Source: an uncultured Nitrososphaerota archaeon
GTDB taxonomy: Archaea; Thermoproteota; Nitrososphaeria; Nitrososphaerales; Gagatemarchaeaceae
Direction: 5' to 3'
Length of the DNA stretch: 64,000 bases
NCBI GenBank assembly: GCA_963703285.1
Contig: OY969807.1
Location: forward strand, 1,280,001 to 1,344,000
This document shows positions 1 to 64,000 of this stretch, in pieces (the first letter of the stretch is position 1; each line of letters begins with the position of its first letter). The notes under the pieces are model-generated. The model was not told the DNA's origin, did not search any database, and worked only from the letters and a program-made list of their open reading frames with translations. The translations under genes were made by a program, and so were the position numbers.

Positions 1-708
1 GGGGGCGGCGAGGAGCGCGTTCCGCTACGGGGCGTGAGGAAGCTCATCGCCGAGAGGATGTCAAAGTCGTTCCACACCGTCGCGCAGGTGACCCTCGTCG
101 ACGAGGTCGACATGACGGAGGTCGTCTTGCTCAGGGAGGCGTTCAAGGGCAGCGCCGAGAAGAGGGGGGTGAAGCTCACCTTCCTGCCGCTGATCATCAA
201 GGCCGTCCTCCCCGCGCTGAAGGAGTTTCCCTACCTCAACTCGGCCCTGGACGAAGGAACGGGGGAGATCGTCCTGAAGAAGCGATACAGCCTGGGGATC
301 GCCACGGATACGCCGGGGGGCCTGCTCGTCCCAGTCGTGAAGGACGCGGACCGCAAGGACATCTTCGAGCTCTCGGCTGAAATCGAGAGGCTGTCGGAGA
401 AGGCGCGGAGCGGGGAGCTGTCCCTCGAAGAGGTCCAGGGCTCGACCTTCACCATGACGAACCTGGGGTCGATAGGAGGGCTCTTCGCCACCCCCATAGT
501 CAACTACCCCGAGGTCGCCATCCTCGGGACGCACAGGATCTCGAAGAGGCCGGTAGTCAGGGACGGGAAGATCGAGGCTAGGGACATGATGTACCTCTCT
601 CTGAGCTTCGATCACAGGGTGATGGATGGAGCCTATGGTGCGAGGTTCATGAACAGGGTCATCGAGATACTGCAGGACCCCAAGAAGATACTCTCAGAGA
701 TCCTGTGA
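1..708 (+). CDS. 2-oxoacid dehydrogenase E2 (dihydrolipoamide acyltransferase), C-terminal catalytic part; 5' end outside window
   Basis: Motifs GSTFTMTNLG, PIVNYPEVAILG and LSFDHRVMDG. Confidence 0.93.
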   Translation, partial: GGGEERVPLRGVRKLIAERMSKSFHTVAQVTLVDEVDMTEVVLLREAFKGSAEKRGVKLTFLPLIIKAVLPALKEFPYLNSALDEGTGEIVLKKRYSLGIATDTPGGLLVPVVKDADRKDIFELSAEIERLSEKARSGELSLEEVQGSTFTMTNLGSIGGLFATPIVNYPEVAILGTHRISKRPVVRDGKIEARDMMYLSLSFDHRVMDGAYGARFMNRVIEILQDPKKILSEIL

Positions 709-710
709 GC

Positions 711-938
711 TCAGGCCTGGACCAGAGTCTCGGTCGAGCGGACGCCCGGGGCGGAGTTGATCTCGCTCGTCAGGGATCTGATCTCCGGATAGCCGGACGC
801 ATCGACGAATGCCACCAGATCGTACCTCCCGTAGACGACGAAGGCCTTCCTCACTCCCTTGAGCGACTTCGCCTTCTTGAGGACGGAATCAGTCTGCAGA
901 GGTACCGTCTTTATCAGGATGCAGGCGCTGAGAGTCAT
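711..938 (-). CDS. Stand-alone Lrp/AsnC ligand-binding (RAM) domain protein
   Basis: MTLSACILIK...VVYGRYDLVAFV...GVRSTETL; ATG at 938 overlaps the upstream stop. Confidence 0.85.
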   Translation of the reverse strand: MTLSACILIKTVPLQTDSVLKKAKSLKGVRKAFVVYGRYDLVAFVDASGYPEIRSLTSEINSAPGVRSTETLVQA

Positions 939-1183
939 CTCGTCTTGTACCCCTCTATCTCGGGAAGCGTCTCCGTGAAGACCACGCCCGAGAGCCTGTT
1001 CGCCACCACTATGGAGTGCGCTAGCGCCTTGCTGTTGGCCGCCTCGAAGTCGGCGACGATGTCGTAGCGTCCCAGGACTGAGAAGGCGCTCTTGACCTCC
1101 GGGATCTGCTTCAGGTTCTTGGCGACCTCGTCGAACTTCCCTCTTTCTGCTCTTATCAGCACGCACGCGGAGACCAAACCCAT
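935..1183 (-). CDS. Stand-alone Lrp/AsnC ligand-binding (RAM) domain protein
   Basis: MGLVSACVLI...SVLGRYDIVA...GVVFTETL; paralogue of the neighbour. Confidence 0.85.
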   Translation of the reverse strand: MGLVSACVLIRAERGKFDEVAKNLKQIPEVKSAFSVLGRYDIVADFEAANSKALAHSIVVANRLSGVVFTETLPEIEGYKTR

Positions 1184-1270
1184 CGGCGCTTCCTGCTGAG
1201 CCTTGCTAATAAAACGTTCCCGGGGGAACTCAGTTGGAGAGGCGTCCATCGCTCCCGCCTGCCGGGCGTA

Positions 1271-2083
1271 CTACGCGAGGGACTCATCGCTTCGTCCGGG
1301 CCTGTAGACGACCTCGCGCGCAGACCTGTGCAGCGCGGTGTTTCCGCCGCCTTCGCGTATCCCCCTCATGGCTCCTTCAGGGTCGATGAGCTCCACGGGG
1401 GCGACGGCGGTCACGCCCCGGCTGAACAGCGAGGGAGGATAGACTCCGGCCGAGGGGCCGAGCATCACGACCTCTCTCGCGTTCTCGGCGAGCTCCAGTA
1501 TGCGGTCTGCGGTCCCGTTGCAGAGTGTGGCGCCCGTGACGAAGACGACGTCCCCTCTGGGAACCACGACCTCGACGACGGTATCGGGGAAGGTGCGCAC
1601 GTCCCTCAGGCCGATGCTCCTCTCGAGGACGAGGACCTCCTTCACCCTGGGTCTGAGCTTCTCGACGCTGTGCCGCATGTTGCCAACCATCACAACAGTG
1701 TCGCCCTCCTCCACGCCGGTCAGCCCTATCACGTCGCCGTACTCCCTGACGATGTCTTCCCCGTGCGTCTTCAGCGCGGCCTGCGAGAGGGCGTTCAGGG
1801 CGGCGATGCCCACCACACGCTCGCTGAGGTCCCAAGACTCCGACATTCTCGCGAGCTCCACGGTCGGGATGTCCGTGAGCGTGCCCGCCCTGGAGGGGAG
1901 GCTGCAGCTCTCGGGAGAGAGGTCCTCGATCGGCGTGTTCGCCAGGCCGATATCGTCGGTGGACAGCCTGACGGCCGTGTAGTTGACCCCGACGATCAAC
2001 TCCTTCGTCGAGATCTCTCCCACTTCCTTCCCCAGCCTCTTCAGGACGTCGAAGAGGGCATCCCGCATGAGGGAGCTTCGCAT
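1271..2083 (-). CDS. DUF364/Rossmann-like putative metal-chelation protein
   Basis: VGIAALNALSQ, TGATLCNGT and LGPSA motifs; start taken at MRSSLMR. Confidence 0.75.
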   Translation of the reverse strand: MRSSLMRDALFDVLKRLGKEVGEISTKELIVGVNYTAVRLSTDDIGLANTPIEDLSPESCSLPSRAGTLTDIPTVELARMSESWDLSERVVGIAALNALSQAALKTHGEDIVREYGDVIGLTGVEEGDTVVMVGNMRHSVEKLRPRVKEVLVLERSIGLRDVRTFPDTVVEVVVPRGDVVFVTGATLCNGTADRILELAENAREVVMLGPSAGVYPPSLFSRGVTAVAPVELIDPEGAMRGIREGGGNTALHRSAREVVYRPGRSDESLA

Positions 2084-2211
2084 GGAACGCCCACCTCGAC
2101 CCCCCTGACTTAAGCTGAACGGGTAGCCCGTGCCCCATCCCAACGACCCGCCTGCAGGACCGCGCGAGCCCCTGGGCACACCGGATGGCCGACTGGCTCA
2201 GAGATGATGGT

Positions 2212-2841
2212 TCAGAGGTCTTCGTAGTACGAACCGTAGAAGCAAGGGTCGCAGAAGACTTCGCCGTTCCTTCTGACTCCCTTGCCGTCCATTATCACTT
2301 CGCCGCACCGGGTGCACAGGCTCCTCGTGTGGTCCCTGACCTGCGCGAGAAGACGCTTGGGGACTATCCGCACTTCGTGGCAAGCGAGCAGCTCCTCGGT
2401 CGGCATCCTTAGGAACGCGTTCATCGTGACCTTCCTCTCGAGCTGGGAGTTCTCCTCCACTTTCTGCCCTCTGGCGATGAGACCGTCCTTGACTGCTTGT
2501 TCGGTCGCTTGGGCGAAGAAACTTGGCCTCGTAGCGACCCTGAAGCCTTTGCCGGATTCGCCGTCGTAGAACGTAGCGGCAGACTTGCCGTACTCGAACA
2601 CTCTGAGCCTTCGACCTCCGGCCGTGCGCCCCGTGGAGATCTGGATTCCGTCGGCCGCGCAGTTGTTCGTCTCGACGACGACCATCAGGTTCTCGCGACT
2701 CTCCTTGTCCTTCATGCCCATCAGCGCGAGGCCCTGGAGCCCCATCCTCACGCCAAGAGGGATGCCGACGCACATGTGCCCCCTCAGCTTTGCAGCCTCG
2801 TTGGACAAGCAATCCAACTCTTCCCTATCTTCGGATGACAC
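2212..2841 (-). CDS. FmdE-family protein with C-terminal C4 zinc finger
   Basis: GHMCVGIPLGVRMG, ETNNCAADGIQ, CTRCGE...CDPC. Confidence 0.85.
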   Translation of the reverse strand: MSSEDREELDCLSNEAAKLRGHMCVGIPLGVRMGLQGLALMGMKDKESRENLMVVVETNNCAADGIQISTGRTAGGRRLRVFEYGKSAATFYDGESGKGFRVATRPSFFAQATEQAVKDGLIARGQKVEENSQLERKVTMNAFLRMPTEELLACHEVRIVPKRLLAQVRDHTRSLCTRCGEVIMDGKGVRRNGEVFCDPCFYGSYYEDL

Positions 2842-2930
2842 GGCGCTCTACCCTCATCCGTCGAAGCGGAGGTTATTCTATCTTCGTAAGCTGAAGCGCC
2901 TAGCGGCACGGGACGCGGAGAGGCAGCACC

Positions 2931-3932
2931 TCAGGTTATCTCTTCGCCCGGCCACATCATCTTACGGAGCTTCTTGCCCACGACCTCAATCTGGTGCTTG
3001 TCGAGTTCGTCCATGTACTTGTCGAACGACCTCTTTCCCTCCTTCTCGTAGACGCTCACCCACTCCTTCGCGAATGTCCCGTCCTGGATTTGCGTGAGGA
3101 CCTTCTTCATGTTCTTCTTGACGTTCTGGTCGAGGGCGACCTTGCCGCGGGTGAGGCCGCCGTAGCGTGCGGTCTCGCTGACCCTCCGATACATGCCGGC
3201 GATGCCATACCTCTGGACGAGGTCTACTATCAGCTTCACCTCGTGCAGGCACTCGAAGTAGGCCCCCTCGGGGCTGTACCCCGCCTCGACGAGCGTCTCA
3301 AAGGCGTCCTTGACCATGTTCTCAACGCCGCCGCAAAGGTCCACCTGTTCGCCGAACCAGTCCGTCTCCACCTCCTCCCGGAAGGTCGTCTCGAGTATGC
3401 CTGCCCTCGAGCACCCCGTGGCCTTGGCCATGCCGAGGATCCTGTCCCAGGCCCTGCCAGAGTAGTCCTTCTCCACGGCGACGAGCGCTGGGGTACCGAA
3501 GTTCTGCAGGTAGAGCTCGCGCACCCTCTGGCCGGGCGCCTTCGGGGCGAGCATTATCACGTCGGCGGTCTTCGGAGGCACGATCCACTTCCAGTGGATG
3601 GCGGCCCCGTGCGAGAAGGAGAGAGCTGCACCCTTGGCGAGGTTCGGCGCGATCTCCTCCTCGAAGATGCTAGCCTGTAGCATGTCGGGCGCCAGGATGT
3701 GGACTATGTCCGCCTTGCGCGTGGCCTCGGGGACGGTCATGACCTTGTGGCCTTCCTTCTTGGCCTTGCCCCAGCTCTTGCCCCCCTTCCGCAGACCCAC
3801 GACGACCTTCAGGCCCGAGTCCCGCATGTTGCTGGCCTGGGCCGATCCCTGGATCCCGTATCCTATCACCGCTATCGTCTCGCCCTTAATCGGTGCGAAG
3901 CTCAGCTGTTCATCGTGCCAAATCCTGACCAT
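2931..3932 (-). CDS. ilvC: Ketol-acid reductoisomerase
   Basis: IGYGIQG, FSHG, APKAPG, ETDWFGEQ, AYFECLHE, SETARYG. Confidence 0.97.
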   Translation of the reverse strand: MVRIWHDEQLSFAPIKGETIAVIGYGIQGSAQASNMRDSGLKVVVGLRKGGKSWGKAKKEGHKVMTVPEATRKADIVHILAPDMLQASIFEEEIAPNLAKGAALSFSHGAAIHWKWIVPPKTADVIMLAPKAPGQRVRELYLQNFGTPALVAVEKDYSGRAWDRILGMAKATGCSRAGILETTFREEVETDWFGEQVDLCGGVENMVKDAFETLVEAGYSPEGAYFECLHEVKLIVDLVQRYGIAGMYRRVSETARYGGLTRGKVALDQNVKKNMKKVLTQIQDGTFAKEWVSVYEKEGKRSFDKYMDELDKHQIEVVGKKLRKMMWPGEEIT

Positions 3933-4068
3933 GTTTTGAACGAATCTAGGTCCGGTAGAGCCGATATAAGTTTAGACTCGCCGCTCATGGTAGCTTCAGA
4001 GCTTCTCGAAAGCCAGGCCCCGTTCATGCAAGTTCTGCGAAGCCTTGTGCGCGACAATCAGACCCTCA

Positions 4069-4096
4069 CGTTCGGACAAAACTATTAATCGTGAAT
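4069..4096 (+). repeat. Direct repeat copy 1 (CGTTCGGACAA AACTAT TAATCGTGAAT)
   Basis: 19-bp core TCGGACAAAACTATTAATC identical in four copies. Confidence 0.95.
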
Positions 4097-4124
4097 CTCA
4101 GCCCGGCATCGCAAGGCGCTTCGG

Positions 4125-5120
4125 TTGGGCTCTGAGCTGGTACGGAGCTATCGCGTCATTGCTGTAGCGATATTCATAGCCGTCGTGCTAATCTCCGCGA
4201 GCCTGTTCGTCGTGTTCTATGATTCGACGAGAAACTCAGGACCTCTTGTTACCAGCACCTCTCCCTGTGGCTCACAAGGAGTATACTGCGGGGATTTCCA
4301 GATTGTCTCAGGGAACCTTACAGCCAGCGGTAGCAGCAGCGTCCTCGACGTGACGTTGAAAGAGACTGGCAACATGTGGATTGGGAGCGCCACGGTCTAC
4401 GTCAACGGAACGGCAATTGGCACCCCGCCCGCTTCGCAGTACGAACCTCCTGGGAACATCGCGCTGAACGTTCAGCCGGGGCAACAAACGACCCTCGTGT
4501 TGACGATTCCGAGTTTGACGATATCCGTTCAGGTGGGGAAGAGCTACTCCGTCCTCGTTTACGCATGGGAGGGTCCTCCTGGTGAGCGGGCGAACGCCGG
4601 CAGCCCGGACACCATGACCATCACCGCGACATCATCCGCCACCCGGTCGCAGACGACGAGTACCTGCTTGGCGACGACTACGACGGCCTCAAACAACACA
4701 GTGACCCCTACCCAGACCTCTCCATGCTCCACGCCTCCCCCTATCCCCCTGATAGTGAGCACCGCGCTGCCGGCCTCACGAGGCAGCGACCGGCCCGTTC
4801 CAGCGCAGAACGAAGTTACCTTCAACACCACGAACGCGGCATATGTGTTCCTGGGCGACTACGCGGGGGTCATGCTTAACGTGGCCAATGGGTGGTCTGA
4901 GGCCCAAAGCGTCGTGATCTTCGCCACGTTCAAGTCCGGTACCAGCGTCTACGTGGCGGCCGGTACCACGACGCCCGGCCCTGGGCAGACCGTCCCGGTG
5001 TTCTGCTTGGACCTGCAAACAATCCCCGCGGGAATCTATTCCGTCACCTTCGCAGCGATAGCAACGACCGACCAGGTGGTCTCAACCGTAACTACTGCCA
5101 TAACGGTAGTCGTACCTTAG
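4125..5120 (+). CDS. Membrane-anchored surface protein (N-terminal TM, beta-rich domain, Thr/Pro linker, second beta-rich domain)
   Basis: Long ORF, hydrophobic N-terminus, S/T-rich with N-x-T sites; follows repeat 1. Confidence 0.75.
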   Translation: MGSELVRSYRVIAVAIFIAVVLISASLFVVFYDSTRNSGPLVTSTSPCGSQGVYCGDFQIVSGNLTASGSSSVLDVTLKETGNMWIGSATVYVNGTAIGTPPASQYEPPGNIALNVQPGQQTTLVLTIPSLTISVQVGKSYSVLVYAWEGPPGERANAGSPDTMTITATSSATRSQTTSTCLATTTTASNNTVTPTQTSPCSTPPPIPLIVSTALPASRGSDRPVPAQNEVTFNTTNAAYVFLGDYAGVMLNVANGWSEAQSVVIFATFKSGTSVYVAAGTTTPGPGQTVPVFCLDLQTIPAGIYSVTFAAIATTDQVVSTVTTAITVVVP

Positions 5121-5128
5121 CTTTGGAA

Positions 5129-5356
5129 CTAGAAGAAAGGTCCTGGCCAGCAACCGACGCCGAAGCTGCCTTCGAAATAGTAGACGCCAAGCCACGCCCG
5201 GGGAAACCCTCCCTCCAGGTAGCAGCCTATAGACTCCGTGTAGTGTATGTGAGAATTGAGAGCGCCGCCGGGCTCGCTCGCGGCAACCACAGGAACTCCG
5301 AAGAGGAACCCAACCGCCAGTATCACGACGATAGCCTTGACCTCCCCGCTCATCAT
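5129..5356 (-). CDS. Small Cys-containing membrane protein (VPVV family)
   Basis: TM + FLFGVPVV + SIGC...YYFEG...GC; homologous to 54411-54656. Confidence 0.6.
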   Translation of the reverse strand: MMSGEVKAIVVILAVGFLFGVPVVAASEPGGALNSHIHYTESIGCYLEGGFPRAWLGVYYFEGSFGVGCWPGPFF

Positions 5357-5467
5357 TCGGCCATTCGAACTCTTCGCGCTTCCATTTCATCTAATACATC
5401 TTTCCGGTCCGTTCCCGGTTCTGGTAACTTAGCGGGTCACGCTTGACAGTGGTAACTGTCGGGTCAA

Positions 5468-5896
5468 TCAGGGAGGGACTATCATCGAGATTGGAGTAGT
5501 GGGGGCGGAGACTGCATCGTTGGATGTGGTTACAGCTGCGAACGTGACTGAGTACACCCCCGGCGGGATTGGCAGCAGGTCCACGGTGAATACATCGACA
5601 GTCTGATTCAACCCGATTGTCGTCGTACCGGCGGCCACATAGGTCGCGGTGTTTACCTTGAGAGTGACGTAGACCACGATGGTCAAGGGTCCAAACAATG
5701 AGCCTGTGACGTTGACCATGATTCCTGAATAGTACCCCAGAGTGACATACTGGGCGCCACTCGTGTTGAAGGTGACGTTAACGGGGCCTAGAATGTCCTG
5801 AGTGCTACCGGAGATTGCGGGAACGCTTCCCAAGGCTATGATGGCTAAGATTGCAATCAGCCATGAGCGTTTGACCCACCTCATACCTGTCGCCAA
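5468..5896 (-). CDS. Secreted beta-rich protein, paralogue of the C-terminal domain of 4125-5120
   Basis: Signal peptide; shared VTFNT, YVAAGTTT and IP.G.YSVTFAA blocks. Confidence 0.75.
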   Translation of the reverse strand: MATGMRWVKRSWLIAILAIIALGSVPAISGSTQDILGPVNVTFNTSGAQYVTLGYYSGIMVNVTGSLFGPLTIVVYVTLKVNTATYVAAGTTTIGLNQTVDVFTVDLLPIPPGVYSVTFAAVTTSNDAVSAPTTPISMIVPP

Positions 5897-6042
5897 GACG
5901 CATCGGCGTCTTTTGATGCTCCAGCATCTTAAAAGTTATCTTCACCGCACGTTCCCCGTCCTCCTCCCGGGTGAGCGGAGATACGAACTCTCTGGTCTAC
6001 GCGCTGACCGTGAACATGGGCTGAAGCACGGTATCCAAATCC

Positions 6043-6070
6043 TGTTCGGACAAAACTATTAATCACGAAA
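6043..6070 (+). repeat. Direct repeat copy 2 (TGTTCGGACAA AACTAT TAATCACGAAA)
   Basis: Identical 19-bp core. Confidence 0.95.
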
Positions 6071-6077
6071 CTCTAGC

Positions 6078-7175
6078 TTGTTTTGTGAGGCTTTCGCATC
6101 GAGCGCTCAGCCTTCCCGAAGTTATCTTGTCATCGCTTCGGCGATTGTAATAGCCGGCGTGCTGATCTCGGCGAGCCTGTACGTCGCTGTCGAGGCACCG
6201 ACAAGGACGGTAACCGCTACAGGAACCCCCTCCCTGACAGCTTGCTCCGAAATCACCGTCAATGGTACCGGGTATTGCACTCTTGACGTAACGGATAACA
6301 TGACTTTCGAGGAGTTTGGATACAGCGTGCTGAACGCGCCTGTCACGTTCATGGGCGTGACGTTCGAGAGCACGTGCCAATCGAACGCAGCAAACTGCCC
6401 TACGGAGAGCCAGAGCACTGTCTCCATCGGAGCGATTCCCTTCGAACTGATCTTTCCCGACGGCGGCATACAGTACATCTCAGCGCTCTATCCGTCGAAC
6501 ATCGGCTCGGGCCAAGAGGAGTACTACCTGACGTCCACCCAGACGCTTCCCAGGGCCGGTTTCCTTCTCGAGGACGCGACCACAGCACCCTACGTCCGAG
6601 TCATTCTCCTCGTGGAACCCGTTCAACAACCGACGCCGACGGCCCTCGCCAATGCAGCAGACAACCTGCAGCTCCAGCTCTATCTGAACTCGTTATCCTC
6701 GGAGAGCGGCTTTGCGGTGAGCGTCACCGTCGATGACTACAACACCCTCGCAACCACGAATAACGTCACCGCCGCGAACGACTGGTCCGTTGCGCTCGGT
6801 TACCTGGAAGGCGCAATCTGCGGCGACGACGGCGCTATCGTTGGTGTCGCGATCGCCGAGGGCCACTACACCTCCTCGAACGTCACAGCGGCCAAGTTCC
6901 TGGACCTTGTCAACCCGGGAGTCACTTACAGTTGCCCGCTCTATCTCGGATACGGAAACCCGAGAGGGTTTCTCTTCCTGCCGATGAGCGAATTCGCCGA
7001 CTCGTACGGCTGCAACCAGCAGATGTGCATGTCGGGGGGTGCGTCAACCGGGGTGGCGGTCACGGGATATTGGGATCAGGGAGGAGCCTTCATGAGCTTC
7101 CCGCGCGGAACCTACACGGCATTGGGAGAGGACGAATGGGGAAACTCTGCCTTGGCGTACTTCATCGTATCATGA
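6078..7175 (+). CDS. Membrane-anchored Cys-rich surface protein
   Basis: 365-aa ORF; N-terminal TM similar to that of 4125-5120; start codon uncertain. Confidence 0.72.
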   Translation: MFCEAFASSAQPSRSYLVIASAIVIAGVLISASLYVAVEAPTRTVTATGTPSLTACSEITVNGTGYCTLDVTDNMTFEEFGYSVLNAPVTFMGVTFESTCQSNAANCPTESQSTVSIGAIPFELIFPDGGIQYISALYPSNIGSGQEEYYLTSTQTLPRAGFLLEDATTAPYVRVILLVEPVQQPTPTALANAADNLQLQLYLNSLSSESGFAVSVTVDDYNTLATTNNVTAANDWSVALGYLEGAICGDDGAIVGVAIAEGHYTSSNVTAAKFLDLVNPGVTYSCPLYLGYGNPRGFLFLPMSEFADSYGCNQQMCMSGGASTGVAVTGYWDQGGAFMSFPRGTYTALGEDEWGNSALAYFIVS

Positions 7176-7567
7176 GGCGCATACTCGCTGTTCCTTGGAC
7201 GCAGGGACACCAGTCGAGCCAGTACGGTCACCGCCGTGACAGACAGGGCCAGCCAGAAAGCGACGTCCAAGAGATAGGACGTCCAGTTGACCGCCAAGTT
7301 GCTTATCGGAGCCAGATGGACAAACTCTGACTGAGCGCTCAAGGTGTACGTCTGAACGCGCCAGGCGAACGGAATCCCCCAGGTGTTCCCCCCGGGGGAG
7401 CCTCCCAGCGCATGGAGGCCGCTGATGGAGCTCGAAGCGTAGAACAGCAGGAGCCCCAGGGTGATTCCTCCGGCTACGAGCGCGCGCCTCTCCAGGGTTC
7501 TGACCTCCCTTGCTGTTGACGTCCGCTGGAGCGCTTTAAGCGTTGAGTCGTAGTGACGTTCGGACAA
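7112..7567 (-). CDS. Hypothetical two-TM membrane protein (WGIPFAW motif); true start probably downstream of 7567
   Basis: Two hydrophobic segments; the ORF-track start lies inside repeat 3. Confidence 0.5.
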   Translation of the reverse strand: MSERHYDSTLKALQRTSTAREVRTLERRALVAGGITLGLLLFYASSSISGLHALGGSPGGNTWGIPFAWRVQTYTLSAQSEFVHLAPISNLAVNWTSYLLDVAFWLALSVTAVTVLARLVSLRPRNSEYAPHDTMKYAKAEFPHSSSPNAV

Positions 7568-7584
7568 AACTATTAATCGAGAAT
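7557..7584 (+). repeat. Direct repeat copy 3 (CGTTCGGACAA AACTAT TAATCGAGAAT)
   Basis: Identical 19-bp core. Confidence 0.95.
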
Positions 7585-7612
7585 CAGCCTCTCATCCACC
7601 TGGGACGATGGG

Positions 7613-8566
7613 ATGAAGCGTATCTCCAAGGTGGCGGTCATTGGCGTCGTCGTCCTGCTTGGCGTCGCGGCGGGCGCGTACGCGTTCGTCCCGCTCGGCT
7701 CGCCGTTCTGGAACTGTCCGGTGGTTCGAACCAGTCCAGGATACCCAGGGACAACCGGCAGCCCGTTCAGCATCGTGCAGGTCGGAGACTTCGGTACCTT
7801 CGCGGGTCAGGAAAACTCAGGGACCGGGACCATCAGGTGGTGCATCTACAGCAACGCGGGCCTTCTTGAGAGGAGCTACCTCACGGACAGAAGGCTGAAC
7901 GGATGGGTGTCTTCAGACAATGGGTCGGTCGTGGCTGTCCTTGGGAACAAGGTGTCAGGCGGAGCGGGTATCTTCGACTACGGGGGTGGACTTTACCTCT
8001 TCAACAAGAACGGACAGATGGAGTGGAGCATCACATCTCCACAATCAATCGACTCGGTCGAGATGAACGGGAACGGCTCGGTGATTGTGGCAGGCGGATC
8101 CTCCGAACTGCTGTACATTAACAGCACCGGAAGAGTCCTTTGGAACTATTCTCAGAACGGCCCCGCGGCCATCGCCTTGTTGGATGAGGGGTCGAGTGTC
8201 CTGGCCGCGGTCTCGCAAATCACGATTCCAGGCCAGACGAACTTTGGGAGCGCACTAGTCATGTTCGATTCGAGAGGGAACCAGCTCTGGAATGTGACCA
8301 TCCCCGACCAGATTGTCGTCAGCGGCTCGGCCCTTGCAATCTCTGGCGGGCATATAGCTTTCGGCATCTCCAATGATGGATACAACGGCACCGTCGCCTA
8401 CTACGATCTGCAGGGCAACCTCGTCTGGTCCAAGCACGTCGACAGCGCGATCCTCGGCTTGAGCTTCGAGGACGGAGGCTCGACCATCCTGACAACGACA
8501 AACTGGGGCCAGGTCACGTTTGACCTTTCGGGGAACGTGGTCGGCAACCAGACCTCGCCACACTAG
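7613..8566 (+). CDS. Membrane-anchored PQQ-like/WD40 beta-propeller protein
   Basis: Repeated blade motifs LFNKNGQMEW, INSTGRVLW, FDSRGNQLW, YDLQGNLVW. Confidence 0.8.
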   Translation: MKRISKVAVIGVVVLLGVAAGAYAFVPLGSPFWNCPVVRTSPGYPGTTGSPFSIVQVGDFGTFAGQENSGTGTIRWCIYSNAGLLERSYLTDRRLNGWVSSDNGSVVAVLGNKVSGGAGIFDYGGGLYLFNKNGQMEWSITSPQSIDSVEMNGNGSVIVAGGSSELLYINSTGRVLWNYSQNGPAAIALLDEGSSVLAAVSQITIPGQTNFGSALVMFDSRGNQLWNVTIPDQIVVSGSALAISGGHIAFGISNDGYNGTVAYYDLQGNLVWSKHVDSAILGLSFEDGGSTILTTTNWGQVTFDLSGNVVGNQTSPH

Positions 8567-8625
8567 CTCCACCAAGGCACATGACGCCAAGCGCGCCGGG
8601 CTCTTTCCCCTGCAACCGCCAGCAT

Positions 8626-8653
8626 GGCTCGGACAAAACTATTAATCGTGAAA
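8626..8653 (+). repeat. Direct repeat copy 4 (GGCTCGGACAA AACTAT TAATCGTGAAA)
   Basis: Identical 19-bp core. Confidence 0.95.
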
Positions 8654-8672
8654 GGCGACGTTTTAATCAACT

Positions 8673-9111
8673 ATGAAGCTAGCACGAGTCGCAATTTCGG
8701 TATTGGTGATAGCGCTAGTCGTTGGCTCGATAATCGTCATTTCATCTCAGACGAACCTTTTGGTTAGCACGCGCACCGAACGGTTCACGACCACAACGAC
8801 AATCTCCTACCACAAGCACGGTCACCCCCACGTCCTCCCTCACGACAACGACCGTCATTGTCCCACCAACGACCGTGACCACTAGCTACGTCCAGTTGAC
8901 AGGAAACTGCACTGCGGTCACCTACTTCTCCCCTGACACTGTCTCGTCGCCGGCAACCACCGCCACGACTGACACTATCGGCAGTACCACATACTCGACC
9001 TACACCGTTGTCAACAGCACAGCCATCTATGTTGTAACAACCACCTCCTATGACCTAGGCGACCGCCCCTCAGATGGATGGACCGTCACGGTCTGCACCT
9101 TCCAGCCTTAA
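8673..9111 (+). pseudogene. Thr-rich membrane-anchored protein, frameshifted near 8805 (or assembly indel)
   Basis: TM + TTTTTI continues in another frame as PTTSTVTPTSSLTTTT into ORF 8875-9111. Confidence 0.65.
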
Positions 9112-9206
9112 CCGAACAGAATCTGTTGGCAGTGCAAAGAGAGCTTTACAGAATCGTCTCCGCAGTTCGCTTATTAACAACTCGGCCCGGGAGCCGCCAG
9201 ATTTCG

Positions 9207-10874
9207 ATGACTGTTACGGTACGAAACAGGCTGACCGCGGGAGTGGAGAGGGCGCCCCAGAGAGCGATGCTCAGGGCCATCGGACTTTCGGACGAGGACC
9301 TTGAGAAGCCTCTGATCGGGATAGCTAACACCTGGGTCGAGGCGCAGCCCTGCAACTACCATCTGCGCGAGGTCGCCCAGAAGGTGAAGGAGGGCGTCCG
9401 CGACGCTGGCGGGACGCCTCTCGAGTTCAACACAATAGCAGTGAACGACGCCATAGGGATGGGGCACGAGGGGATGAAGGCGTCTCTGGTAAGCAGGGAG
9501 GTCATCGCCGACTCCATCGAGCTCTGCGAGGTGGGATACCAGTTCGACGCGCTCGTGACCATAGGCGGGTGCGACAAGACCCAGCCCGCGTGCGTGATGG
9601 CGATGGCAAGGACGAACGTGCCGAGCATCTACCTCTACGGAGGGTCCATCCCGCCCGGAGAATGGAAGGGCGGGAGGGTCACGATACAGGACGTCTTCGA
9701 GGGCGCCGGAGCGGTCTCGAGGGGGACGATGACCCTCCAGGAGCTGCACGACCTGGAGTGCAACGCGTGCCCGACCTACGGCGCTTGCGGGGGGATGTTC
9801 ACGGCCAACACCATGTCGTCCGCCATCGAGGCGCTGGGGCTGACCGTCCCCAACTGCGCGGCCCCGATAGCCCCGAGCGAGCTCCGCATGCAGAAGGCCT
9901 ATGAGAGCGGCCGTGCGGTGATGAAGATCCTCGAGTCCAACACGAAGCCAAGGGACATACTGACGCAAGAGGCCTTCGAGAACGCGGTGGCGGTGGTCGC
10001 AGGGATGGGGGGCTCGACCAACGCCGTCCTCCACCTGCTGGCGATAGCCTACGAGGCCGGGGTGAAGCTCGACCTCGACGACATCGAGAGGATGGGGTCG
10101 AAGGTCCCCGAGCTGGCCGACCTCAAGCCGGCTGGCAAGTATGTGATGTCGGACGTGGACGTCGTCGGAGGAGTGCCCGTCGTCATGAAGCTACTCCTGG
10201 ACGCTGGGCTGCTCCACGGGGAGGTGAGACTTGTCACCGGAGAGACACTCCGAGAGCGCCTCGAGACGGTCACCTTCCCCGACAACCAGGACGTCGTACA
10301 CAGACTGGAGAACCCGGTCAGGACCAACGGAGGTTTCGCAATACTCAGGGGGAATCTCGCGCCCGAGGGCGCGGTCCTCAAGGTATCGGGAGCTTCCCGG
10401 TTCTCCCACAGAGGGCCTGCCAGGGTCTTCGACAGGGAGGAGGACGCGTTCCACGCCATCATGGAGAAGAAGATCACGGAGGGGGACGTCGTCGTCGTGC
10501 GCTACGAGGGACCCAAGGGCGGGCCCGGGATGAGAGAGATGCTGGCGGTGACAGCTGCGATAGTCGGGCAGGGTTTGAAGGACTCGGTCGCGCTGATAAC
10601 CGACGGCAGGTTCTCCGGCGCGTCCCACGGTATGATGGTTGGGCACGTCTCCCCCGAAGCCGCCGTGGGGGGCCCGATCGCGCTGCTGAAGGACGGGGAC
10701 GTGATTGTCCTGGACGTGGGCAAGAGGTCCCTCTCCGTCGAACTCTCCGACGAGGAGCTGGGGGCCAGGAAGGAAAGGTGGACCCCGCCCGCGCCGCGCT
10801 ACACCCGCGGCGTCTTCGCGAAGTACGCCAAGCTCGTCACCTCCGCCTCGAAGGGCGCGGTCTGCGTGCCCTGA
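9207..10874 (+). CDS. ilvD: Dihydroxy-acid dehydratase
   Basis: [46 protein letters not shown]; ATG at 9207. Confidence 0.97.
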
Positions 10875-10941
10875 GGGCCTAGCTCCACCCGCCAACGTTA
10901 TGTGCTAGGAAGAAAGGCAGATACAACAGAGGCTGATTCAG

Positions 10942-13803
10942 GTGAGCGAGGTCAACGTCTTCGAGCTGTTCTCCCCCGGGCTGAGCAAGGCCCTCCAAGA
11001 GAGGGGATTCGACTCACCGACGGACCCGCAGATGAAGCTCTCTCCTCTCGTCATGAGCGGCAGGAACGCCCTCCTCATGTCGCCCACGGGGACGGGGAAG
11101 ACCGAGGCGGCCTTCCTCCCGATACTGGATAACATCATACGGAACGGCCTGGCAAGGACCAAGGGAATCAAGCTCCTCTACATCACGCCGCTCAGGGCGC
11201 TCAACAGGGACATGCTCGAGAGGATGAAGTGGTGGTGCAAGAGGTTCGACGTCCGCCTGGGGGTCCGCCATGGCGACACCACCAGCGCCGAACGGGCGAG
11301 CCAGTCGATGGTCCCCCCTGACATCCTGATCACGACGCCCGAGACCCTGCAGGCGATGCTCACCGGAAGGAGGATCAGGGAGGCGCTCGGCTCGCTCCGC
11401 TGGGTCGTCGTCGACGAGGTCCACGAGCTGGCGGAGGACAAGAGGGGGAGCCAGCTCTCGATAGCACTAGAGAGGCTGAAGAGGATATCGGGGAGGCCGT
11501 TCCAGATCGTCGGTCTCTCGGCGACCGTCGGTTCCCCGGAGACGATCGCGAAGTTTCTGGTCGGCCAAGCGGGCGAATGCGACGTGGTCAGGGTCCCCGT
11601 CGAGAAGAGCCTGGAGCTGACCGTCTCGCGGCCCGAGCCGACCCCCGACGACAAGGTCCTCGCCGACACCATCTTCACCTTCCCCGAGGTCGCGGCCCGA
11701 CTCAGGCTCATCAGGGACATGGTAGAGAAGTACAGGTCGATCCTGATTTTTACGAATACGAGGAGCGAGGCCGAGGCACTCGCGAACAGGTTCAGGGTCT
11801 GGGACCCGAAGCTCCCCATCGGAATCCACCACAGCTCGCTCTCCAGGGCGACGAGGGAGGCGGTGGAGAGGTCCTTGAGGGAGGGGAACCTGCGAGGGGT
11901 GATCTGCACCAGCAGCCTCGAGCTGGGGATCGACATCGGTTTCCTGGACTACGTCGTCCAGTACAACTCGCCCAGGCAGGTCTCCCGGCTCATCCAGCGT
12001 GTGGGACGGAGCGGCCACAGGATAGGGCGGACGTCGAAGGGCCTCATAATAACCCAGGACTCGGACGACACCCTGGAGGCGATCGTCCTCTGCAGGAGGT
12101 CCCTGCTGGGGCAGCTCGAGCCGCTGGTGCCCTTCAAGAACCCGAATGACGCGGCCATCCACCAGATAGCGGGGCTCCTCATAGAGACGAGCTCCTGGAA
12201 GCTGGAGGAGATGTACTCACTCATCAGGAGCGCGTACCCGTACTCCACGCTCAGCCTGGAGAGCCTGAAGAACATCCTCGGCTACATGCAGGACAGGTAC
12301 CCCAAGCTTCTCCACTTCGTGGAGAGCGAGGGCATCGTCAAGAGGGCCAGGGACTTCAAGCCGCTCTTCGACTACTACTTCGAGAACCTCTCGATGATCC
12401 CCGACGAGAAGCAGTACATCGTCATCGGGGAGGGGGACAGGCCCGTGGGAGTGCTCGACGAGGCGTTCGTCTCGGAGTACGGCCAGGTCGGGGTCAAGTT
12501 CGTCGAGGCGGGCAGGTGCTGGAAGATACTCGAGATCTACGAGAACAGGGTCTACGTCTCGCCGGAGGAGGACCCGACGGGGGCGGTCCCCAGCTGGGTG
12601 GGCGACGAGATACCGGTCCCGCTCGAGGTCGCGCTCGAGGTCGGGTCAATCCGCCGCGAGTACGAAGAGCACCTCTCTGGCCCCCAGGCCGGGGCCTTCA
12701 TCGACGAGATGTGCCGGAGGTACCCCATCGAGGGTCCGGCGGCCGTGGAGTCCCTCAAGGAGGTGGCCGAGCAGCACTCCATGGGGCTCCCCGTCCCTTC
12801 GGACAGGCTCGTCACCATCGAGAGGTGGGACAGGTATGTGATAATCCAGGCCTCCTTCGGGCACAGGGTGAACCGCGTCCTCGCGAGGGTGGTCGCCCAT
12901 GCGCTCTCCGAGAGGCTGGGCCAGTCTGTCGCCGTCCACCAGGACCCCTACCGGATAATACTCGAGGTGGACGCGTCCCCCGAGCTCGTGCGCTCTACCC
13001 TTATGGGAATCGTGGACAAGGACCTGGGGGAGCTGGCGCGAGTGGCCGTCGAGAGGTCGGGGATCTTCAAGCGCCGACTGATCCACGTCGGCAAGAAGTG
13101 CGGTGCAATCGCCAAGGAGGCCGACTACGCCAGCGTCTCCATCTCGGGCCTGATGGAGGCGCTCAGGGGGACGCCGGTCTACGAGGAGGCGATAAGCGTG
13201 ATCTTCCACGACGACTTCGACGTCCAGGCCGCCAGGGAGATCCTGGTGAAGATCAAGGCGAAGGAGATAGGCGTAGAGGTGATAGAGGCTGAGAGCATGA
13301 GCCCGCTGGCACGCATAGGCGTCGAGGAGGTCAGCCGCAGGGGCGAGATCGTCTCCCCGGAGAGGTTGAGGGCGATAATACGCCAGTCGACCGAGGCCCG
13401 AGTGACGGAGAGCTTCCTGATCGTGGTGTGCACGAACTGCTGGGACTACGTGGAGCCGAAGAGGATCGGCAGCCTGAGCGTCGGGCCCTGTCCCAAGTGC
13501 GGACAGGACGCGGTCGGGTTCTCGACCGAGTCCTACGAGACGATCTTCAGCCTCGCGCTAAAGGCGAGGAGCAGGACGGAGATGCACGGGAAGGGCCTGA
13601 AGGCGGTCGAGGCTCTGAAGAGGTCGGCGCAGCTCGCGAGGGAGTACGGCACGGACGCGCTCTTCCTCATGGGGGGGAGGGGAATCAGGCTCGCCGACGT
13701 CCAGGGCCTTCTCGCCAAGAAGAAGCAGGAGGGCGGAGAGATCGTCGACTACGTCATAGAGGGGGAGAGGGAAGCGCTCAAGAGGCGTTACTTCGCTTCT
13801 TGA
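10942..13803 (+). CDS. lhr: Lhr-type SF2 helicase
   Basis: PTGTGKT, PLRALNRD, DEVHE, SAT, SSLELGID, QRVGRSGH; C-terminal Zn finger. Confidence 0.9.
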   Translation: MSEVNVFELFSPGLSKALQERGFDSPTDPQMKLSPLVMSGRNALLMSPTGTGKTEAAFLPILDNIIRNGLARTKGIKLLYITPLRALNRDMLERMKWWCKRFDVRLGVRHGDTTSAERASQSMVPPDILITTPETLQAMLTGRRIREALGSLRWVVVDEVHELAEDKRGSQLSIALERLKRISGRPFQIVGLSATVGSPETIAKFLVGQAGECDVVRVPVEKSLELTVSRPEPTPDDKVLADTIFTFPEVAARLRLIRDMVEKYRSILIFTNTRSEAEALANRFRVWDPKLPIGIHHSSLSRATREAVERSLREGNLRGVICTSSLELGIDIGFLDYVVQYNSPRQVSRLIQRVGRSGHRIGRTSKGLIITQDSDDTLEAIVLCRRSLLGQLEPLVPFKNPNDAAIHQIAGLLIETSSWKLEEMYSLIRSAYPYSTLSLESLKNILGYMQDRYPKLLHFVESEGIVKRARDFKPLFDYYFENLSMIPDEKQYIVIGEGDRPVGVLDEAFVSEYGQVGVKFVEAGRCWKILEIYENRVYVSPEEDPTGAVPSWVGDEIPVPLEVALEVGSIRREYEEHLSGPQAGAFIDEMCRRYPIEGPAAVESLKEVAEQHSMGLPVPSDRLVTIERWDRYVIIQASFGHRVNRVLARVVAHALSERLGQSVAVHQDPYRIILEVDASPELVRSTLMGIVDKDLGELARVAVERSGIFKRRLIHVGKKCGAIAKEADYASVSISGLMEALRGTPVYEEAISVIFHDDFDVQAAREILVKIKAKEIGVEVIEAESMSPLARIGVEEVSRRGEIVSPERLRAIIRQSTEARVTESFLIVVCTNCWDYVEPKRIGSLSVGPCPKCGQDAVGFSTESYETIFSLALKARSRTEMHGKGLKAVEALKRSAQLAREYGTDALFLMGGRGIRLADVQGLLAKKKQEGGEIVDYVIEGEREALKRRYFAS

Positions 13804-13992
13804 CCGTCTCCTGATCCGTCGCAGTCAGCTGGCGGATGTGCTGAATCTTCCACCTGGTCCAGAATTCCCTCCACCGGGCGGGAGGGATGGGCAGGAAGGT
13901 CGTGACCTCGATGGTCCTCCTCGCGCTCAGGTTGTTGACCGTGGGCACCGACTGCTGGCTTCCGGCGCGTCGTATTTGAGCGATAACCAGGG

Positions 13993-14553
13993 TTATGGCG
14001 CGGCCTCGCCCCTCGCCAGGATGAGCGTCATCAGCGACTTCTCGTCGACCTCCGCCCTCGTCCTCCAGCCGATGCGAAGGAGCCCCTTCTCGTCCTGGTC
14101 CAGGTAGCCCCGCTTGATGAACCGCTCCAGCGAGTAGTCGACCCTCCAGCGAGGGAACTTCTCCCTGAGGAAGGTCTCCAGCTCCTTGCGCCCGACACGC
14201 CCCTGCTTCGAGTTCACCGTGGCGATGGAGGAGGCCAGGACGGCCAGGTCGTCGATGCGGAAGCCCGCGCTCTCCGCCTCGCTGACGGTCGGGCTCTCCC
14301 TGAACCTCAGGAGGAACCTCGTGGAGTCGTCGGTCCCCTCGATGCCCGGGACCTCGTGGACCTCCAGTCCGAGCGTCTTCAGGTCGCCCGAGAGAACCTC
14401 CAGGATCGTCTTGTAGTCCTTGCCCAGGTACCTCTTCATCTCCCAGCCCTTGACGCCTGGGTTCCTGCCCCTCTGGAGTATCAGGACCTGCAGGGCCTTC
14501 CTCATCTTCCTCTCGAGGAGCGCCCTCTCGTCGTCGCCTGTCGTCGTGCTCAT
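13993..14553 (-). CDS. KITE-like (ScpB/Nse1/Nse3-like) tandem winged-helix protein
   Basis: Last gene of the SMC operon; C-terminal RGYL...LRIGWRTRAEV resembles KITE WH-B. Confidence 0.6.
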   Translation of the reverse strand: MSTTTGDDERALLERKMRKALQVLILQRGRNPGVKGWEMKRYLGKDYKTILEVLSGDLKTLGLEVHEVPGIEGTDDSTRFLLRFRESPTVSEAESAGFRIDDLAVLASSIATVNSKQGRVGRKELETFLREKFPRWRVDYSLERFIKRGYLDQDEKGLLRIGWRTRAEVDEKSLMTLILARGEAAP

Positions 14554-15281
14554 GCTAGCTCAATCGCCACCGATTTCGTCTCCGACCCGGGTGGCCCGTC
14601 CCGCGGCGAGAGAAATATCTCCTCGGTCAGCGGGTCGACCCTGACGTTCGCGCGGCCCTCGGTCACCACGAAGGCGGTCAGGTACGCGCGGACCGCGGTC
14701 TCCTCGAATGTCGGACCCCCGACGAACTTCCTGTAGTCGACCTCCCCATCTCCGGCGGCCTGGACGAGCTCGTCGCGGATCGACCTGAGGCGCGTCTCGA
14801 ACTCCTCCTTGGAGAAGATGTTGAGTGACTGCAGCTCCTCGAAGTTCATCTGCCCGGGGGCGACGGCGAAATTGCCGAACTGCTCCTTGAAGCGCTCCGA
14901 CATCGGCACCAGCTCGCGCCAGTAGATGAAGGCCCTCTCCAGCCCCCGCGCGGTGAGCTGGTCGACCTGGGCGACCGGGTGCCAGCACTTGACGAAGCTG
15001 TCGGCGAGGTCCTCTCGGGTCAGGAGCCGGATCTTGAGCTCGAGCAGCATAGGGTCGATGTACAAGGAACTGGCGCGATGCTTAAGCCACGATTCTTGTA
15101 ACTTCGCCAGCGCCACGAGCTGGCCGAGGGCCTCTGAGTCCCCGAGCATTACATCGATTAAAGTCCAGTCCGGCATGTACTTCTTCAGTACCAAGAGTTT
15201 TTCCCTGATATTCACTTCAAATGGACTGGTACTCGAAGACTGTACAGCTTCGCAGAGCGCTATAATTCTAGTATAGTCTTC
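14550..15281 (-). CDS. Putative kleisin (ScpA-like) partner of the SMC protein; start uncertain
   Basis: Frame open upstream of GTG 15215 (EDYTRIIALCEAV...PFEV); C-terminal wHTH-like RAYLTAFVVTEG; operon position. Confidence 0.6.
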   Translation of the reverse strand, partial: EDYTRIIALCEAVQSSSTSPFEVNIREKLLVLKKYMPDWTLIDVMLGDSEALGQLVALAKLQESWLKHRASSLYIDPMLLELKIRLLTREDLADSFVKCWHPVAQVDQLTARGLERAFIYWRELVPMSERFKEQFGNFAVAPGQMNFEELQSLNIFSKEEFETRLRSIRDELVQAAGDGEVDYRKFVGGPTFEETAVRAYLTAFVVTEGRANVRVDPLTEEIFLSPRDGPPGSETKSVAIELA

Positions 15282-16300
15282 GCGCGCGCTCTCACTCTTC
15301 TCCTCATTCTTGTGGGTTGGTTCAACTTCTCCATAAGTCGGCGTACCTGATCAATCCTCTGGGGGGTCCGGAATGGGCCGACCTCCCTAATAACCTTAGC
15401 AACACCCTCCAGGTTAGTTGTCTTTGCGATGTACATTCCTCGCTTGTCCCTGTATACTTTGCATCTTACTCCCATTTCCGCTAGACTCCTGACGTACACA
15501 TCGAGAGGTTCCCTGTGCTTTTGAACAACTGCAAGCTCGGTACCTCTCCTGCCATTTAGGCCGGTGGGATCAAGGCTACCTTCGGTATCAATCCATGCTC
15601 TGATTTCTTCCTTTGACATCTTGCTTGCATTCATTTCGAGCAGTCTGTGCTTGAACTCTGTTCGCCCCGCTTGCTTCTTCTGCCCTTCTTCTTGGATCGC
15701 AGGAATGTTTCTTATGCGATGGTCCGGTTCGAGCGCGCTCTGTATGTAAAATGCTTCGATGACGTTTCCATTAGCTTTCATCTTGAAAACGGGCGCAGTA
15801 TCCGGGAATCTAAGACTGAATGTTTCGTTTATCTTTCCAATCCTGATGATTCCGCTGACCTTCGAATCATAAACCCTGCCCTCAAGGTACACCCTGCTTC
15901 CGTCAATCATAAGTTTGGGGTCCCTGACGACAATCGAATTGTTGTCAACTATCATTTTGAGCGTCCTCTCTGAAAGGGACAGTCGAATATTCTCAAAGTT
16001 GGATGGTTTCAGCTTATTGAAGTCACGGGCGAAGTCGGGTGTATCATACTTCTCCATTGAGTACACATTGAACAGCTCTCTGGGAGCAGGATGGATACGT
16101 GCGATATTGATGTGGGGAGCGACATGCGCCCAACTCGTGTACAGGTGAAACTCTTTCTCCGGTTCCGACGCTCTGGACACTCGTGCTTCAACGATATCAC
16201 TCTTTCCAAACTTGGTAGCGAATTCTGGGGGTATGTGAAGGAAGTTAGATGCTCCCGCCTTGGCCTCCTTCCTTTGAAACAGTAAGCTCCCTTCTAACAC
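15260..16300 (-). CDS. Free-standing LAGLIDADG-like endonuclease with an unknown N-terminal domain
   Basis: EIRAWIDTEGSL motif followed by V.Q...PL, L..MGV...; markedly lower GC than flanks. Confidence 0.7.
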   Translation of the reverse strand: MLEGSLLFQRKEAKAGASNFLHIPPEFATKFGKSDIVEARVSRASEPEKEFHLYTSWAHVAPHINIARIHPAPRELFNVYSMEKYDTPDFARDFNKLKPSNFENIRLSLSERTLKMIVDNNSIVVRDPKLMIDGSRVYLEGRVYDSKVSGIIRIGKINETFSLRFPDTAPVFKMKANGNVIEAFYIQSALEPDHRIRNIPAIQEEGQKKQAGRTEFKHRLLEMNASKMSKEEIRAWIDTEGSLDPTGLNGRRGTELAVVQKHREPLDVYVRSLAEMGVRCKVYRDKRGMYIAKTTNLEGVAKVIREVGPFRTPQRIDQVRRLMEKLNQPTRMRRRVRARAKTILEL

Positions 16301-16424
16301 ACAGTTATTCTTTGAAGAACTATAAGAGCACCCACGGCAAGAGGAACAAGCCTAGCCGTAAGAAACAAGCAGCACATTTTGGCGCAGCTCGATCAGGCGG
16401 AGGATGTCCTCCAGCTTCCTGTCC

Positions 16425-18438
16425 TCACTTTCCGGCGAACTCTTTCACCTCGGAGGCTCCGTGCACCGACTGGACGGTGATGACGTGGGCCGACCTGTCT
16501 ATCACGCTGATTATGGAGGGCGTAATCACGATGTTCTGGGAGTTGGGGTTGCCCTTCGACCCCGCGAGGATCATCTTGAATATCGCCTCCCTGTTCCTCG
16601 GGTCCATGTGGATGTCGAACTCGTCCATGGCCCGAAGCGGCGATATTATCCGGGACTGGAGCGAGAGGATGAAGGCGACGAGGGCCACGGACCTCTCTCC
16701 GCCGGACTGCGTGTAGGGGTCGAGCACCGAGGGAGGCGCTCCCTTGTACCCGACGAGGAGCTGGAACCCCGTCTCCTCTATGCCGTCTCCCTCCTCGAGC
16801 CTGATGGCGCCGCTCGCACCCACCGTCGACAGGACGTGCTGGTAGACCGGGGTTATCTCGTCTATGAGGTTCTGTATGGCGGTCCTCCAAGCCTTTTTCC
16901 TCTCCTCGAGCTCCTTCAGCAACAGCCCCTTGTTCTCTTGGAGCAGGGTCAGCTTGTCCTTCAGCCCCTCGATGTTGCCGACGTAGTCCTTGTAGATGCG
17001 CTCGGCGTCCTCCGGGAGATCCTGCAGTTTCTGTATCTGGGCGGAGACGAGCTTCAGCTCCTCTGAGACCTCGTAGGGCTGCCTCTCGGTGACTATCCGC
17101 TCGCCCGCCTTATCGAGCTCTGGCCCAAGGGTCTGGAGCTCTCCCAGGACCTCCTTCTCGGAGCGCTCCAGCTCCCTGATCTCGGACTCGGTGACCTTGA
17201 TGCGGTAGGCGAGCACCTCGAACCTCACCCGCTGCCCGATGTACTCCTCGGTGGTCTTCCTAATCAGCTCCTCGACGCCGCCCAGCTCGGCCTGGAGGGA
17301 TGCCACCTCCCTGTCTAGCTCGGTCTTCTTTCTCAGCCGCGTCCTCCGACGCGCCCCTCGACCTCTCGGACGAGAACTCCAGGAACTCTTGGACGCGCTT
17401 CAGCCTCTTCGCGTCCATGACGTCGGAGAGGCCGTCAATCTCCTTCTCGATGGTCTCGAGCTCTGTCCTGAGCTTCTCCATCGCGCCCCGCGCGCCCTCG
17501 TCGCCCGCCCTCTCCTTCTCGGCTCGGACAAGCGCGCCGTAGAGCTTCCCCAGCTCGACCTGCCGGTCCAGCAGGGCCTTGTGCAGCGACTCGGACTCCG
17601 TCCCAGACTTGGACTGCTGGTCTGTCATCTCGTCGAGAGTCTCCCTCTTCATGGCTAGCCTCTCTCGGACCGACTGGAGCGACCTGGAGAGCTTCCCCTC
17701 CTGGGCCCAGAGGAGCTCGCTGGCCAGCAGTCCCCTGTGCTCGAGAAGCTTCCTCTTCTCCAGGTAGCGGTCGTAGATCTGCTTCCAGTACTCTATGGTC
17801 TGGTTGGCGTTCTCGATCAGCTGGATGAGCGAGCCCTCCTCGCTGATGAGGCCCTTGAGGTCGCCCTCCGACTGGATTATCCGCTCCCTGTACTCGCGGA
17901 AGCCGACGGCCTCCTCGACCATCGTGAGCCTCTGCTGGGTGGAGATGGCCCCGAGCTCCTCGATCATCCCCTGGTGCATTATAATCAGGAGGTTGTCTGG
18001 GTTTATCCCGAACTCACTGAGCAGCTTCACGACCTCGCTCTTGTCTATCTCCTTGTAGTCGGCCTCGTACCAGTAGGAGCCGTCCTTCCTCAGGTAGCGG
18101 GAGAGCATGAAGGTGTCGGACTTGGAGTAGGGGATGGGCCTCGAACCTGCCCTCTCCCTGTTGTCGAATATCAGGGAGACGCGGGCGATTTCCTTCCCCC
18201 TCCTTATCAGGTCGCTGAGCTTCCTGGACCTCTCAGTATAGGCCTGGCCGAAAGCCACGGAGATGGCGAGGAGGACGGACGACTTGCCGGCGCCGTTGGG
18301 TCCCACTATGAGGTTCAGCCCTCCCGTCAGTGGGATCCTCGCGTACTCGTAGCTCATGAAGTTCTCAAGAATTATCTCCTTGATCGGGGGAGAGAACGTC
18401 TTCTCCGGGGCCGATAACTCTCGAAGGGGCCTCGACAA
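16425..18438 (-). CDS. Smc5/6-related (coalescin/ClsN-like) short SMC ATPase, split by a frameshift at ~17340
   Basis: LENFMSY and GPNGAGKSS in the N-terminal ORF; QSGGERS and AMDEFDIHMD in the C-terminal ORF; coiled coil between. Confidence 0.85.
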
Positions 18439-18537
18439 TGCTCGGGAGCGCAGACCGTTTAGGTATTTTAGGGATGCGGTGCCCGCGGACGAAAAACGCG
18501 ATTGATTTTTACCTGAGTGGTCCGGGCTCCCTGCGTC

Positions 18538-19221
18538 TTGGTCCTAGCAGCGAAGATTTTCGTGGTCAAGGAGGAGAAGAACCTGCCGCTCCTCGCCACG
18601 AAGCTCAAGAGCTTCAAGCTTGAGCAGGAGATGAAGGTGGAGGATCGGTCGTTCAACCTCCTCTCGGAGATATCCGACCTGTCCATCTCGAAGGAGACCC
18701 TGGAGGGGACGTTCTCCTTCGACACGGTGTTCATGGTCAACCAGAGGGGGAACTCCATCCCGGTCACGAGGACGTTCATGGCGCCGTTCACGTTCAACCT
18801 CTTCGGGGAGAACCTGTACCTCACGATATTCGAGAAGAAGAGCAGGGCGAACAACGTCGCGAACGAGATGTCTAAGGCCCTCTTCATGAGCCTGGGCCAG
18901 ATCGTCGAGGCGAGGATCCCGCCGGACGTCCTGAAGAGGTTCCACGAGGAGAACTTCGAGAACACGAAGATCCTCTTCTTCGACTCCGTCGACCTCCCGA
19001 ACATCTCCAAGCTCTCCCTGTACGGGGAGGCGCTCGGGACGACGACCCTCTACAACGACTACCTCGAGCACGGTCAGATCTGGTACGCGGTCGTGAAGTC
19101 GAAGAAGTTCGGGTACGTGGTGGGCGTCACCAGGAGTGCCGTCGTGACCTGCTTCAGCAGGGCGGACCTTCCCGAGTTCAAGACCTACGTCAGGGCCGAG
19201 ATCCTGCCGCTCCTCAAGTGA
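18538..19221 (+). CDS. Conserved hypothetical archaeal protein
   Basis: Host-like codon usage; TTG start at 18538. Confidence 0.7.
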   Translation: MVLAAKIFVVKEEKNLPLLATKLKSFKLEQEMKVEDRSFNLLSEISDLSISKETLEGTFSFDTVFMVNQRGNSIPVTRTFMAPFTFNLFGENLYLTIFEKKSRANNVANEMSKALFMSLGQIVEARIPPDVLKRFHEENFENTKILFFDSVDLPNISKLSLYGEALGTTTLYNDYLEHGQIWYAVVKSKKFGYVVGVTRSAVVTCFSRADLPEFKTYVRAEILPLLK

Positions 19222-19274
19222 ACTCGCGGGCCGTTAGGTAAATAGGCACCCCCGCGGCGCGCGGGCAGAGATCC

Positions 19275-20027
19275 TTGCTGAAGGTAGTTCCCGGGGAGGC
19301 CGCACTTGTGTTCAACGAGCAGGAGGAGCGCACCATCCTCATCTCCGACCTCCACCTCGGCCTGGAGAAGGAGATGGCCAAGAAGGGCTTCAGGATCCCG
19401 CCCTACTCGACGAAGATCATGGGCAGAATCAACTCCCTAGCCGAGCGCTACCGGGCGAACAGGATCATAGTGCTCGGCGACGTGAAGCACTCGATCAGGA
19501 AGGTCGAGGACATCGACTGGAACGTCCTGCCGTGGTTCTTCGAGACGCTGCTCGACGTCTTCCCCTCGGTCGAGGTGGTCCCCGGCAACCACGACGGCGG
19601 AATAAGGTCGCTGCTCCCCAGCAGGGTCAAGGTGCACCCATCGGACGGGATGGTCATAGGGGTCGAGGAGAAGGTCGGCGTTGCCCACGGTCACTCGTGG
19701 CCGTCGCTCGAGGTCATCTCCTGCGGCAAGATCGTGATGGGCCACTCACACTTCAGGTACGAGATGAGGGACAGGTTCGGGGCGAGGAGCAAGGAGGCCG
19801 TGTGGCTCTTCGCGAAGTACGACCTCGACGGTCTCCTCACGAAGGCGGGGTACAAAGGCGCCGGGAACAGGGTGGGGGAGCTGATGGTGATGCCCCCCTT
19901 CAACAACTTGGTCGGAGGGCAGGCGATCAACGCCAAGGGCGGCTTCGACTTCGGGCCAGTGCTATCTTCAGGGACGGTCGACGTGGCCGGCGCCGACATC
20001 TTCCTCCTGGACGGGACGCGCGTGTGA
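19275..20027 (+). CDS. Calcineurin-like metallophosphoesterase (Lhr-associated type)
   Basis: SDLHLG, GDVKH, GNHD, HGH, GHSH. Confidence 0.9.
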   Translation: MLKVVPGEAALVFNEQEERTILISDLHLGLEKEMAKKGFRIPPYSTKIMGRINSLAERYRANRIIVLGDVKHSIRKVEDIDWNVLPWFFETLLDVFPSVEVVPGNHDGGIRSLLPSRVKVHPSDGMVIGVEEKVGVAHGHSWPSLEVISCGKIVMGHSHFRYEMRDRFGARSKEAVWLFAKYDLDGLLTKAGYKGAGNRVGELMVMPPFNNLVGGQAINAKGGFDFGPVLSSGTVDVAGADIFLLDGTRV

Positions 20028-20029
20028 TC

Positions 20030-20548
20030 CTAGAGCGGATGCGGTGAGCCGTTCAGGGACCTCTGGATGAGACGGTCGAGCGCTAGCTCCCCCACGGCGC
20101 CGATCGCCGTGTCCACGGGCCGGCCGTTCTTGAAGACCATGAAGGTGGGTATGGACTGGACGTCGTACCGGGTCGCGATGTCCGACTGCTCGTCGGTGTT
20201 CAGCTTCCCGAAGACGACCTTGTCGGAGTACTTCGCGGCAAGCCGGTCCACGACCGGCTCCATGGCCTTGCATGGGGGGCACCAGACGGCCCAGAAGTCG
20301 ACGAAGACGGGACGGCCGTCGCTCAGGTACCTGTCGAAGTCGGAGGTTGTCAGCGTGACAATCGGAGCGCGTCTCGAGGGGGACTCGGGCCCAGCACTCT
20401 TCGACTTCTCGCTTGGAATCTTGGCAAAATCAGGATTAGACAATGACCTTGCGACAACCTGAAAAGGGTATTTTAAAGATTCTAGGGCCGATGGGGCATT
20501 GACCGATTCTTTCGCGGAGTGGCTGGCCGCCGTCGCTCGAACGCTCAC
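20030..20548 (-). CDS. trxA: Thioredoxin; real start probably near 20420-20430
   Basis: VDFWAVWCPPC, SIPTF. Confidence 0.88.
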   Translation of the reverse strand: MSVRATAASHSAKESVNAPSALESLKYPFQVVARSLSNPDFAKIPSEKSKSAGPESPSRRAPIVTLTTSDFDRYLSDGRPVFVDFWAVWCPPCKAMEPVVDRLAAKYSDKVVFGKLNTDEQSDIATRYDVQSIPTFMVFKNGRPVDTAIGAVGELALDRLIQRSLNGSPHPL

Positions 20549-21108
20549 GCAGGACGAGCCGACGGAGAGGGTCGCGAGGGTAACGGCCGCAGTGGCTGTG
20601 ACGCTGCTGGAACGCCCGCGTGGAGGTAAGGTCCTCCTGATCAGAGCGCGCCGAGAGGCGAGGGGACCCCTGGTCGGGGGACGTGGCGTTCCCCGGAGGC
20701 AGGGTGGAGCCGGGAGACAGGAGCTTCAGAGAGGCGGCCGTCCGGGAGACGCGCGAAGAGCTGGGGGCCGACCTCGGGTCGGTGGCGCGCTTCGCCGGCT
20801 ACATGGGTCGGTTCCAGGCCAGGAGGAAGGGTATCTGGGTTGTGCCGTCGGTCTTCGTGGCGAGGGCGGTGTTTCCCATGGTCGCGAGCAGGGAGGTCTC
20901 GTCCCACATGTGGGTCTCCCTGCGGGAGCTCTTGGCCCGCGAAAACCGTTCGACCTACACCCTGGAGCAGGGTGGCGAGCGCAGGAGCTTCCCTTCGTTC
21001 AACGTCGCGGGGCGGGTCGTCTGGGGTCTGACCGAGAGAATCCTGTCGTCGCTGCTGGCAGAGGACCTGGAAGAGGGCGCGGGGCCTACTTCGAGACGTA
21101 GTCCTTGA
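20499..21108 (+). CDS. Nudix CoA pyrophosphatase, frameshift at ~20643
   Basis: VLLI / ERAERRGDPWSGDVAFPGG...RETREELG; VWGLT. Confidence 0.8.
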
Positions 21109-21520
21109 TCTCGGCGAGGTGCTCGGGGTTCCTGCGGAGGAACTCGACCAGCCTCTCTATGCGGTAGATGGTCGTCGGCTGCACATGGTGCTCTATCCCC
21201 TCCGTGTCTTCGTAGGCGACCTTGCCCTCGACGCCGATCATGGACAGGAACTCTGAGATTATCTCGTGGCGCCTTATGACGGACCTCGCTATCTTCTCGC
21301 CGGAGTCCGTCAGCTTCATCCCCCTGTACGGCTCGTGCAGGATGTAGCCGCGGGAGGCCAGCTTCCCGACCATGTTCGAGACGGTCGGAGGCTTGACCTC
21401 GAGCTTGTCGGAGATGTCGACCGTGTTGGCGTATCCCTTGTCCTCGAGGAGGTGGTACACCGTCTCCAGATAGTCCTCCGCCCGGGGCGTCTCCTGCTTC
21501 TTCCCTGCTCCCCTCGGCAT
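21086..21520 (-). CDS. DtxR/MntR metal-dependent regulator
   Basis: EDYLE, PPTVS, LT..GE..A, RRH, EGIEH. Confidence 0.92.
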   Translation of the reverse strand: MPRGAGKKQETPRAEDYLETVYHLLEDKGYANTVDISDKLEVKPPTVSNMVGKLASRGYILHEPYRGMKLTDSGEKIARSVIRRHEIISEFLSMIGVEGKVAYEDTEGIEHHVQPTTIYRIERLVEFLRRNPEHLAEIKDYVSK

Positions 21521-21608
21521 CTTCGACTTCCCGTCCGAGCCAACTTAAAAGGATTACAAAATCTCAGTCTAACATCTTTCGATTAGCCTAGTCTGAGCGG
21601 GCGGGTGC

Positions 21609-22136
21609 TCAGCGCAGGTCGGGAACTGATTCAGCCCTGGCCTCGGGGACGAGCTGTCTCTGCCTGCTCTGGACCCTCGAGCGCCTTACCTCCCCGCGCT
21701 CGTAGGGGAAGACGACCCAGGTGTCGACCGTCTGGAGCGAGTAGTCCGGGACGAACGTGCTCCACGGCTTCGTGAAGAGGACCGCGGTCTTCATAATCGC
21801 CGGCTTCTCCGGGACGAAGTACTGGGTGACCGTCTCCATGGTCTCGCCGCCGTCCACGAGGTCGTCGACGACGAGCACCCTCTTCCCCGAGATGCGCTCG
21901 GTGACTGTGGTGAGGATCTTGGGCTTCACACGCTCGCCCACGTCGGTGTACGACTTCACGTTGATGAAGTCGACCTTGCTGCCTATCCTGTCCGCGACGG
22001 TCATGGCGACGGGGAGCCCTCCCCGGGCGATTCCGATGACGAGGTCGAATTTCTCCCCGCTCGAGTGCACCTCGTCGGCTAGCCGCGTGACGAGTTCGCC
22101 GTACTGGCCCCAGCTGAGGTATCGCAGCTTCGGCAT
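21609..22136 (-). CDS. Purine phosphoribosyltransferase (HGPRT/Gpt-like)
   Basis: IARGG, VLVVDDLVDGGET, WVVFPYE. Confidence 0.85.
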   Translation of the reverse strand: MPKLRYLSWGQYGELVTRLADEVHSSGEKFDLVIGIARGGLPVAMTVADRIGSKVDFINVKSYTDVGERVKPKILTTVTERISGKRVLVVDDLVDGGETMETVTQYFVPEKPAIMKTAVLFTKPWSTFVPDYSLQTVDTWVVFPYERGEVRRSRVQSRQRQLVPEARAESVPDLR

Positions 22137-22169
22137 TGGTCTGGCCAGCGAGAGCCCTCTAAAAAGTCT

Positions 22170-23042
22170 TCAAGAAGAGGGCGGTCCCGGCCGGGCTGCC
22201 CGGACCCTCCCGGGGCGGAGTCGCGAGATGTAGATTCCGGCGAACATGACCCCGACTCCAGCAACCTCGACGGGCGAGGGTATCTCCCCCGTCAGCAGCG
22301 CTTGGATGATGACGGTCGTTGCGGGGACCGCGAACGCGACCGTGGTTATCCTCCCTATGGACTCGATCCTTGCCAGCGCGTTCCAGAGAAGGAGGGAGAG
22401 CGCGCCCCCGACCAAGGCGACGTACCCGAGGTCGATGAAGAATCCGGAGGCGGGGTTTAGGTGGAAGGTGAACGGAAAGAGGGGCAGGAAGAAGAGCCCT
22501 CCGATGAGGAACTGCGTCGCCACAGTCCTGACCGGGTCCTGGTTCTTCAGCTTCCTGTAGTAGACGGTGTAGAGCCCCCAGAAGACCGCGCCCATCACGG
22601 TGAAGACGATCCCGAGTAGCGAGCCTCCGGCGTAGCTGAGCGCAGACCCGTAGGTCGCGACGCCTGCAAAACCGATTAGGGTCCCGGCGGCGGTGAGCTT
22701 GGAGGTTCCCTCCTTCAGTATAAGCGCCGCGAGCGGAATCGCAAAGAGGGGCATCGTGTAGCTCAGGACGGCTGACTGGCCCGGGGAGACGTAGACGAGG
22801 CCCGTGGCCCAGAAGGTGCTGCTGAGGAAGGTGAAGAAGCTCAGCAGTACCGTGTCCCTGTTCACGATGGGCCTGAAGCTCCGGACGATCGCGAAGCAGA
22901 TCGCCGAAGCAAGGAGATAGCGGATGCCCATGAAGACGATGGGGTCGACGTATTGCAGGCCGTCCTTGGTGAACTGGTACGTGAGACTAGAAGCGAGCAC
23001 GTAGGGAAGGGCGTAGGTGAACATGCCTCTCTTGGTGCTCAT
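22170..23042 (-). CDS. EamA/DMT family transporter
   Basis: About 10 TM segments, duplicated EamA pattern. Confidence 0.85.
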   Translation of the reverse strand: MSTKRGMFTYALPYVLASSLTYQFTKDGLQYVDPIVFMGIRYLLASAICFAIVRSFRPIVNRDTVLLSFFTFLSSTFWATGLVYVSPGQSAVLSYTMPLFAIPLAALILKEGTSKLTAAGTLIGFAGVATYGSALSYAGGSLLGIVFTVMGAVFWGLYTVYYRKLKNQDPVRTVATQFLIGGLFFLPLFPFTFHLNPASGFFIDLGYVALVGGALSLLLWNALARIESIGRITTVAFAVPATTVIIQALLTGEIPSPVEVAGVGVMFAGIYISRLRPGRVRAARPGPPSS

Positions 23043-23189
23043 CGGCGGCGCCCAGTGTCGCCTGCGGTCGCCTCATAAGTAGATTGAACGGAAACGCTAT
23101 CGCGGCCGTGTCACCCGAAGGGAAAGGGGCGCCGCGATAGCCAGAAAGAAGATGCGGAGAGGTCGGCTCTTTCTGGCTCTTGGTTTAGA

Positions 23190-23204
23190 TGGGCCGGGAG
23201 AGAC
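23190..23204 (-). repeat. 15-bp copy of the tRNA-Val 3' end (att-like scar)
   Basis: TGGGCCGGGAGAGAC identical to 23366-23380. Confidence 0.75.
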
Positions 23205-23365
23205 GCGACCACTTTACTGTTCAAACCCGCATCCCAGGACCGAACGAGTTCAAGCTCGACGTGAATCGACGAGCCTACTTTCCCAACCTGGAATCGAACT
23301 GGCGATAGAATCGTCAGAATTGGGCTCTTTCCGTTAACTAGAGGGTATTCTGGGTTAATTGCTAG

Positions 23366-23440
23366 TGGGCCGGGAGAGACTTGAACTCTCGACATTCGCC
23401 GTGTAAGAGCGACGTCCTAACCGAGCTAGACGACCGGCCC
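23366..23440 (-). tRNA. tRNA-Val(TAC)
   Basis: Cloverleaf GGGCCGG.../CCGGCCC-A; loop CT-TAC-AC; T-loop TTCAAGT. Confidence 0.95.
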
Positions 23441-23721
23441 GAGACGCGTCCCGGCCGACATCGGTAATAAGCGTTGGAAGGTTAAGTCGACGCGAAGTTC
23501 TGACGTCTTTCCCGCTGAAAGCAGGAGAAATTTTCGGAGACCTTCCAAATACTTAAATAGAAAACGCGGAGCGACTATCTCGAGTGATGCGAATGCGAGG
23601 GGATCAACTTCATGGGAGCTGGTTCTGTTCATCATTCGCTATGAAAGTCCGTTAGGCATCACAAGGTTATCGGCGACCGTCTTCGCCCCTTCACCGGTTA
23701 CGCGTATGTCTACTTCGAGAG

Positions 23722-24681
23722 GTGTGGAATACGGTTAAGCAACTGAAGCTGGCGCTGCCCAAGGGTTCGCTGGAGAAGGCAACCTTCGAGATCTTCCAGA
23801 AGTCCTACTACAAGATCTCCGGCCAGGACAGGACCTACAGGCCTTTCTTCGGAGACCCGGAGGTAGAGCTCAGGATACTCAGGCCACAGGAGATACCTGT
23901 GTACGTCGCGGACGGCGTCCAGGACGCGGGAATCACGGGAATCGACTGGATTCGCGAGACGGGCGCGAACGTGGAGAAGGTCCTGGACCTGGAGTACGGG
24001 AGGGTGAAGATCGTCACGGCGTTCCCGAAGTCTGCGCCCTACGAGAAGGCCAGCGAGCTTCTGGAGGACTACTGGAAGAGGGGCAAGGCCGTCCGCGTGT
24101 CGGCGGAGTACCTCAACATCACCTCAGACTACCTGAAGTCGATACCCGCATACAAGAAGCTCTTCGGGAAGAAGGAGCCCATGATAATCACGCCGTGGTG
24201 GAGGAAGGGCGACAACCCGAAGGCGAGGGTCTACCTCTCTTTCGGCGCGACCGAGGCCAAGCCCCCGGAGATCGCCGACATCATCGTGGACGTGACGGAG
24301 ACCGGCACGACGCTCGAACAAAACAACCTGAGGCAGGGGGAGACGATAATGGTCTCGACCGCCCACCTCGTCACCAACAAGTCCGCGATGAACCTTGCGT
24401 GGAAGAGGGAGAAAATCTACGACCTGAAGGTGATGCTCAGGGGTGTCGTGGAGGCCCAGAAGAAGCTACATATCTTCGTCAACGTCCGTGAGGAGAACCT
24501 CCAGAAGCTCCTCTCGCAGCTGCCATCGCTGAAGAGGCCGACGATAAGCCCGCTCTCCGAGAAGGGGTGGTTCGCAGTGAACACCGTGATCGGCAGGAGC
24601 GACCTACTGAAGATGCTACCCACCCTCAGGAGGCTCAGCCAGGGTCTGGTGGTGCACGAGCCCCAGCAGATCCTCTCCTAG
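23722..24681 (+). CDS. hisG: ATP phosphoribosyltransferase (long form)
   Basis: LPKGSL, DAGITG, FGATE, DVTETGTTL, C-terminal PTISPL. Confidence 0.95.
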   Translation: MWNTVKQLKLALPKGSLEKATFEIFQKSYYKISGQDRTYRPFFGDPEVELRILRPQEIPVYVADGVQDAGITGIDWIRETGANVEKVLDLEYGRVKIVTAFPKSAPYEKASELLEDYWKRGKAVRVSAEYLNITSDYLKSIPAYKKLFGKKEPMIITPWWRKGDNPKARVYLSFGATEAKPPEIADIIVDVTETGTTLEQNNLRQGETIMVSTAHLVTNKSAMNLAWKREKIYDLKVMLRGVVEAQKKLHIFVNVREENLQKLLSQLPSLKRPTISPLSEKGWFAVNTVIGRSDLLKMLPTLRRLSQGLVVHEPQQILS

Positions 24682-24709
24682 AGGAGTTCGCAGGAGAGAA
24701 CGGGGAGAA

Positions 24710-26005
24710 ATGAATCAGCTCCTCCCCCCGGTGAGGGTCGAGAAGGGGGACTACGCGGGCGCAGCCGCCCGTATCAGGGGCCGGGCTCGCGACACCCCGT
24801 CAGTCGAGGGGGCAGCTCGGAAGATAATCGCGCGCGTGAGGCGTGATGGGGACGCCGCCCTGAGGGAGCTGACTCTGGAGCTGGACCACGCGAAGACAAC
24901 CGGGAGCTTGAGGGTGGGAGAAGAGGAGATGGAGCGCGCGCTAGAGAGGGTAGAGCGACGGCTCCGTGACTCTTTGGAGTTCTCGCTCACGCGTCTCAGG
25001 AAGACCCAGGGGCAGCTCCTCAGGCGGCTCTCGTACTCCTATGTCTCGGACGGTTTTGTCACCCGGACGGTCGCGAGGGGTCTGCCCTCGGTCGGATGCT
25101 ATGTGCCCGGAGGGAGGGCTGCGTACGCGAGCACCGTCCTCATGACGGCCGGCGTCGCCAAGCTGGCGGGCGTCAGGAGGGTGGCGGTTTGCACGCCTCC
25201 ACGCCCTGACGGGACGGTGAACGAAGCGATCCTAGCCGCTGCAAGGTTGTGTGGGGTCGACGAGGTCTACAGGGTCGGGGGAGCTCAGGCGATTGCCGCG
25301 CTCGCCTACGGGACGGAGTCGATCCCGAAGGTATCGAAGATCGTCGGTCCCGGGGGGCTGTTCGTCTCGGTCGCAAAGAAGATCGTCTCCAACGACGTGC
25401 AGATCGACTTCTTCGCAGGGCCGACGGAGATCGTTGTGGTGGGCGACGGGACGACCGACCCGCGCGTCGCGGCGTGGGACCTCGTCGGGCAGGCGGAGCA
25501 CGGAGAGGACACCCTCTGCGGGCTCATCACCTGGGACCCACGCCTGGCCGAGAGGGTCAGGAAGGAGGTCACTGGGATAGTTCCGGGCGTGGAGAGGAAG
25601 CAGTACGTGAGGGGCGCCCTTGCACACGGTTTCGCAGTCGTCTGCGCCGACAGGGACGCGGCCGCCGAGATGGTCAACGCGCTTGCCCCAGAGCACGTCG
25701 AGTTGATGATGGACGACCCGAGGGATTTCGCCGACATGGTAGAGAACGCGGGGCTCGTCCTCTCGGGGAGGTATGCGCCCTGCGCGGCGAGCGACTACTG
25801 CGTCGGGACGGACCACGTGATCCCGACGGAAGGCTACGCCGCAGACAGGGCGAGCCTCTCGGTACTGGACTTTGTCAAGGTGACATGGGTCGTCGAAGGG
25901 ACCAGGCGGGGGCTGAGGACGATTCTTCCCGCTCTCGAATCGCTCGCCAAAGCGGAGGGCCTCCCCAACCACTACAGGTCCGTGGAGTCGCGGTTCAGAA
26001 GATGA
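24710..26005 (+). CDS. hisD: Histidinol dehydrogenase
   Basis: YVPGG, GGAQAIAALAYG, AGPTE, QAEH, PEH. Confidence 0.95.
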   Translation: MNQLLPPVRVEKGDYAGAAARIRGRARDTPSVEGAARKIIARVRRDGDAALRELTLELDHAKTTGSLRVGEEEMERALERVERRLRDSLEFSLTRLRKTQGQLLRRLSYSYVSDGFVTRTVARGLPSVGCYVPGGRAAYASTVLMTAGVAKLAGVRRVAVCTPPRPDGTVNEAILAAARLCGVDEVYRVGGAQAIAALAYGTESIPKVSKIVGPGGLFVSVAKKIVSNDVQIDFFAGPTEIVVVGDGTTDPRVAAWDLVGQAEHGEDTLCGLITWDPRLAERVRKEVTGIVPGVERKQYVRGALAHGFAVVCADRDAAAEMVNALAPEHVELMMDDPRDFADMVENAGLVLSGRYAPCAASDYCVGTDHVIPTEGYAADRASLSVLDFVKVTWVVEGTRRGLRTILPALESLAKAEGLPNHYRSVESRFRR

Positions 26006-27078
26006 GGACGGGCCACTACGAGGCGGTCGATTCGGGCGGCGGGCCCTCGATGGTCCGCGAGGAGTCGAGGGACCAGCTCAGGGAGGTCGACGCGATCGTC
26101 TTCGACTGCGATGGGACGCTGATCGACGCCCGCAGGTCCTACGACACGACCATACTCAGGACGACGAAGAAGATGATCGAGGGTTTCTCAGGTGTCTCCA
26201 TCCCGCTGGAGGACGCGGGCGGGGAGATGATTCTCGCCATCCGGAGGACGGGGGGTTTCAACAGCGACTGGGACACGACCTACGCCCTCTCGCTGCTCTC
26301 GGGGGCCGCCATCGAGCGTTGCGAAGTGGGGAAGAGCCCCGACCTGGTCCTGGCGGAGCTGGGGAAGCTGGTCGCCGACTTCGGATCGAGGAAGAGGCTG
26401 GCCGGACACAGGTCCATCGATGGATACATCGCCCGTGCTGGGCTCGCCTCCGAAGGCATGAAGGAGCTCCGCAGGTACCTCGGCTATCCCGGAAACGCAA
26501 GGGTGTCCAGGATGACGGCGGCGTTCGACCAGCTCTACTACGGCGGGAGGCTCTTCCGCGAGGTCTACGGGGTGAGGCCCGCCACCTGGTACGAAAGGGG
26601 GCTGATAGAGAGGGAGACGCTCTTCGTCGGCCGAGAGGACCTCGTCAGGTTCAGGCGAATAGTCGGCGGGAAGAGGATGGCCATCGCGACGGGCCGTCCG
26701 TTCGTGGCGGTCAAGCACGCGCTGGGTCGGCTCCTGAGTTACTTCGAGAGGGACGCGTCGGTGTTCATAGGGGACATAGACATCTACCCAGAGCTCGCCT
26801 CCGAGATGGAAAGGTACAGGAAGCCGAGCGGAGCTAGCCTGATCAAGGCGCACGAGATGCTCAAGCCGAAGATGATGCTCTACGTAGGCGATTCGGCCGA
26901 GGACAGGCTCATGGTGGACGACGCCCGGAAGAGCTACGGGAACACGCTCTTCGCCGGAATATATGGGACATCCTTCGATGACGCGTCGCAGATGTCATAC
27001 TTTAGAGGGACGGGCTCCGACCTGCTGGTGAAGACTCTGGACCAGATGCCCGCGCTGCTCGAGATGATCAAGAAATGA
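26002..27078 (+). CDS. HAD-superfamily hydrolase, probable histidinol-phosphatase
   Basis: FDCDGTL, ATGRP, KP, YVGDSAED; ATGA overlaps with hisD and hisB. Confidence 0.8.
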   Translation: MRTGHYEAVDSGGGPSMVREESRDQLREVDAIVFDCDGTLIDARRSYDTTILRTTKKMIEGFSGVSIPLEDAGGEMILAIRRTGGFNSDWDTTYALSLLSGAAIERCEVGKSPDLVLAELGKLVADFGSRKRLAGHRSIDGYIARAGLASEGMKELRRYLGYPGNARVSRMTAAFDQLYYGGRLFREVYGVRPATWYERGLIERETLFVGREDLVRFRRIVGGKRMAIATGRPFVAVKHALGRLLSYFERDASVFIGDIDIYPELASEMERYRKPSGASLIKAHEMLKPKMMLYVGDSAEDRLMVDDARKSYGNTLFAGIYGTSFDDASQMSYFRGTGSDLLVKTLDQMPALLEMIKK

Positions 27079-27653
27079 GGAAGGCGCAAGTCAGGAAGAA
27101 GACCAGGGAGACGCAGGTGGAGGTATCCGTCGACCTCGACGGGAGGGGTGCGTCTGTCTGCGCCACGGGGGTGAAGTTCCTCGACCACATTCTCGATTCC
27201 TTCGCGACGCACAGCCTCGTCGACCTCAGCGTCAGCGCAGAGGGAGACCTGCAGCACCACATCGTCGAGGACGTGGCGCTTGCCCTGGGGGCTGCCCTCA
27301 GCGAGGCGCTCTCGGACAGGGCCGGTATCGCCCGCTTCGGCGAGGCTATCGTCCCGATGGACGACGCCCTAGTCCTCGTGAGCATCGACCTGGTGCGCAG
27401 GCCGTACGCCTCAATCCAGCTCGGTCTCGAGCGGGTGATGGTCGAGGACGCGCCGAGGGAGGACCTGGAGCACTTCTTCCAGTCCCTCGCGACGAGCCTT
27501 GGCTCGACGGTGCACGTCAAGGTCCTTGACGGGAAGAACGACCACCACAAGTTCGAGGCGGCCGTGAAGGGGGTCGCGCTGGCGTTCAGGAGGGCGGCGA
27601 CGCCCGACCCCAGGCGCTCGGGGAAGCAGCCCTCGTCGAAGGGGGCGATGTAG
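27075..27653 (+). CDS. hisB: Imidazoleglycerol-phosphate dehydratase
   Basis: FLDH, HHIVED, PMDD, NDHHKFEA. Confidence 0.95.
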   Translation: MRKAQVRKKTRETQVEVSVDLDGRGASVCATGVKFLDHILDSFATHSLVDLSVSAEGDLQHHIVEDVALALGAALSEALSDRAGIARFGEAIVPMDDALVLVSIDLVRRPYASIQLGLERVMVEDAPREDLEHFFQSLATSLGSTVHVKVLDGKNDHHKFEAAVKGVALAFRRAATPDPRRSGKQPSSKGAM

Positions 27654-27654
27654 C

Positions 27655-28248
27655 ATGAAGTTCAAGGTCTTCAACTACGGCGCGGGGAACCTCTACAGCA
27701 TCCGGGTCGCACTGGAGAAGGAGGGCGTGACCCCAGTCGTGACCAAGACCGGGGCAGGGATGGAGGAGGCCGACGGGCTGGTCCTTCCCGGCGTGGGGTC
27801 GTTCGACCAGGCCGCCAGGACCCTGCCGATGGAGAGGATCAGGGAGGTCATCAGGTCGGGGAAGCCCGCCTTGGGCATCTGCCTTGGCCTGCAGCTCTTC
27901 TACTCGTCGAGCGAGGAGGGCAGAGCGAGGGGGCTCTCCCTGCTCAGGGGGAGGGTCAGGCGCTTCCCGGCTTCGGTGAAGGTCCCGCAGATAGGATGGA
28001 ACACACTCGCAGTCAGGAAAGGGGGCGACCTCACGGACGGAGTCCCGGACGGCTCGTGGGTCTACTACGTCAACTCCTTCGTGCCCGAGGCGAAGGGCCC
28101 GACGGTCGCTGCTACGAGCACCTACGGCGTGGAGTATCCTGCACTCGTCGCCGGGGGGAACGTCTACGGCGCTCAGTTCCACCCGGAGAAGTCGGGGTCC
28201 GTAGGTCGGAGGGTGCTCCAGAACTTCATCAGGGCGGCGAAGAGATAG
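27655..28248 (+). CDS. hisH: IGP synthase glutaminase subunit
   Basis: LPGVG, GICLG, QFHPEKS. Confidence 0.95.
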   Translation: MKFKVFNYGAGNLYSIRVALEKEGVTPVVTKTGAGMEEADGLVLPGVGSFDQAARTLPMERIREVIRSGKPALGICLGLQLFYSSSEEGRARGLSLLRGRVRRFPASVKVPQIGWNTLAVRKGGDLTDGVPDGSWVYYVNSFVPEAKGPTVAATSTYGVEYPALVAGGNVYGAQFHPEKSGSVGRRVLQNFIRAAKR

Positions 28249-28250
28249 GC

Positions 28251-28964
28251 ATGGAGCTCTGGGCGGCAATCGATCTTCTTGGAGGGGCGGCGGTCACCCT
28301 CGTCCAGGGCAGGGCGGACGAGAAGACCGTCTGGAACGCAAGCCCGCTGGAGTTCGCAGGGAGGTGGCAGGACGCCGGCGCGGACGGGCTACACGTGATC
28401 GACCTCGACGCGGCCTTCGGCAGCGGGTCGAACAGGGAGGTCGTGGCTAGGATCGTCAGGGAATCGAGCGTCCCGGTGCAGGTGGGCGGCGGGATCAGGA
28501 GCGCCGAGGCTGCGCGCCAGTGGTTGGAGGCTGGCGCGTCGAGGGTCGTCCTGGGGACCCTCGTCTTCGGCGAACCGAATGCTGCCAAGGAGCTGATCGA
28601 GGCCCATGGGGCGGAGAGGCTGGTCGCCGCAGCGGACTACAGGGACGGAGAGATAGTAACGAGAGGTTGGAAGGAGAGCCAGGGGATAGGGGTACTCCAG
28701 GCGGTCATGAGCCTCGAGGCGCAGGGATTCAGGAACCTCCTGGCGACGTCGGTCGGTAGGGACGGAACGGAGTCGGGACCCGACATCGCGACGGTCGAGC
28801 AGCTCTCCTCCGTGACCAAGATGAAGGTGATGGCGTCGGGGGGAATCCGCGACGTGGAGGACTTGGCACGGCTCGAGGGCGCGGGCGCCTGGGCCACCGT
28901 CATCGGGAGGGCGCTCTACGAAGGCAGGGTCGAGCTGGCCGAGGCCAGGAGGAGGGTACGCTGA
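28251..28964 (+). CDS. hisA: ProFAR isomerase
   Basis: AIDL, HVIDLD, QVGGGIR, ASGG, GRALY; ATG at 28251. Confidence 0.93.
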   Translation: MELWAAIDLLGGAAVTLVQGRADEKTVWNASPLEFAGRWQDAGADGLHVIDLDAAFGSGSNREVVARIVRESSVPVQVGGGIRSAEAARQWLEAGASRVVLGTLVFGEPNAAKELIEAHGAERLVAAADYRDGEIVTRGWKESQGIGVLQAVMSLEAQGFRNLLATSVGRDGTESGPDIATVEQLSSVTKMKVMASGGIRDVEDLARLEGAGAWATVIGRALYEGRVELAEARRRVR

Positions 28965-29722
28965 TGCCCCTCGCCAAGAGGGTAGTGCCCTGCCTCGACG
29001 TGAAGAGCGGGAGGGTTGTCAAGGGAGTGAACTTCGGGGGGCTCCGGGACGCAGGCGACCCTGTGGAGATGGCAGAGAGGTACAGGGACGAGGGGGCCGA
29101 CGAGGTGGTCTTCCTCGACATCACGGCGAGCCTCGAGAAGAGGGCCACGCTCAGGTCCCTTGTAAAGAGAGTGGCCGCTAACCTGGACATCCCGTTCACG
29201 GTAGGTGGTGGAATCGGGACGATGGGAGACGCGAGGCTCGCACTCTGCAGCGGCGCCGACAAGGTCGCGGTGAACACGGCCGCCCTAGAGCGACCCGACC
29301 TGATCAGCAGGCTGGCAGAGGTGTTCGGCTCCCAGTGCGTCGTCCTCGCCATAGACGCAAAGAAGACGAATCACGGTTACGAGGTCTTCAGTCACTCCGC
29401 AACCAGGTCGACCGGTCTCGGGGCGGTCGAGTGGGCGAAGAGGGGCGCCGAGCTGGGTGCCGGTGAGCTCCTCGTGACCTCCATAGACCGGGACGGCACG
29501 AAGATGGGCTACGACCTAGGACTGCTCGGGGTGATAACGTCCAGCGTCAACGTCCCGGTGGTGGCGAGCGGCGGAGCGGGGAGGCTCGAGCACTTCCTCG
29601 AGGCGTTCCGCGACGCGGGGTGCGACGCCGCCCTGGCGGCCTCGCTCTTCCACTACGGCGAGCTCACGGTCGGGGAGGTGAAAGATTATCTCAGGGCGAA
29701 CGGGGTCGTGGTGAGACCTTGA
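28964..29722 (+). CDS. hisF: IGP synthase cyclase subunit
   Basis: [25 protein letters not shown]. Confidence 0.96.
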
Positions 29723-30045
29723 ATCAGGCAGCGATGGGCGAGATAGACTTTGCCAAGGGGGATGGCCTCGTCCCGGTGGTGACCCAGGAGGCGACCTCGG
29801 GGAAGGTGCTCATGGTCGCCTACGCCAACGAGGAGGCCGTTAGACTGACGCTCGAGACCCGCATGGCGCACTACTGGAGCAGGTCCAGGAACAAGCTGTG
29901 GAAGAAGGGCGAGGAATCGGGGAACGTGCAGAAGGTGCACGAGGTGCTGATAGACTGCGACGGGGACACGCTGCTCTACGTCGTGGACCAGTCAGGGCCG
30001 GCGTGCCACACCGGCAACGAGACCTGCTTCTTCAGAAAGCTGTAG
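29719..30045 (+). CDS. hisI: Phosphoribosyl-AMP cyclohydrolase
   Basis: WSRSR.KLW.KGE.SG, DCDGD, ACHTG. Confidence 0.95.
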
Positions 30046-30081
30046 GGCCAGACTCCGGCCTGGGCAGAGGGGAACCGTCCC

Positions 30082-31149
30082 CTACTCCCAGAGGAACCTG
30101 CCGTTCTCGTAGACGGGGGCGTCGTCGAAGAGGATGGTGCCGTGTGCCTTCATGCTCTTGATCATGTCGATGTGTATGTTGCTCTTGTTCTTCCCCCCGA
30201 GGTCCTCGAAGGCACGCCCCACCGCCATGTGGATCGTGTCCCCCATCTTCTCGTCGAAGAGGGTGTTCCTGGTCGCCTCCGTTATTCCCCTGTTCATCCC
30301 GATGCCAAGCTCTCCGAGGTGCCTGGCTCCGGGGTCGGAGGCTAGCATCTCGCTGAGGAGCTCGTTCCCGACTTCGGCCCTGTGCTCCGTTACCTCGCCG
30401 CCCACGAACTTCAGCCGCACGCCGCTTATCGTGCTCCCGAAGTACAGGAATGGGACGTCGAAGTAGACTTCGCCGTTGACGCTCTCCTCGACCGGGCTGG
30501 TGAACACCTCTCCGCCAGGGAGGTTCTTCAGGCCTGCGTCCACGATCGGCTTCCGTCCCTCGATGGAGAAGGAGATGTCCGTCTCGTCCCCGACTATGCG
30601 GACGCTCTTGGTCGCCGCCATCCTGTCCGCCAGTATCTGCATCCGCTCCGCCGCCGCCGGCCAGTCCCTGAGCATCGCGCCGTAGACAAAGTCGCAGTAG
30701 GCCTCGAAGGACATGCCCGCCTCCTGGGCCAGCGAGGGAGTGGGGTGGAGGGTGGCGTTCCACCTCTCCTTGCCCATGACTAGCTGGTTCAGAGGTCCCC
30801 GTCCCTTCATGAGCATCCCGAACTTGGCCGGCGGGACGTCACCGAGCTCCTTCGTGTTCTCCGGGGCGTTTATCCCGATGAACACGTCCGCTTCCCGGAA
30901 CAGCGCGAGCAGGGGGTCGGGATATGACAACAGGTTGCTTTCGCCCGCGTTCAGCATGAAGGCCCTGCTGATCTGCGCGTCTCCCATGGCTACGTGAATC
31001 TGTCCTCCGGCCTTCCCCACCTCCGCCGCTATCTCTGTGATCAAGGGGAGGGCAGTGCTCGGTGCGTTGACGAGGACGAGGTCGCCCTGCTTCACCCGGC
31101 AGGAGTAGTTGACGATTATCTTTGCATGTTCTGAGACCCTAGGATCCAT
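30082..31149 (-). CDS. M29 aminopeptidase (AmpS/PepT-like)
   Basis: NLPGGEVF, GELGIG, LFDEK, HMAVG, S.IHID. Confidence 0.92.
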   Translation of the reverse strand: MDPRVSEHAKIIVNYSCRVKQGDLVLVNAPSTALPLITEIAAEVGKAGGQIHVAMGDAQISRAFMLNAGESNLLSYPDPLLALFREADVFIGINAPENTKELGDVPPAKFGMLMKGRGPLNQLVMGKERWNATLHPTPSLAQEAGMSFEAYCDFVYGAMLRDWPAAAERMQILADRMAATKSVRIVGDETDISFSIEGRKPIVDAGLKNLPGGEVFTSPVEESVNGEVYFDVPFLYFGSTISGVRLKFVGGEVTEHRAEVGNELLSEMLASDPGARHLGELGIGMNRGITEATRNTLFDEKMGDTIHMAVGRAFEDLGGKNKSNIHIDMIKSMKAHGTILFDDAPVYENGRFLWE

Positions 31150-31314
31150 AGTCGGTCACGGTCCAGTCCGGGTCATTTCGGCCCCCCTTGGTCATTTAGG
31201 GATTTCGGCCAGGGACAGAAGTCCAAGGCCTTCTGCCGGAAGCTCTAGAATGGCCGTAGGGCATAGCACCGACCTGTTCGTCGGCGGTTAAATATGGCCT
31301 GACGCTAATCGTTC

Positions 31315-32184
31315 GTGGAAGTCGGGTCGGTTCGACGCGGAAGCGATGGAGACGAGTCTGATGCACCCAGGTCTGGCGCAAGAAAGTTCGAGCCGCTGGA
31401 CGTTCGAATCGCACTGCACGAGAAGGCGGTCGCGCTACGGCAAAAGGGCTGCACGTACAGACAGATCGCGGACACAATCGAACGGGATTCAGGCATCAGG
31501 CTCTGCAAGAAGACAATCTCGAACTGGACGCGGGGTAAGACGAACCCGATTCGAGCTGGTCGCTCGTTCGTAGCCAAGCCCACCCCGGAACTCGCCTACG
31601 TGATCGGGGTGGAGACCGGCGACGGGTTCCTGAACGTAAAGGCGCAGACCTACCAGTACAGGATCAGGCTGAGGGCGGTGAACCGCGAGTTCGTGGAAGC
31701 CTTCAACCAGGCGGTCGCGAAGGTCCTCGGATGTCCCCCACACAAACTGTGGAAGGGAGAGAAGGCGAGGGAGACCGAGGTCGAGTTCGGGAGCTACCTG
31801 CTCCACAAGTTCCTGTCGCAGAAACTGGATGACTTGAAGCCATTCATAGAGTACGATAGGTCCTGCGCTGCCTCATTCATCAGAGGTTTCTTCGACTCTG
31901 AGGGATCCGTCAACACGCGAGAACAGCTGACGGCGAGCAATACTGATCTGAACCTTCTTCACTACGTCCAGGAACTGCTAAGAGGAAGATTTGGCATCGA
32001 AACAACGGGGCCTCACCTCCGTTCTAGGAAGGGCTCGATTCTGACCAATCGCGGGAAATCATACTACCGAAAGGCCAACTGTTACGACATTTACGTCCTA
32101 AGTTTGGGGAGAGAAGTGTTCTTTCGAGAAATCGGCCTGACTATTAGGAGAAAGTCTAACCGCGTCTCTCGCCAAATCATATGA
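31315..32184 (+). CDS. Free-standing HTH + double-motif LAGLIDADG endonuclease
   Basis: HTH (TYRQIA...TISNW), LAYVIGVETGDG and FIRGFFDSEGS. Confidence 0.88.
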   Translation: MEVGSVRRGSDGDESDAPRSGARKFEPLDVRIALHEKAVALRQKGCTYRQIADTIERDSGIRLCKKTISNWTRGKTNPIRAGRSFVAKPTPELAYVIGVETGDGFLNVKAQTYQYRIRLRAVNREFVEAFNQAVAKVLGCPPHKLWKGEKARETEVEFGSYLLHKFLSQKLDDLKPFIEYDRSCAASFIRGFFDSEGSVNTREQLTASNTDLNLLHYVQELLRGRFGIETTGPHLRSRKGSILTNRGKSYYRKANCYDIYVLSLGREVFFREIGLTIRRKSNRVSRQII

Positions 32185-32219
32185 TTATTATCATATGTAT
32201 CTCTATTTTGTGAGATAAT

Positions 32220-32336
32220 TGGCGCAGGGGGTGGGATTCGAACCCACGAGTCCTTTCGAACAAAGGATTAGCACAAAGGGGACATAGGCTTAGGCCTAAT
32301 CCAATCCTTCGCCATGCCAGGCTTGGCTACCCCTGC
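32220..32336 (-). tRNA. tRNA-Ser(GCT) with ~30-nt intron at ~32/33 (32274-32303), encoded CCA
   Basis: Acceptor GCAGGGG/CCCCTGC-G-CCA; long variable arm; removing the intron gives AAGGA-TT-GCT-AA-TCCTT; BHB-like pairing AAGG/CCUU and GGA/UCC. Confidence 0.82.
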
Positions 32337-32517
32337 CCTAGGAAGCACCCTGGATTTCGCTGATTTAAGAACTATCACCAGGGGTATTGCGAAGAAGTAC
32401 CAGCGAGGAGAATTTGTTTCGGCTCCAGTGCCGAAGCCATCTCCGGGCGTCGGATGACAAAAATCAGCCGATGATTGGACACCAACTGTCGGACTTCGGA
32501 AACGTGTATAGGCCTCC

Positions 32518-32817
32518 ATGCGCTCGAACCATTCGTTGCCAATCTGCCCGAAGTGCCAGAAGATGATCAGCGAGAGTCACTATGAAAGGCACCTCCGGCG
32601 CTGCGGCACCACCGCCGAGCACGAGCCCCAATCCCTCTACGTCCCTTCGGCCGCGGCGCAGGTGGAGAGCCCGGAGAAAGGGATTACCTATGGCCCTCCC
32701 GGTACGGACGAAGGCAAGAGGAACTGGAAGAAGTTGATTGGCGTCGGCTTCATCATATTCCTCCTGGTCGGCTCCTTGGTGGTTTTCTTCCTCCTTTACT
32801 TTTTCTCGTTGCTGTGA
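32518..32817 (+). CDS. Small Zn-finger protein with C-terminal TM
   Basis: CPKC...H...C and a hydrophobic tail. Confidence 0.55.
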   Translation: MRSNHSLPICPKCQKMISESHYERHLRRCGTTAEHEPQSLYVPSAAAQVESPEKGITYGPPGTDEGKRNWKKLIGVGFIIFLLVGSLVVFFLLYFFSLL

Positions 32818-32847
32818 CACCATGGTTCACCTTCCCAGCCACTAGAT

Positions 32848-33163
32848 GGTGGCAGCTCCGCCGGAATTCACCACCCCGACCTCCCCCAGTCCCGCACACT
32901 GGACGGTCCCCCACGTAGACGGAGCAGCGTGACCGCGTCACCTTAGGGCTGCTCCCTCCCGGACCTCGCCCGGTTCGGCAATCCAGAGTCAAAGCCCCTC
33001 CTTCGAGGGACCTGCTCCTCACGACCGCCCGCTCCGGCGTGAGATCAGCCCGCCCAAGCGCGTAGGTAGAAGGAGAGATGGCTTTACCCGACGGTTGCTG
33101 GCCTCCGCGTATAGCCGGTTTCAGATACGGGAGACGGCTAATCTCCCGGCCCTCCCCGCCACC
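32848..33163 (-). ncRNA. ffs: Archaeal SRP (7S) RNA
   Basis: Paired ends GGTGGC/GCCACC; ~316 nt; helix-8 motif GAACCGGGCGAGGTCCGGGAGGGAGCAGCCC. Confidence 0.88.
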
Positions 33164-33174
33164 GAGCCCGAGCA

Positions 33175-34107
33175 CTATTCTCGAGTATATTTAGAGTGTT
33201 GCTGCACGAGATTTTTCATCCTGCAGACGCTGCAGAGGCCTCCCGAGGATGGCTGGCCGCACGAGGCGCAGGGAACGGGACTGGGCCCCTTGGAGACGGA
33301 GAGCTTGGAAGACACCTGCAGCGCGGAGTTGAGCAGGACGTTCTTGATCCCAGGGTGACCGACCTCCATCTCGTTGAGGTAGTCCCGCACCTCGCTCCGC
33401 AGCGCCTCGTGCATGTAGGGGCAGCTCGCGCTCTGGAAGGGCAGGCCCGAGAGGTGGGCGTAGAGCGCTATCTCCTCCTCGTATATCTCCATGAAGGGCT
33501 TCACGCGGCGCAGCGCGAAGTCTGCGTCGACGACCTGGGGGTCGGTCCAGCCCAGCCTCTCCACGTCGCCGTGCATCAGGTTCATCATGAAGGTCTGGAC
33601 GTAGTCGTCCAGGTTGTGCGCCGTCGCTATCACGTTGACGCCCGCCCGGACCGCGGCCTCGTCTATGGCGCGCCGCCTGAAGACGCCGCAGATGCTGCAC
33701 GAGGAGACCTCGCGTTCGTCCTTCCAGTCCAGCGCCTGGTCGAGGTCGTAGCCGAACAGCTCCCTGTAGGACACGACGACGTGCTCCAGCCCAAGCCGCT
33801 TGGCGAGGTCGGACGAGAATTCGATGGACTCCTCCCTGTAGCCCTCGACGCCCTCGTCGACGGTCAAGACGACCAGTTCGTACTGCCTCTTCTCGCCCAG
33901 GGTGTGCAGCACGTGCAGGAGCGAGAGGCTGTCCTTGCCGCCCGAGACGGCCACGCCGACCCTCTCCCCGTGGCTCAGCATGCTGTAGCGGGAGATTGTC
34001 TTCCTAGTCTTCTCGACTATCGAAGCCTGAAAGCATGCTGTGCAGAGCGACTCGCCGGAGTACCTCCTCGTGTAGAACGACTCGCCTCCACACTTCGTGC
34101 AACCCAA
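33175..34107 (-). CDS. tRNA 2-thiolation protein (TtuA/Ncs6, TIGR00269-like)
   Basis: SGGKDS, CxxC motifs, HNLDD, terminal Zn fingers. Confidence 0.9.
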   Translation of the reverse strand: MGCTKCGGESFYTRRYSGESLCTACFQASIVEKTRKTISRYSMLSHGERVGVAVSGGKDSLSLLHVLHTLGEKRQYELVVLTVDEGVEGYREESIEFSSDLAKRLGLEHVVVSYRELFGYDLDQALDWKDEREVSSCSICGVFRRRAIDEAAVRAGVNVIATAHNLDDYVQTFMMNLMHGDVERLGWTDPQVVDADFALRRVKPFMEIYEEEIALYAHLSGLPFQSASCPYMHEALRSEVRDYLNEMEVGHPGIKNVLLNSALQVSSKLSVSKGPSPVPCASCGQPSSGGLCSVCRMKNLVQQHSKYTRE

Positions 34108-34172
34108 GTTGATGCCTCGAGCGACGAGGTGGATGAACGCTTAAAGGGTTCTCCCGTCGGCCGCGTCCTCTC

Positions 34173-35468
34173 TTGGCGACCGAGTACAAGCGAGTCACCT
34201 TCAGCTATGGCATCGTGATGGTGCGCACTCGCAGTGGCCTCTCCCTCATCGACAGACTCGGGAAGCGCAAGATAACCAAGCCGCTCGCCTGGATAATGCT
34301 CTACCTGATGCCGATCTCAGGTGGCTTGGCTCTCGCCATCCTCCTCTGGGAGGTCATCACCCTCCTGGGGCCGAAGGGCGCCGCGACGGCACACTACATC
34401 AGCTCCACCATAGCGCCGGAGGCGAACCTTCTGCTGCCTGGGATCAATCCGTACGTGCCCATCTTCTACGGGTGGCTCGCCATCGTCGTCGCCGTCTTCA
34501 TCCACGAAGCATCGCACGGCATAGTGGCGAGGTCTCTGGGGCTGCCGGTGAAGTCGGCGGGGCTCATCTTCCTCCTGTTCATACCGCTGGGCGCGTTCGT
34601 CGAGGTTGACGAGAGCGCCCTGAGGGAGACCAAGGCGAGGAACTCGCTCAGGGTCCTGGCCGCGGGGTCGGGTATCAACTTCATCGTCGGCCTGGTCTGC
34701 CTGGGCCTCCTTCTCTGGACAGCAACCGCCATGGTCCCGGCGGTCAATGGGTCTGGGGTGAACGCCGTCGACCAGCCCGTCAACGGTTCGATCGCCCCCG
34801 CGTGGAACGCCGGCATCAGGCCGGGAGACTTCATCGTGGCGATCGACGGAACGCCGAGCAACGACGTCGTGGCGTCCGGCGGAATCATCTACAGCTCCGG
34901 CTCGCTGACCTTCCAGCCCGGCCAGGTCATCAACGTGACCGTCTGGAGCGCTGGGAAGACCCACACCGACTACGGCATAGAGCTGGGAGAGGTGATAGTC
35001 AAGAACCTGCAGACGAACCAGACCACGACGTATCCCTACCTCGGCGCCTCCACGTACACGTACCAGTCCCTCGGGGGCATCGTCACGGGCTACCTGAACT
35101 TCTACTCGCGATCGACGACCTCATTCCTCCTCTACGTCATACCCCCGGCGTTTCCCGGCGTCGCAGGGTCGGTTCCCTTCTCGGATGAGCTGAAGGTCTT
35201 CTACACGTCGCCGCTGGGCCCGGCCACAAACGCCGTCCAGAACCTGCTGTTCTGGCTCTTCTTCGTGAACTTCAACCTGGCCATCTTCAACAACCTCCCA
35301 ATCTACCCCATGGACGGAGGACAGGCCCTGGAACGCTTCCTTGTCGGCGTGGGGAGGGGCAGGATAAACGACGACGTCGCGAACAGGATAGCCGTCGCGG
35401 TCACCCTGCTCCTCGTCCTAGTGCTCCTGACCGTCGTCGTGGGGCCGTACCTCTACGCCTACCTGTGA
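34173..35468 (+). CDS. Site-2 (M50) membrane metalloprotease with PDZ-like insert
   Basis: HEASH, GAFVE, NLPIYPMDGG. Confidence 0.92.
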   Translation: MATEYKRVTFSYGIVMVRTRSGLSLIDRLGKRKITKPLAWIMLYLMPISGGLALAILLWEVITLLGPKGAATAHYISSTIAPEANLLLPGINPYVPIFYGWLAIVVAVFIHEASHGIVARSLGLPVKSAGLIFLLFIPLGAFVEVDESALRETKARNSLRVLAAGSGINFIVGLVCLGLLLWTATAMVPAVNGSGVNAVDQPVNGSIAPAWNAGIRPGDFIVAIDGTPSNDVVASGGIIYSSGSLTFQPGQVINVTVWSAGKTHTDYGIELGEVIVKNLQTNQTTTYPYLGASTYTYQSLGGIVTGYLNFYSRSTTSFLLYVIPPAFPGVAGSVPFSDELKVFYTSPLGPATNAVQNLLFWLFFVNFNLAIFNNLPIYPMDGGQALERFLVGVGRGRINDDVANRIAVAVTLLLVLVLLTVVVGPYLYAYL

Positions 35469-35504
35469 GGTTGCCGGTTAAATATCCGAGGCGACTGACG
35501 GGTC

Positions 35505-35828
35505 ATGATAGCGTCGCTGCTGCCCCTGCTCGGCTCGCTGTTGGCCGCGGCGAGGCTCGACCCAAGCATGAACTCGACCTCCGGCGACATGGGCTCAATC
35601 ATACAGCAGTTCGCGAACGGCTTCACCTCGGACGCCACGCAGCTCCTCAACGCAATCGACGGTTCCGTGATAGACGTTACAAGGGTGGCGTACGTCACGG
35701 TCCTCATCATCGGGATCTTTCTGTACTTCACACACCTTCAGAGGCGCCTCGGCAGGGAACTCATCACAGGAGGGGTAGTCCTGGCGATCCTCTCCGAGTT
35801 CGTCTTCCCGGTCGTCTTCAGGGTCTGA
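35505..35828 (+). CDS. Hypothetical membrane protein
   Basis: Hydrophobic segments; host-like codon usage. Confidence 0.55.
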   Translation: MIASLLPLLGSLLAAARLDPSMNSTSGDMGSIIQQFANGFTSDATQLLNAIDGSVIDVTRVAYVTVLIIGIFLYFTHLQRRLGRELITGGVVLAILSEFVFPVVFRV

Positions 35829-36876
35829 GAGCGTATCTCAGGGTGGCGACGACTCCTCCGAACGAGGAGACCTGCTTCCCGACCTCGAGCGAGGAGTCGC
35901 AGAGGTGGACCGTCCCGCCCTTCTGTTCAACCGTGTTCAGGACCTTGACGACCCCCTCCTCGTCCGCGTTCCGGGAGAAGACGTCGTCGGAGACAAGACA
36001 CGAGTCGACGGCCCCCGCTTCTGCCGCGGCCCTCACCCTCGGGAGGGAGTAGGCGACGCGCCCGTCCCCCTGCCCTATGCGCTTGACCACCTCCTCCATT
36101 ATCTCCTGGACCTTGACGAGCATGCTGTCGCTGGCCACCTTCTTGAAGCCGCCGAACTTGAGTAGGCCCCGGACCCCGTCGGCGCCTGCGAGGTCGAAGC
36201 CGTCGATGACGACTAGTTTCTTCCTCAGGTCGGGGTCCTCACCCGCCCTGTTCGCCAGGGCCATCTTGGTGTGACCCGGGCCGGCTATCACCACGGAGTC
36301 GCCATCGCGCCACTCGTTCTTCAGGACGGCGACTATCTTCCGCAGAAAGGGTTCCGTGTCGACCTCCTGGCCCTCCTTCCCCGAGGCCCCCGAGTCGATG
36401 GTCGAGAGTATCGAGAGGTGCGAGCCGCTCAGCAGCCCCACCCCTGCCTCCCTCCTGTCCATCGCGACCAGCAGGAAGCGCCCCTCGGTCGACTTCGCCT
36501 CGTCGAGGATGCTCGTGTAGAGCGGCGTCCACCTCTCCTTCCTCAGGGTGAGCCCATGTCCCGGCGTGATCGTTACCGAATGGCTTCCGGACGTGCTGAC
36601 GCTGTCGTCGCTGGACTCGGTTATCCTTCCCCGGAGACGCAGCCTCCCCACGCTGCTGTCGAGGGAGACCTGCTCCACAAGGAGGGCGATCGTCACTTTG
36701 ATCCTTTCGCCCCGGTCAGGACGGGAGAATTCGTCCTCCCTCTTCGATATCCTCGAGCTCTTGGTGACAACGGTGTCTCCGGGGCCGATGAGCCTGCGGA
36801 GTGTCCAGAGGTCGTCCGGTGACTCCACGACGAGCGCGCAGATACCCTGCTTTGGGATGAGCTTCGATACGATCAA
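35818..36876 (-). CDS. pelA: Pelota mRNA surveillance protein
   Basis: ESPDDLW.L, AGPG, FGGVVATLRY; TTG start at 36876. Confidence 0.9.
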   Translation of the reverse strand: MIVSKLIPKQGICALVVESPDDLWTLRRLIGPGDTVVTKSSRISKREDEFSRPDRGERIKVTIALLVEQVSLDSSVGRLRLRGRITESSDDSVSTSGSHSVTITPGHGLTLRKERWTPLYTSILDEAKSTEGRFLLVAMDRREAGVGLLSGSHLSILSTIDSGASGKEGQEVDTEPFLRKIVAVLKNEWRDGDSVVIAGPGHTKMALANRAGEDPDLRKKLVVIDGFDLAGADGVRGLLKFGGFKKVASDSMLVKVQEIMEEVVKRIGQGDGRVAYSLPRVRAAAEAGAVDSCLVSDDVFSRNADEEGVVKVLNTVEQKGGTVHLCDSSLEVGKQVSSFGGVVATLRYALRP

Positions 36877-36889
36877 TGGGTCCAGGTCT

Positions 36890-38176
36890 CTACTCGAGGC
36901 CCAGGTCCCTGAATGTGCCGACGCGAAGCGTCTCCGGCATGTTCTTGATCTCCCCAATCCTGTGGCCGATCACACCATCGACCTTCGCCTTCGCCGCCGC
37001 GTCGACGAGCCTCTGCGTTATGATCCCGTCGAAGATGATGAACTTGATCCCGGACTCGCCGTCGACCTTCTGGACGAGCTCGCTGATTGGGAACCTCCCC
37101 TTCTCGGCCAGCGATTCGTCGAGCAGTATCGCCTCGAGCGTCCCGTTGAGCCCGGGGAACATCTCTGCGACCTTCTGGACCACCGGCTCCGGGGCCTGGG
37201 CCTCGACTGGTTGCGGCGCGGGCTGGGGGGCGGACTGCGCTGCGGGCTGCGTAGAAAGCTGGGTTTGCTCTCTGGGTTCGCGCGTTTCGCGGGGCATCCG
37301 CTGCTCCCTCGGCTCGCGGTACCCGCGCCTCGACTCCTCCCGCTCTCCGCGTTCTGGTCTTGACTGTCTCTGGGGAAGCTCGCCTCTCAGGAGCTGGAGA
37401 ACCTCCATCGGCGTCAGGTCCTCGACCTCCTTTCCGTGCGGCGCCCTGAGAACCCTCTCCACCCTCCCGACCTGCTCAAGCTCCTTCTCGATCAGGTCCC
37501 CTCCCCTGTCGCCGTCGAGCACCGCGACCAGCTTCCTCTTCCTCCCGAGGTCTATGACCGACTGCGGGATGGACGTTCCCTCGACCGCGACCACGTTCTC
37601 GACCCCCGCCCGGAGGAAGAGCACGACGTCGGCGCGACCCTCCACGACGTAGACCATCTCTGAGGTATACACGCCGGGACCCGCAGGGAGGTTCTCCACG
37701 CCGTAGCTGACGACCCTGGCCCTCTTGGTGGAGTCCTGGACGTCCTTCAGGAGGTTCTCGCCCTCGCTTGCGGTCCTGGAGCCCCACTCCTTCATGATGT
37801 CCTTGGCCCTGTCGACTATCTGCTTCCTCCTCGAGGCCCTTACGTCCTCGATGGTCACTAGCTCGACCCTGGCGGTGCAGGGGCCCACCTTGTCGACGCT
37901 CTCGACGGCTGCGGCGATGAGCGCGGCGGTGCTGACGTCCGTGGACATGGGTATGAGGATCTCGCCGTAGGTCCTGTCGTTCTTGGATTCCAGGTTGATC
38001 TCGATCCTGCCCACCTTCCAGGACTTCTGGAGCTCGTTCAGGTTCATCTCCGGACCGAACAAGCCCTCCGTCTGACCAAAGATGGCGCCGATCATGTCGG
38101 CCTTTTCCACTACTCCATCTACTTCGAACCTCAACTTAACGAGGTACTTTACTATAGCCGAATCTGGCAGTTGCAT
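36890..38176 (-). CDS. dnaG: Archaeal DnaG (exosome-associated)
   Basis: GAIFGQTEGL, VVEGRADV, DGDRGG, FDGIITQRL. Confidence 0.96.
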   Translation of the reverse strand: MQLPDSAIVKYLVKLRFEVDGVVEKADMIGAIFGQTEGLFGPEMNLNELQKSWKVGRIEINLESKNDRTYGEILIPMSTDVSTAALIAAAVESVDKVGPCTARVELVTIEDVRASRRKQIVDRAKDIMKEWGSRTASEGENLLKDVQDSTKRARVVSYGVENLPAGPGVYTSEMVYVVEGRADVVLFLRAGVENVVAVEGTSIPQSVIDLGRKRKLVAVLDGDRGGDLIEKELEQVGRVERVLRAPHGKEVEDLTPMEVLQLLRGELPQRQSRPERGEREESRRGYREPREQRMPRETREPREQTQLSTQPAAQSAPQPAPQPVEAQAPEPVVQKVAEMFPGLNGTLEAILLDESLAEKGRFPISELVQKVDGESGIKFIIFDGIITQRLVDAAAKAKVDGVIGHRIGEIKNMPETLRVGTFRDLGLE

Positions 38177-38248
38177 TCATCTCGTGTTAGCTAGTTATCC
38201 GAACTGAGCTTTACAGAGCCGACCGCTCTTTCTCCTTTATTTAAACTC

Positions 38249-38671
38249 TTAGATGCCCGCGGTTATGGCGATGAGCTCCGGCACCAATGGAGAGAAACGC
38301 GCGAGGTTCTCCACGTGCAGGAAGGTTCTGTGAGAGGCCCTCAACAGTCGCCTCCTCTGCTCCATCGAGACCTCGATCCCCCTGTGGTCGAAGAACTCGG
38401 CGTACCGGGCTGCGAGCCTCCTGCCTTCCTCGTCGAGGTCTGTAAGCATCACAACCCGTCTGACGCGCCGGAGGCCCGCGACCCCCCTCTCGGAGTGTAG
38501 GGAAGCCTTCGTGAGTATCTGACCGTGGTAGCCGAGGCCGACGAGCGCGTCCCTGTCTCGCTTCCCCTCGACCAAGACGGCGGCGCCTTCCTCCGCGAGC
38601 ATGTTCAGCTCACAGACGAAGGACGTGAGGAAGACGACGAAATCCTGGAACCTTCTCTCTGGCCCTGCCAT
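38249..38671 (-). CDS. Small Toprim-domain protein
   Basis: VEGKRD, LTDLDEEG. Confidence 0.85.
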   Translation of the reverse strand: MAGPERRFQDFVVFLTSFVCELNMLAEEGAAVLVEGKRDRDALVGLGYHGQILTKASLHSERGVAGLRRVRRVVMLTDLDEEGRRLAARYAEFFDHRGIEVSMEQRRRLLRASHRTFLHVENLARFSPLVPELIAITAGI

Positions 38672-38930
38672 TTTGAATCGCTATGTGGCCCGCCTCTGAA
38701 CAGCTCGACTCATCTCCCGGCTTGGAGCCGGCGTCGGCGAGCCTCTTTAAACGGGCCGAGAGTTTCTCACATCATCGACATAAAAATCTATCCGGGGTCG
38801 CAGCCAAGTCAATCTTGGTCGAGACATCAGAGGGGAAGGAACCTCGGACGTCCCTGGCCCTCGACGTGCGCCCTAGGTGCCTACTGAACTGCACCGGCTG
38901 AAGAGCTAGTCTACATCTGGGCCTCTCGAA

Positions 38931-40124
38931 TCAATTGCGGGCGATTGGAAGAGGACTCCACTCGTCCACTGTTCTCCTCAGGTTCATCGAAGCCGTTGCC
39001 ATTGCGCTGAGCTTCCGGTAGGCAATCTCTGCCGAGTTGAGAGGCGTCTCCGCGAAGGTGGCGAAACCGCAATCTGGGTTCAGGTAGATTCGGGATGGAT
39101 TGAAGTACCTAGTGGCTTCCTTCACTCGAGCTTCTATCCCTGCCGGAGACTCCACCATGTCTGTACGGGGGTTGACCACTCCGAGCCCGAGCTCCTTGCC
39201 GCCCGAAGATAACCCCTCCAAGACAGATAGGTTGCCTGCCCTAGCGGTCGCGAACTCGAGCACTAGCTGGTCTACCTTGATTTCATTGAGGTACTTGACC
39301 AAGGGCCCGTAGTCGCCGCTGAGGAGCGTCTCTTCCTTCCTGCTCCAGTTCCCCCTGCAGACGTGCAAGCACGTCTTGACGCCGCTGATTCCTTGGACCG
39401 TTTCGTTGACGAGCTCTGTGGCAAAAGTGAGCTCCTCCTTCGGCTCGACCTTCGAGGTTATGACCGCGCACATGAAGGTCTGCATCGAGGCCTCGCCGTA
39501 GACCACCTCGGTGAGGCTAGGCTCGTCCAGCTGGACTAAGGAAGCTCCCGCATCTCGAAGCTGGATGATCTCTTCCCTCAGGAGCCTGACGTACTCCTTC
39601 CCCAGCTCATCCCGCGAAGAGTAGCCCTTCTTCGATATCGGCTCAATCCAGCTAGCCCTCGTGAGCATGTACGGGCCGGGGAGAGACACCTTGATCTTCT
39701 TCTTGGTGTGCTTCCTCAGGAACTGAAGTTCATCCAACGCGAGCGATCGTCTTTTCGTTATCCTGTCGACGACCACGGGGGTCCTTATGGCAAAGGCAGG
39801 GACGTCGCGTGCCCGAAGCATCTGCTCGTACCTGGACTTGTCCTTGATGTAGTCCATGAGCTCCGCCATCGACATCAGTTTGATGCCGTCTAGTTTGTCA
39901 ACCACGAAGGAGTAGAAGCTATCGCGCCGCTGCTCTCCGTCAGTGATGATGTCCAGGCCCGCGTCCTCTTGATACTTGGCGGCAAGTAGCACCGCCTCGT
40001 CGGCCTTCGCCGAGAACTCGTCGTAGGTAACCTCTCCATCGTTCTTCCTTCTTAGCTCGTCGAGTAACCAGTCGGGCCTCGGCCAGCTACCGACGACACT
40101 GGTCTGGAAAGGTTCTTCGGCCAC
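38931..40124 (-). CDS. Cobalamin-independent methionine synthase II family protein
   Basis: VGSWPRP, TDGEQRR, QLDEP, HVCRGN, NPDCG. Confidence 0.9.
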   Translation of the reverse strand: MAEEPFQTSVVGSWPRPDWLLDELRRKNDGEVTYDEFSAKADEAVLLAAKYQEDAGLDIITDGEQRRDSFYSFVVDKLDGIKLMSMAELMDYIKDKSRYEQMLRARDVPAFAIRTPVVVDRITKRRSLALDELQFLRKHTKKKIKVSLPGPYMLTRASWIEPISKKGYSSRDELGKEYVRLLREEIIQLRDAGASLVQLDEPSLTEVVYGEASMQTFMCAVITSKVEPKEELTFATELVNETVQGISGVKTCLHVCRGNWSRKEETLLSGDYGPLVKYLNEIKVDQLVLEFATARAGNLSVLEGLSSGGKELGLGVVNPRTDMVESPAGIEARVKEATRYFNPSRIYLNPDCGFATFAETPLNSAEIAYRKLSAMATASMNLRRTVDEWSPLPIARN

Positions 40125-40140
40125 TTTGCTTCGCCCGGTA

Positions 40141-40677
40141 CTATCTCGTTATGCTTATCTCGGGAACAACGGTCACGTTGCGACTGAGCGTATTCCCTAC
40201 TGGCGAGCTCGCGACAGTTTCTTTCCAGATCTCATCCACGACCTTCTTGTCCGCCTTCGTCCTCGCATACAGTTTCGCCCTTATCTCACGGAAGCCGGGA
40301 TGACCTTTTTCACTCAGACCAAAGAAGGTCAGAATGTTGTCGAGCTGCCCTTCGACCACGACCTCCAGGTCATCCACCTTGACACCTCTCTTGGTTGCGT
40401 TGAGTACGAACCCGACGACGTAGCAGCCACCCAGGGCCGAGAGGACATATTCGACCGCGTTGGGAGCGGTATTCACACCCGCAAGGGTCGACGGCTCATC
40501 CGAGCTGAACGAATGCTCTCTTACGTAAGCCTCTGACTTGAAGCCGCCTTTCCACTTCACCCGAGCATTCCACTTGTTCAGCGGCGCCGCAGCCTCCGGG
40601 TCCTTGCTCACAACCGCAACTAGTTCCTGAAGCTTGGTCAGGCTGAGTCCGTTTAGCTCTGTTACTGTTGCTGACAT
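40141..40677 (-). CDS. OsmC-family protein
   Basis: DEP..LAG...APNAVEYVLSALGGC, SPV. Confidence 0.85.
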   Translation of the reverse strand: MSATVTELNGLSLTKLQELVAVVSKDPEAAAPLNKWNARVKWKGGFKSEAYVREHSFSSDEPSTLAGVNTAPNAVEYVLSALGGCYVVGFVLNATKRGVKVDDLEVVVEGQLDNILTFFGLSEKGHPGFREIRAKLYARTKADKKVVDEIWKETVASSPVGNTLSRNVTVVPEISITR

Positions 40678-40687
40678 TTCATTTCGG

Positions 40688-40716
40688 TAATCGATTATGC
40701 TTACGTAAGTATTTAA
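40688..40716 (-). promoter_or_regulatory. TATA plus two adjacent 10-bp palindromes upstream of osmC-metE
   Basis: TAATCGATTA (40688-97), CTTACGTAAG (40700-09), TTAAATA on the minus strand. Confidence 0.4.
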
Positions 40717-40986
40717 CGTTGACCCCTTACCGGTTCGGGCCCCTTTCTAACCCAGGCCATTGACATAACTCGCCGGGTAATCCATGCCCGTACAGGAGGT
40801 GGAGGGTGACCACCCGTGTGGGAAGTCGGGATCTTTGGCAAGGCTCAGAGGGGTGGCTTCCGCCTGTCGCGCGACTGGGTAAACCATCCGATCATCAAAG
40901 CATGTTTGGTGCCTTCTCGGGTGGCCGTTTTTCGCGCGTTCCGACGGAAGCCGTCGGAAAGGCCGGGCGGCCGGATATAACAGATT

Positions 40987-42612
40987 CTACCTTAACGAGG
41001 AGAGGTCTATCTCGAAGCCTGCTACCGGGACGTCGAGGCCGAAGGCAGCGACCGCCGATGGTTTCACCTCCCCGAGGTAGCCGATCCTGCGTCCATTCAC
41101 CAGCACCTCGGCGCACCTTCCGTCCGCAAAGGCCCAGTGCCTGGCCACCTTCGTCTCCAGCGCCGCGCCCAAGTGCTCCCGGACGAGCGCGTCCAGGTAC
41201 GTCTTCGCCTCGGAGAACGAGGCGGAGGAGTGCGCCACGACGGCTCCGAGGCGCGGCTCCTCGGCTATGCGCGACCCCTCCCGGATGAATACCCTGCCCA
41301 CCTCGTACGTCCTCTGAGGGTATGTGGCCTTAACGTTCCTGGCCAGGATGGCCATCAAGGATGGGAGGATGGAGTCCCTGAGGAGGTAGTGCTCGAGCGT
41401 CCTCGGGTTCTCGACCTCGATCCTCGAATCCGGTGGCCTGGAGAACTTCCCGTATAGGGTGGCCTCCTCCGTCAGGTCGAAGTTCATGGCCTCGATGAAC
41501 CCCGCCATGGCGATCGACTCTGCGACCCTGTCCAGCGCTGAGACCGTGCCGCTGAGAGCCCCCGGCTCCTCGCTCGGAGGGTAGATGGGCTCTATCCTGT
41601 CTAGGCCGAACCCTATCGCCACCTCCTCCGCGAGGTCGACCGGGTGGAGGATGTCTATCCTGTACCGGGGGATCAGGGCGTCGCCCGTAGCGTCGAGGCC
41701 GATCCTGCTCCTCGCGAGGCACTCTTTCATCTGCGGGAGGCGGAGGTCCAGGCCGGTCAGGCGGTTCGCGACCTCGGGGTCGAACTTCATCCTCATGGGC
41801 GACATGTCCGGCGTGATGCGCGCCGAGTCTCTGTAGTCAATGCGGACGGACTCGATGCTTCCGCCTGCGTCGGCCAGGGCGGAGCAGACTATCGCCAGAG
41901 CCTCCCCGCCTATCCTCTCGTCGGTGGACGTGACGTCGACGAAGAGGTTCCTGGTCTTCGTGTCGACCTTCGTCGCGGCCCCGTTGATAATCGGGGGGAA
42001 CGAGAGCACGAGCTCCTTGGAGTCGAGGAGCATCGGGTAGTGGGCCGCGCCCTTCAGGATTCGGCCGTAGGCGACGCCCGTCTCCGTCTCCCTCAGCACC
42101 TGCCCCACGGTCATCTCGCCGGGGGTCTCGAGGGGGACGAACCGGAAGGATTCGTCCACACCGCGGTAGCGCAGCGGGGGCCTGATTGCGTCGAGGTTGT
42201 GCAACCCGATCGCCGCCCTCTTCCTCTTCCTCCCAATGCCGTTGTGCAGGTCCTCCTGCATGGAGATGAGCTGCCTGACGGTCTCCTCGTCCATCCTCAG
42301 GTTGCGGACCGCCGCGCAGGAGATCCAAGGCCTTATCCTCGCGAGGTTTGCGTCGGCCTCGACGACGATGGCGCCTGGCGAGACTTGGTAGGTAGGGAGG
42401 CCGACCTCTAAACCCACAAGACCCCTCAGCGCCCTCGCTATCCCGTAGTCCGTGGAGAAGTCGGCCCTGTTCGGGTTGTACTCCACCCTCACCGACTCGG
42501 CGTCCGTGCCCTCGATGTCCAGGCCGAGGAAGGGGAGGCGGTCCAAGAGCTTCTCCCTGGAGAGGCCCGTCATCCTGGAGAGGCGTCTAGTGTATATCTT
42601 GAGTACTGGCAT
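40987..42612 (-). CDS. pheT: Phenylalanyl-tRNA synthetase beta subunit
   Basis: NPNRAD, QEDLH, PPIIN, R.DILHPVDLAEE; ATG at 42612 (MPVLKIY). Confidence 0.95.
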   Translation of the reverse strand: MPVLKIYTRRLSRMTGLSREKLLDRLPFLGLDIEGTDAESVRVEYNPNRADFSTDYGIARALRGLVGLEVGLPTYQVSPGAIVVEADANLARIRPWISCAAVRNLRMDEETVRQLISMQEDLHNGIGRKRKRAAIGLHNLDAIRPPLRYRGVDESFRFVPLETPGEMTVGQVLRETETGVAYGRILKGAAHYPMLLDSKELVLSFPPIINGAATKVDTKTRNLFVDVTSTDERIGGEALAIVCSALADAGGSIESVRIDYRDSARITPDMSPMRMKFDPEVANRLTGLDLRLPQMKECLARSRIGLDATGDALIPRYRIDILHPVDLAEEVAIGFGLDRIEPIYPPSEEPGALSGTVSALDRVAESIAMAGFIEAMNFDLTEEATLYGKFSRPPDSRIEVENPRTLEHYLLRDSILPSLMAILARNVKATYPQRTYEVGRVFIREGSRIAEEPRLGAVVAHSSASFSEAKTYLDALVREHLGAALETKVARHWAFADGRCAEVLVNGRRIGYLGEVKPSAVAAFGLDVPVAGFEIDLSSLR

Positions 42613-42917
42613 TAGGATGAACCTCTTTCTATCGCTGATGCCAATATGGGTGTATAAATATCGCAATGAGTTGATGAATTGCAATCGTCGAATGAAGATG
42701 GGTTTGAGCAAGATCCATCCGATGTTGGATACGAGTTGCCTGACAAGCGTAAAATCCAAGCAAGGCAAAAGTCAAGCTCGCCAGTGAATGGCTGGCTCTG
42801 GGCTGCTGAGGTTCGGCAGCGACGGGCCTCCAAATGAAGCGATGGTGCAGGAACCCGACGACGACGGCAATCCTGAAAGTCGATGGAGGCAAACCTCCCC
42901 GATTTCACGGGGCTAGG
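42613..42917. mobile_element. Lower-GC insertion remnant at the pheS|pheT junction, flanked by a duplicated pheT start
   Basis: Stub TTGTCAGTACTG (MSVL, 42935) versus real ATGCCAGTACTC (MPVL, 42612). Confidence 0.5.
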
Positions 42918-44424
42918 TAGAACCAGTACTGACAATCTCTCTCCTCCTCCTCAGCCAATCGATGTCGTTCTCGTAGAGCTCCCGGATGTCCTCGATCCCC
43001 AGCCTCAGCATGAGCAGCCGCTCGAGCCCGCAGCCCCATGCGATGACGGGCTTCTTGACGCCCAGCGGGAGCGTGACCTCGGGACGGAAGAGCCCCGAAC
43101 CGCCCATCTCCAGCCACTTCCCCATCTTCTCGTGGTAGACCATGACCTGCATCGAGGGCTCGGTGTAGGGGAAGTAGGAGGGCCACAGCTTGACGCCGCT
43201 CATGCCCAGCTTGCTGTAGAACCGGGTCAGGATGCCCATCAGGTGCCTCAGGTTGAGCCCCTCCCCGATGACGATGCCCTCCATCTGGTGCAGCTCCGCC
43301 AGGTGTTTGTAGTCCAGCGGCTCATTCCTGTAGACGCGCCCCACCGAGAAGACGCGCGTCTCCCTGTCCCCGGAGTCCATCACGGCCCTGACGGTCAGGG
43401 CGGTGTTGTGCGTCCGCAGGACTAGCCTCCTGGCCTCTTCCACGTCCCAGGAGTAGCGCCATCCCTTCGACCCCGTCCCCGCCCCGTTCTCGTGCGCGGC
43501 CGCGACCCTTGAGACGAACCCCCTCCTCTGTAGGGTCCCGTCCCTCCCCCCCTTGATGTAGAAGGTGTCCTGCAGCTCCCTGGCCGGGTGGTCCTGTGGC
43601 GTGAAGAGGGCGTCGAAGTTCCAGAACGACGGCTGTATCGAGTCGCCTGCGATCTCGACGAAGCCCATCGAAAGGTAGACCTCGCGGACCTCGTTTATCA
43701 GCTCCTTCACGGGGTGTCTCCTGCCCGGGAAGAACGGGGCGGCGGGAGCGCTCACGTCGATGGGCCTGAGCCTCAGGTCGGCCTTGGAAGACCGCAGCGA
43801 GGCGAGGAGCTCCGGCGTGAGCTTCTCGGCGTAGCCGCGCGTCTCGCTGGAAGCCAGCGCCCGAAGGCCCGCCTTTGTGACCGTGACCGTCACGACCTTC
43901 GTCAGTTTGCGGGCGGCAAGCCCCCTCTTGAGCAGGTCCTCGACCGCCGCCCTGGACCCGGGGTCGACCCTGGACTCCTCGACGCCCGAGGCGAGCTTCG
44001 AGAGGACTTCCCTGAGGTCCTTCGCGCCCGCCGCGTTCTTGAGCGTGAGAACGGCGCCGCCGTCCTGCGGGACGACCGCCACCCACCCGGCGGCAGAAGC
44101 GCGGCCGAGGGCGGCCGAGAACTCCTGGTTGGTCTTGAAGAGAGTCTTCGCCACCGACATTGGGAGCCTCCCTTTCTTCTCGTCGAGCCTGTCCAGGAGC
44201 GCGAGCTCCGGAGGCGTGTCCTGCGTCGAGACGAGGAGCGACGTCGAGGCCTCGCTGACCGAGACCAGCCCCTTCGACCCTAGCCAGCTCAGCGAGCGCC
44301 TGACCCGGTCGGGGATCAGCCCCGTCGACGCGACGAGGGACTCGAAGTCCAGAGGTTTGGAAGCGAGAGCAGAGAGGACCTTCCTCTCGATCGGGTGGAG
44401 CGGGGCGGTCTCCTTTTCGCTCAT
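42913..44424 (-). CDS. pheS: Phenylalanyl-tRNA synthetase alpha subunit
   Basis: WNFDALF.PQDHPAR, FPYTEPS, GCGLER; ATG at 44424 overlaps the trpS stop. Confidence 0.96.
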   Translation of the reverse strand: MSEKETAPLHPIERKVLSALASKPLDFESLVASTGLIPDRVRRSLSWLGSKGLVSVSEASTSLLVSTQDTPPELALLDRLDEKKGRLPMSVAKTLFKTNQEFSAALGRASAAGWVAVVPQDGGAVLTLKNAAGAKDLREVLSKLASGVEESRVDPGSRAAVEDLLKRGLAARKLTKVVTVTVTKAGLRALASSETRGYAEKLTPELLASLRSSKADLRLRPIDVSAPAAPFFPGRRHPVKELINEVREVYLSMGFVEIAGDSIQPSFWNFDALFTPQDHPARELQDTFYIKGGRDGTLQRRGFVSRVAAAHENGAGTGSKGWRYSWDVEEARRLVLRTHNTALTVRAVMDSGDRETRVFSVGRVYRNEPLDYKHLAELHQMEGIVIGEGLNLRHLMGILTRFYSKLGMSGVKLWPSYFPYTEPSMQVMVYHEKMGKWLEMGGSGLFRPEVTLPLGVKKPVIAWGCGLERLLMLRLGIEDIRELYENDIDWLRRRREIVSTGST

Positions 44425-45551
44425 CTTGCCATCGAGTCCAGTGTCTTCCTGCTCTGCTCTAGGAGCTCCTCCGCGTCCCCCATCAAGGATTCGCGCTTCT
44501 TCTGGTGCTCCTCGAAAAACCTCTCGACGATCGTGGCGAGCTCCTTCTTGCAGTCTCCGCACATCCTGACCCCGCCGTAGCACTCGTCGTAGACCCGCTT
44601 TGCGTACTCGTCCTCGAGCGCAAAGTGGAACAAGTACTCGTCGTAGATGGGGCACTTGTCGGCCTCCCCGCCTATCCGCCTCTGCTCCTCGACGGTGGCC
44701 CGTCCGCCCGTGAACCCGTTCATGATCTTCCTAGCGGCGGACGCGGGCGTGTCCTCGAGGGTCAGTGAAGACTCGGGGTTGCGCTTGGACATCTTCGATG
44801 TGCCGTCGAGGCTCTTCATGAGCTTGTGGTAGATGGCGGACGGCGGGACGAATCCGAACTCCTTCTGGTAGCTCGCGGCGAGGTCCCTCGCCAGCCTGAT
44901 GTGCGGGTCCTGGTCCGCTCCCACGGGGACCACGACGGGCTTCGGGCCCCCGAACTCCGGCAGCTGGGGCATGAGGATGTCGCCCGCTTGGATGAGCGCG
45001 GAGAGGTAGAGCCCTACCTGCCTCTCCCCATAGATAGCCCTGAGCATGTTGTTGGTGACGGCCGCCGAGAAGATCGTCGCGAGGCGCATCACCTTGATCT
45101 CCTGGCTCTGCTTGTAGACGACCGTCCGCTCGGGGTCGAGGCCCAGCGCAAGTATGTCAGCGACGTTCTGGACGGCTATCTTCGAGGACTCCTGGAGCGA
45201 GAGGCCGTTGTCGTTGTACGCCTCCACGTCGGCGATGGCGTAGTAGACTGTCGCCTTCTTGGAGAGAGACTGGAAGTAGACCATGTCGTCCACGGTCATC
45301 TTGTTGCCCAGGTGAAAGACGCCGGTCGGTTTGATCCCGGACATTACGGCGAAGGGCTTGTTGCCGTCGACGGCGTCGGCGATCCTGCCGAGGTCCCTCT
45401 CGCCGAAGTCGATCCCGCGTCGCATGTGCAGGCTCGGATTCTTGAAGCGCGGGAGGACGGGTTCGATCCTGCCTATCCCGAACTCCGCGTGCAGGCGTTC
45501 GTAGTTGTCGACTGACGACTCGCCCCACGGGTCCAGCCGGTCTTTCTCCAC
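44421..45551 (-). CDS. trpS: Tryptophanyl-tRNA synthetase
   Basis: PTGVFHLGN, VG.DQDPH, KMSK, TGGR.T. Confidence 0.95.
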   Translation of the reverse strand: MEKDRLDPWGESSVDNYERLHAEFGIGRIEPVLPRFKNPSLHMRRGIDFGERDLGRIADAVDGNKPFAVMSGIKPTGVFHLGNKMTVDDMVYFQSLSKKATVYYAIADVEAYNDNGLSLQESSKIAVQNVADILALGLDPERTVVYKQSQEIKVMRLATIFSAAVTNNMLRAIYGERQVGLYLSALIQAGDILMPQLPEFGGPKPVVVPVGADQDPHIRLARDLAASYQKEFGFVPPSAIYHKLMKSLDGTSKMSKRNPESSLTLEDTPASAARKIMNGFTGGRATVEEQRRIGGEADKCPIYDEYLFHFALEDEYAKRVYDECYGGVRMCGDCKKELATIVERFFEEHQKKRESLMGDAEELLEQSRKTLDSMAR

Positions 45552-45590
45552 AAAGGTCAGGTCGAACGGATGGATTAAATTAGTTTAGGG

Positions 45591-46112
45591 TCATTCCTGG
45601 GGCTCTGATGTGGTCTTGCGGCGCAGCCGTCCCTCCGTGTCGACCTCGCCCTTCCTTATCCTCGTCGAGGAGACGGGCCTCCCGTCCTCCGCCAGCACCC
45701 AGTCGATCGTCACGAGGGAGAGCGGGGGGAACCCCTTCTCGGCCCTGAGTTCGTTCGCGAGGGCGACCCGCTGGGAGGTCTCCGGGCTTGCGACGAGCGC
45801 CTCGACCCCGCCGTCAACGATCCCGGGGCCGAAGTAGTCGTAGAGCTTCGCTATGACGTACTTCCTCCCGGGGAAGTTCTTCTCGACGTACCGCCTCAGC
45901 CCGGCCTCCCGCCTCTCGTAGGAGTTCTCCGTCCGCTTCCCGACCTTCGCGACGAACTCGTCGGCCGTCAGGCCGATCACGACCTCGTCGCCCACCTCGA
46001 AGGACTTCTCGAGGAGACGTCGGTGGCCGGCGTGCAGGTGGTCGAAGGTCCCGCCGGTAGCGACCCTCTTGAACCTGGGACCCACCCTTCCGGCGCCGGC
46101 GCGAAGTTTCAA
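45591..46112 (-). CDS. coaD: Phosphopantetheine adenylyltransferase
   Basis: GGTFDHLHAGH, S.ET, SSTRIR. Confidence 0.9.
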   Translation of the reverse strand: MKLRAGAGRVGPRFKRVATGGTFDHLHAGHRRLLEKSFEVGDEVVIGLTADEFVAKVGKRTENSYERREAGLRRYVEKNFPGRKYVIAKLYDYFGPGIVDGGVEALVASPETSQRVALANELRAEKGFPPLSLVTIDWVLAEDGRPVSSTRIRKGEVDTEGRLRRKTTSEPQE

Positions 46113-46168
46113 ATAACGTTCGCCACCGAGTTCTCGGCGGAAAGCGGATAAAAGGAGTTGGTGGAACC

Positions 46169-47059
46169 ACGCACATCCCGGAGCAGTACCTGAAGTCGGG
46201 GAGGATCATAAGGGAGGTCAGGCAGTGGATAAGGGAGAACGTAAGGGCGGGGTCGGGCATCCTCGAGGTCGCGGAGAAGGTCGAGGCCGAGATTGTCAGG
46301 AGGGGCGGGCAGCCAGCCTTCCCGACGGGGATCGGAGTAAACGAGGTGACGGCCCACTACGCCCCACAGGAAGACGAAAAGGGGGTGATCCAGGAGAGCG
46401 ACGTCGTCAAGATCGACTATGGCGTCCACATCGACGGCTACCTAGCGGACACCGCGATCACGATCACGGAGAACCCCAAGTATCAGTCGCTCCTGGAGGC
46501 AACCGAGAGGGCCCTCCAGGCGGCGATCGACGTCGTCAAGCACGACAGGAGAATCGGGGAGATAGGGAGGGCGATTGAGACCACGGCGAGGAACGAAGGT
46601 TTCAGGACGATCAACAACCTCAGCGGCCACACCGTCCAGCAGTACGTGGTCCATTCAGGGAAGAGCATACCCAACATCTATGCGCCCAACCTCCCGATGC
46701 TGAAGAACGACGACGTCTTCGCCATCGAGCCCTTCCTGACGCTCCCGGACGCCGCCGGCTACGTCGTCGAGGGCGCTCAGGAGAACATCTTCTCGCTAAT
46801 CGTGCGGAGGAGGACGGGGAACGGGGAGCTGGACGAGCTCATGGACCTGATATGGGAGGACAGGAAGACGCTCCCGTTCTCGCCCAGGTGGTACGGCGGG
46901 AGGTACAAGGACGGACGGCTCGTCCAGCTGTTGAAGGAGCTCGAGAAGAGGCGGCTGGTACGGTCCTACGCGACGCTCGTCGAGGCCTCGGGGAAGCCCG
47001 TGGCGCAGTTCGAGCACACCATGGCCATCGACGACAGGGGCCTGGTGATAATCACCTAG
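46169..47059 (+). CDS. map: Methionine aminopeptidase type II; no canonical start in frame
   Basis: Frame open from ~46151 (YLKSGRI...AFPTG...AHY, D.GVHIDGY..D, GH, EPF, FEHT). Confidence 0.9.
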   Translation, partial: THIPEQYLKSGRIIREVRQWIRENVRAGSGILEVAEKVEAEIVRRGGQPAFPTGIGVNEVTAHYAPQEDEKGVIQESDVVKIDYGVHIDGYLADTAITITENPKYQSLLEATERALQAAIDVVKHDRRIGEIGRAIETTARNEGFRTINNLSGHTVQQYVVHSGKSIPNIYAPNLPMLKNDDVFAIEPFLTLPDAAGYVVEGAQENIFSLIVRRRTGNGELDELMDLIWEDRKTLPFSPRWYGGRYKDGRLVQLLKELEKRRLVRSYATLVEASGKPVAQFEHTMAIDDRGLVIIT

Positions 47060-47250
47060 GTCTTCGGCGGAGGTTCTGCGTAGATTAGCGTGATCCTCGT
47101 GGGGTTGCCGCACTTGGAGCACTTGCCGCTCTCCTTCGTGACGTAGTCTCCCACCTGGAAGGGCCTCTTCGTCTTCGTGCCGTCGACGGGGCACTCCTCG
47201 ATGGTGTAGACGAGGAACTTGGCCTTGGGCTCCTTCGACATCGAGTTCAA
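47056..47250 (-). CDS. Small Zn-ribbon protein
   Basis: CPVD...RPFQVGDYV...CSKC; follows DUF1512. Confidence 0.7.
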   Translation of the reverse strand: MNSMSKEPKAKFLVYTIEECPVDGTKTKRPFQVGDYVTKESGKCSKCGNPTRITLIYAEPPPKT

Positions 47251-47252
47251 CT

Positions 47253-48371
47253 CTACTGAGCGACCCCGAGTGTGTTGCCGATGCCGGCTAGGAGGACCTT
47301 GTCTCCCTCCTTGGTCTTCTCCTCGATGACGCGGTTTATCAGAACCTGGACCTTGTCGGACGCGTCGGCGATCTCCTTCCGCATCACCGTGATCGCCTCG
47401 AGTATGCTCTGCTTGACGAGGATTGCATAGACGGGTACCTTGTGGGTCGAGGAGACCTCTTCGATCTTGAACTTGTCGACGCCTATGCCCCCGATGGCGG
47501 CCCCGACCCCCTCAGCAATCTCCCCCGTCTTCTCGCCCTCGAGCTTGAGGGCGGCGTCCACCATGATTATCGCGTTGAGAGGCACCTTCATCTCATCGAC
47601 GAGCTTCTGTATCGCGACGCCGGGCTCGCCTACGTATCCCATCGGCCCCTCCGCCTTGAGGACGTAGAGCGTCCGCCCCTTGTACTCCCCCACGGTCATG
47701 ACCGTGTCCTTCCCGACGACCTGCTTGGGGAGGTTCTGCATGTAGCGTGAAGCGATCACCGGGCCTATGCCGTCTCCCACTGGCTGGCCGAGCTTGAACG
47801 TGTCGACTGCGTTCACCAGCGCGTCGGCTTCCTGGAGCACCATCGGCATTATCATCTGGAGCTGGAAGAGGAGCATGTAGGAGTTTGTCTTCTTCCCCAG
47901 GAGGTAGTAGTGTCTGACAATCTTGTGTATCTGGTTGAGCGACGTGGCGATCTCCAGTATGTTCTCGGCCACGGAGACCTTCGTCTGGTCGAGGTTGGGA
48001 ATCATGGCGGTGACCTCCGCCCTCACCCTCTCGTCCCTCGTGTTCGTGATGTGCTGAAGCTTCCCCACTATGCCGTTCGGGTCCATGTCGACGGGCATTA
48101 TCGTGACGTAGTCGAGGAACTCGTCTATGCGCTGGGTGGGGTCGCCCGTGACCTTGCCCGAGCTCTGGAAGTAGTCTATGGCCTCCTTGCGGGACTTGTC
48201 CCTCATCAGCTTCAGGCGGCCCAGCGCCCTCGAGAGGTCGTTGGCTATGAGGTACATCTGCAGCCGCTGCCCGTAGATGAAGAAGATGAAGATCGAGACG
48301 AGCCAAACCACGTTGATGAGGCTGCTCGCGTTGATCCCCAGCTGAAGAACCTGAGCAGAAAGCAGCGACAC
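47253..48371 (-). CDS. DUF1512 family protein
   Basis: GDGIGP, DAALKLEGE, GIGNTLGV. Confidence 0.85.
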   Translation of the reverse strand: MSLLSAQVLQLGINASSLINVVWLVSIFIFFIYGQRLQMYLIANDLSRALGRLKLMRDKSRKEAIDYFQSSGKVTGDPTQRIDEFLDYVTIMPVDMDPNGIVGKLQHITNTRDERVRAEVTAMIPNLDQTKVSVAENILEIATSLNQIHKIVRHYYLLGKKTNSYMLLFQLQMIMPMVLQEADALVNAVDTFKLGQPVGDGIGPVIASRYMQNLPKQVVGKDTVMTVGEYKGRTLYVLKAEGPMGYVGEPGVAIQKLVDEMKVPLNAIIMVDAALKLEGEKTGEIAEGVGAAIGGIGVDKFKIEEVSSTHKVPVYAILVKQSILEAITVMRKEIADASDKVQVLINRVIEEKTKEGDKVLLAGIGNTLGVAQ

Positions 48372-48508
48372 TCTAACTAGACCAGTGGGCTGGTCCCTGG
48401 CACCTCAACTTAAAGGTTTTACAGAACCTGGGCCGCAAGACGGCGAAGTTTGGATGGGGGTTCCGGCATCACCTTCAACAACAGTTACTGGGATCGCTAG
48501 GGGCGTAG

Positions 48509-48624
48509 GTGCCGACATCGCCACTTCGCGAGGGCTCTCGCACCTCACTAACGTGGCGACGACGCGTGGTTTGACTTCTGGGTTCGGAGTGAGACCAGGT
48601 CGGACCCACACGCTATGGCCGGCT
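48509..48624 (-). rRNA. rrf: 5S rRNA (unlinked)
   Basis: GCCGGCCATAGCG...CCGAACCCAGAAGTCAAACC...; helix I GCCGGC/GTCGGC. Confidence 0.88.
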
Positions 48625-48707
48625 GGAGGACGGCGCGGGCGGTCGGCTAGATTAACCTTTCTAAGACTACAAAACGCATAAGTGCCCAAGGGTACCGGCG
48701 AGCGGCC

Positions 48708-48980
48708 GTGCAGAGGAGGCTTCTGGACATCCTGGCGTGTCCCATCGACAAGCACTATCCGCTGCAGCTCGTAGAGCTGAAGGCGGAGGGGGAGAAGGTG
48801 GTCAGCGGCGTCATCCTCTGCGACAAGTGCGGAAGGTACTACCCGATCGTCGACGAGATTCCCGTCATGCTCCCCGACGAGTTGAGGAGCAAGAAGGAGG
48901 ACCTAGAGTTCCTGACCCAGTGGAAGGCTCAGCTGCCGGCGAAGGTCGTCCAGGAAGGGTTGCCGTACAACCTTTCATAA
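48708..48980 (+). CDS. Trm112-like protein
   Basis: LLDILACP, C..CGRYYPI.DEIP.ML. Confidence 0.9.
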   Translation: MQRRLLDILACPIDKHYPLQLVELKAEGEKVVSGVILCDKCGRYYPIVDEIPVMLPDELRSKKEDLEFLTQWKAQLPAKVVQEGLPYNLS

Positions 48981-49029
48981 AAGGGTTTAGCAAAGATTCA
49001 TAAACGAATAGAGCCAAGCCCTGTACGGC

Positions 49030-49596
49030 TTGTCAGTTTCAACGATAGATCCGAAACAGCTCAAGAAGATAAGGGTCCAGCTCGGGATAACCCAGTCGGA
49101 GCTCGCCAGGGCGGCGGGCGTGAGCCAGTCCCTGATAGCGAAGCTCGAGTCCGGCCTCGTGGACCCGTCCTTCAGCACCATGAAGTCCATCTCGGAGGCG
49201 CTTCGCTCCCAGATCAGGATTGAGGGCAAGAAGGCCTCGGAGGTCATGTCGAAGCCGGTCATCTCGATCCAGTCGAACGTCACCGTCTCGGAGTCGGTCA
49301 ACGCCATGAAGAAGAGCGGCATATCCCAGCTCCCCGTCTACTCCGGGACGAGGCTCGTGGGCTCGATAACCGAGAACCAGATAGTCCAGCTCCTGAGCAC
49401 CGTCGAAGACCCCCGGAGCATCCTCGGGAAGCCCGTCTCCAGCTACATCCAGCCCACGTTCCCCGTCGTCAGCGCCGACACGCCGGTCGAGGCGCTCTTC
49501 TCGCTCTTCAAGTTCGTCCCCGCCGTGCTCGTCGCTACGGGCGACAAGGTTGAGGGCGTCATCACCAAGATAGACATGCTCTCGGCCGAAGTGTGA
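49030..49596 (+). CDS. XRE-HTH + CBS-pair regulator
   Basis: TQSELA...VSQS.IAK.E, ISQLPV, GVITK.D. Confidence 0.9.
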   Translation: MSVSTIDPKQLKKIRVQLGITQSELARAAGVSQSLIAKLESGLVDPSFSTMKSISEALRSQIRIEGKKASEVMSKPVISIQSNVTVSESVNAMKKSGISQLPVYSGTRLVGSITENQIVQLLSTVEDPRSILGKPVSSYIQPTFPVVSADTPVEALFSLFKFVPAVLVATGDKVEGVITKIDMLSAEV

Positions 49597-49619
49597 CGCG
49601 CGCCAACCAAAAATAGTTC

Positions 49620-50660
49620 TGTGCTATCCCGAAATGAGTTCGCCCCTTTCTAGCTCTTCTGGGCATGGTATGTCTCTCCCGATTCCTCGTCCGTCACCAT
49701 CCCTTCCTTGTCGGGCATCTTCCTCAGGTATGCCTGGTAAGGGGTCTCGATGACGTCCAGGTTCAGCGACATGTGCGGTCTCGTCACGTTGTACCACTCC
49801 ATCAGCTCGTCGATGCTGCCGAAGAATCGGCGCTTGTCCTTGACCGTCCTGAAGAAACGTTCCACCTTCCCGTTGGTCTGCGGGTGTGACACCCTCGATA
49901 GGACCTGCCTGATCTCGCTCTCGATGAGGTACTTCTCGAACGCCGTCAGCCCCCTCAGCCTGTCGCCAGCCTCCACGGCGTAGAACTGTATTCCCCTGTC
50001 CGTGAGGATCGAGGCGGGCTTCCCGTGCTTCTTGATGGCTTCCTTCAGCACCTCCACGGCGTGCTCCGACGTCGCCTCGGGGAACAACCCGTACCCGACG
50101 ATGAACCTTGAGGCATCGTCAAGGTATGCGATGAGCCATCCCATACCCTCGATGAGGGTCCAGTCCGTGTGCCAGAGCGAGTTCGAGTACTTCCTCTCGT
50201 ATCGTACCCACTTCCTCCTCCTCTGCTTCCTCGGTTCGTCCCTCGCGAGTCCCATCGACCTCATCACCCTGTGGATGCGGTTGTGAGGTATGTGCGTCGC
50301 GTAGTTAACCTCGATGACGCGCTCGAGGACGACCGCTCCCGCCCTGTGCCTTGCGTAGGCCTCTGCGACGACCTTCGACTCTTGTTCAGTCGCCTCGACG
50401 CGCTTCCTTCCCGGCCTCTTCAGCTCTGGTATCGCACCTGTCGTGCGATAGGACGCGTAGAGCTCCTGGACCCTCCTCACCGAGACCCCCATCGAGCTCG
50501 CTATCGCGGAGTTCCTCATCCCGTCCTCCTTCTGCCTGACGATCCACGCTACTTTGATGGGATCGAGCTTCATGTAGACGTAGAAGCGTCTTCCCCTGTT
50601 CCATACCCACCTCGCTCTAATCTTGATGGCAAGGGGGTGAACCAATTTCAGGATAACAGA
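49620..50660 (-). mobile_element. IS481-family insertion sequence (1041 bp)
   Basis: Imperfect ~29-bp TIRs (49620-48 / 50631-60); flanking direct repeat AACCAAAAATAGTTC at 49605-19 and 50661-75. Confidence 0.9.
49650..50573 (-). CDS. IS481-family DDE transposase
   Basis: WHTD, DDASR, TDRG.QF, PQTNGKVERF, YN..RPH.SL. Confidence 0.92.
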   Translation of the reverse strand: MKLDPIKVAWIVRQKEDGMRNSAIASSMGVSVRRVQELYASYRTTGAIPELKRPGRKRVEATEQESKVVAEAYARHRAGAVVLERVIEVNYATHIPHNRIHRVMRSMGLARDEPRKQRRRKWVRYERKYSNSLWHTDWTLIEGMGWLIAYLDDASRFIVGYGLFPEATSEHAVEVLKEAIKKHGKPASILTDRGIQFYAVEAGDRLRGLTAFEKYLIESEIRQVLSRVSHPQTNGKVERFFRTVKDKRRFFGSIDELMEWYNVTRPHMSLNLDVIETPYQAYLRKMPDKEGMVTDEESGETYHAQKS

Positions 50661-50712
50661 AACCAAAAATAGTTCCTCAACCATTAAATAATTCGGACCG
50701 CCGTTAACGGGC

Positions 50713-51123
50713 ATGGTTGTCAAGACTATCGTCCACTTCGAGATTCCGGCCAGCGACGTAGAGAAGCTGTCCAGATTCTACTCGGACGTCTTCGGGTGGA
50801 AGTTCACCAAGGCGCCGATGCCTGATATGGAGTACTGGATGATCTCCACGGGCCCCAGGGCGAAGAGCATCGGAGGCGGGATGTACAAGAAGGATAGGGA
50901 AGAGGACATGCCCCGCAACTTCATCGCGGTCGACAAGATAGACAGGGCGATCGAGGCTTTCCAAAGCGCGGGTGGGAAGGAGGTCGTCGGGAAGCAGGAG
51001 GTCCCGGGGATGGGATGGTCGTACATAGGCACCGACCCCGAGGGGAACCTGCTCGCGCTCTGGGAGACCGTGAGAGCGAGGCCGAGGCGGCGGAGAAGCT
51101 CCTCCAGCAGCTCGAGCCGGTAA
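50713..51123 (+). CDS. VOC/glyoxalase family protein
   Basis: VHFEI, FYSDVFGW, DPEGN. Confidence 0.88.
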   Translation: MVVKTIVHFEIPASDVEKLSRFYSDVFGWKFTKAPMPDMEYWMISTGPRAKSIGGGMYKKDREEDMPRNFIAVDKIDRAIEAFQSAGGKEVVGKQEVPGMGWSYIGTDPEGNLLALWETVRARPRRRRSSSSSSSR

Positions 51124-51489
51124 GACAGCCCGTCGAGGGTTATTCTCACTCTTGGGAATCGTCTGGCTCCTTTAGTAGTCTCCCCGGGCATTAATCGGCG
51201 GAGGTTCCGGGGAAAGAGAGTGAAGGGCGAAGAGAGCGATAGTCTGGATTAAAAGTTGTTATCAGCCACATGTCGCTCAAGGATGCCCCGACTCCCCCAG
51301 AGCGGCCCCTTACGTCGAGTGTCCGTAATCGACAAGATAAACTTAACCATGCTTTGGCGGGTGTTTCGTCCGGTCTGAGGTTGAGGCTATGGTCAAGTCC
51401 ACTCCCGTAGATAGACGAGAGTCCCCCGGGACACGTTGTCTACGAACGAGGCATTAACTAGGGACCGCTTGCATCTTAGTGCGATTGGC

Positions 51490-51965
51490 ATGGAGGGGGA
51501 CGGGAGCAGCTTCGACTCTTCGAGGGCAGAGCTCTTCGAGGCGCTTGGACATCCCACGCGCGTGAGGATTCTCAGAACCCTGAGAGAAAACCGATGGGCT
51601 TCTCCGAGCTCAAGAGAGAATTGGGCATCGAGAGCAGCGGCCACCTGCAGTTTCATCTGGCTAAGCTGTCAGGACTCGTCAAGACCGACGGGACCGGCGA
51701 CTACGCGCTCACGGACGAGGGGAGGGGGGCGCTCCATGTGGCGGAGACGGCCCTGCGCTCCGAGCTCCAGGGGCGTTCGAAGGGACGGGGCAACATCTCG
51801 GCGCGTTTCGTGATGGCCATCGTAGCAGTCTCCGTTGTGTGGGCGTGTGTCATGGTTGCGACCTCGATGGAACTCGCCGGCACCTCGTTCGATTCTGTCG
51901 TAATCATACTCGGGGGCGGGTTCATCGCGTGTCTTCTCATCTTGGCGAGGATTGGCCGGACGTGA
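51490..51965 (+). CDS. ArsR-like wHTH regulator with two C-terminal TM helices; frameshift in the A-run at ~51590
   Basis: LFEALGHPTRVRIL / MGFSELKRELGIESSGHLQFHL..L, Y.LT..G. Confidence 0.75.
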
Positions 51966-52184
51966 GGGGGCCATCAAGAGTAGATCCGGCCATAATTCCA
52001 ACCTGAACGACGCCAGCGGTCGGCGAACGGTCCGAGGTCGGCGGCGCCGAAGATGAATCGTGGTCCGCAACCCCCGGGCTCGTGCATCTTTCCGCTCATC
52101 CTTTCACCTTCAAACTTATCTCGTAGCCCTTGACCATGGCCGGACTGTGGGAGGAAAGCCAGACTAGACAGTGTTCCGCGACGA

Positions 52185-52328
52185 GGGGGCGTAGCCTAGC
52201 CAGGTATGGCGACAGGCTCCAGTGGTCAAACTATCGAAAGTTTGATGACACCCAGGCGTGGATGATTAACCAGTTGGAGCGGCGAAGAAACCTGTAGGCC
52301 GCCGGTTCAAGTCCGGCCGCCCCCACCA
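52185..52328 (+). tRNA. tRNA-Trp(CCA) with ~67-nt intron (~52223-52289)
   Basis: GGGGGCG/CGCCCCC-A-CCA; ACAGG-CT-CCA...CCTGT. Confidence 0.9.
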
Positions 52329-52356
52329 ATTTTGCCGTGTTAGCGAGAATTTTGCC

Positions 52357-52545
52357 TCATTTCAGCCCATGATACAGAAGCTTGGCGTACAGCCTGGCCT
52401 TGATCACGGCTTCATCGCTCGTAATGCGGTCGGGCTCGGAGAGGATGAGGTCCCTCAGCGCGCTCGAAGAAGGCAGCCTGGTCCCGGCCAGCTTCTTCAG
52501 CTCGACCATGCTGATGAACTCTTGTTCGTGTTCAGGAACCCGCAT
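52357..52545 (-). CDS. Small hypothetical protein
   Basis: 62-aa ORF (LRDLILSEPD) with host-like codons. Confidence 0.55.
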   Translation of the reverse strand: MRVPEHEQEFISMVELKKLAGTRLPSSSALRDLILSEPDRITSDEAVIKARLYAKLLYHGLK

Positions 52546-52720
52546 CCTCAACCGTGTTTTGATGGCCCGGGGGAGATTTAACGCAGGATTGGGAACAAAC
52601 TGGGGGGGTCCCCAGCACCCGGTCCACAGGAGATTTGTCCCCGGCGGAGGCACAATGAACCCTACGCGCTGCCATTCTTTTGGCTATGCCCTATCCAGCC
52701 ATCGAGAGCGACGCCGGGCG

Positions 52721-53020
52721 CTAGGCACAGGTGATGCCTCCTGGCGGATACGCCGTAGGAAGCCACCAAAGATACCCTCCCGATACCACGTACACGACTC
52801 CGTAGCTGGACAGCGAATACGAGACCGACCCGAAGATCCACGACATTGGGTTTTGACCCACGATTATCGCACCGCCCCAGCACCAGGCGTGCTGTGCGTA
52901 CAGGTCGGGGGTGGACACTCTCATTGGTACAACTGGAACGAGGAAGAGAAACACCGGCACAATGACACATGCGGCGACCACGGCCAACCTGTGGGTGCGC
53001 TTCATACGCCTCACCCACAC
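52721..53020 (-). CDS. Small membrane protein (VPVV family)
   Basis: FLFLVPVVP...GSVSY.L..YGVVY; paralogue of 53748-54029. Confidence 0.7.
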   Translation of the reverse strand: MWVRRMKRTHRLAVVAACVIVPVFLFLVPVVPMRVSTPDLYAQHAWCWGGAIIVGQNPMSWIFGSVSYSLSSYGVVYVVSGGYLWWLPTAYPPGGITCA

Positions 53021-53045
53021 GCTAGAATGGAGCTTGGCACCAAGA

Positions 53046-53660
53046 TCATGCGCCTGACAAGGATGCAGAGGGACGCGGGACGCCTGCTGGTACGCTGTCT
53101 CTGACGATCTCCTTGTTGAACTCCTTGAGGAGCTGGAGCAGGACCTCTCCCTGCTTGGTGAGCCGGTACATCCTCACGTTCCCGAAGGCGTGGTCTTCGT
53201 GGACCAAGCCGTACCTGTTGAGAAGGACGATGTGGTAGTCCACCGCCTTCCAGTCGAGTCCAAGTTCTTGTGCGAGCTGCAACCTGTCCTTGGGCATCGA
53301 CAGTGAATCGAGGAGACTCAGCCTCGTCTTGGCACCCTTCATCTTCATGAAGAGGTCGAAGGTGCTTGAGTCGAAGCCGAGGCTCTCCCAGCGCGACCTC
53401 ATCCTTCCCCGCCAAATCCAGACGCCTCCCACGAGCGCCCAACTGGCCGTGGAGAGCGCCGGAGAGCTGCTGAGGAAGAACTGGAACGTCGACTGGGCCG
53501 GCGACGAAGGCGAGACGACACCCTGCGCTGAAAAGCCGCTGGTTGAAGTTTGCAGGGAGGTAAGTGTCTCCGACGGGCTCACAAGATGGACCATGAGAAA
53601 CACGGTGTTGACTATCGCGAAGGCGACTACCACTGCCAGGACGAAGGAAGCTCGCGACAT
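53046..53660 (-). CDS. Membrane-anchored wHTH transcription regulator
   Basis: Two TM segments then MKGAKTR..LL...QLA..LGLDWKAVDYH...YRLT..G. Confidence 0.8.
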   Translation of the reverse strand: MSRASFVLAVVVAFAIVNTVFLMVHLVSPSETLTSLQTSTSGFSAQGVVSPSSPAQSTFQFFLSSSPALSTASWALVGGVWIWRGRMRSRWESLGFDSSTFDLFMKMKGAKTRLSLLDSLSMPKDRLQLAQELGLDWKAVDYHIVLLNRYGLVHEDHAFGNVRMYRLTKQGEVLLQLLKEFNKEIVRDSVPAGVPRPSASLSGA

Positions 53661-53676
53661 CGGTGAAAAGGATGGC

Positions 53677-53704
53677 TCTGTTGATAAATACTTTATTCCG
53701 AGTG
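53677..53704 (-). promoter_or_regulatory. Variant of the array repeat (CACTCGGAATA AAGTAT TTATCAACAGA)
   Basis: Shares CTCGGAATAAA.TATT.ATCA with the copy at 54117; TATA-like part lies ~25-30 bp upstream of ATG 53660. Confidence 0.6.
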
Positions 53705-53747
53705 GTCGGAAGTAACCTTAACCAACGACACGAAGGTTGGTGATGGA

Positions 53748-54029
53748 ATGCAGCGCATCGCCAAGGTTGCAGTAGCCTGCGTCGGTGCAGCAGGCATGTT
53801 GGCCTTCCTGTTCCTCGTTCCCATCGTCCCGACAACAGTCACGACCTATGACTTGTATTCACAACATGGATTGTGCATTGGCAGTGAAATCGACCCGGCT
53901 CCGACTCTGCTGATCTACGGCTCCGCTTCGTACACGTTGTCGCACTATGGACTAGTCTATGTCCCCGCCGGCGGTCACCTCTGGTGGCTCCCATCCTCAG
54001 GGCAAACGTCAAAGCTTGCCTGCATCTAG
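53748..54029 (+). CDS. Small membrane protein (VPVV family)
   Basis: FLFLVPIVP, DLY.QH..C, GG.LWWLP shared with 52721-53020. Confidence 0.7.
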   Translation: MQRIAKVAVACVGAAGMLAFLFLVPIVPTTVTTYDLYSQHGLCIGSEIDPAPTLLIYGSASYTLSHYGLVYVPAGGHLWWLPSSGQTSKLACI

Positions 54030-54116
54030 TGCATCACCAAACGAACAGTGTGGACGCGGAAGATTCTGGTGGCGCAATTTCCACCCTGTCTTTCCGCTCC
54101 GCCGTCACCGCAACCT

Positions 54117-54144
54117 CGCTCGGAATAAACTATTAATCATGAGT
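54117..54144 (+). repeat. Direct repeat copy 5, variant (CGCTCGGAATA AACTAT TAATCATGAGT)
   Basis: 17/19 match to the array core. Confidence 0.8.
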
Positions 54145-54168
54145 CGCACTTTCACCAGCCGAGTTGGC

Positions 54169-54414
54169 GTGCATGATCGGAGAACGGTCGGTCCGATTGC
54201 AATCACCATAGTCGCTGTCGCAGCCTTTCTCTTCGTGCTCCTCGTCCCGATAGTGCCGATGGGCGAGTCCACCCCGTGCGGCGTCTCCTGCCCTCAGTGC
54301 TTCTGTCCGGCTGAACCTCTGTATCACCTGTACGGCTCGATTTCCTACGCGCTGACCCATCACGGAGTGGTCGTCCTCTCCGAGCCGAACGGGCCGCTAG
54401 TGAAGTTCGTTTGA
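54169..54414 (+). CDS. Small Cys-rich membrane protein (VPVV family)
   Basis: LVPIVP, CGVSCPQCFC, YGSISY.L..HG; start uncertain. Confidence 0.6.
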   Translation: MHDRRTVGPIAITIVAVAAFLFVLLVPIVPMGESTPCGVSCPQCFCPAEPLYHLYGSISYALTHHGVVVLSEPNGPLVKFV

Positions 54415-54656
54415 AAGCCACGCAATCAGGATTCGTTGCGGTTTCGGTCTTGGTGGTGGCGTTCTTCTTCGTGGTGCCAGTGGTCGGCGGCGCTGAGCAG
54501 GGCCCGGGTGGTCCTCCAGCGTTCCACTACGAGGTCTCCCTCGGGTGTCTTCTTGGCGTCGGCGACATCTACTATGAAGGTGGGCTGCACCTTGGGTGTA
54601 CGCCACCACTCATCCCATTGCCAGATGTTTTCGCGGAGCCGTACAGTGGCCGGTGA
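54411..54656 (+). CDS. Small Cys-containing membrane protein (VPVV family)
   Basis: FFFVVPVV...SLGC...YYEG...GC; homologous to 5129-5356. Confidence 0.6.
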   Translation: MKATQSGFVAVSVLVVAFFFVVPVVGGAEQGPGGPPAFHYEVSLGCLLGVGDIYYEGGLHLGCTPPLIPLPDVFAEPYSGR

Positions 54657-54907
54657 GGTTCGTTTGGGCGGTTCGACTCCTATGAGGGGCCAGGCTACCT
54701 CCCTCTGTCTAAAGGGTGGTCTCAAAGCTGCCCACATGTGCCCCGAATCGCGTCGGAAGATTGTGTGGTCCAGTTGGTCGAGAACCCATCTGAATCAGCC
54801 GGATTGACCCTTTGACCGACTTTTCTGCCCTCACGACTAAATGCAGCAAATGTCGCCTGAAAGATTTAACGAGGGGCCAGCGCGCGAAACGCGCGGGATA
54901 GCTCGAT

Positions 54908-55420
54908 TTGAAACTTTGGATAATTGGGCTTGCCTGTGCGATTGGGCTAACCCTTGGGTTGTACTTCTTGGGCGCTGGAATCTTCGACCTCTGCTATAGT
55001 ATCGGGTCCATTCGGCCCGAAGCATGCGCCTCTGGTGGTTTTCAGGCAGCACAGGATTACTCTCTTGTAGCAATAGGAGTCTCACTCGCATTGGTCTCCC
55101 TGATCGCTTTAGCTTCTGCTCTCAAGAGAAGGGGGAGTTTCGAGTCGAGTGTCTGGATAACCTGGTTCGTCAGGTCGGTCTTTGTGCTCGGGATAGCCTT
55201 GGGAATCCTAACCTTCTTCGGTTCTCTTGCTGGTCTTTGCGACCCCTTTGGGCCTTTTGGAACGACGGCAACATTCTGTACTTCCTTCGACCCGTATGAA
55301 GCAATCGGTCCTTTCCTTACGTTGCTGTCTCTGGTCGGTTTAGCCTATTCATTCAAGACAACGAAGCACCGGGATTCCCGCATGAACCTGGATGGCGATT
55401 CAGTTCGCAGTAATCGGTAA
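54908..55420 (+). CDS. Four-TM hypothetical protein with two Cys-pair loops
   Basis: TM-C..C-TM unit present twice. Confidence 0.55.
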   Translation: MKLWIIGLACAIGLTLGLYFLGAGIFDLCYSIGSIRPEACASGGFQAAQDYSLVAIGVSLALVSLIALASALKRRGSFESSVWITWFVRSVFVLGIALGILTFFGSLAGLCDPFGPFGTTATFCTSFDPYEAIGPFLTLLSLVGLAYSFKTTKHRDSRMNLDGDSVRSNR

Positions 55421-55467
55421 TGGGTAAAGGTTCGAATATCCTCCGGGATTCTTCTTCGTCGAGAGCT

Positions 55468-55563
55468 CTATCGCCTGATGGCTTTCCTAACTTGCGGCAG
55501 TGCGGCGGCGAAAGCCGTGTGCGGGCAGTAGTCTGTGTTGTCGTCCATCTCGCAGTAGAGCAT
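55468..55563 (-). pseudogene. Short ORF or remnant MLYCEMDDNTDYCPHTAFAAALPQVRKAIRR; second diverged copy at 56345-56416
   Basis: 14/23 aa identity between copies, same stop position. Confidence 0.5.
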
Positions 55564-55613
55564 GATTAAGAACTATATACACTTATATAATTCGTTGCTT
55601 AACAGCATTCACA

Positions 55614-55907
55614 TTGCTCAAGGAGCATCATCGATTAAAGGACAGTTCTGCGATTCATTCTCCTACCCTAGACACCATCATGATGGTGGAATCTGCGATT
55701 AAGAACAGCAACGTCCCGCCTTCAAGGATGCAGCTGTGGCGCTCCCTCCCGCGGAAGACGATGTACCAGACGTTCGTCGGCGTCCTGGAGTACCTGGAAG
55801 CGTCAAACAAGATCATGTTCGACGGGAAGGGCAGGATCGTCTGGGTGGCTGTCGACAACCCGAAGCTGGAAGCGCTCCTCAAGGCGAGCGTGAAGCTGCG
55901 CGCCTAG
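55614..55907 (+). CDS. Small wHTH protein (possible antitoxin or regulator)
   Basis: SPTLDTIMMVE...QLW.SLP...YQTF..VLEYL..SNKI; AT-rich promoter upstream. Confidence 0.6.
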   Translation: MLKEHHRLKDSSAIHSPTLDTIMMVESAIKNSNVPPSRMQLWRSLPRKTMYQTFVGVLEYLEASNKIMFDGKGRIVWVAVDNPKLEALLKASVKLRA

Positions 55908-56248
55908 ACGTCATAGCCGAACTTCTTCGCGTAATTCTTGTGCGTGGGAAAGAACTCGATCACTCTTACTAGACCGCTTCCGGCTTGACTCAGGGTCACC
56001 GTGTACGTGATTCTAGCTCCTCTAGCGAGGTCGGCCTTGTAGACGTTGCTCAATCCCATGGTTCTGTACTCGTCGGGCCATCTGTCCTTCGGTACGAACG
56101 CGCCCGCGTCCAAGGGCCTCTGTTCGAGCGCGTCAGCGAGCGAATCTATCGACTTTTTCATCTGCTCGTCTTTCATCATTCGGTAGACCGCTCTAAACTC
56201 GACGGAGACGACAAGGCCGAACTTCTTCCCCGTAGCTTTGTCGCTCAT
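55904..56248 (-). CDS. RelE/ParE-like toxin-fold protein
   Basis: NVYKADL..GARITY...VIEFF.THK.Y.K.FGY. Confidence 0.55.
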   Translation of the reverse strand: MSDKATGKKFGLVVSVEFRAVYRMMKDEQMKKSIDSLADALEQRPLDAGAFVPKDRWPDEYRTMGLSNVYKADLARGARITYTVTLSQAGSGLVRVIEFFPTHKNYAKKFGYDV

Positions 56249-56448
56249 TACTCATCTCCGCCGATTACGGTCATTGGCGTGCAGTTAGTTGCCGTCGTCC
56301 TTTATAGCCACGCTATCGAGAACAGCAGTCAGCGTCCCTCCCAGTTATCGCCAGATTGCGCTCATGACCTGTGACAGAGACGCCGCGAAGGTTGTTTGTG
56401 GACAGCATTCCGTGTTGTGTCCGGCCGCCCCCACCACTTTACGCGTAA

Positions 56449-56689
56449 ATGGAAAGCAGGAGGACCGCCGGGCCGATCGCGTACAACGACTGGGGCTTCA
56501 TGCTCTCCCTCGGCAGGAACGTCGGCGTCGCCGACCTCGGCTGGCTCAAGACCTCCGGCTTCCTGGGGGGCCATCTGGAGGGTCGTTCACATCTTGCTGA
56601 TCTCCGCCTCGCGCTACAGGTCGGGCGCGGTCTTCGACTGGGCCTTCGCCTACCTCAACAGGCGGAACACGGCCCACACCGAGGCCTAG
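56449..56689 (+). pseudogene. C-terminal fragment of a type II NADH dehydrogenase-like gene
   Basis: Y.D.G.MLSLGRN.GVA...SGFLG / WRVVH...DW..AY; truncated next to the att site. Confidence 0.6.
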
Positions 56690-56931
56690 TGACTAGGGCG
56701 TTCGGGCCGGGCGCCACTGAACCTTGGGAGACCTGCTCCAATCGATAACTCCTGCAATCTTTGAAGAGAATCATTGCAAATAGAGGAAGATGCCACCTCC
56801 CCTTCTGCCGAATCTTCAAAAGGATGCCACCCGCCTCCGCGGAGATGTTCGCTTTTGTTCGCGATTGCGAACAAACGCACGGACGACTTCTTAACCAGTG
56901 ACTCACCAGTAATCCACAGGAAGCAAAAGAA

Positions 56932-57570
56932 ATGACAGAATCCGTGAAAGGGAAACAAAACATCGAGGCCCTATCCGGGCTGACATCGGGATCTGTGGGA
57001 TCTGCAGAATCTGCAGGACTTGCAGGACTGATGTCGGGTCTGAAGGGAAGGTGGGCAGGAAGATGGGTCAAGGCGGCGCTGGTCCAGGGTGCGATCGCAG
57101 CGATTGTGACCGTGCTCATCATACAGCCACTGAGCTACTTCAACATCACCCCGTACTTCAATCCGGGCATGGTGATAGCCGGGGGAGGAGGTGGAACCTG
57201 GCTCTTCACCGGGTACATCATCTACCTGGTCGTCGGCGTTATAGGGGTCGCTGCCACGGCAGGCGTCTACCTCTACTTCGAAGGCGTGCTGGGCAGGGTG
57301 TACAGTGGATTCAGCAACTATCTCGCGTGGGGACAGTTCGTCCTCATGAACGTCGGGGTCGCTGGCTCCATGCTCCTGATGATGTATGGGGGCTACCTGG
57401 CGGGATGGGCAGGCGCAGCCAAGGCCTCGGGAGGCCTCGGGTACAACAACGGACAGATCCACGTGGTCTACCTCAGCCACTTCGAGGACCCGATAGGGCT
57501 GCTGGCCCTCATAGCAGTCCTCGGCCTGGTCATCGGCGGCCTGGGCTTCGTACTGAAGAGCAGGAAGTAA
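56932..57570 (+). CDS. Hypothetical multi-TM protein
   Basis: AGGGGGTW, LMNVGV; paralogue of 58903-59424. Confidence 0.7.
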   Translation: MTESVKGKQNIEALSGLTSGSVGSAESAGLAGLMSGLKGRWAGRWVKAALVQGAIAAIVTVLIIQPLSYFNITPYFNPGMVIAGGGGGTWLFTGYIIYLVVGVIGVAATAGVYLYFEGVLGRVYSGFSNYLAWGQFVLMNVGVAGSMLLMMYGGYLAGWAGAAKASGGLGYNNGQIHVVYLSHFEDPIGLLALIAVLGLVIGGLGFVLKSRK

Positions 57571-57662
57571 GAAGCCTGCAAGAGGTGGGCGAGAAGATGG
57601 CTCAAAGGAGAGCTCGGGCGGGAGCCCGGCTCCTCCTTCCACATTTTTTGAGATGAAGCAAG

Positions 57663-57887
57663 ATGCCTAGAGCGCAATACGCGACGGTGAAGATCCCGGA
57701 GGAGCTCGCCAAGACACTGGACAGCGCGGTGGAGATGTGGGGCTACAGGAGCAGGGCCGAGATAGTCGACGACGCAATCAGGATGTTCATAATGCGGATG
57801 ACGGAGCTGAAGCACTCGGAGAGCCCGCAGAGCGCGGGGACCATCGTCAGTCCCGTGAGCCGACCCGCGAAGAACTCCCTCCGATAA
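57663..57887 (+). CDS. Ribbon-helix-helix (CopG/Arc/MetJ) regulator
   Basis: YATVKIPEEL...GYRSRAEIV.DAIR. Confidence 0.75.
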   Translation: MPRAQYATVKIPEELAKTLDSAVEMWGYRSRAEIVDDAIRMFIMRMTELKHSESPQSAGTIVSPVSRPAKNSLR

Positions 57888-58906
57888 CAAGCCTCAGGCA
57901 AGGCGTCATTTCGGACGCTCTTCTGATCCTCGACTCGGGTTTGTCTGTGACCTGTCCCTCTGACTCTTACGAAGACTATGGCCGCTGCCACGATACAGGC
58001 CCCCAGAATCGCGATGGCAACCACGCTGACCGGCAGATTCAGGCTTGGGGGCTGACCCGTCCACGCCCCTGTGTAGCTCCAGACGACCGTGCCGTTGCCG
58101 GAGTTCTGTATGGAGATGAAGGGAGGGGGCTCCGTGTACCCTCCCACGATGAAAAGGGGGTTGCCCTGCCCCTCCCAGTTGCTGTAGAAGTACAGACCCT
58201 GGACGACGTTCTCTCCGTCAATGGTCAGTGACGTGAGCGTGAGGTTGCCCATGCTGCTGAACACGGTGCCGTTCTCCGAGTAGGACTCCATTGCGAAGAC
58301 CTCCTGGTCCCCCGCGGCCGGGGGAGAGCTCTCTCCGCTGGGGAACTCTCCCTGCGTCGACTGATGGCTGCTCACGTCCCTCAGCTGGTAGTTCCATACG
58401 CCCGCCGAGAGGAAGACCGAGAGAGCGACCACGGAGCCGGGGGACATCTCCGGCGCGCTCGAGTTGACCACCCACTCGTAGTTCTGCGAGGTGGCCTGTA
58501 TGTTGGTGATAAGCCAGGCGTAGGACAGCCACCTCTGCGTCTCCGGATAGATACCGGCTGCGAGCTGCAGGACGTGCCCGTCCCTGGTCATTAGGGAGAG
58601 TATGGCCAGCACGGCGCCGTCCGTCCGGTTGATCTGAGGCAGCGTGACCTGAACAGTGACGTTGCTCACACCTCCCCAGGACAGTTTGCCGCCTCCGGCG
58701 AGCTGGACGCCGTTGGGCACGACGACCCCAAGGGCCCACGAGGAGGTGCTCGAGTAGCCCGCCGACCCAGCACTCCCCGAGGAGCTCAGTGTCTGACCGG
58801 AAGCGGGCCGGGGCGACACCCCCGCGATCACCAGGACCGTGACGAAGCCGAGGATAGTTAGCCTATTGAGCGGTTTCGACCCTCGCCACTCGCCGGCTCT
58901 TCTCAA
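57743..58906 (-). CDS. Secreted beta-rich protein with C-terminal TM anchor
   Basis: Signal peptide, S/G-rich, TM near the C-terminus; 3' end overlaps the RHH gene. Confidence 0.65.
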   Translation of the reverse strand: MRRAGEWRGSKPLNRLTILGFVTVLVIAGVSPRPASGQTLSSSGSAGSAGYSSTSSWALGVVVPNGVQLAGGGKLSWGGVSNVTVQVTLPQINRTDGAVLAILSLMTRDGHVLQLAAGIYPETQRWLSYAWLITNIQATSQNYEWVVNSSAPEMSPGSVVALSVFLSAGVWNYQLRDVSSHQSTQGEFPSGESSPPAAGDQEVFAMESYSENGTVFSSMGNLTLTSLTIDGENVVQGLYFYSNWEGQGNPLFIVGGYTEPPPFISIQNSGNGTVVWSYTGAWTGQPPSLNLPVSVVAIAILGACIVAAAIVFVRVRGTGHRQTRVEDQKSVRNDALPEACYRREFFAGRLTGLTMVPALCGLSECFSSVIRIMNILIASSTISALLL

Positions 58907-59424
58907 CCCGCCCGCACCTTAGCGCGAGCCATGGTCACGACGATGAGGGCGGCTCCCGCGACGGTGATTAGGACCGCCGCCGTCACCGGGTCAACGAAGG
59001 ACGAGAGGAGGTCCACGGCCGCCGTCTCCGAGATCTTGTTGATCGTCAGCCCATACCCGCTGTCGGCCCCGGCTATGGCGAGGAGAAGGCAGCTGGCCGT
59101 GACGCCGACGTTAAGGAGAGCGTACCCGAGCGCTATCGAAGTCTGGTTCAGCGTGCGCTTCTCCTGAACCTCGATGACGTACAGGAAGAAGGACAGTGCG
59201 CCGAATCCGCCGATCGTGATCGAAAGGTAGAGCAGATACGACAGCAGGAACCAGGTCCCAGGTCCCCCGGCTACGATAATCGGGGGGAGGTACGAGAACG
59301 GCCTGAACGGAAGGACTATCACGAGGGTCCAAACGAGCGAGCCTATCGAACCAACGTACGCCGCGCTGCGAAACCTGCTGTACCAAAAGGTTCCTGTGGT
59401 GGTCAAGCCGAAATCCAGCCTCAC
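58903..59424 (-). CDS. Hypothetical multi-TM protein
   Basis: AGGPGTW, LLNVGV. Confidence 0.65.
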   Translation of the reverse strand: MRLDFGLTTTGTFWYSRFRSAAYVGSIGSLVWTLVIVLPFRPFSYLPPIIVAGGPGTWFLLSYLLYLSITIGGFGALSFFLYVIEVQEKRTLNQTSIALGYALLNVGVTASCLLLAIAGADSGYGLTINKISETAAVDLLSSFVDPVTAAVLITVAGAALIVVTMARAKVRAG

Positions 59425-59939
59425 CGGCGTTTATTTAACGTCGATGACGCGTGGCAAGCACACGCGCCGTGGCCGGCGCGCTTCTGCGATCTGGTCATAA
59501 GGTGCAAGATGGCCCCTCTCGCGAGCCGAAGCTGAATCGGAAGTCGACGAACGGCTTGCGACGGTAGTTGTAAAGCATGAGGAAGGGCCTGTCCTTCACG
59601 TCCACTATGCTCAGCGAACCGGGCTCCGGATGCCGTACGGGGGCCACATCTACCAGTTCAGCACCCCTATCGGCGGCGGCACCGCGACGGTCGAGCTGAA
59701 TCTTCCTTCTGGCCCGGTAAACGGATCTCGCTCTGGTATTGAGCCTGGCTTTGGGGAGAGCGTGACCGATGCCGGCGGCGGATACAGGATGAGCAAGAAA
59801 CGTGTCACCCCGTTCGCGCTGGAGACGAAAGGACGGCCCAGCAAGTGGATAACTCTGACTTGCCTCCAAGTGCTGAAGTGGGTGGAAGAAGCGCGTGAGG
59901 CGACCTCGTAAAGCGACTGTCCGATGAGCTCCCCCGGTT

Positions 59940-60536
59940 TCATGAAGGCTGGCCGTCGACGAATATCGGCAGCGCCTGGATGTAGACGAGATCCTGGCCC
60001 TTGTACCACGGGCCCTCCTTCCATACGGCCGCCTTGCACGCGACGATCGCCTCGGCGCTCTTGGCAAGAAGCTGGAGCGCGTCCAGGGTGGCACCCGTCG
60101 AGACCACATCGTCCAGGAGGCAGACCCGCTTGCCCGACAGCCACTGCATCTCCTCCTTGGTCAGGAGGAGCTCCTGCTCGGCCTTCGTCGTGATCGACTT
60201 CAGCTTCTGTGAGGCGTAGTCTCCCATGTACGACTTGATGCTCTTGCGGGCCACGACGAACCGGTCGGTTCCGAGCCTCTTGGAGAGCTCGAAGGCGAGG
60301 GCTATCGACTTGGCCTCGGCGGTCAGCACCGCATCCACCCCCATGGGACGAATCTTCTTCGCGAGCAGGGCCGCTGCCTTGGACAGGAAGCCGACGTCCC
60401 CGAGTATCAGGGCGGCGTCGGACGCTATCCACGTGTGGGGCTGAATCTGGACGACTGGAACGGTCCTGCACAGGTTACCCAACCTGACGACATAGACGCT
60501 CTCCCCAGAGTACGGCCTGACAGACGGTTCTCGCAA
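59940..60536 (-). CDS. Adenine phosphoribosyltransferase-like protein
   Basis: TAEAKSI, ARK, LLDDVVSTGAT. Confidence 0.85.
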   Translation of the reverse strand: MREPSVRPYSGESVYVVRLGNLCRTVPVVQIQPHTWIASDAALILGDVGFLSKAAALLAKKIRPMGVDAVLTAEAKSIALAFELSKRLGTDRFVVARKSIKSYMGDYASQKLKSITTKAEQELLLTKEEMQWLSGKRVCLLDDVVSTGATLDALQLLAKSAEAIVACKAAVWKEGPWYKGQDLVYIQALPIFVDGQPS

Positions 60537-60585
60537 GACGACCAGCCCGCTTCTGCGCGGTATTTGTCCTCGACTGTGGGCCGGA

Positions 60586-62181
60586 TCACTCTGGCGGGAT
60601 TTCCTTGTAGGCGAGCGTCACGTCAATCCCCCTCTTCCCGTAGTAGCTCTTGCAGCCGTAGTAGATGAGGAGGCCGGCTATGAAGGAACCGGCGACGTAG
60701 GCGTAGGCGAGGTAGTAACCATGAATCCCGTCAACGATCGCCGCGGTGCCCCAGATTGTCGGCGAAGCGAAGAACTGGTAGATGATGTAGCCGAAGATTA
60801 TTGCCATGAGCGCCCCGCTGATGCTCAGTATTGACCTGGTGCTTCCTTGTTCCTTCCGGGCCTCTAGGATGGCGGAGATTCCGACGAACGCGAAGTAGAT
60901 CATCGCTGCGACCACGGCGGCGTAGAGGACCTGGAAGCTGCCGTAGAAGTAGGAGACGGCTCCCACGAGGACGACGGTCATGATGAGTACTAGGCTCTGC
61001 GCAACGAGAGGCGAGCCGGTCCGCGGGTTCACGTAGGCGAACCTCGCCGGGAGGAAGCGGTCGAACCCCTGGGCGAGTATGTACCGGGAGATCACTATCA
61101 CCCCATAGGCCAGGATGCCGACGTTCCACAGGATCCAAGCGAGACCTAGGAAGAGCTGGACCGCGGTGTTGCCGCTCACGCCCATTGCCAGGGTCCAGAA
61201 GTTGAACGAGATGTTGTAGACCAGCGTTGGGTTGGTAAAGGCAGCCTGGGTGAAGGCGAATCCTCCTACGTAGTACATGGTTGCGAAGGCGCTCGTCAGC
61301 AGGATGACCACGATGAGCGAGGCTATGGGGACGTTCCACTTGGCGGTCCCAGGGCCCTTGAGCTCGGACCCCACGGCCGGGCCCGCATTAATCCACGGAT
61401 ACACGAAGATCGCGAAGAACGGCAAGAGAGATATCGTCGCTCCAAAGTCGAAGGTGGAGCCGGTGAACGAGCTGGCGACAGAGTTGTAGGTGAGCGGCGA
61501 GTTGTTAGAGTTAGTAAGGCCGAGGCCGTCGATGAAGTTCACCACGCCCGAGTGCCCGGCCGCGATGAGTGTGATTATTCCGCCGATGATTCCCAAAATC
61601 CCGAGTATTATCGTGACCGTGACTATCCTGTAGCCAATCTTCTGGTTCGCCATGTTGAGCAGGATGATGGCAAGGAATATCGTGGCGCCCACGGCGAACT
61701 GCTCGCCCGGGGCGGCCCCCGGGACTGCCAGGTTCAGGGCGAGGCTGCTGGAGTTGCCCATCGCCAAAGCGACAGAACCGATGGCTGACACCAGCGCTAG
61801 GACTATCAGGGCGAAGTATGCCTGCGTCTCGAGGACGTAACCCATGAATGAGAGCGAGCCACCGAAAGCACCCCCCATCGTCCGGGAGACCCAGACATAG
61901 TCTCCTCCGGTGCGCTTTATCTTTCGCCCGATAATCGAGTAGACCACAATCTGCGGAATTGAGAGGATGAAGGCGATGAGGGAGGCGTACACGAGGTTGA
62001 CGCCGGCGACGGACGGAAGGGCAATCATGGTGAAGCTGATCGTCGCGAGCGCGGCGCCAGCAGACATGTTCCCCATGTTCAGGGTTACAGCATCGAGGAG
62101 CGAGACATTCTTCACGAGCCCGGTGCTCTCTCTAACGAAGACCGCAGGTTTTACCTTGTCGGCCATCATTATTCGGGCCAA
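60586..62181 (-). CDS. APC-family amino acid permease
   Basis: FVRESTGLVK, RTGGDYVW.SR, FDRFLP, EIPPE end. Confidence 0.9.
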   Translation of the reverse strand: MARIMMADKVKPAVFVRESTGLVKNVSLLDAVTLNMGNMSAGAALATISFTMIALPSVAGVNLVYASLIAFILSIPQIVVYSIIGRKIKRTGGDYVWVSRTMGGAFGGSLSFMGYVLETQAYFALIVLALVSAIGSVALAMGNSSSLALNLAVPGAAPGEQFAVGATIFLAIILLNMANQKIGYRIVTVTIILGILGIIGGIITLIAAGHSGVVNFIDGLGLTNSNNSPLTYNSVASSFTGSTFDFGATISLLPFFAIFVYPWINAGPAVGSELKGPGTAKWNVPIASLIVVILLTSAFATMYYVGGFAFTQAAFTNPTLVYNISFNFWTLAMGVSGNTAVQLFLGLAWILWNVGILAYGVIVISRYILAQGFDRFLPARFAYVNPRTGSPLVAQSLVLIMTVVLVGAVSYFYGSFQVLYAAVVAAMIYFAFVGISAILEARKEQGSTRSILSISGALMAIIFGYIIYQFFASPTIWGTAAIVDGIHGYYLAYAYVAGSFIAGLLIYYGCKSYYGKRGIDVTLAYKEIPPE

Positions 62182-62339
62182 GGAGTACTCTATTTATGGG
62201 TGGTTTCACCTGAATCAGTTAAAACGGTGGCAATTTGCTAATCGAGGCAACTCCCGTCGCGACGGCGCCCGGGACAGGGATTTTTGCCGCGAGCGCGTTC
62301 CATTCGAATAAATAAATCGATAAACCGAGCACGGATGCC

Positions 62340-62966
62340 TTGGCCCGCCTGGGTCGGTCGTTCTATTCGAGGTACACGCCAGATGTCGCCAGGGACCTTC
62401 TCGGCAGCGTGCTCGTCAGGGTGCTGGACGGCGAGGAGCTCCGCGCAAGGATCGTCGAGGTCGAGGCCTACCGCGGCGCAGACGACCCGGCGAGTCACGC
62501 GTACAGGGGCATGACCAAGAGGACGTCCGTGATGTTTGGAGAGCCGGGGCACGCGTACGTCTACTTCACCTTCGGCTTTCACTACTGCCTCAACCTCACG
62601 ACCGAGGTGGAGGGGGAGCCCGGGGCCGTCCTGATTAGGGCAGTCGAGCCGCTCTCGGGAATCGAGGAGATGAGGAGGAGGCGGGGGGTCGAAGACCTCC
62701 TTAGGATAGCCAAGGGCCCAGGCAACCTGACAAAGGCCATGGGCATCGACCTGCGCCTGAACGGCGAGGACGTCGTCACTTCGAAGGAGCTCTTCGTGCT
62801 CTCAGGAAGGCCCGACGGCGAGGTGGCGGTCTCGACGAGGATAGGCATCAGTTCGGGAAAGGACAAGATGTGGAGATACTACATCAGGGGCAGCGCATTC
62901 GTTTCTGGCTCCAATAGGCATAACTACCGCACTCGCGAATCGGGCGGAAGAGGGGTCGTCGGCTAG
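62340..62966 (+). CDS. mpg: 3-methyladenine DNA glycosylase (AAG/MPG)
   Basis: IVEVEAY, YVYF.FG.H.C.N, AVLIRA, GPG.L, RIGI. Confidence 0.93.
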   Translation: MARLGRSFYSRYTPDVARDLLGSVLVRVLDGEELRARIVEVEAYRGADDPASHAYRGMTKRTSVMFGEPGHAYVYFTFGFHYCLNLTTEVEGEPGAVLIRAVEPLSGIEEMRRRRGVEDLLRIAKGPGNLTKAMGIDLRLNGEDVVTSKELFVLSGRPDGEVAVSTRIGISSGKDKMWRYYIRGSAFVSGSNRHNYRTRESGGRGVVG

Positions 62967-63042
62967 TCTGGTCCAGGCTTCAAACCTATGGGAAGCAGGC
63001 CTTGGGCGCTTGAGAGCGCCGGTTCAAATCCGGCCGACCCCA
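62952..63042 (+). tRNA. tRNA-Pro(TGG) with ~15-nt non-canonical intron (~62984-62998)
   Basis: GGGGTCG/CGACCCC-A; spliced stem CAAGC-CT-TGG-GC-GCTTG. Confidence 0.82.
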
Positions 63043-63110
63043 TCAACCTCGCGCCACTGGCGCCGCGCTAGTCTTTATCAGCAGGATTGGCTCCTCGAAT
63101 CCGAAACGCG

Positions 63111-63461
63111 ATGAGAATCGGCTCCGTCGTGATAGACTGCTTTGAGTTCGATGGCATGCTGAATTTCTGGCAGGAAGTCCTCCACTACGTTACTCGCACG
63201 CCGGCCAAGGACGGGTGGGTCATCCTCAGAGACCCCTAGGGCAAGAACACTAACGTCTCCTTGAACCAGGTCCCGGAGAGGCTCATGGACAGGAACTGGT
63301 TGCACTTCGACCTCTACACGGAGGACCAGAAGGGCGAGGTGGACAGGCTGATCAAGCTGGGAGCCAAGCGGCATCCTCAGGAGTACGAGGGCGATGAGGA
63401 CTTCGTTGTCCTCGAGCATCCCGATGGGAACCTCTTCTGCGTCGTCGACACGAAACGCTGA
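63111..63461 (+). pseudogene. VOC/glyoxalase-like gene with an in-frame TAG at 63237
   Basis: MRIGSVVIDC...FWQ...RDP*GK...HFDL...PDGNLFC in one frame. Confidence 0.7.
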
Positions 63462-63519
63462 CGCCGGAGGCGCTTCGCGGGCTGCCCGTCTCAGACGTTA
63501 GAGTCTCGACCTTGCGTGC

Positions 63520-64000
63520 TCATTCGCACTTGCTGTAACCGCAGGAAGAACACTTGTAGCAGCCGCCTTCGAAGATTATCGCGTTCTCCCCACAGTCGGG
63601 GCAGGTCCCTCCCTGGACAAGGGGCGTGCTCGCCTCCTTGGTCACGCGCCCCGCCACCAGCACCTCGAGCGCCTTGGCGACGGCATCTGGGATGGAGAGG
63701 AGCTGCACACCCTCGTCCCAGGTGACGTACTTGCCCTTGATGCCCTTCATCATCCTGACGACGTTCTGGATGTCTCCGCCGTGCTGCAGGTAGAGGCTGA
63801 TCAGCCGCCCGATGGCCTCGGCGTCGGCCTTCTCGTCCCCTCCGAGCTTGCCGAGGGTGACGAAGACCTCCTTCAGGGTGCCCACTTCGTCGGTGTTGGC
63901 CGTCACGTAAAGGCTCCCCTGGGGTAGCTTGAGCTTGAGCGTCCTGCCGGTCAGCACCTTGGGCCTCTCGAACTCCATCGGAGCCTTCTGCTCTGTCGTC
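63520..64000 (-). CDS. Class II ribonucleotide reductase C-terminal (TSCPD + Zn ribbon) region; 5' part outside window
   Basis: RP.VL.G.T, YVT.N, EAIGRLIS, SIPDA, CPDCG...EGGC..C..CGYSKC. Confidence 0.85.
   Translation of the reverse strand, partial: TTEQKAPMEFERPKVLTGRTLKLKLPQGSLYVTANTDEVGTLKEVFVTLGKLGGDEKADAEAIGRLISLYLQHGGDIQNVVRMMKGIKGKYVTWDEGVQLLSIPDAVAKALEVLVAGRVTKEASTPLVQGGTCPDCGENAIIFEGGCYKCSSCGYSKCE

Follow-up and report, generated by a model that had tools for sequence, protein, structure and literature searches.

LAGLIDADG endonucleases make site-specific double-strand cuts that leave 4-nt 3' overhangs, and the homing endonucleases known in Archaea come from rRNA introns and inteins. 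Mobile elements that invade genes in the manner considered here have so far been described mainly in fungal mitochondria and phages.

The closest described systems are the fungal mitochondrial mobile ORFs (mORFs), which form hybrid genes at Glomus atp6, atp9, cox2 and nad3 and, as cited there, at Allomyces atp6; a free-standing LAGLIDADG (or GIY-YIG) ORF lies inside the end of a gene, together with a foreign gene segment that carries mostly synonymous differences and has another phylogenetic affinity, and the native gene end persists nearby as a relic (PMC3630166). T4-like phages contain free-standing homing endonucleases that practise intron-less homing, with no intron or intein to protect the endonuclease gene and with co-conversion of flanking DNA (PMC2988022, PMC2790892); in an Aeromonas phage, mobE is inserted in the coding sequence of nrdA and splits it (PMC3045599). 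Group I introns with LAGLIDADG endonuclease genes occur in archaeal rRNA (PMC6125680).

Here, we analyze a locus within a window of 64,000 nt (the whole stretch of DNA under study) in which an endonuclease-like gene interrupts the 5' end of a kleisin-like gene. The locus has the mORF traits just listed. mORFs, however, replace 3' ends in organelles, whereas the window element sits at the 5' end of an archaeal gene on the chromosome; unlike in mORFs, the insert carries no second copy of codons 1-17, which precede the break, and the ORF is split. It shares unprotected homing, flanking co-conversion and a fragmented target with the phage systems, but those enzymes are HNH or GIY-YIG proteins of phage genomes, and the two large parts of split nrdA reassemble (PMC3045599), whereas the LAGLIDADG-type gene of the window resides in a cellular chromosome and detaches no more than an 18-codon stub. 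The archaeal rRNA-intron and intein endonucleases, such as I-DmoI and I-Vdi141I, have the same catalytic fold and motif and archaeal hosts; the window gene differs in its extra 200-residue beta domain, its protein-coding target and the lack of a surrounding intron or intein. No publication naming LAGLIDADG and kleisin together was found, and the titles and abstract openings retrieved for free-standing homing endonucleases, archaea and LAGLIDADG describe no such archaeal chromosomal element.

Host operon and the insertion junction

The host genome belongs to a GC-rich Nitrososphaerota, an uncultured soil archaeon, and the kleisin-like gene is a member of an accessory short-SMC/kleisin/KITE operon (Table 1). 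Its C-terminal winged helix gives a weak profile match (E = 1) to EID3, an Nse4-type kleisin paralogue. The 186-aa downstream gene has no sequence match in Pfam, NCBIfam, PADLOC or PDB. A separate SMC-similar open frame, about 1200 aa long, is present at another place in the genome; one preprint relates the second SMC operons of such archaea to SMC5/6.

Table 1. Features at the interrupted kleisin locus (window coordinates)
Feature	Coordinates	Strand	Remarks
Short SMC-like ATPase gene	16425..18438	-	About 671 aa; SMC_N and TIGR02169 matches
Host stub, kleisin codons 1-18 (TCG..CTG)	16385..16438	-	Overlaps SMC-like stop
Low-GC insert leader, 84 nt	16301..16384	-	Between break and endonuclease start
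Endonuclease-like gene	15260..16300	-	GTG start, TAG stop, 346 aa
Five bases, CGCTC	15255..15259	-	Between endonuclease stop and Cys19 codon
Foreign kleisin tract with recoding, codons 19 to about 87	15050..15254	-	End between 15074 and 15045
Host-type rest of kleisin-like gene	14550..15049	-	From identity to host clade and tree
186-aa gene, presumed KITE subunit	13993..14553	-	Intact; role from gene order only

One extra base at 17334 breaks the SMC-like gene of the window into two ORFs (17260-18438 and 16425-17306); this base is missing from the contigs of two short-read runs (X1 and X4, out of four runs, X1-X4, all of one study). Without it, a single 671-aa frame emerges that is collinear with relatives, and after this correction the SMC gene, the KITE gene and the rest of the kleisin ORF are intact. 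Of 75 kleisin loci from other species, 70 have an SMC end that falls between -12 and +5 nt of the kleisin start. Here, the minus strand from 16438 to 16385 reads SPESEDRKLEDILRLIEL and then runs on in frame into the insert as RQNVLLVSYG, up to a TAG at 16354-16352. Among 20 related loci read, 18 begin the kleisin with ...KKLED[IV]LRLIELC[KR].VQSSS.NPFEV; of the other two, the family-level L020 reads KKLEEILRVIELC, and in L004 a frameshift splits the motif. The stub is therefore evidently the N-terminus of the host's own kleisin, matching that of element-free relatives as the initial annotation had anticipated. Compared with clade members, 1-2 of the 12 nt in its left half-site are different, and the SMC side upstream is host-like right up to the junction.

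Beyond the junction, GC falls from 0.58-0.70 to 0.44-0.505 across 15200-16399, bearing out the abrupt drop noted earlier, and kleisin codon 18 gives way to foreign low-GC DNA about 1.33 kb long (16384 to about 15050). The window stub ends in ..GAGCTG/ (slash, break), and the CGCTC before Cys19 holds a second Leu18 codon (CTC), so that GCT and one further base flank the insert on both sides. The stub's first codon, TCG, had been noted as one change away from TTG, a change synonymous in smc. Relatives do have a start codon at this position (7 TTG and 2 ATG in 15 element-free loci), but three loci have ATT and three (L004, L005 and L010) TCG itself, so the TCG is not a post-insertion change. Since three element-free relatives lack a canonical start at codon 1, kleisin initiation may be unusual in any case.

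The insertion is real. We give almost no credence to an assembly chimera, or to long-read indel errors that would produce both the apparent insertion and the frame breaks, even though one genuine indel error lies 950 bp away at 17334 and the kleisin genes of related genomes contain frameshifts. Contigs of X2, X3 and X4 run across both the 16385 junction and the TAG without a single difference, those of X1 and X2 span 15085-15808, including the endonuclease-kleisin overlap, with no gaps, and other assemblies have the same architecture. It follows from the second of these that no sequence error hides a fused frame. The check suggested for the CG run at 15281-15289 gave a negative result: X1 and X2 contigs show no length variant there, with the proviso that contigs drop rare variants. 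As all runs come from one study, and the best allele holder may be the very sample used to assemble the window, this short-read support is not independent.

A single-domain LAGLIDADG-type protein with an extra beta domain

The ORF initially annotated as LAGLIDADG (16300-15260) does encode a LAGLIDADG-like domain, at the C-terminus. The protein consists of an all-beta N-terminal domain (residues 8-200), a disordered linker, a single LAGLIDADG-type domain (residues 230-307) and a basic helical tail. Its AF2 model (pLDDT 81) places the core elements in the order alpha-beta-beta-alpha-beta-beta-alpha (H230-240, E241-246, E252-260, H264-274, E281-284, E290-294, H297-307), with the conserved acidic residue ending the first helix, in the LAGLIDADG motif. 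Foldseek searches with the model recovered I-PanMI (7e-4), I-CreI, I-TnaI and I-DmoI at probability 1.00 (E 7e-4 to 1e-2); I-Vdi141I is a further fold match. At the sequence level, the window protein falls short of the gathering cut-off of LAGLIDADG_3 (PF14528), with 18.4 against 22.5 bits; that profile finds 11 of the 13 family members with E values no higher than 0.01, the best being 1.6e-6. The EIRAWIDTEG motif is invariant in the family, with E232, I233, R234, W236, I237, D238, T239, E240 and G241 identical in 13/13 aligned members, and the window copy retains 63 of 69 family-invariant columns. Between the endonucleases of two related genomes, G018 and G020, pN is 0.089 and pS 0.485; the protein is under purifying selection.

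The family is small, with 12 clusters when grouped at 90% identity and, by another search, some 17 strong representatives, and the beta domain of about 200 residues is also found in proteins with no LAGLIDADG domain. In all four copies measured, the endonuclease gene has a GC of 0.48-0.50, against about 0.58-0.70 in the flanks of the window and G018 inserts.

A foreign tract in the downstream kleisin sequence

Nucleotide identity to the host clade is 0.59-0.72 over 15254-15045 and 0.91 from 15044 onward, and GC3 per 20-codon block from codon 19 rises through 0.40, 0.70, 0.75 and 0.85 to 0.95-1.0; the AT-rich kleisin codons that had been traced to about 15060 are thereby corroborated. Synonymous sites in this tract are saturated and the protein is conserved (pS 0.82-0.87, pN 0.18-0.21; 3 of 32 invariant columns changed), which marks codons 19 to about 87 as foreign, with past purifying selection. 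A tree of the tract gives it a branch of 0.70 (median 0.073), and the segment has a signal of its own, although the AU test for a separate origin is marginal (p = 0.039) and a long branch is involved. Among 87 database kleisins, the best identity to the tract is 76%, the donor lineage was not found, and viral contigs gave no matches. The segment beside the insert is recoded, as had been suspected, at the presumed target site as well: the window allele differs at 8-9 of 24 positions and the G018 and G020 alleles at 5-10 of 24, whereas the largest difference inside the host clade is 1/24. Most simply, the foreign tract is a product of one-sided co-conversion.

Sister elements recur at the same kleisin site

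Full-length copies occur in three of the 23 genomes of the genus, all adjoining kleisin. With the diverged homologues at the kleisin site of G018, G020 and contig L041, and a relic in L072, the element is found in five places including the window, each at the kleisin 5' end. In G018 and G020, the endonuclease is followed by a TATA-like TTATAATA, an ATG and a complete N-terminus with synonymous recoding (MATREGT..DKKLEDILRLIELC). These two elements carry true replacement 5' ends and are the true mirror image of the fungal mORFs. Host stubs remain beside the new 5' ends, complete to LIELC only in G020; in L041, the order is SMC, stub (..LIELC*), endonuclease. Stub ends cluster within about 6 nt in three lineages, the window, G020 (..GAGCTCTGCC/) and L041 (..GAGCTCTGC/); the G018 stub ends earlier, at ..KLED/. 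The presence of the endonuclease is patchy among close relatives, and its phylogeny is discordant with that of the hosts: the L041 and G020 hosts share 596 of 655 SMC residues (91%), and their endonucleases 172 of 344 (50%). In the L072 relic, the endonuclease stop abuts kleisin codon 18, as in the window.

That something other than this protein made the insertion strikes us as unlikely. The low-GC DNA would then be left over from a larger integrated element or from illegitimate recombination, and the LAGLIDADG-like protein would be no active nuclease but a domesticated factor, DNA-binding or accessory, of the SMC-like system. It could draw on G018, where 4.7 kb of low-GC DNA with winged-helix genes and genes with no family match separates SMC and kleisin, on the long acidic N-terminal extensions of some family members, on the LAGLIDADG fold of the non-nuclease WhiA, and on the fact that strong conservation is compatible with any function. 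Yet a search of the inserts turned up neither a recombinase nor any other mobility gene, and the window insert holds the endonuclease-like gene alone; the acidic residue of the motif is invariant; the breaks nearly coincide in three lineages; the linked alleles are recoded exactly at the break site, in G018 and G020 by synonymous changes only; and the gene is sparsely distributed in the genus.

The window insertion splits the kleisin frame

The initial annotation had the element supply a replacement 5' end, as the sister elements of G018 and G020 do. For the window this finds no support: foreign kleisin homology begins only at codon 18/19, right where the stub ends, and the insertion thus splits the kleisin ORF after codon 18. 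The rest of that account, a homing element with a LAGLIDADG-type gene and neither intron nor intein that entered the kleisin 5' end, finds good support, and neither outcome named there as refuting it was observed: element-free orthologues do begin with the stub-like sequence, and the 5' segment does not share the phylogeny of the remaining gene. As also described there, the kleisin frame overlapping the endonuclease 3' end is open, from 15350 (32 codons upstream of Cys19), and has no ATG, GTG or TTG between 15350 and 15215; the GTG at 15215, inside the foreign tract, is the only canonical in-frame start of the downstream ORF.

That this frame (..SESAREDYTRIIAL) is a translated, diverged N-terminus overlapping the endonuclease 3' end seems improbable to us. 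Expression would need a non-canonical start, reinitiation at an ATA overlapping the TAG stop, or a -1/+2 shift; the two frames would become one if the run at 15281-15289 had one CG unit fewer. Besides the open frame itself, the register of E, D, R, I and L shared with the host motif speaks for it, as do the L072 relic (..EITRLIAL, same register), the tolerance of ATT and even TCG at the normal start in relatives, and the new 5' ends that sister elements do carry. The alignment of EDILRLIEL with EDYTRIIAL, however, did not hold up: it amounts to 4 identities at 12 positions encoded by or overlapping the endonuclease ORF, and when the amino acids of the endonuclease tail are fixed and codons resampled, at least 4 of 12 arise by chance at P = 0.04-0.09. 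EDYTRIIAL is the endonuclease's conserved C-terminal tail in another frame, homologous to family tails that have no kleisin sequence after them, and the T-R-x-I-A of L072 follows from the endonuclease-frame CTAGA...TAGC common to both. Upstream of codon 19, moreover, the frame changes 4 of 8 never-varying positions, against the 3 of 32 in the foreign tract, no slippery heptamer was seen on reading the sequence, and the CG run is invariant in the contigs described above.

Very unlikely, too, is removal of the insert from the mRNA as an intervening sequence of 1130 nt (16384 to 15255), whether an archaeal bulge-helix-bulge (BHB) intron or another spliced element carrying its own endonuclease gene, with codons 18 and 19 rejoined in frame to give a normal kleisin. 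Without these bases, the gene reads ..EDRKLEDILRLIEL/CEAVQSSS.. and is collinear with every relative; the host-like stub is intact, the downstream tract resembles exon co-conversion, and L072 has the same junction. But Rfam gave zero matches at E up to 10, which speaks against a group I or II intron, and archaeal group I introns are all in rRNA genes in the available part of PMC6125680. The BHB scan peaked at a score of 8, whereas 300 random segment pairs averaged 9.7 (95th percentile 13). The junction regions fold no better than shuffles (z = 0.03, -1.43), the 84-nt leader has no significant RNA structure (z = -1.43), and the ORF fills all but 84 nt and 5 nt of the insert. With an ATG of their own, G018, G020 and L041 have no need of splicing.

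Inteins are in-frame insertions with splicing blocks, an N-terminal Cys or Ser and a C-terminal His-Asn. An intein was rejected here: the stub frame meets the in-frame TAG at 16354-16352, the endonuclease and kleisin frames differ, and the insert runs RQNV..ILEL*.

A proposed homing cassette with one-sided repair

We favor, with somewhat better than even confidence, a free-standing homing-endonuclease cassette that inserted between kleisin codons 18 and 19 and whose homing and one-sided repair left the kleisin interrupted. The cassette would comprise the leader and the endonuclease-like gene. Judging by the breakpoints, the enzyme would recognize and cut a site of about 20 bp in empty alleles, spanning codons 15-22 (CTGATCGAGCTC/TGCAAGTCGGTC), and the break would be repaired from a donor carrying the endonuclease gene. 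Downstream, repair would proceed through homologous kleisin sequence and return to host DNA at about 15045-15074, leaving behind roughly 205 bp of donor kleisin which, given its differences at the site, should resist cutting. Upstream, the junction would coincide with the break, which leaves the first 18 host codons in place as the stub; as the cassette brings neither a start codon nor codons 1-17, the kleisin ORF would be interrupted. No start codon, intron signal or frameshift error having been found, the gene is probably interrupted, and most likely normal kleisin is not made, being either lost or truncated from the GTG at 15215. Of this picture, the insertion and its foreign source, the protein's fold and conservation, the recurring site and the foreign tract are established, whereas cleavage, the path of repair and the loss of kleisin function are inferred.

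On this reading of a homing cassette, the family acts like the gene-end-replacing mobile ORFs of fungi, mirrored to the 5' end: some copies supply a start codon of their own together with a TATA-like sequence, and in at least one case the target is split. It offers a candidate new meganuclease scaffold that has the additional beta domain and a site predicted at about 24 bp. It also offers a natural allelic series, from filled and recoded to decayed and possibly scarred, through which to follow a homing cycle in uncultured soil archaea. A filled kleisin site is also a handle on the dispensability of the second SMC operon in these archaea.

The foreign tract was under purifying selection, and the same junction in L072 indicates a recurring architecture rather than a one-off accident. 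There is a slim chance that window-type alleles are not dead and that a working kleisin is made from the interrupted gene by a route new to Archaea. The mRNA may lose an endonuclease-bearing intervening sequence that has no BHB or ribozyme signature, or a 28-residue stub peptide and an N-terminally truncated kleisin may assemble on the SMC neck. Bearing on this are the L072 junction, the past selection on the tract and the three intact operon genes; a junction that recurs in this way fits uneasily with a simply dead kleisin gene.

Insertion of an endonuclease gene into the kleisin gene of an SMC operon

The window is part of a single-contig genome of 2.25 Mb and encodes a three-gene operon (see the table). 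As summarized in 10.1101/2024.01.07.573240, many TACK and Asgard archaea carry a second, SMC5/6-related SMC/kleisin/kite operon, and kleisins generally bind the SMC neck through their N-terminus. The operon in the window looks like that second operon of TACK archaea. A separate SMC-similar open frame of about 1200 aa is present elsewhere in the same genome. The sole direct hint at this assignment is a non-significant match (E = 1) between the C-terminal winged helix of a kleisin profile built from 12 orthologues and EID3, which we take to be an Nse4-type kleisin paralogue and which was the only PDB sequence matched. The kleisin-like protein had no match in Pfam or NCBIfam, and defence-system libraries returned nothing beyond generic SMC-like similarity. 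A structure model of the kleisin was too poor for use (pLDDT 50.5); at this low confidence, an N-terminal helix (residues 2-21) and a C-terminal winged helix are suggested, with nothing else discernible.

Operon genes and segments of the interrupted kleisin gene in the window
Feature	Position	Strand	Size or order
Operon that looks like the second SMC/kleisin/kite operon	13993-15254 and 16425-18438	minus	
Short SMC-like ATPase gene	16425-18438	minus	operon gene 1
Kleisin-like gene	14550 to about 15254, plus stub	minus	operon gene 2
186-aa gene	13993-14553	minus	operon gene 3
Kleisin stub (host codons 1-18)	16438-16385	minus	
Endonuclease-like ORF	16300-15260	minus	346 aa
Foreign kleisin tract (codon 19 to about 87)	15254 to about 15050	minus	

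The endonuclease gene interrupts the kleisin gene after codon 18. The stub on its upstream side, which the initial annotation expected to match the kleisin N-terminus of relatives, reads SPESEDRKLEDILRLIEL and then departs from kleisin (RQNVLLVSYG), reaching a TAG at 16354-16352. The corresponding motif, ..KKLED[IV]LRLIELC[KR].VQSSS.NPFEV.., is indeed the kleisin N-terminus in 18 of 20 related loci; of the two exceptions, one reads KKLEEILRVIELC (L020) and the other has the motif split by a frameshift (L004). In other species, 70 of 75 kleisin loci have the end of the SMC-like gene -12 to +5 nt from the kleisin start, and the 1.13-kb gap in the window therefore represents an insertion. The GC drop at the stub was likewise recovered, at 0.44-0.505 over 15200-16399 vs 0.58-0.70 on both flanks.

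Short-read contigs were drawn from four runs of one study, the best holder of which is possibly the window's own source sample. Those of three runs (X2, X3 and X4) read through both the 16385 junction and the TAG with zero differences, and those of X1 and X2 cover 15085-15808 gap-free. Base 17334 is missing from the X1 and X4 contigs, and without it the two SMC-like ORFs (392 and 293 aa) merge into one 671-aa frame collinear with relatives; an assembly error therefore accounts for the split SMC gene, though not for the insertion or its frames. Further indel errors are possible elsewhere in this genome. Taken together, the insertion of a mobile endonuclease gene into the window is real and well supported, and it includes a recoded gene segment of foreign origin.

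The endonuclease family and its domain architecture

Among 5.8 billion clusters, we recovered only 12 relatives of the endonuclease, 42-68% identical apart from the window's own call, with P0002 the closest (68%). Searching 1.84 billion representatives with a profile gave 172 proteins at E <= 0.001, 17 of which reached 1e-30. Many of the weaker matches are limited to profile positions 25-225 or to profile positions 245-364, and the N-terminal and C-terminal domains therefore also exist separately. Of 13 aligned members, 11 match Pfam LAGLIDADG_3 in the C-terminal domain; the window copy, at 18.4 bits, falls below the cut-off of 22.5 bits. An EIRAWIDTEG motif is invariant among the aligned members, and the window copy retains 63 of the 69 columns invariant in the others. 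An AF2 model (pLDDT 80.9) predicts an all-beta domain (residues 8-200) and, after it, an alpha-beta-beta-alpha-beta-beta-alpha core (residues 230-307), and Foldseek matched the modelled C-terminal domain to I-PanMI, I-CreI, I-TnaI and I-DmoI. The gene has a GC content of 0.48-0.50 in all four sequenced copies, and comparison of the copies in two genus genomes, G018 and G020, gave a pN of 0.089 and a pS of 0.485. The endonuclease gene is thus intact and under selection, and its product presumably acts as a nuclease.

The N-terminal beta domain had no family in Pfam, NCBIfam, PHROGs or PADLOC and no usable Atlas match. It also occurs, at 26% identity over 182 residues, in a 376-aa protein of the same genome (G000:C1:1590641-1591201, locus L022, ORF 1477-2607), whose C-terminal part differs from the endonuclease and has no family match. 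This protein lies directly after a gene matching Pfam RNase_H_2 and, below cut-off, DNA_pol_A_exo1 (3'-5' exonuclease domain). The profile search further recovered many proteins of 360-800 aa with the N-terminal beta domain, which may be a DNA-targeting module common to different proteins. Acidic, low-complexity N-terminal extensions of 275-780 residues are fused to the endonuclease in P0100-P0103 and L023:1-711. Finally, L043:5980-6360 encodes a stand-alone 126-aa LAGLIDADG-domain relative, 43% identical over query residues 228-344. A gap of 26 nt separates it from a downstream 405-aa ORF (a putative acyl-CoA dehydrogenase), and the local GC is slightly lowered (0.54-0.58 vs about 0.63); the 126-aa relative may be a further free-standing copy placed at the start of a gene.

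A foreign tract downstream of the insertion

From Cys19 (15254) to 15045, the window kleisin is 0.59-0.72 identical to its clade, the members of which share 0.77-0.95 with one another; from 15044 on, its identity to the clade is 0.91. GC3 climbs from 0.40 to 0.95 or more across the first 80 codons, and a like dip is seen in G018 and G020. The initial annotation proposed that the two segments differ in ancestry. A tree of the gene remainder places the window inside the clade of L002-L007 (support 93/87), and for the first 195 nt the window branch is long (0.70 vs a median of 0.073); constraining this segment to the clade costs 8.9 log-likelihood units, a marginal rejection on a long branch (AU p = 0.039). 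Substitutions in the tract are saturated at synonymous sites (pS 0.82-0.87) with a pN of 0.18-0.21, and of the 32 columns that do not vary across 18 other sequences, the window differs in only 3; the tract therefore derives from a diverged kleisin under purifying selection.

The search for its donor among 87 database kleisin proteins gave a best identity of 76%, and viral contigs contained no relative of the endonuclease or the kleisin. Across the junction, towards the SMC gene, the sequence stays host-like up to the last block, making the foreign tract one-sided. At the far end of the tract, an 11-nt similarity links 15037-15047 to 16386-16396; we take it as a conserved LLEL-coding stretch rather than a second site. 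The terminal repeats found were short and at chance level.

Elements at the kleisin site in other lineages

Full-length homologues were identified in 3 of 23 genus genomes. An order-wide sample yielded matches at E <= 0.001 in 10 of 201 genomes, with full-length copies in the same three only. The SMC-like gene and the kleisin of G018 lie 4.7 kb apart, separated by low-GC DNA (L036:1934-6640) that encodes two winged-helix genes (HTH_45, and HTH_27 below cut-off), three ORFs without a family match and the endonuclease gene. Here, a stub (..DKKLED) follows the SMC gene, and immediately before the endonuclease gene comes a second relic, GACAAGAAGCTCGA. With these genes, the unmatched ORFs and two distinct remnants of the kleisin 5' end, the insert suggests nested insertions at the site. 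In G020, the contig with the SMC gene carries the stub MPAQAQEDRERDKKLEDILRLIELC, followed by HD and a stop, and another contig carries the endonuclease gene and then the kleisin. On the metagenome contig L041, the SMC gene leads into the stub MPVAAQEDRERDKKLEDILRLIELC, closed by a stop codon, with the endonuclease gene 126 nt on. In three of four cases, the stub ends lie within about six bases of one another, at GAGCT(G/C)(TGC). Between L041 and G020, the SMC proteins are 91% identical (596/655) and the endonucleases 50% (172/344), a discordance that is difficult to account for unless the element moved horizontally into a single fixed site.

The allele linked to the window element differs from empty alleles at 8-9 of 24 site positions, compared with at most 1 of 24 within the host clade, and the linked alleles of G018 and G020 show 5-10 differences over the 24 positions, all synonymous in the kleisin frame. 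The GAATTATGC variant of the linked alleles is also present in two empty alleles (L012 and L018), which fits, short of proof, a past gain and loss of the element. In one empty allele, L004/L055 of genome G009, kleisin codons 17-19 have changed from GAGCTCTGC to GAGCCTGTGC. This complex alteration, one base longer, falls exactly at the presumed cut, and no other change within the 24 nt of the site breaks the frame. Repair of a cut may have left it as a scar, or it may stem from an error in assembly; we place little weight on the scar because several related MAG assemblies show frameshifts in the kleisin gene.

Architecture of the endonuclease-kleisin junction

The initial claim that the element supplies a replacement kleisin 5' end holds for the sister elements in G018 and G020 but not for the window, where the kleisin gene is split. 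The endonuclease stop of G018 is followed by 79 nt that include AAGCTTATAATA, with AAGGTTATAATA as the G020 counterpart, both of which we read as TATA-like; in each, an ATG and MATREGT(P/R)N..DKKLEDILRLIELC follow in AT-rich codons. L041 similarly has ATG GCA CTA 27 nt past the endonuclease stop, after which the contig ends. In the window, the endonuclease TAG (15262-15260) lies five bases ahead of the Cys19 codon, and the kleisin frame upstream of Cys19 (..NEEKSESAREDYTRIIAL) contains no ATG, GTG or TTG back to a stop at 15350, in keeping with the initial reading.

Of the 12 residues before Cys19, eight occupy positions that never vary in relatives (counted manually from their sequences), and the window frame alters four of these eight, vs 3/32 in the foreign tract. 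The window endonuclease ends in RVRARAKTILEL, which is homologous to RVIERSKALLDL, the tail of the family; in G018 and G020, no kleisin sequence follows this tail. The translated SESAREDYTRIIAL frame had been advanced as the new 5' end on the likeness of EDYTRIIAL to EDILRLIEL. When the amino acids of the tail are fixed and codons resampled, at least 4 of 12 consensus kleisin residues arise in the other frame with P = 0.04-0.09 (0.05-0.14 for the family consensus and P0002 tails), and we regard EDYTRIIAL as a by-product of the endonuclease frame. We conclude that kleisin homology in the window begins at codon 18/19. The stub ends in GAGCTG and the right side resumes with GCGCTC followed by TGC, so that GCT plus one further base occurs on both sides. 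LAGLIDADG enzymes leave 4-nt overhangs; a filled-in overhang would fit this duplication, which could equally have arisen by microhomology.

A comparable junction was found in a MAG in which the locus on one contig (L068) is normal while a second contig carries L072 (3193-4484), where a relic retains only the last ~60 residues of the endonuclease (..GVAKVIREVGPFRTPQRREQV..ARKLLDS, then a stop). The relic's TAG is followed by two bases and TTG CTC CAT.., continuing into kleisin; here too, the endonuclease gene stops right next to codon 18 of the kleisin, and the kleisin frame ahead of it reads ..EITRLIAL. The T-R-x-I-A shared by the window and L072 arises because of CTAGA...TAGC in the endonuclease frame. 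This second case shows the window-type junction to be a recurring architecture of one family branch. From 3535 on, the L072 kleisin has 96.5% DNA identity to L068 over 802 nt, and then breaks off inside the downstream gene; being nearly the host's own, it carries no information on long-term function. The L072 copy is a duplicated fragment or else a variant from another strain. An integrase-like identity was considered for two minus-strand ORFs next to the relic and dropped, as neither had a match in Pfam or PHROGs.

Expression of the interrupted kleisin

Deletion of 16384-15255 would join codon 18 to codon 19 in frame, as splicing of an intron might. No support for splicing was found by Rfam, by a scan for bulge-helix-bulge (BHB) motifs or by folding: there was no Rfam match and no BHB-like pairing in the junction co-fold, the best BHB score at the junctions was 8 vs a mean of 9.7 for 300 random pairs, and local folds at the junction regions were not better than shuffles. 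A 12-nt inverted repeat spans the endonuclease-kleisin junction, its fold not significant. An intein is ruled out by the in-frame TAG, the frame change and the termini. Fusion of the endonuclease and kleisin frames would require loss of one CG unit at 15281-15289, the run flagged initially for a possible error; the contigs, which drop rare variants, contain no length variant or frameshift error there.

The first canonical start of the downstream ORF is, as initially noted, GTG at 15215. A protein initiated at this codon would lack residues 1-32 and with them the first predicted helix (2-21, in the low-confidence model). Most likely, the window kleisin is not made in its normal form, and some doubt attaches to this because the start codon is unusual even in empty alleles: across 15 element-free loci, it is TTG in seven, ATG in two, ATT in three and TCG in three. 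The start position (16436-16438 in the window, with a homologous codon in L002-L018) overlaps the SMC end and lies ~9 nt downstream of GGAGGTGA. Database gene calls for the kleisin family are often 221-226 aa long, i.e. they begin downstream of the conserved N-terminus.

Proposed mechanism and relation to known mobile endonucleases

We propose that the endonuclease would cut the empty site, after which the downstream end would invade the homologous kleisin of a donor carrying the endonuclease gene. That gene would then be copied by synthesis, the upstream junction formed at the break, and a crossover at 15045-15074 would lead back into host DNA. The G018 cargo and the L072 context hint that the donor may be another mobile element rather than an allelic chromosome; Pfam and PHROGs identified no mobility gene in either.

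The closest match is provided by mobile endonuclease ORFs of fungal mitochondria. As outlined in PMC3630166, these insert at gene ends and supply a foreign C-terminal coding segment that differs mostly at synonymous sites, while the original gene end persists as a relic. Free-standing phage endonucleases are described as homing without introns and with co-conversion (as summarized in PMC2988022 and PMC2790892), and one of them splits nrdA (according to the summary of PMC3045599). In the literature library searched, no paper joined LAGLIDADG with kleisin, and among its papers naming free-standing homing endonucleases, archaea and LAGLIDADG together, no title or abstract opening describes such an element. 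New here are the archaeal chromosome as host, the 5' end as target with a TATA-like sequence and a new start codon brought in by some copies, the domain architecture of the endonuclease, and, as the target, the kleisin of what looks like a second SMC complex.
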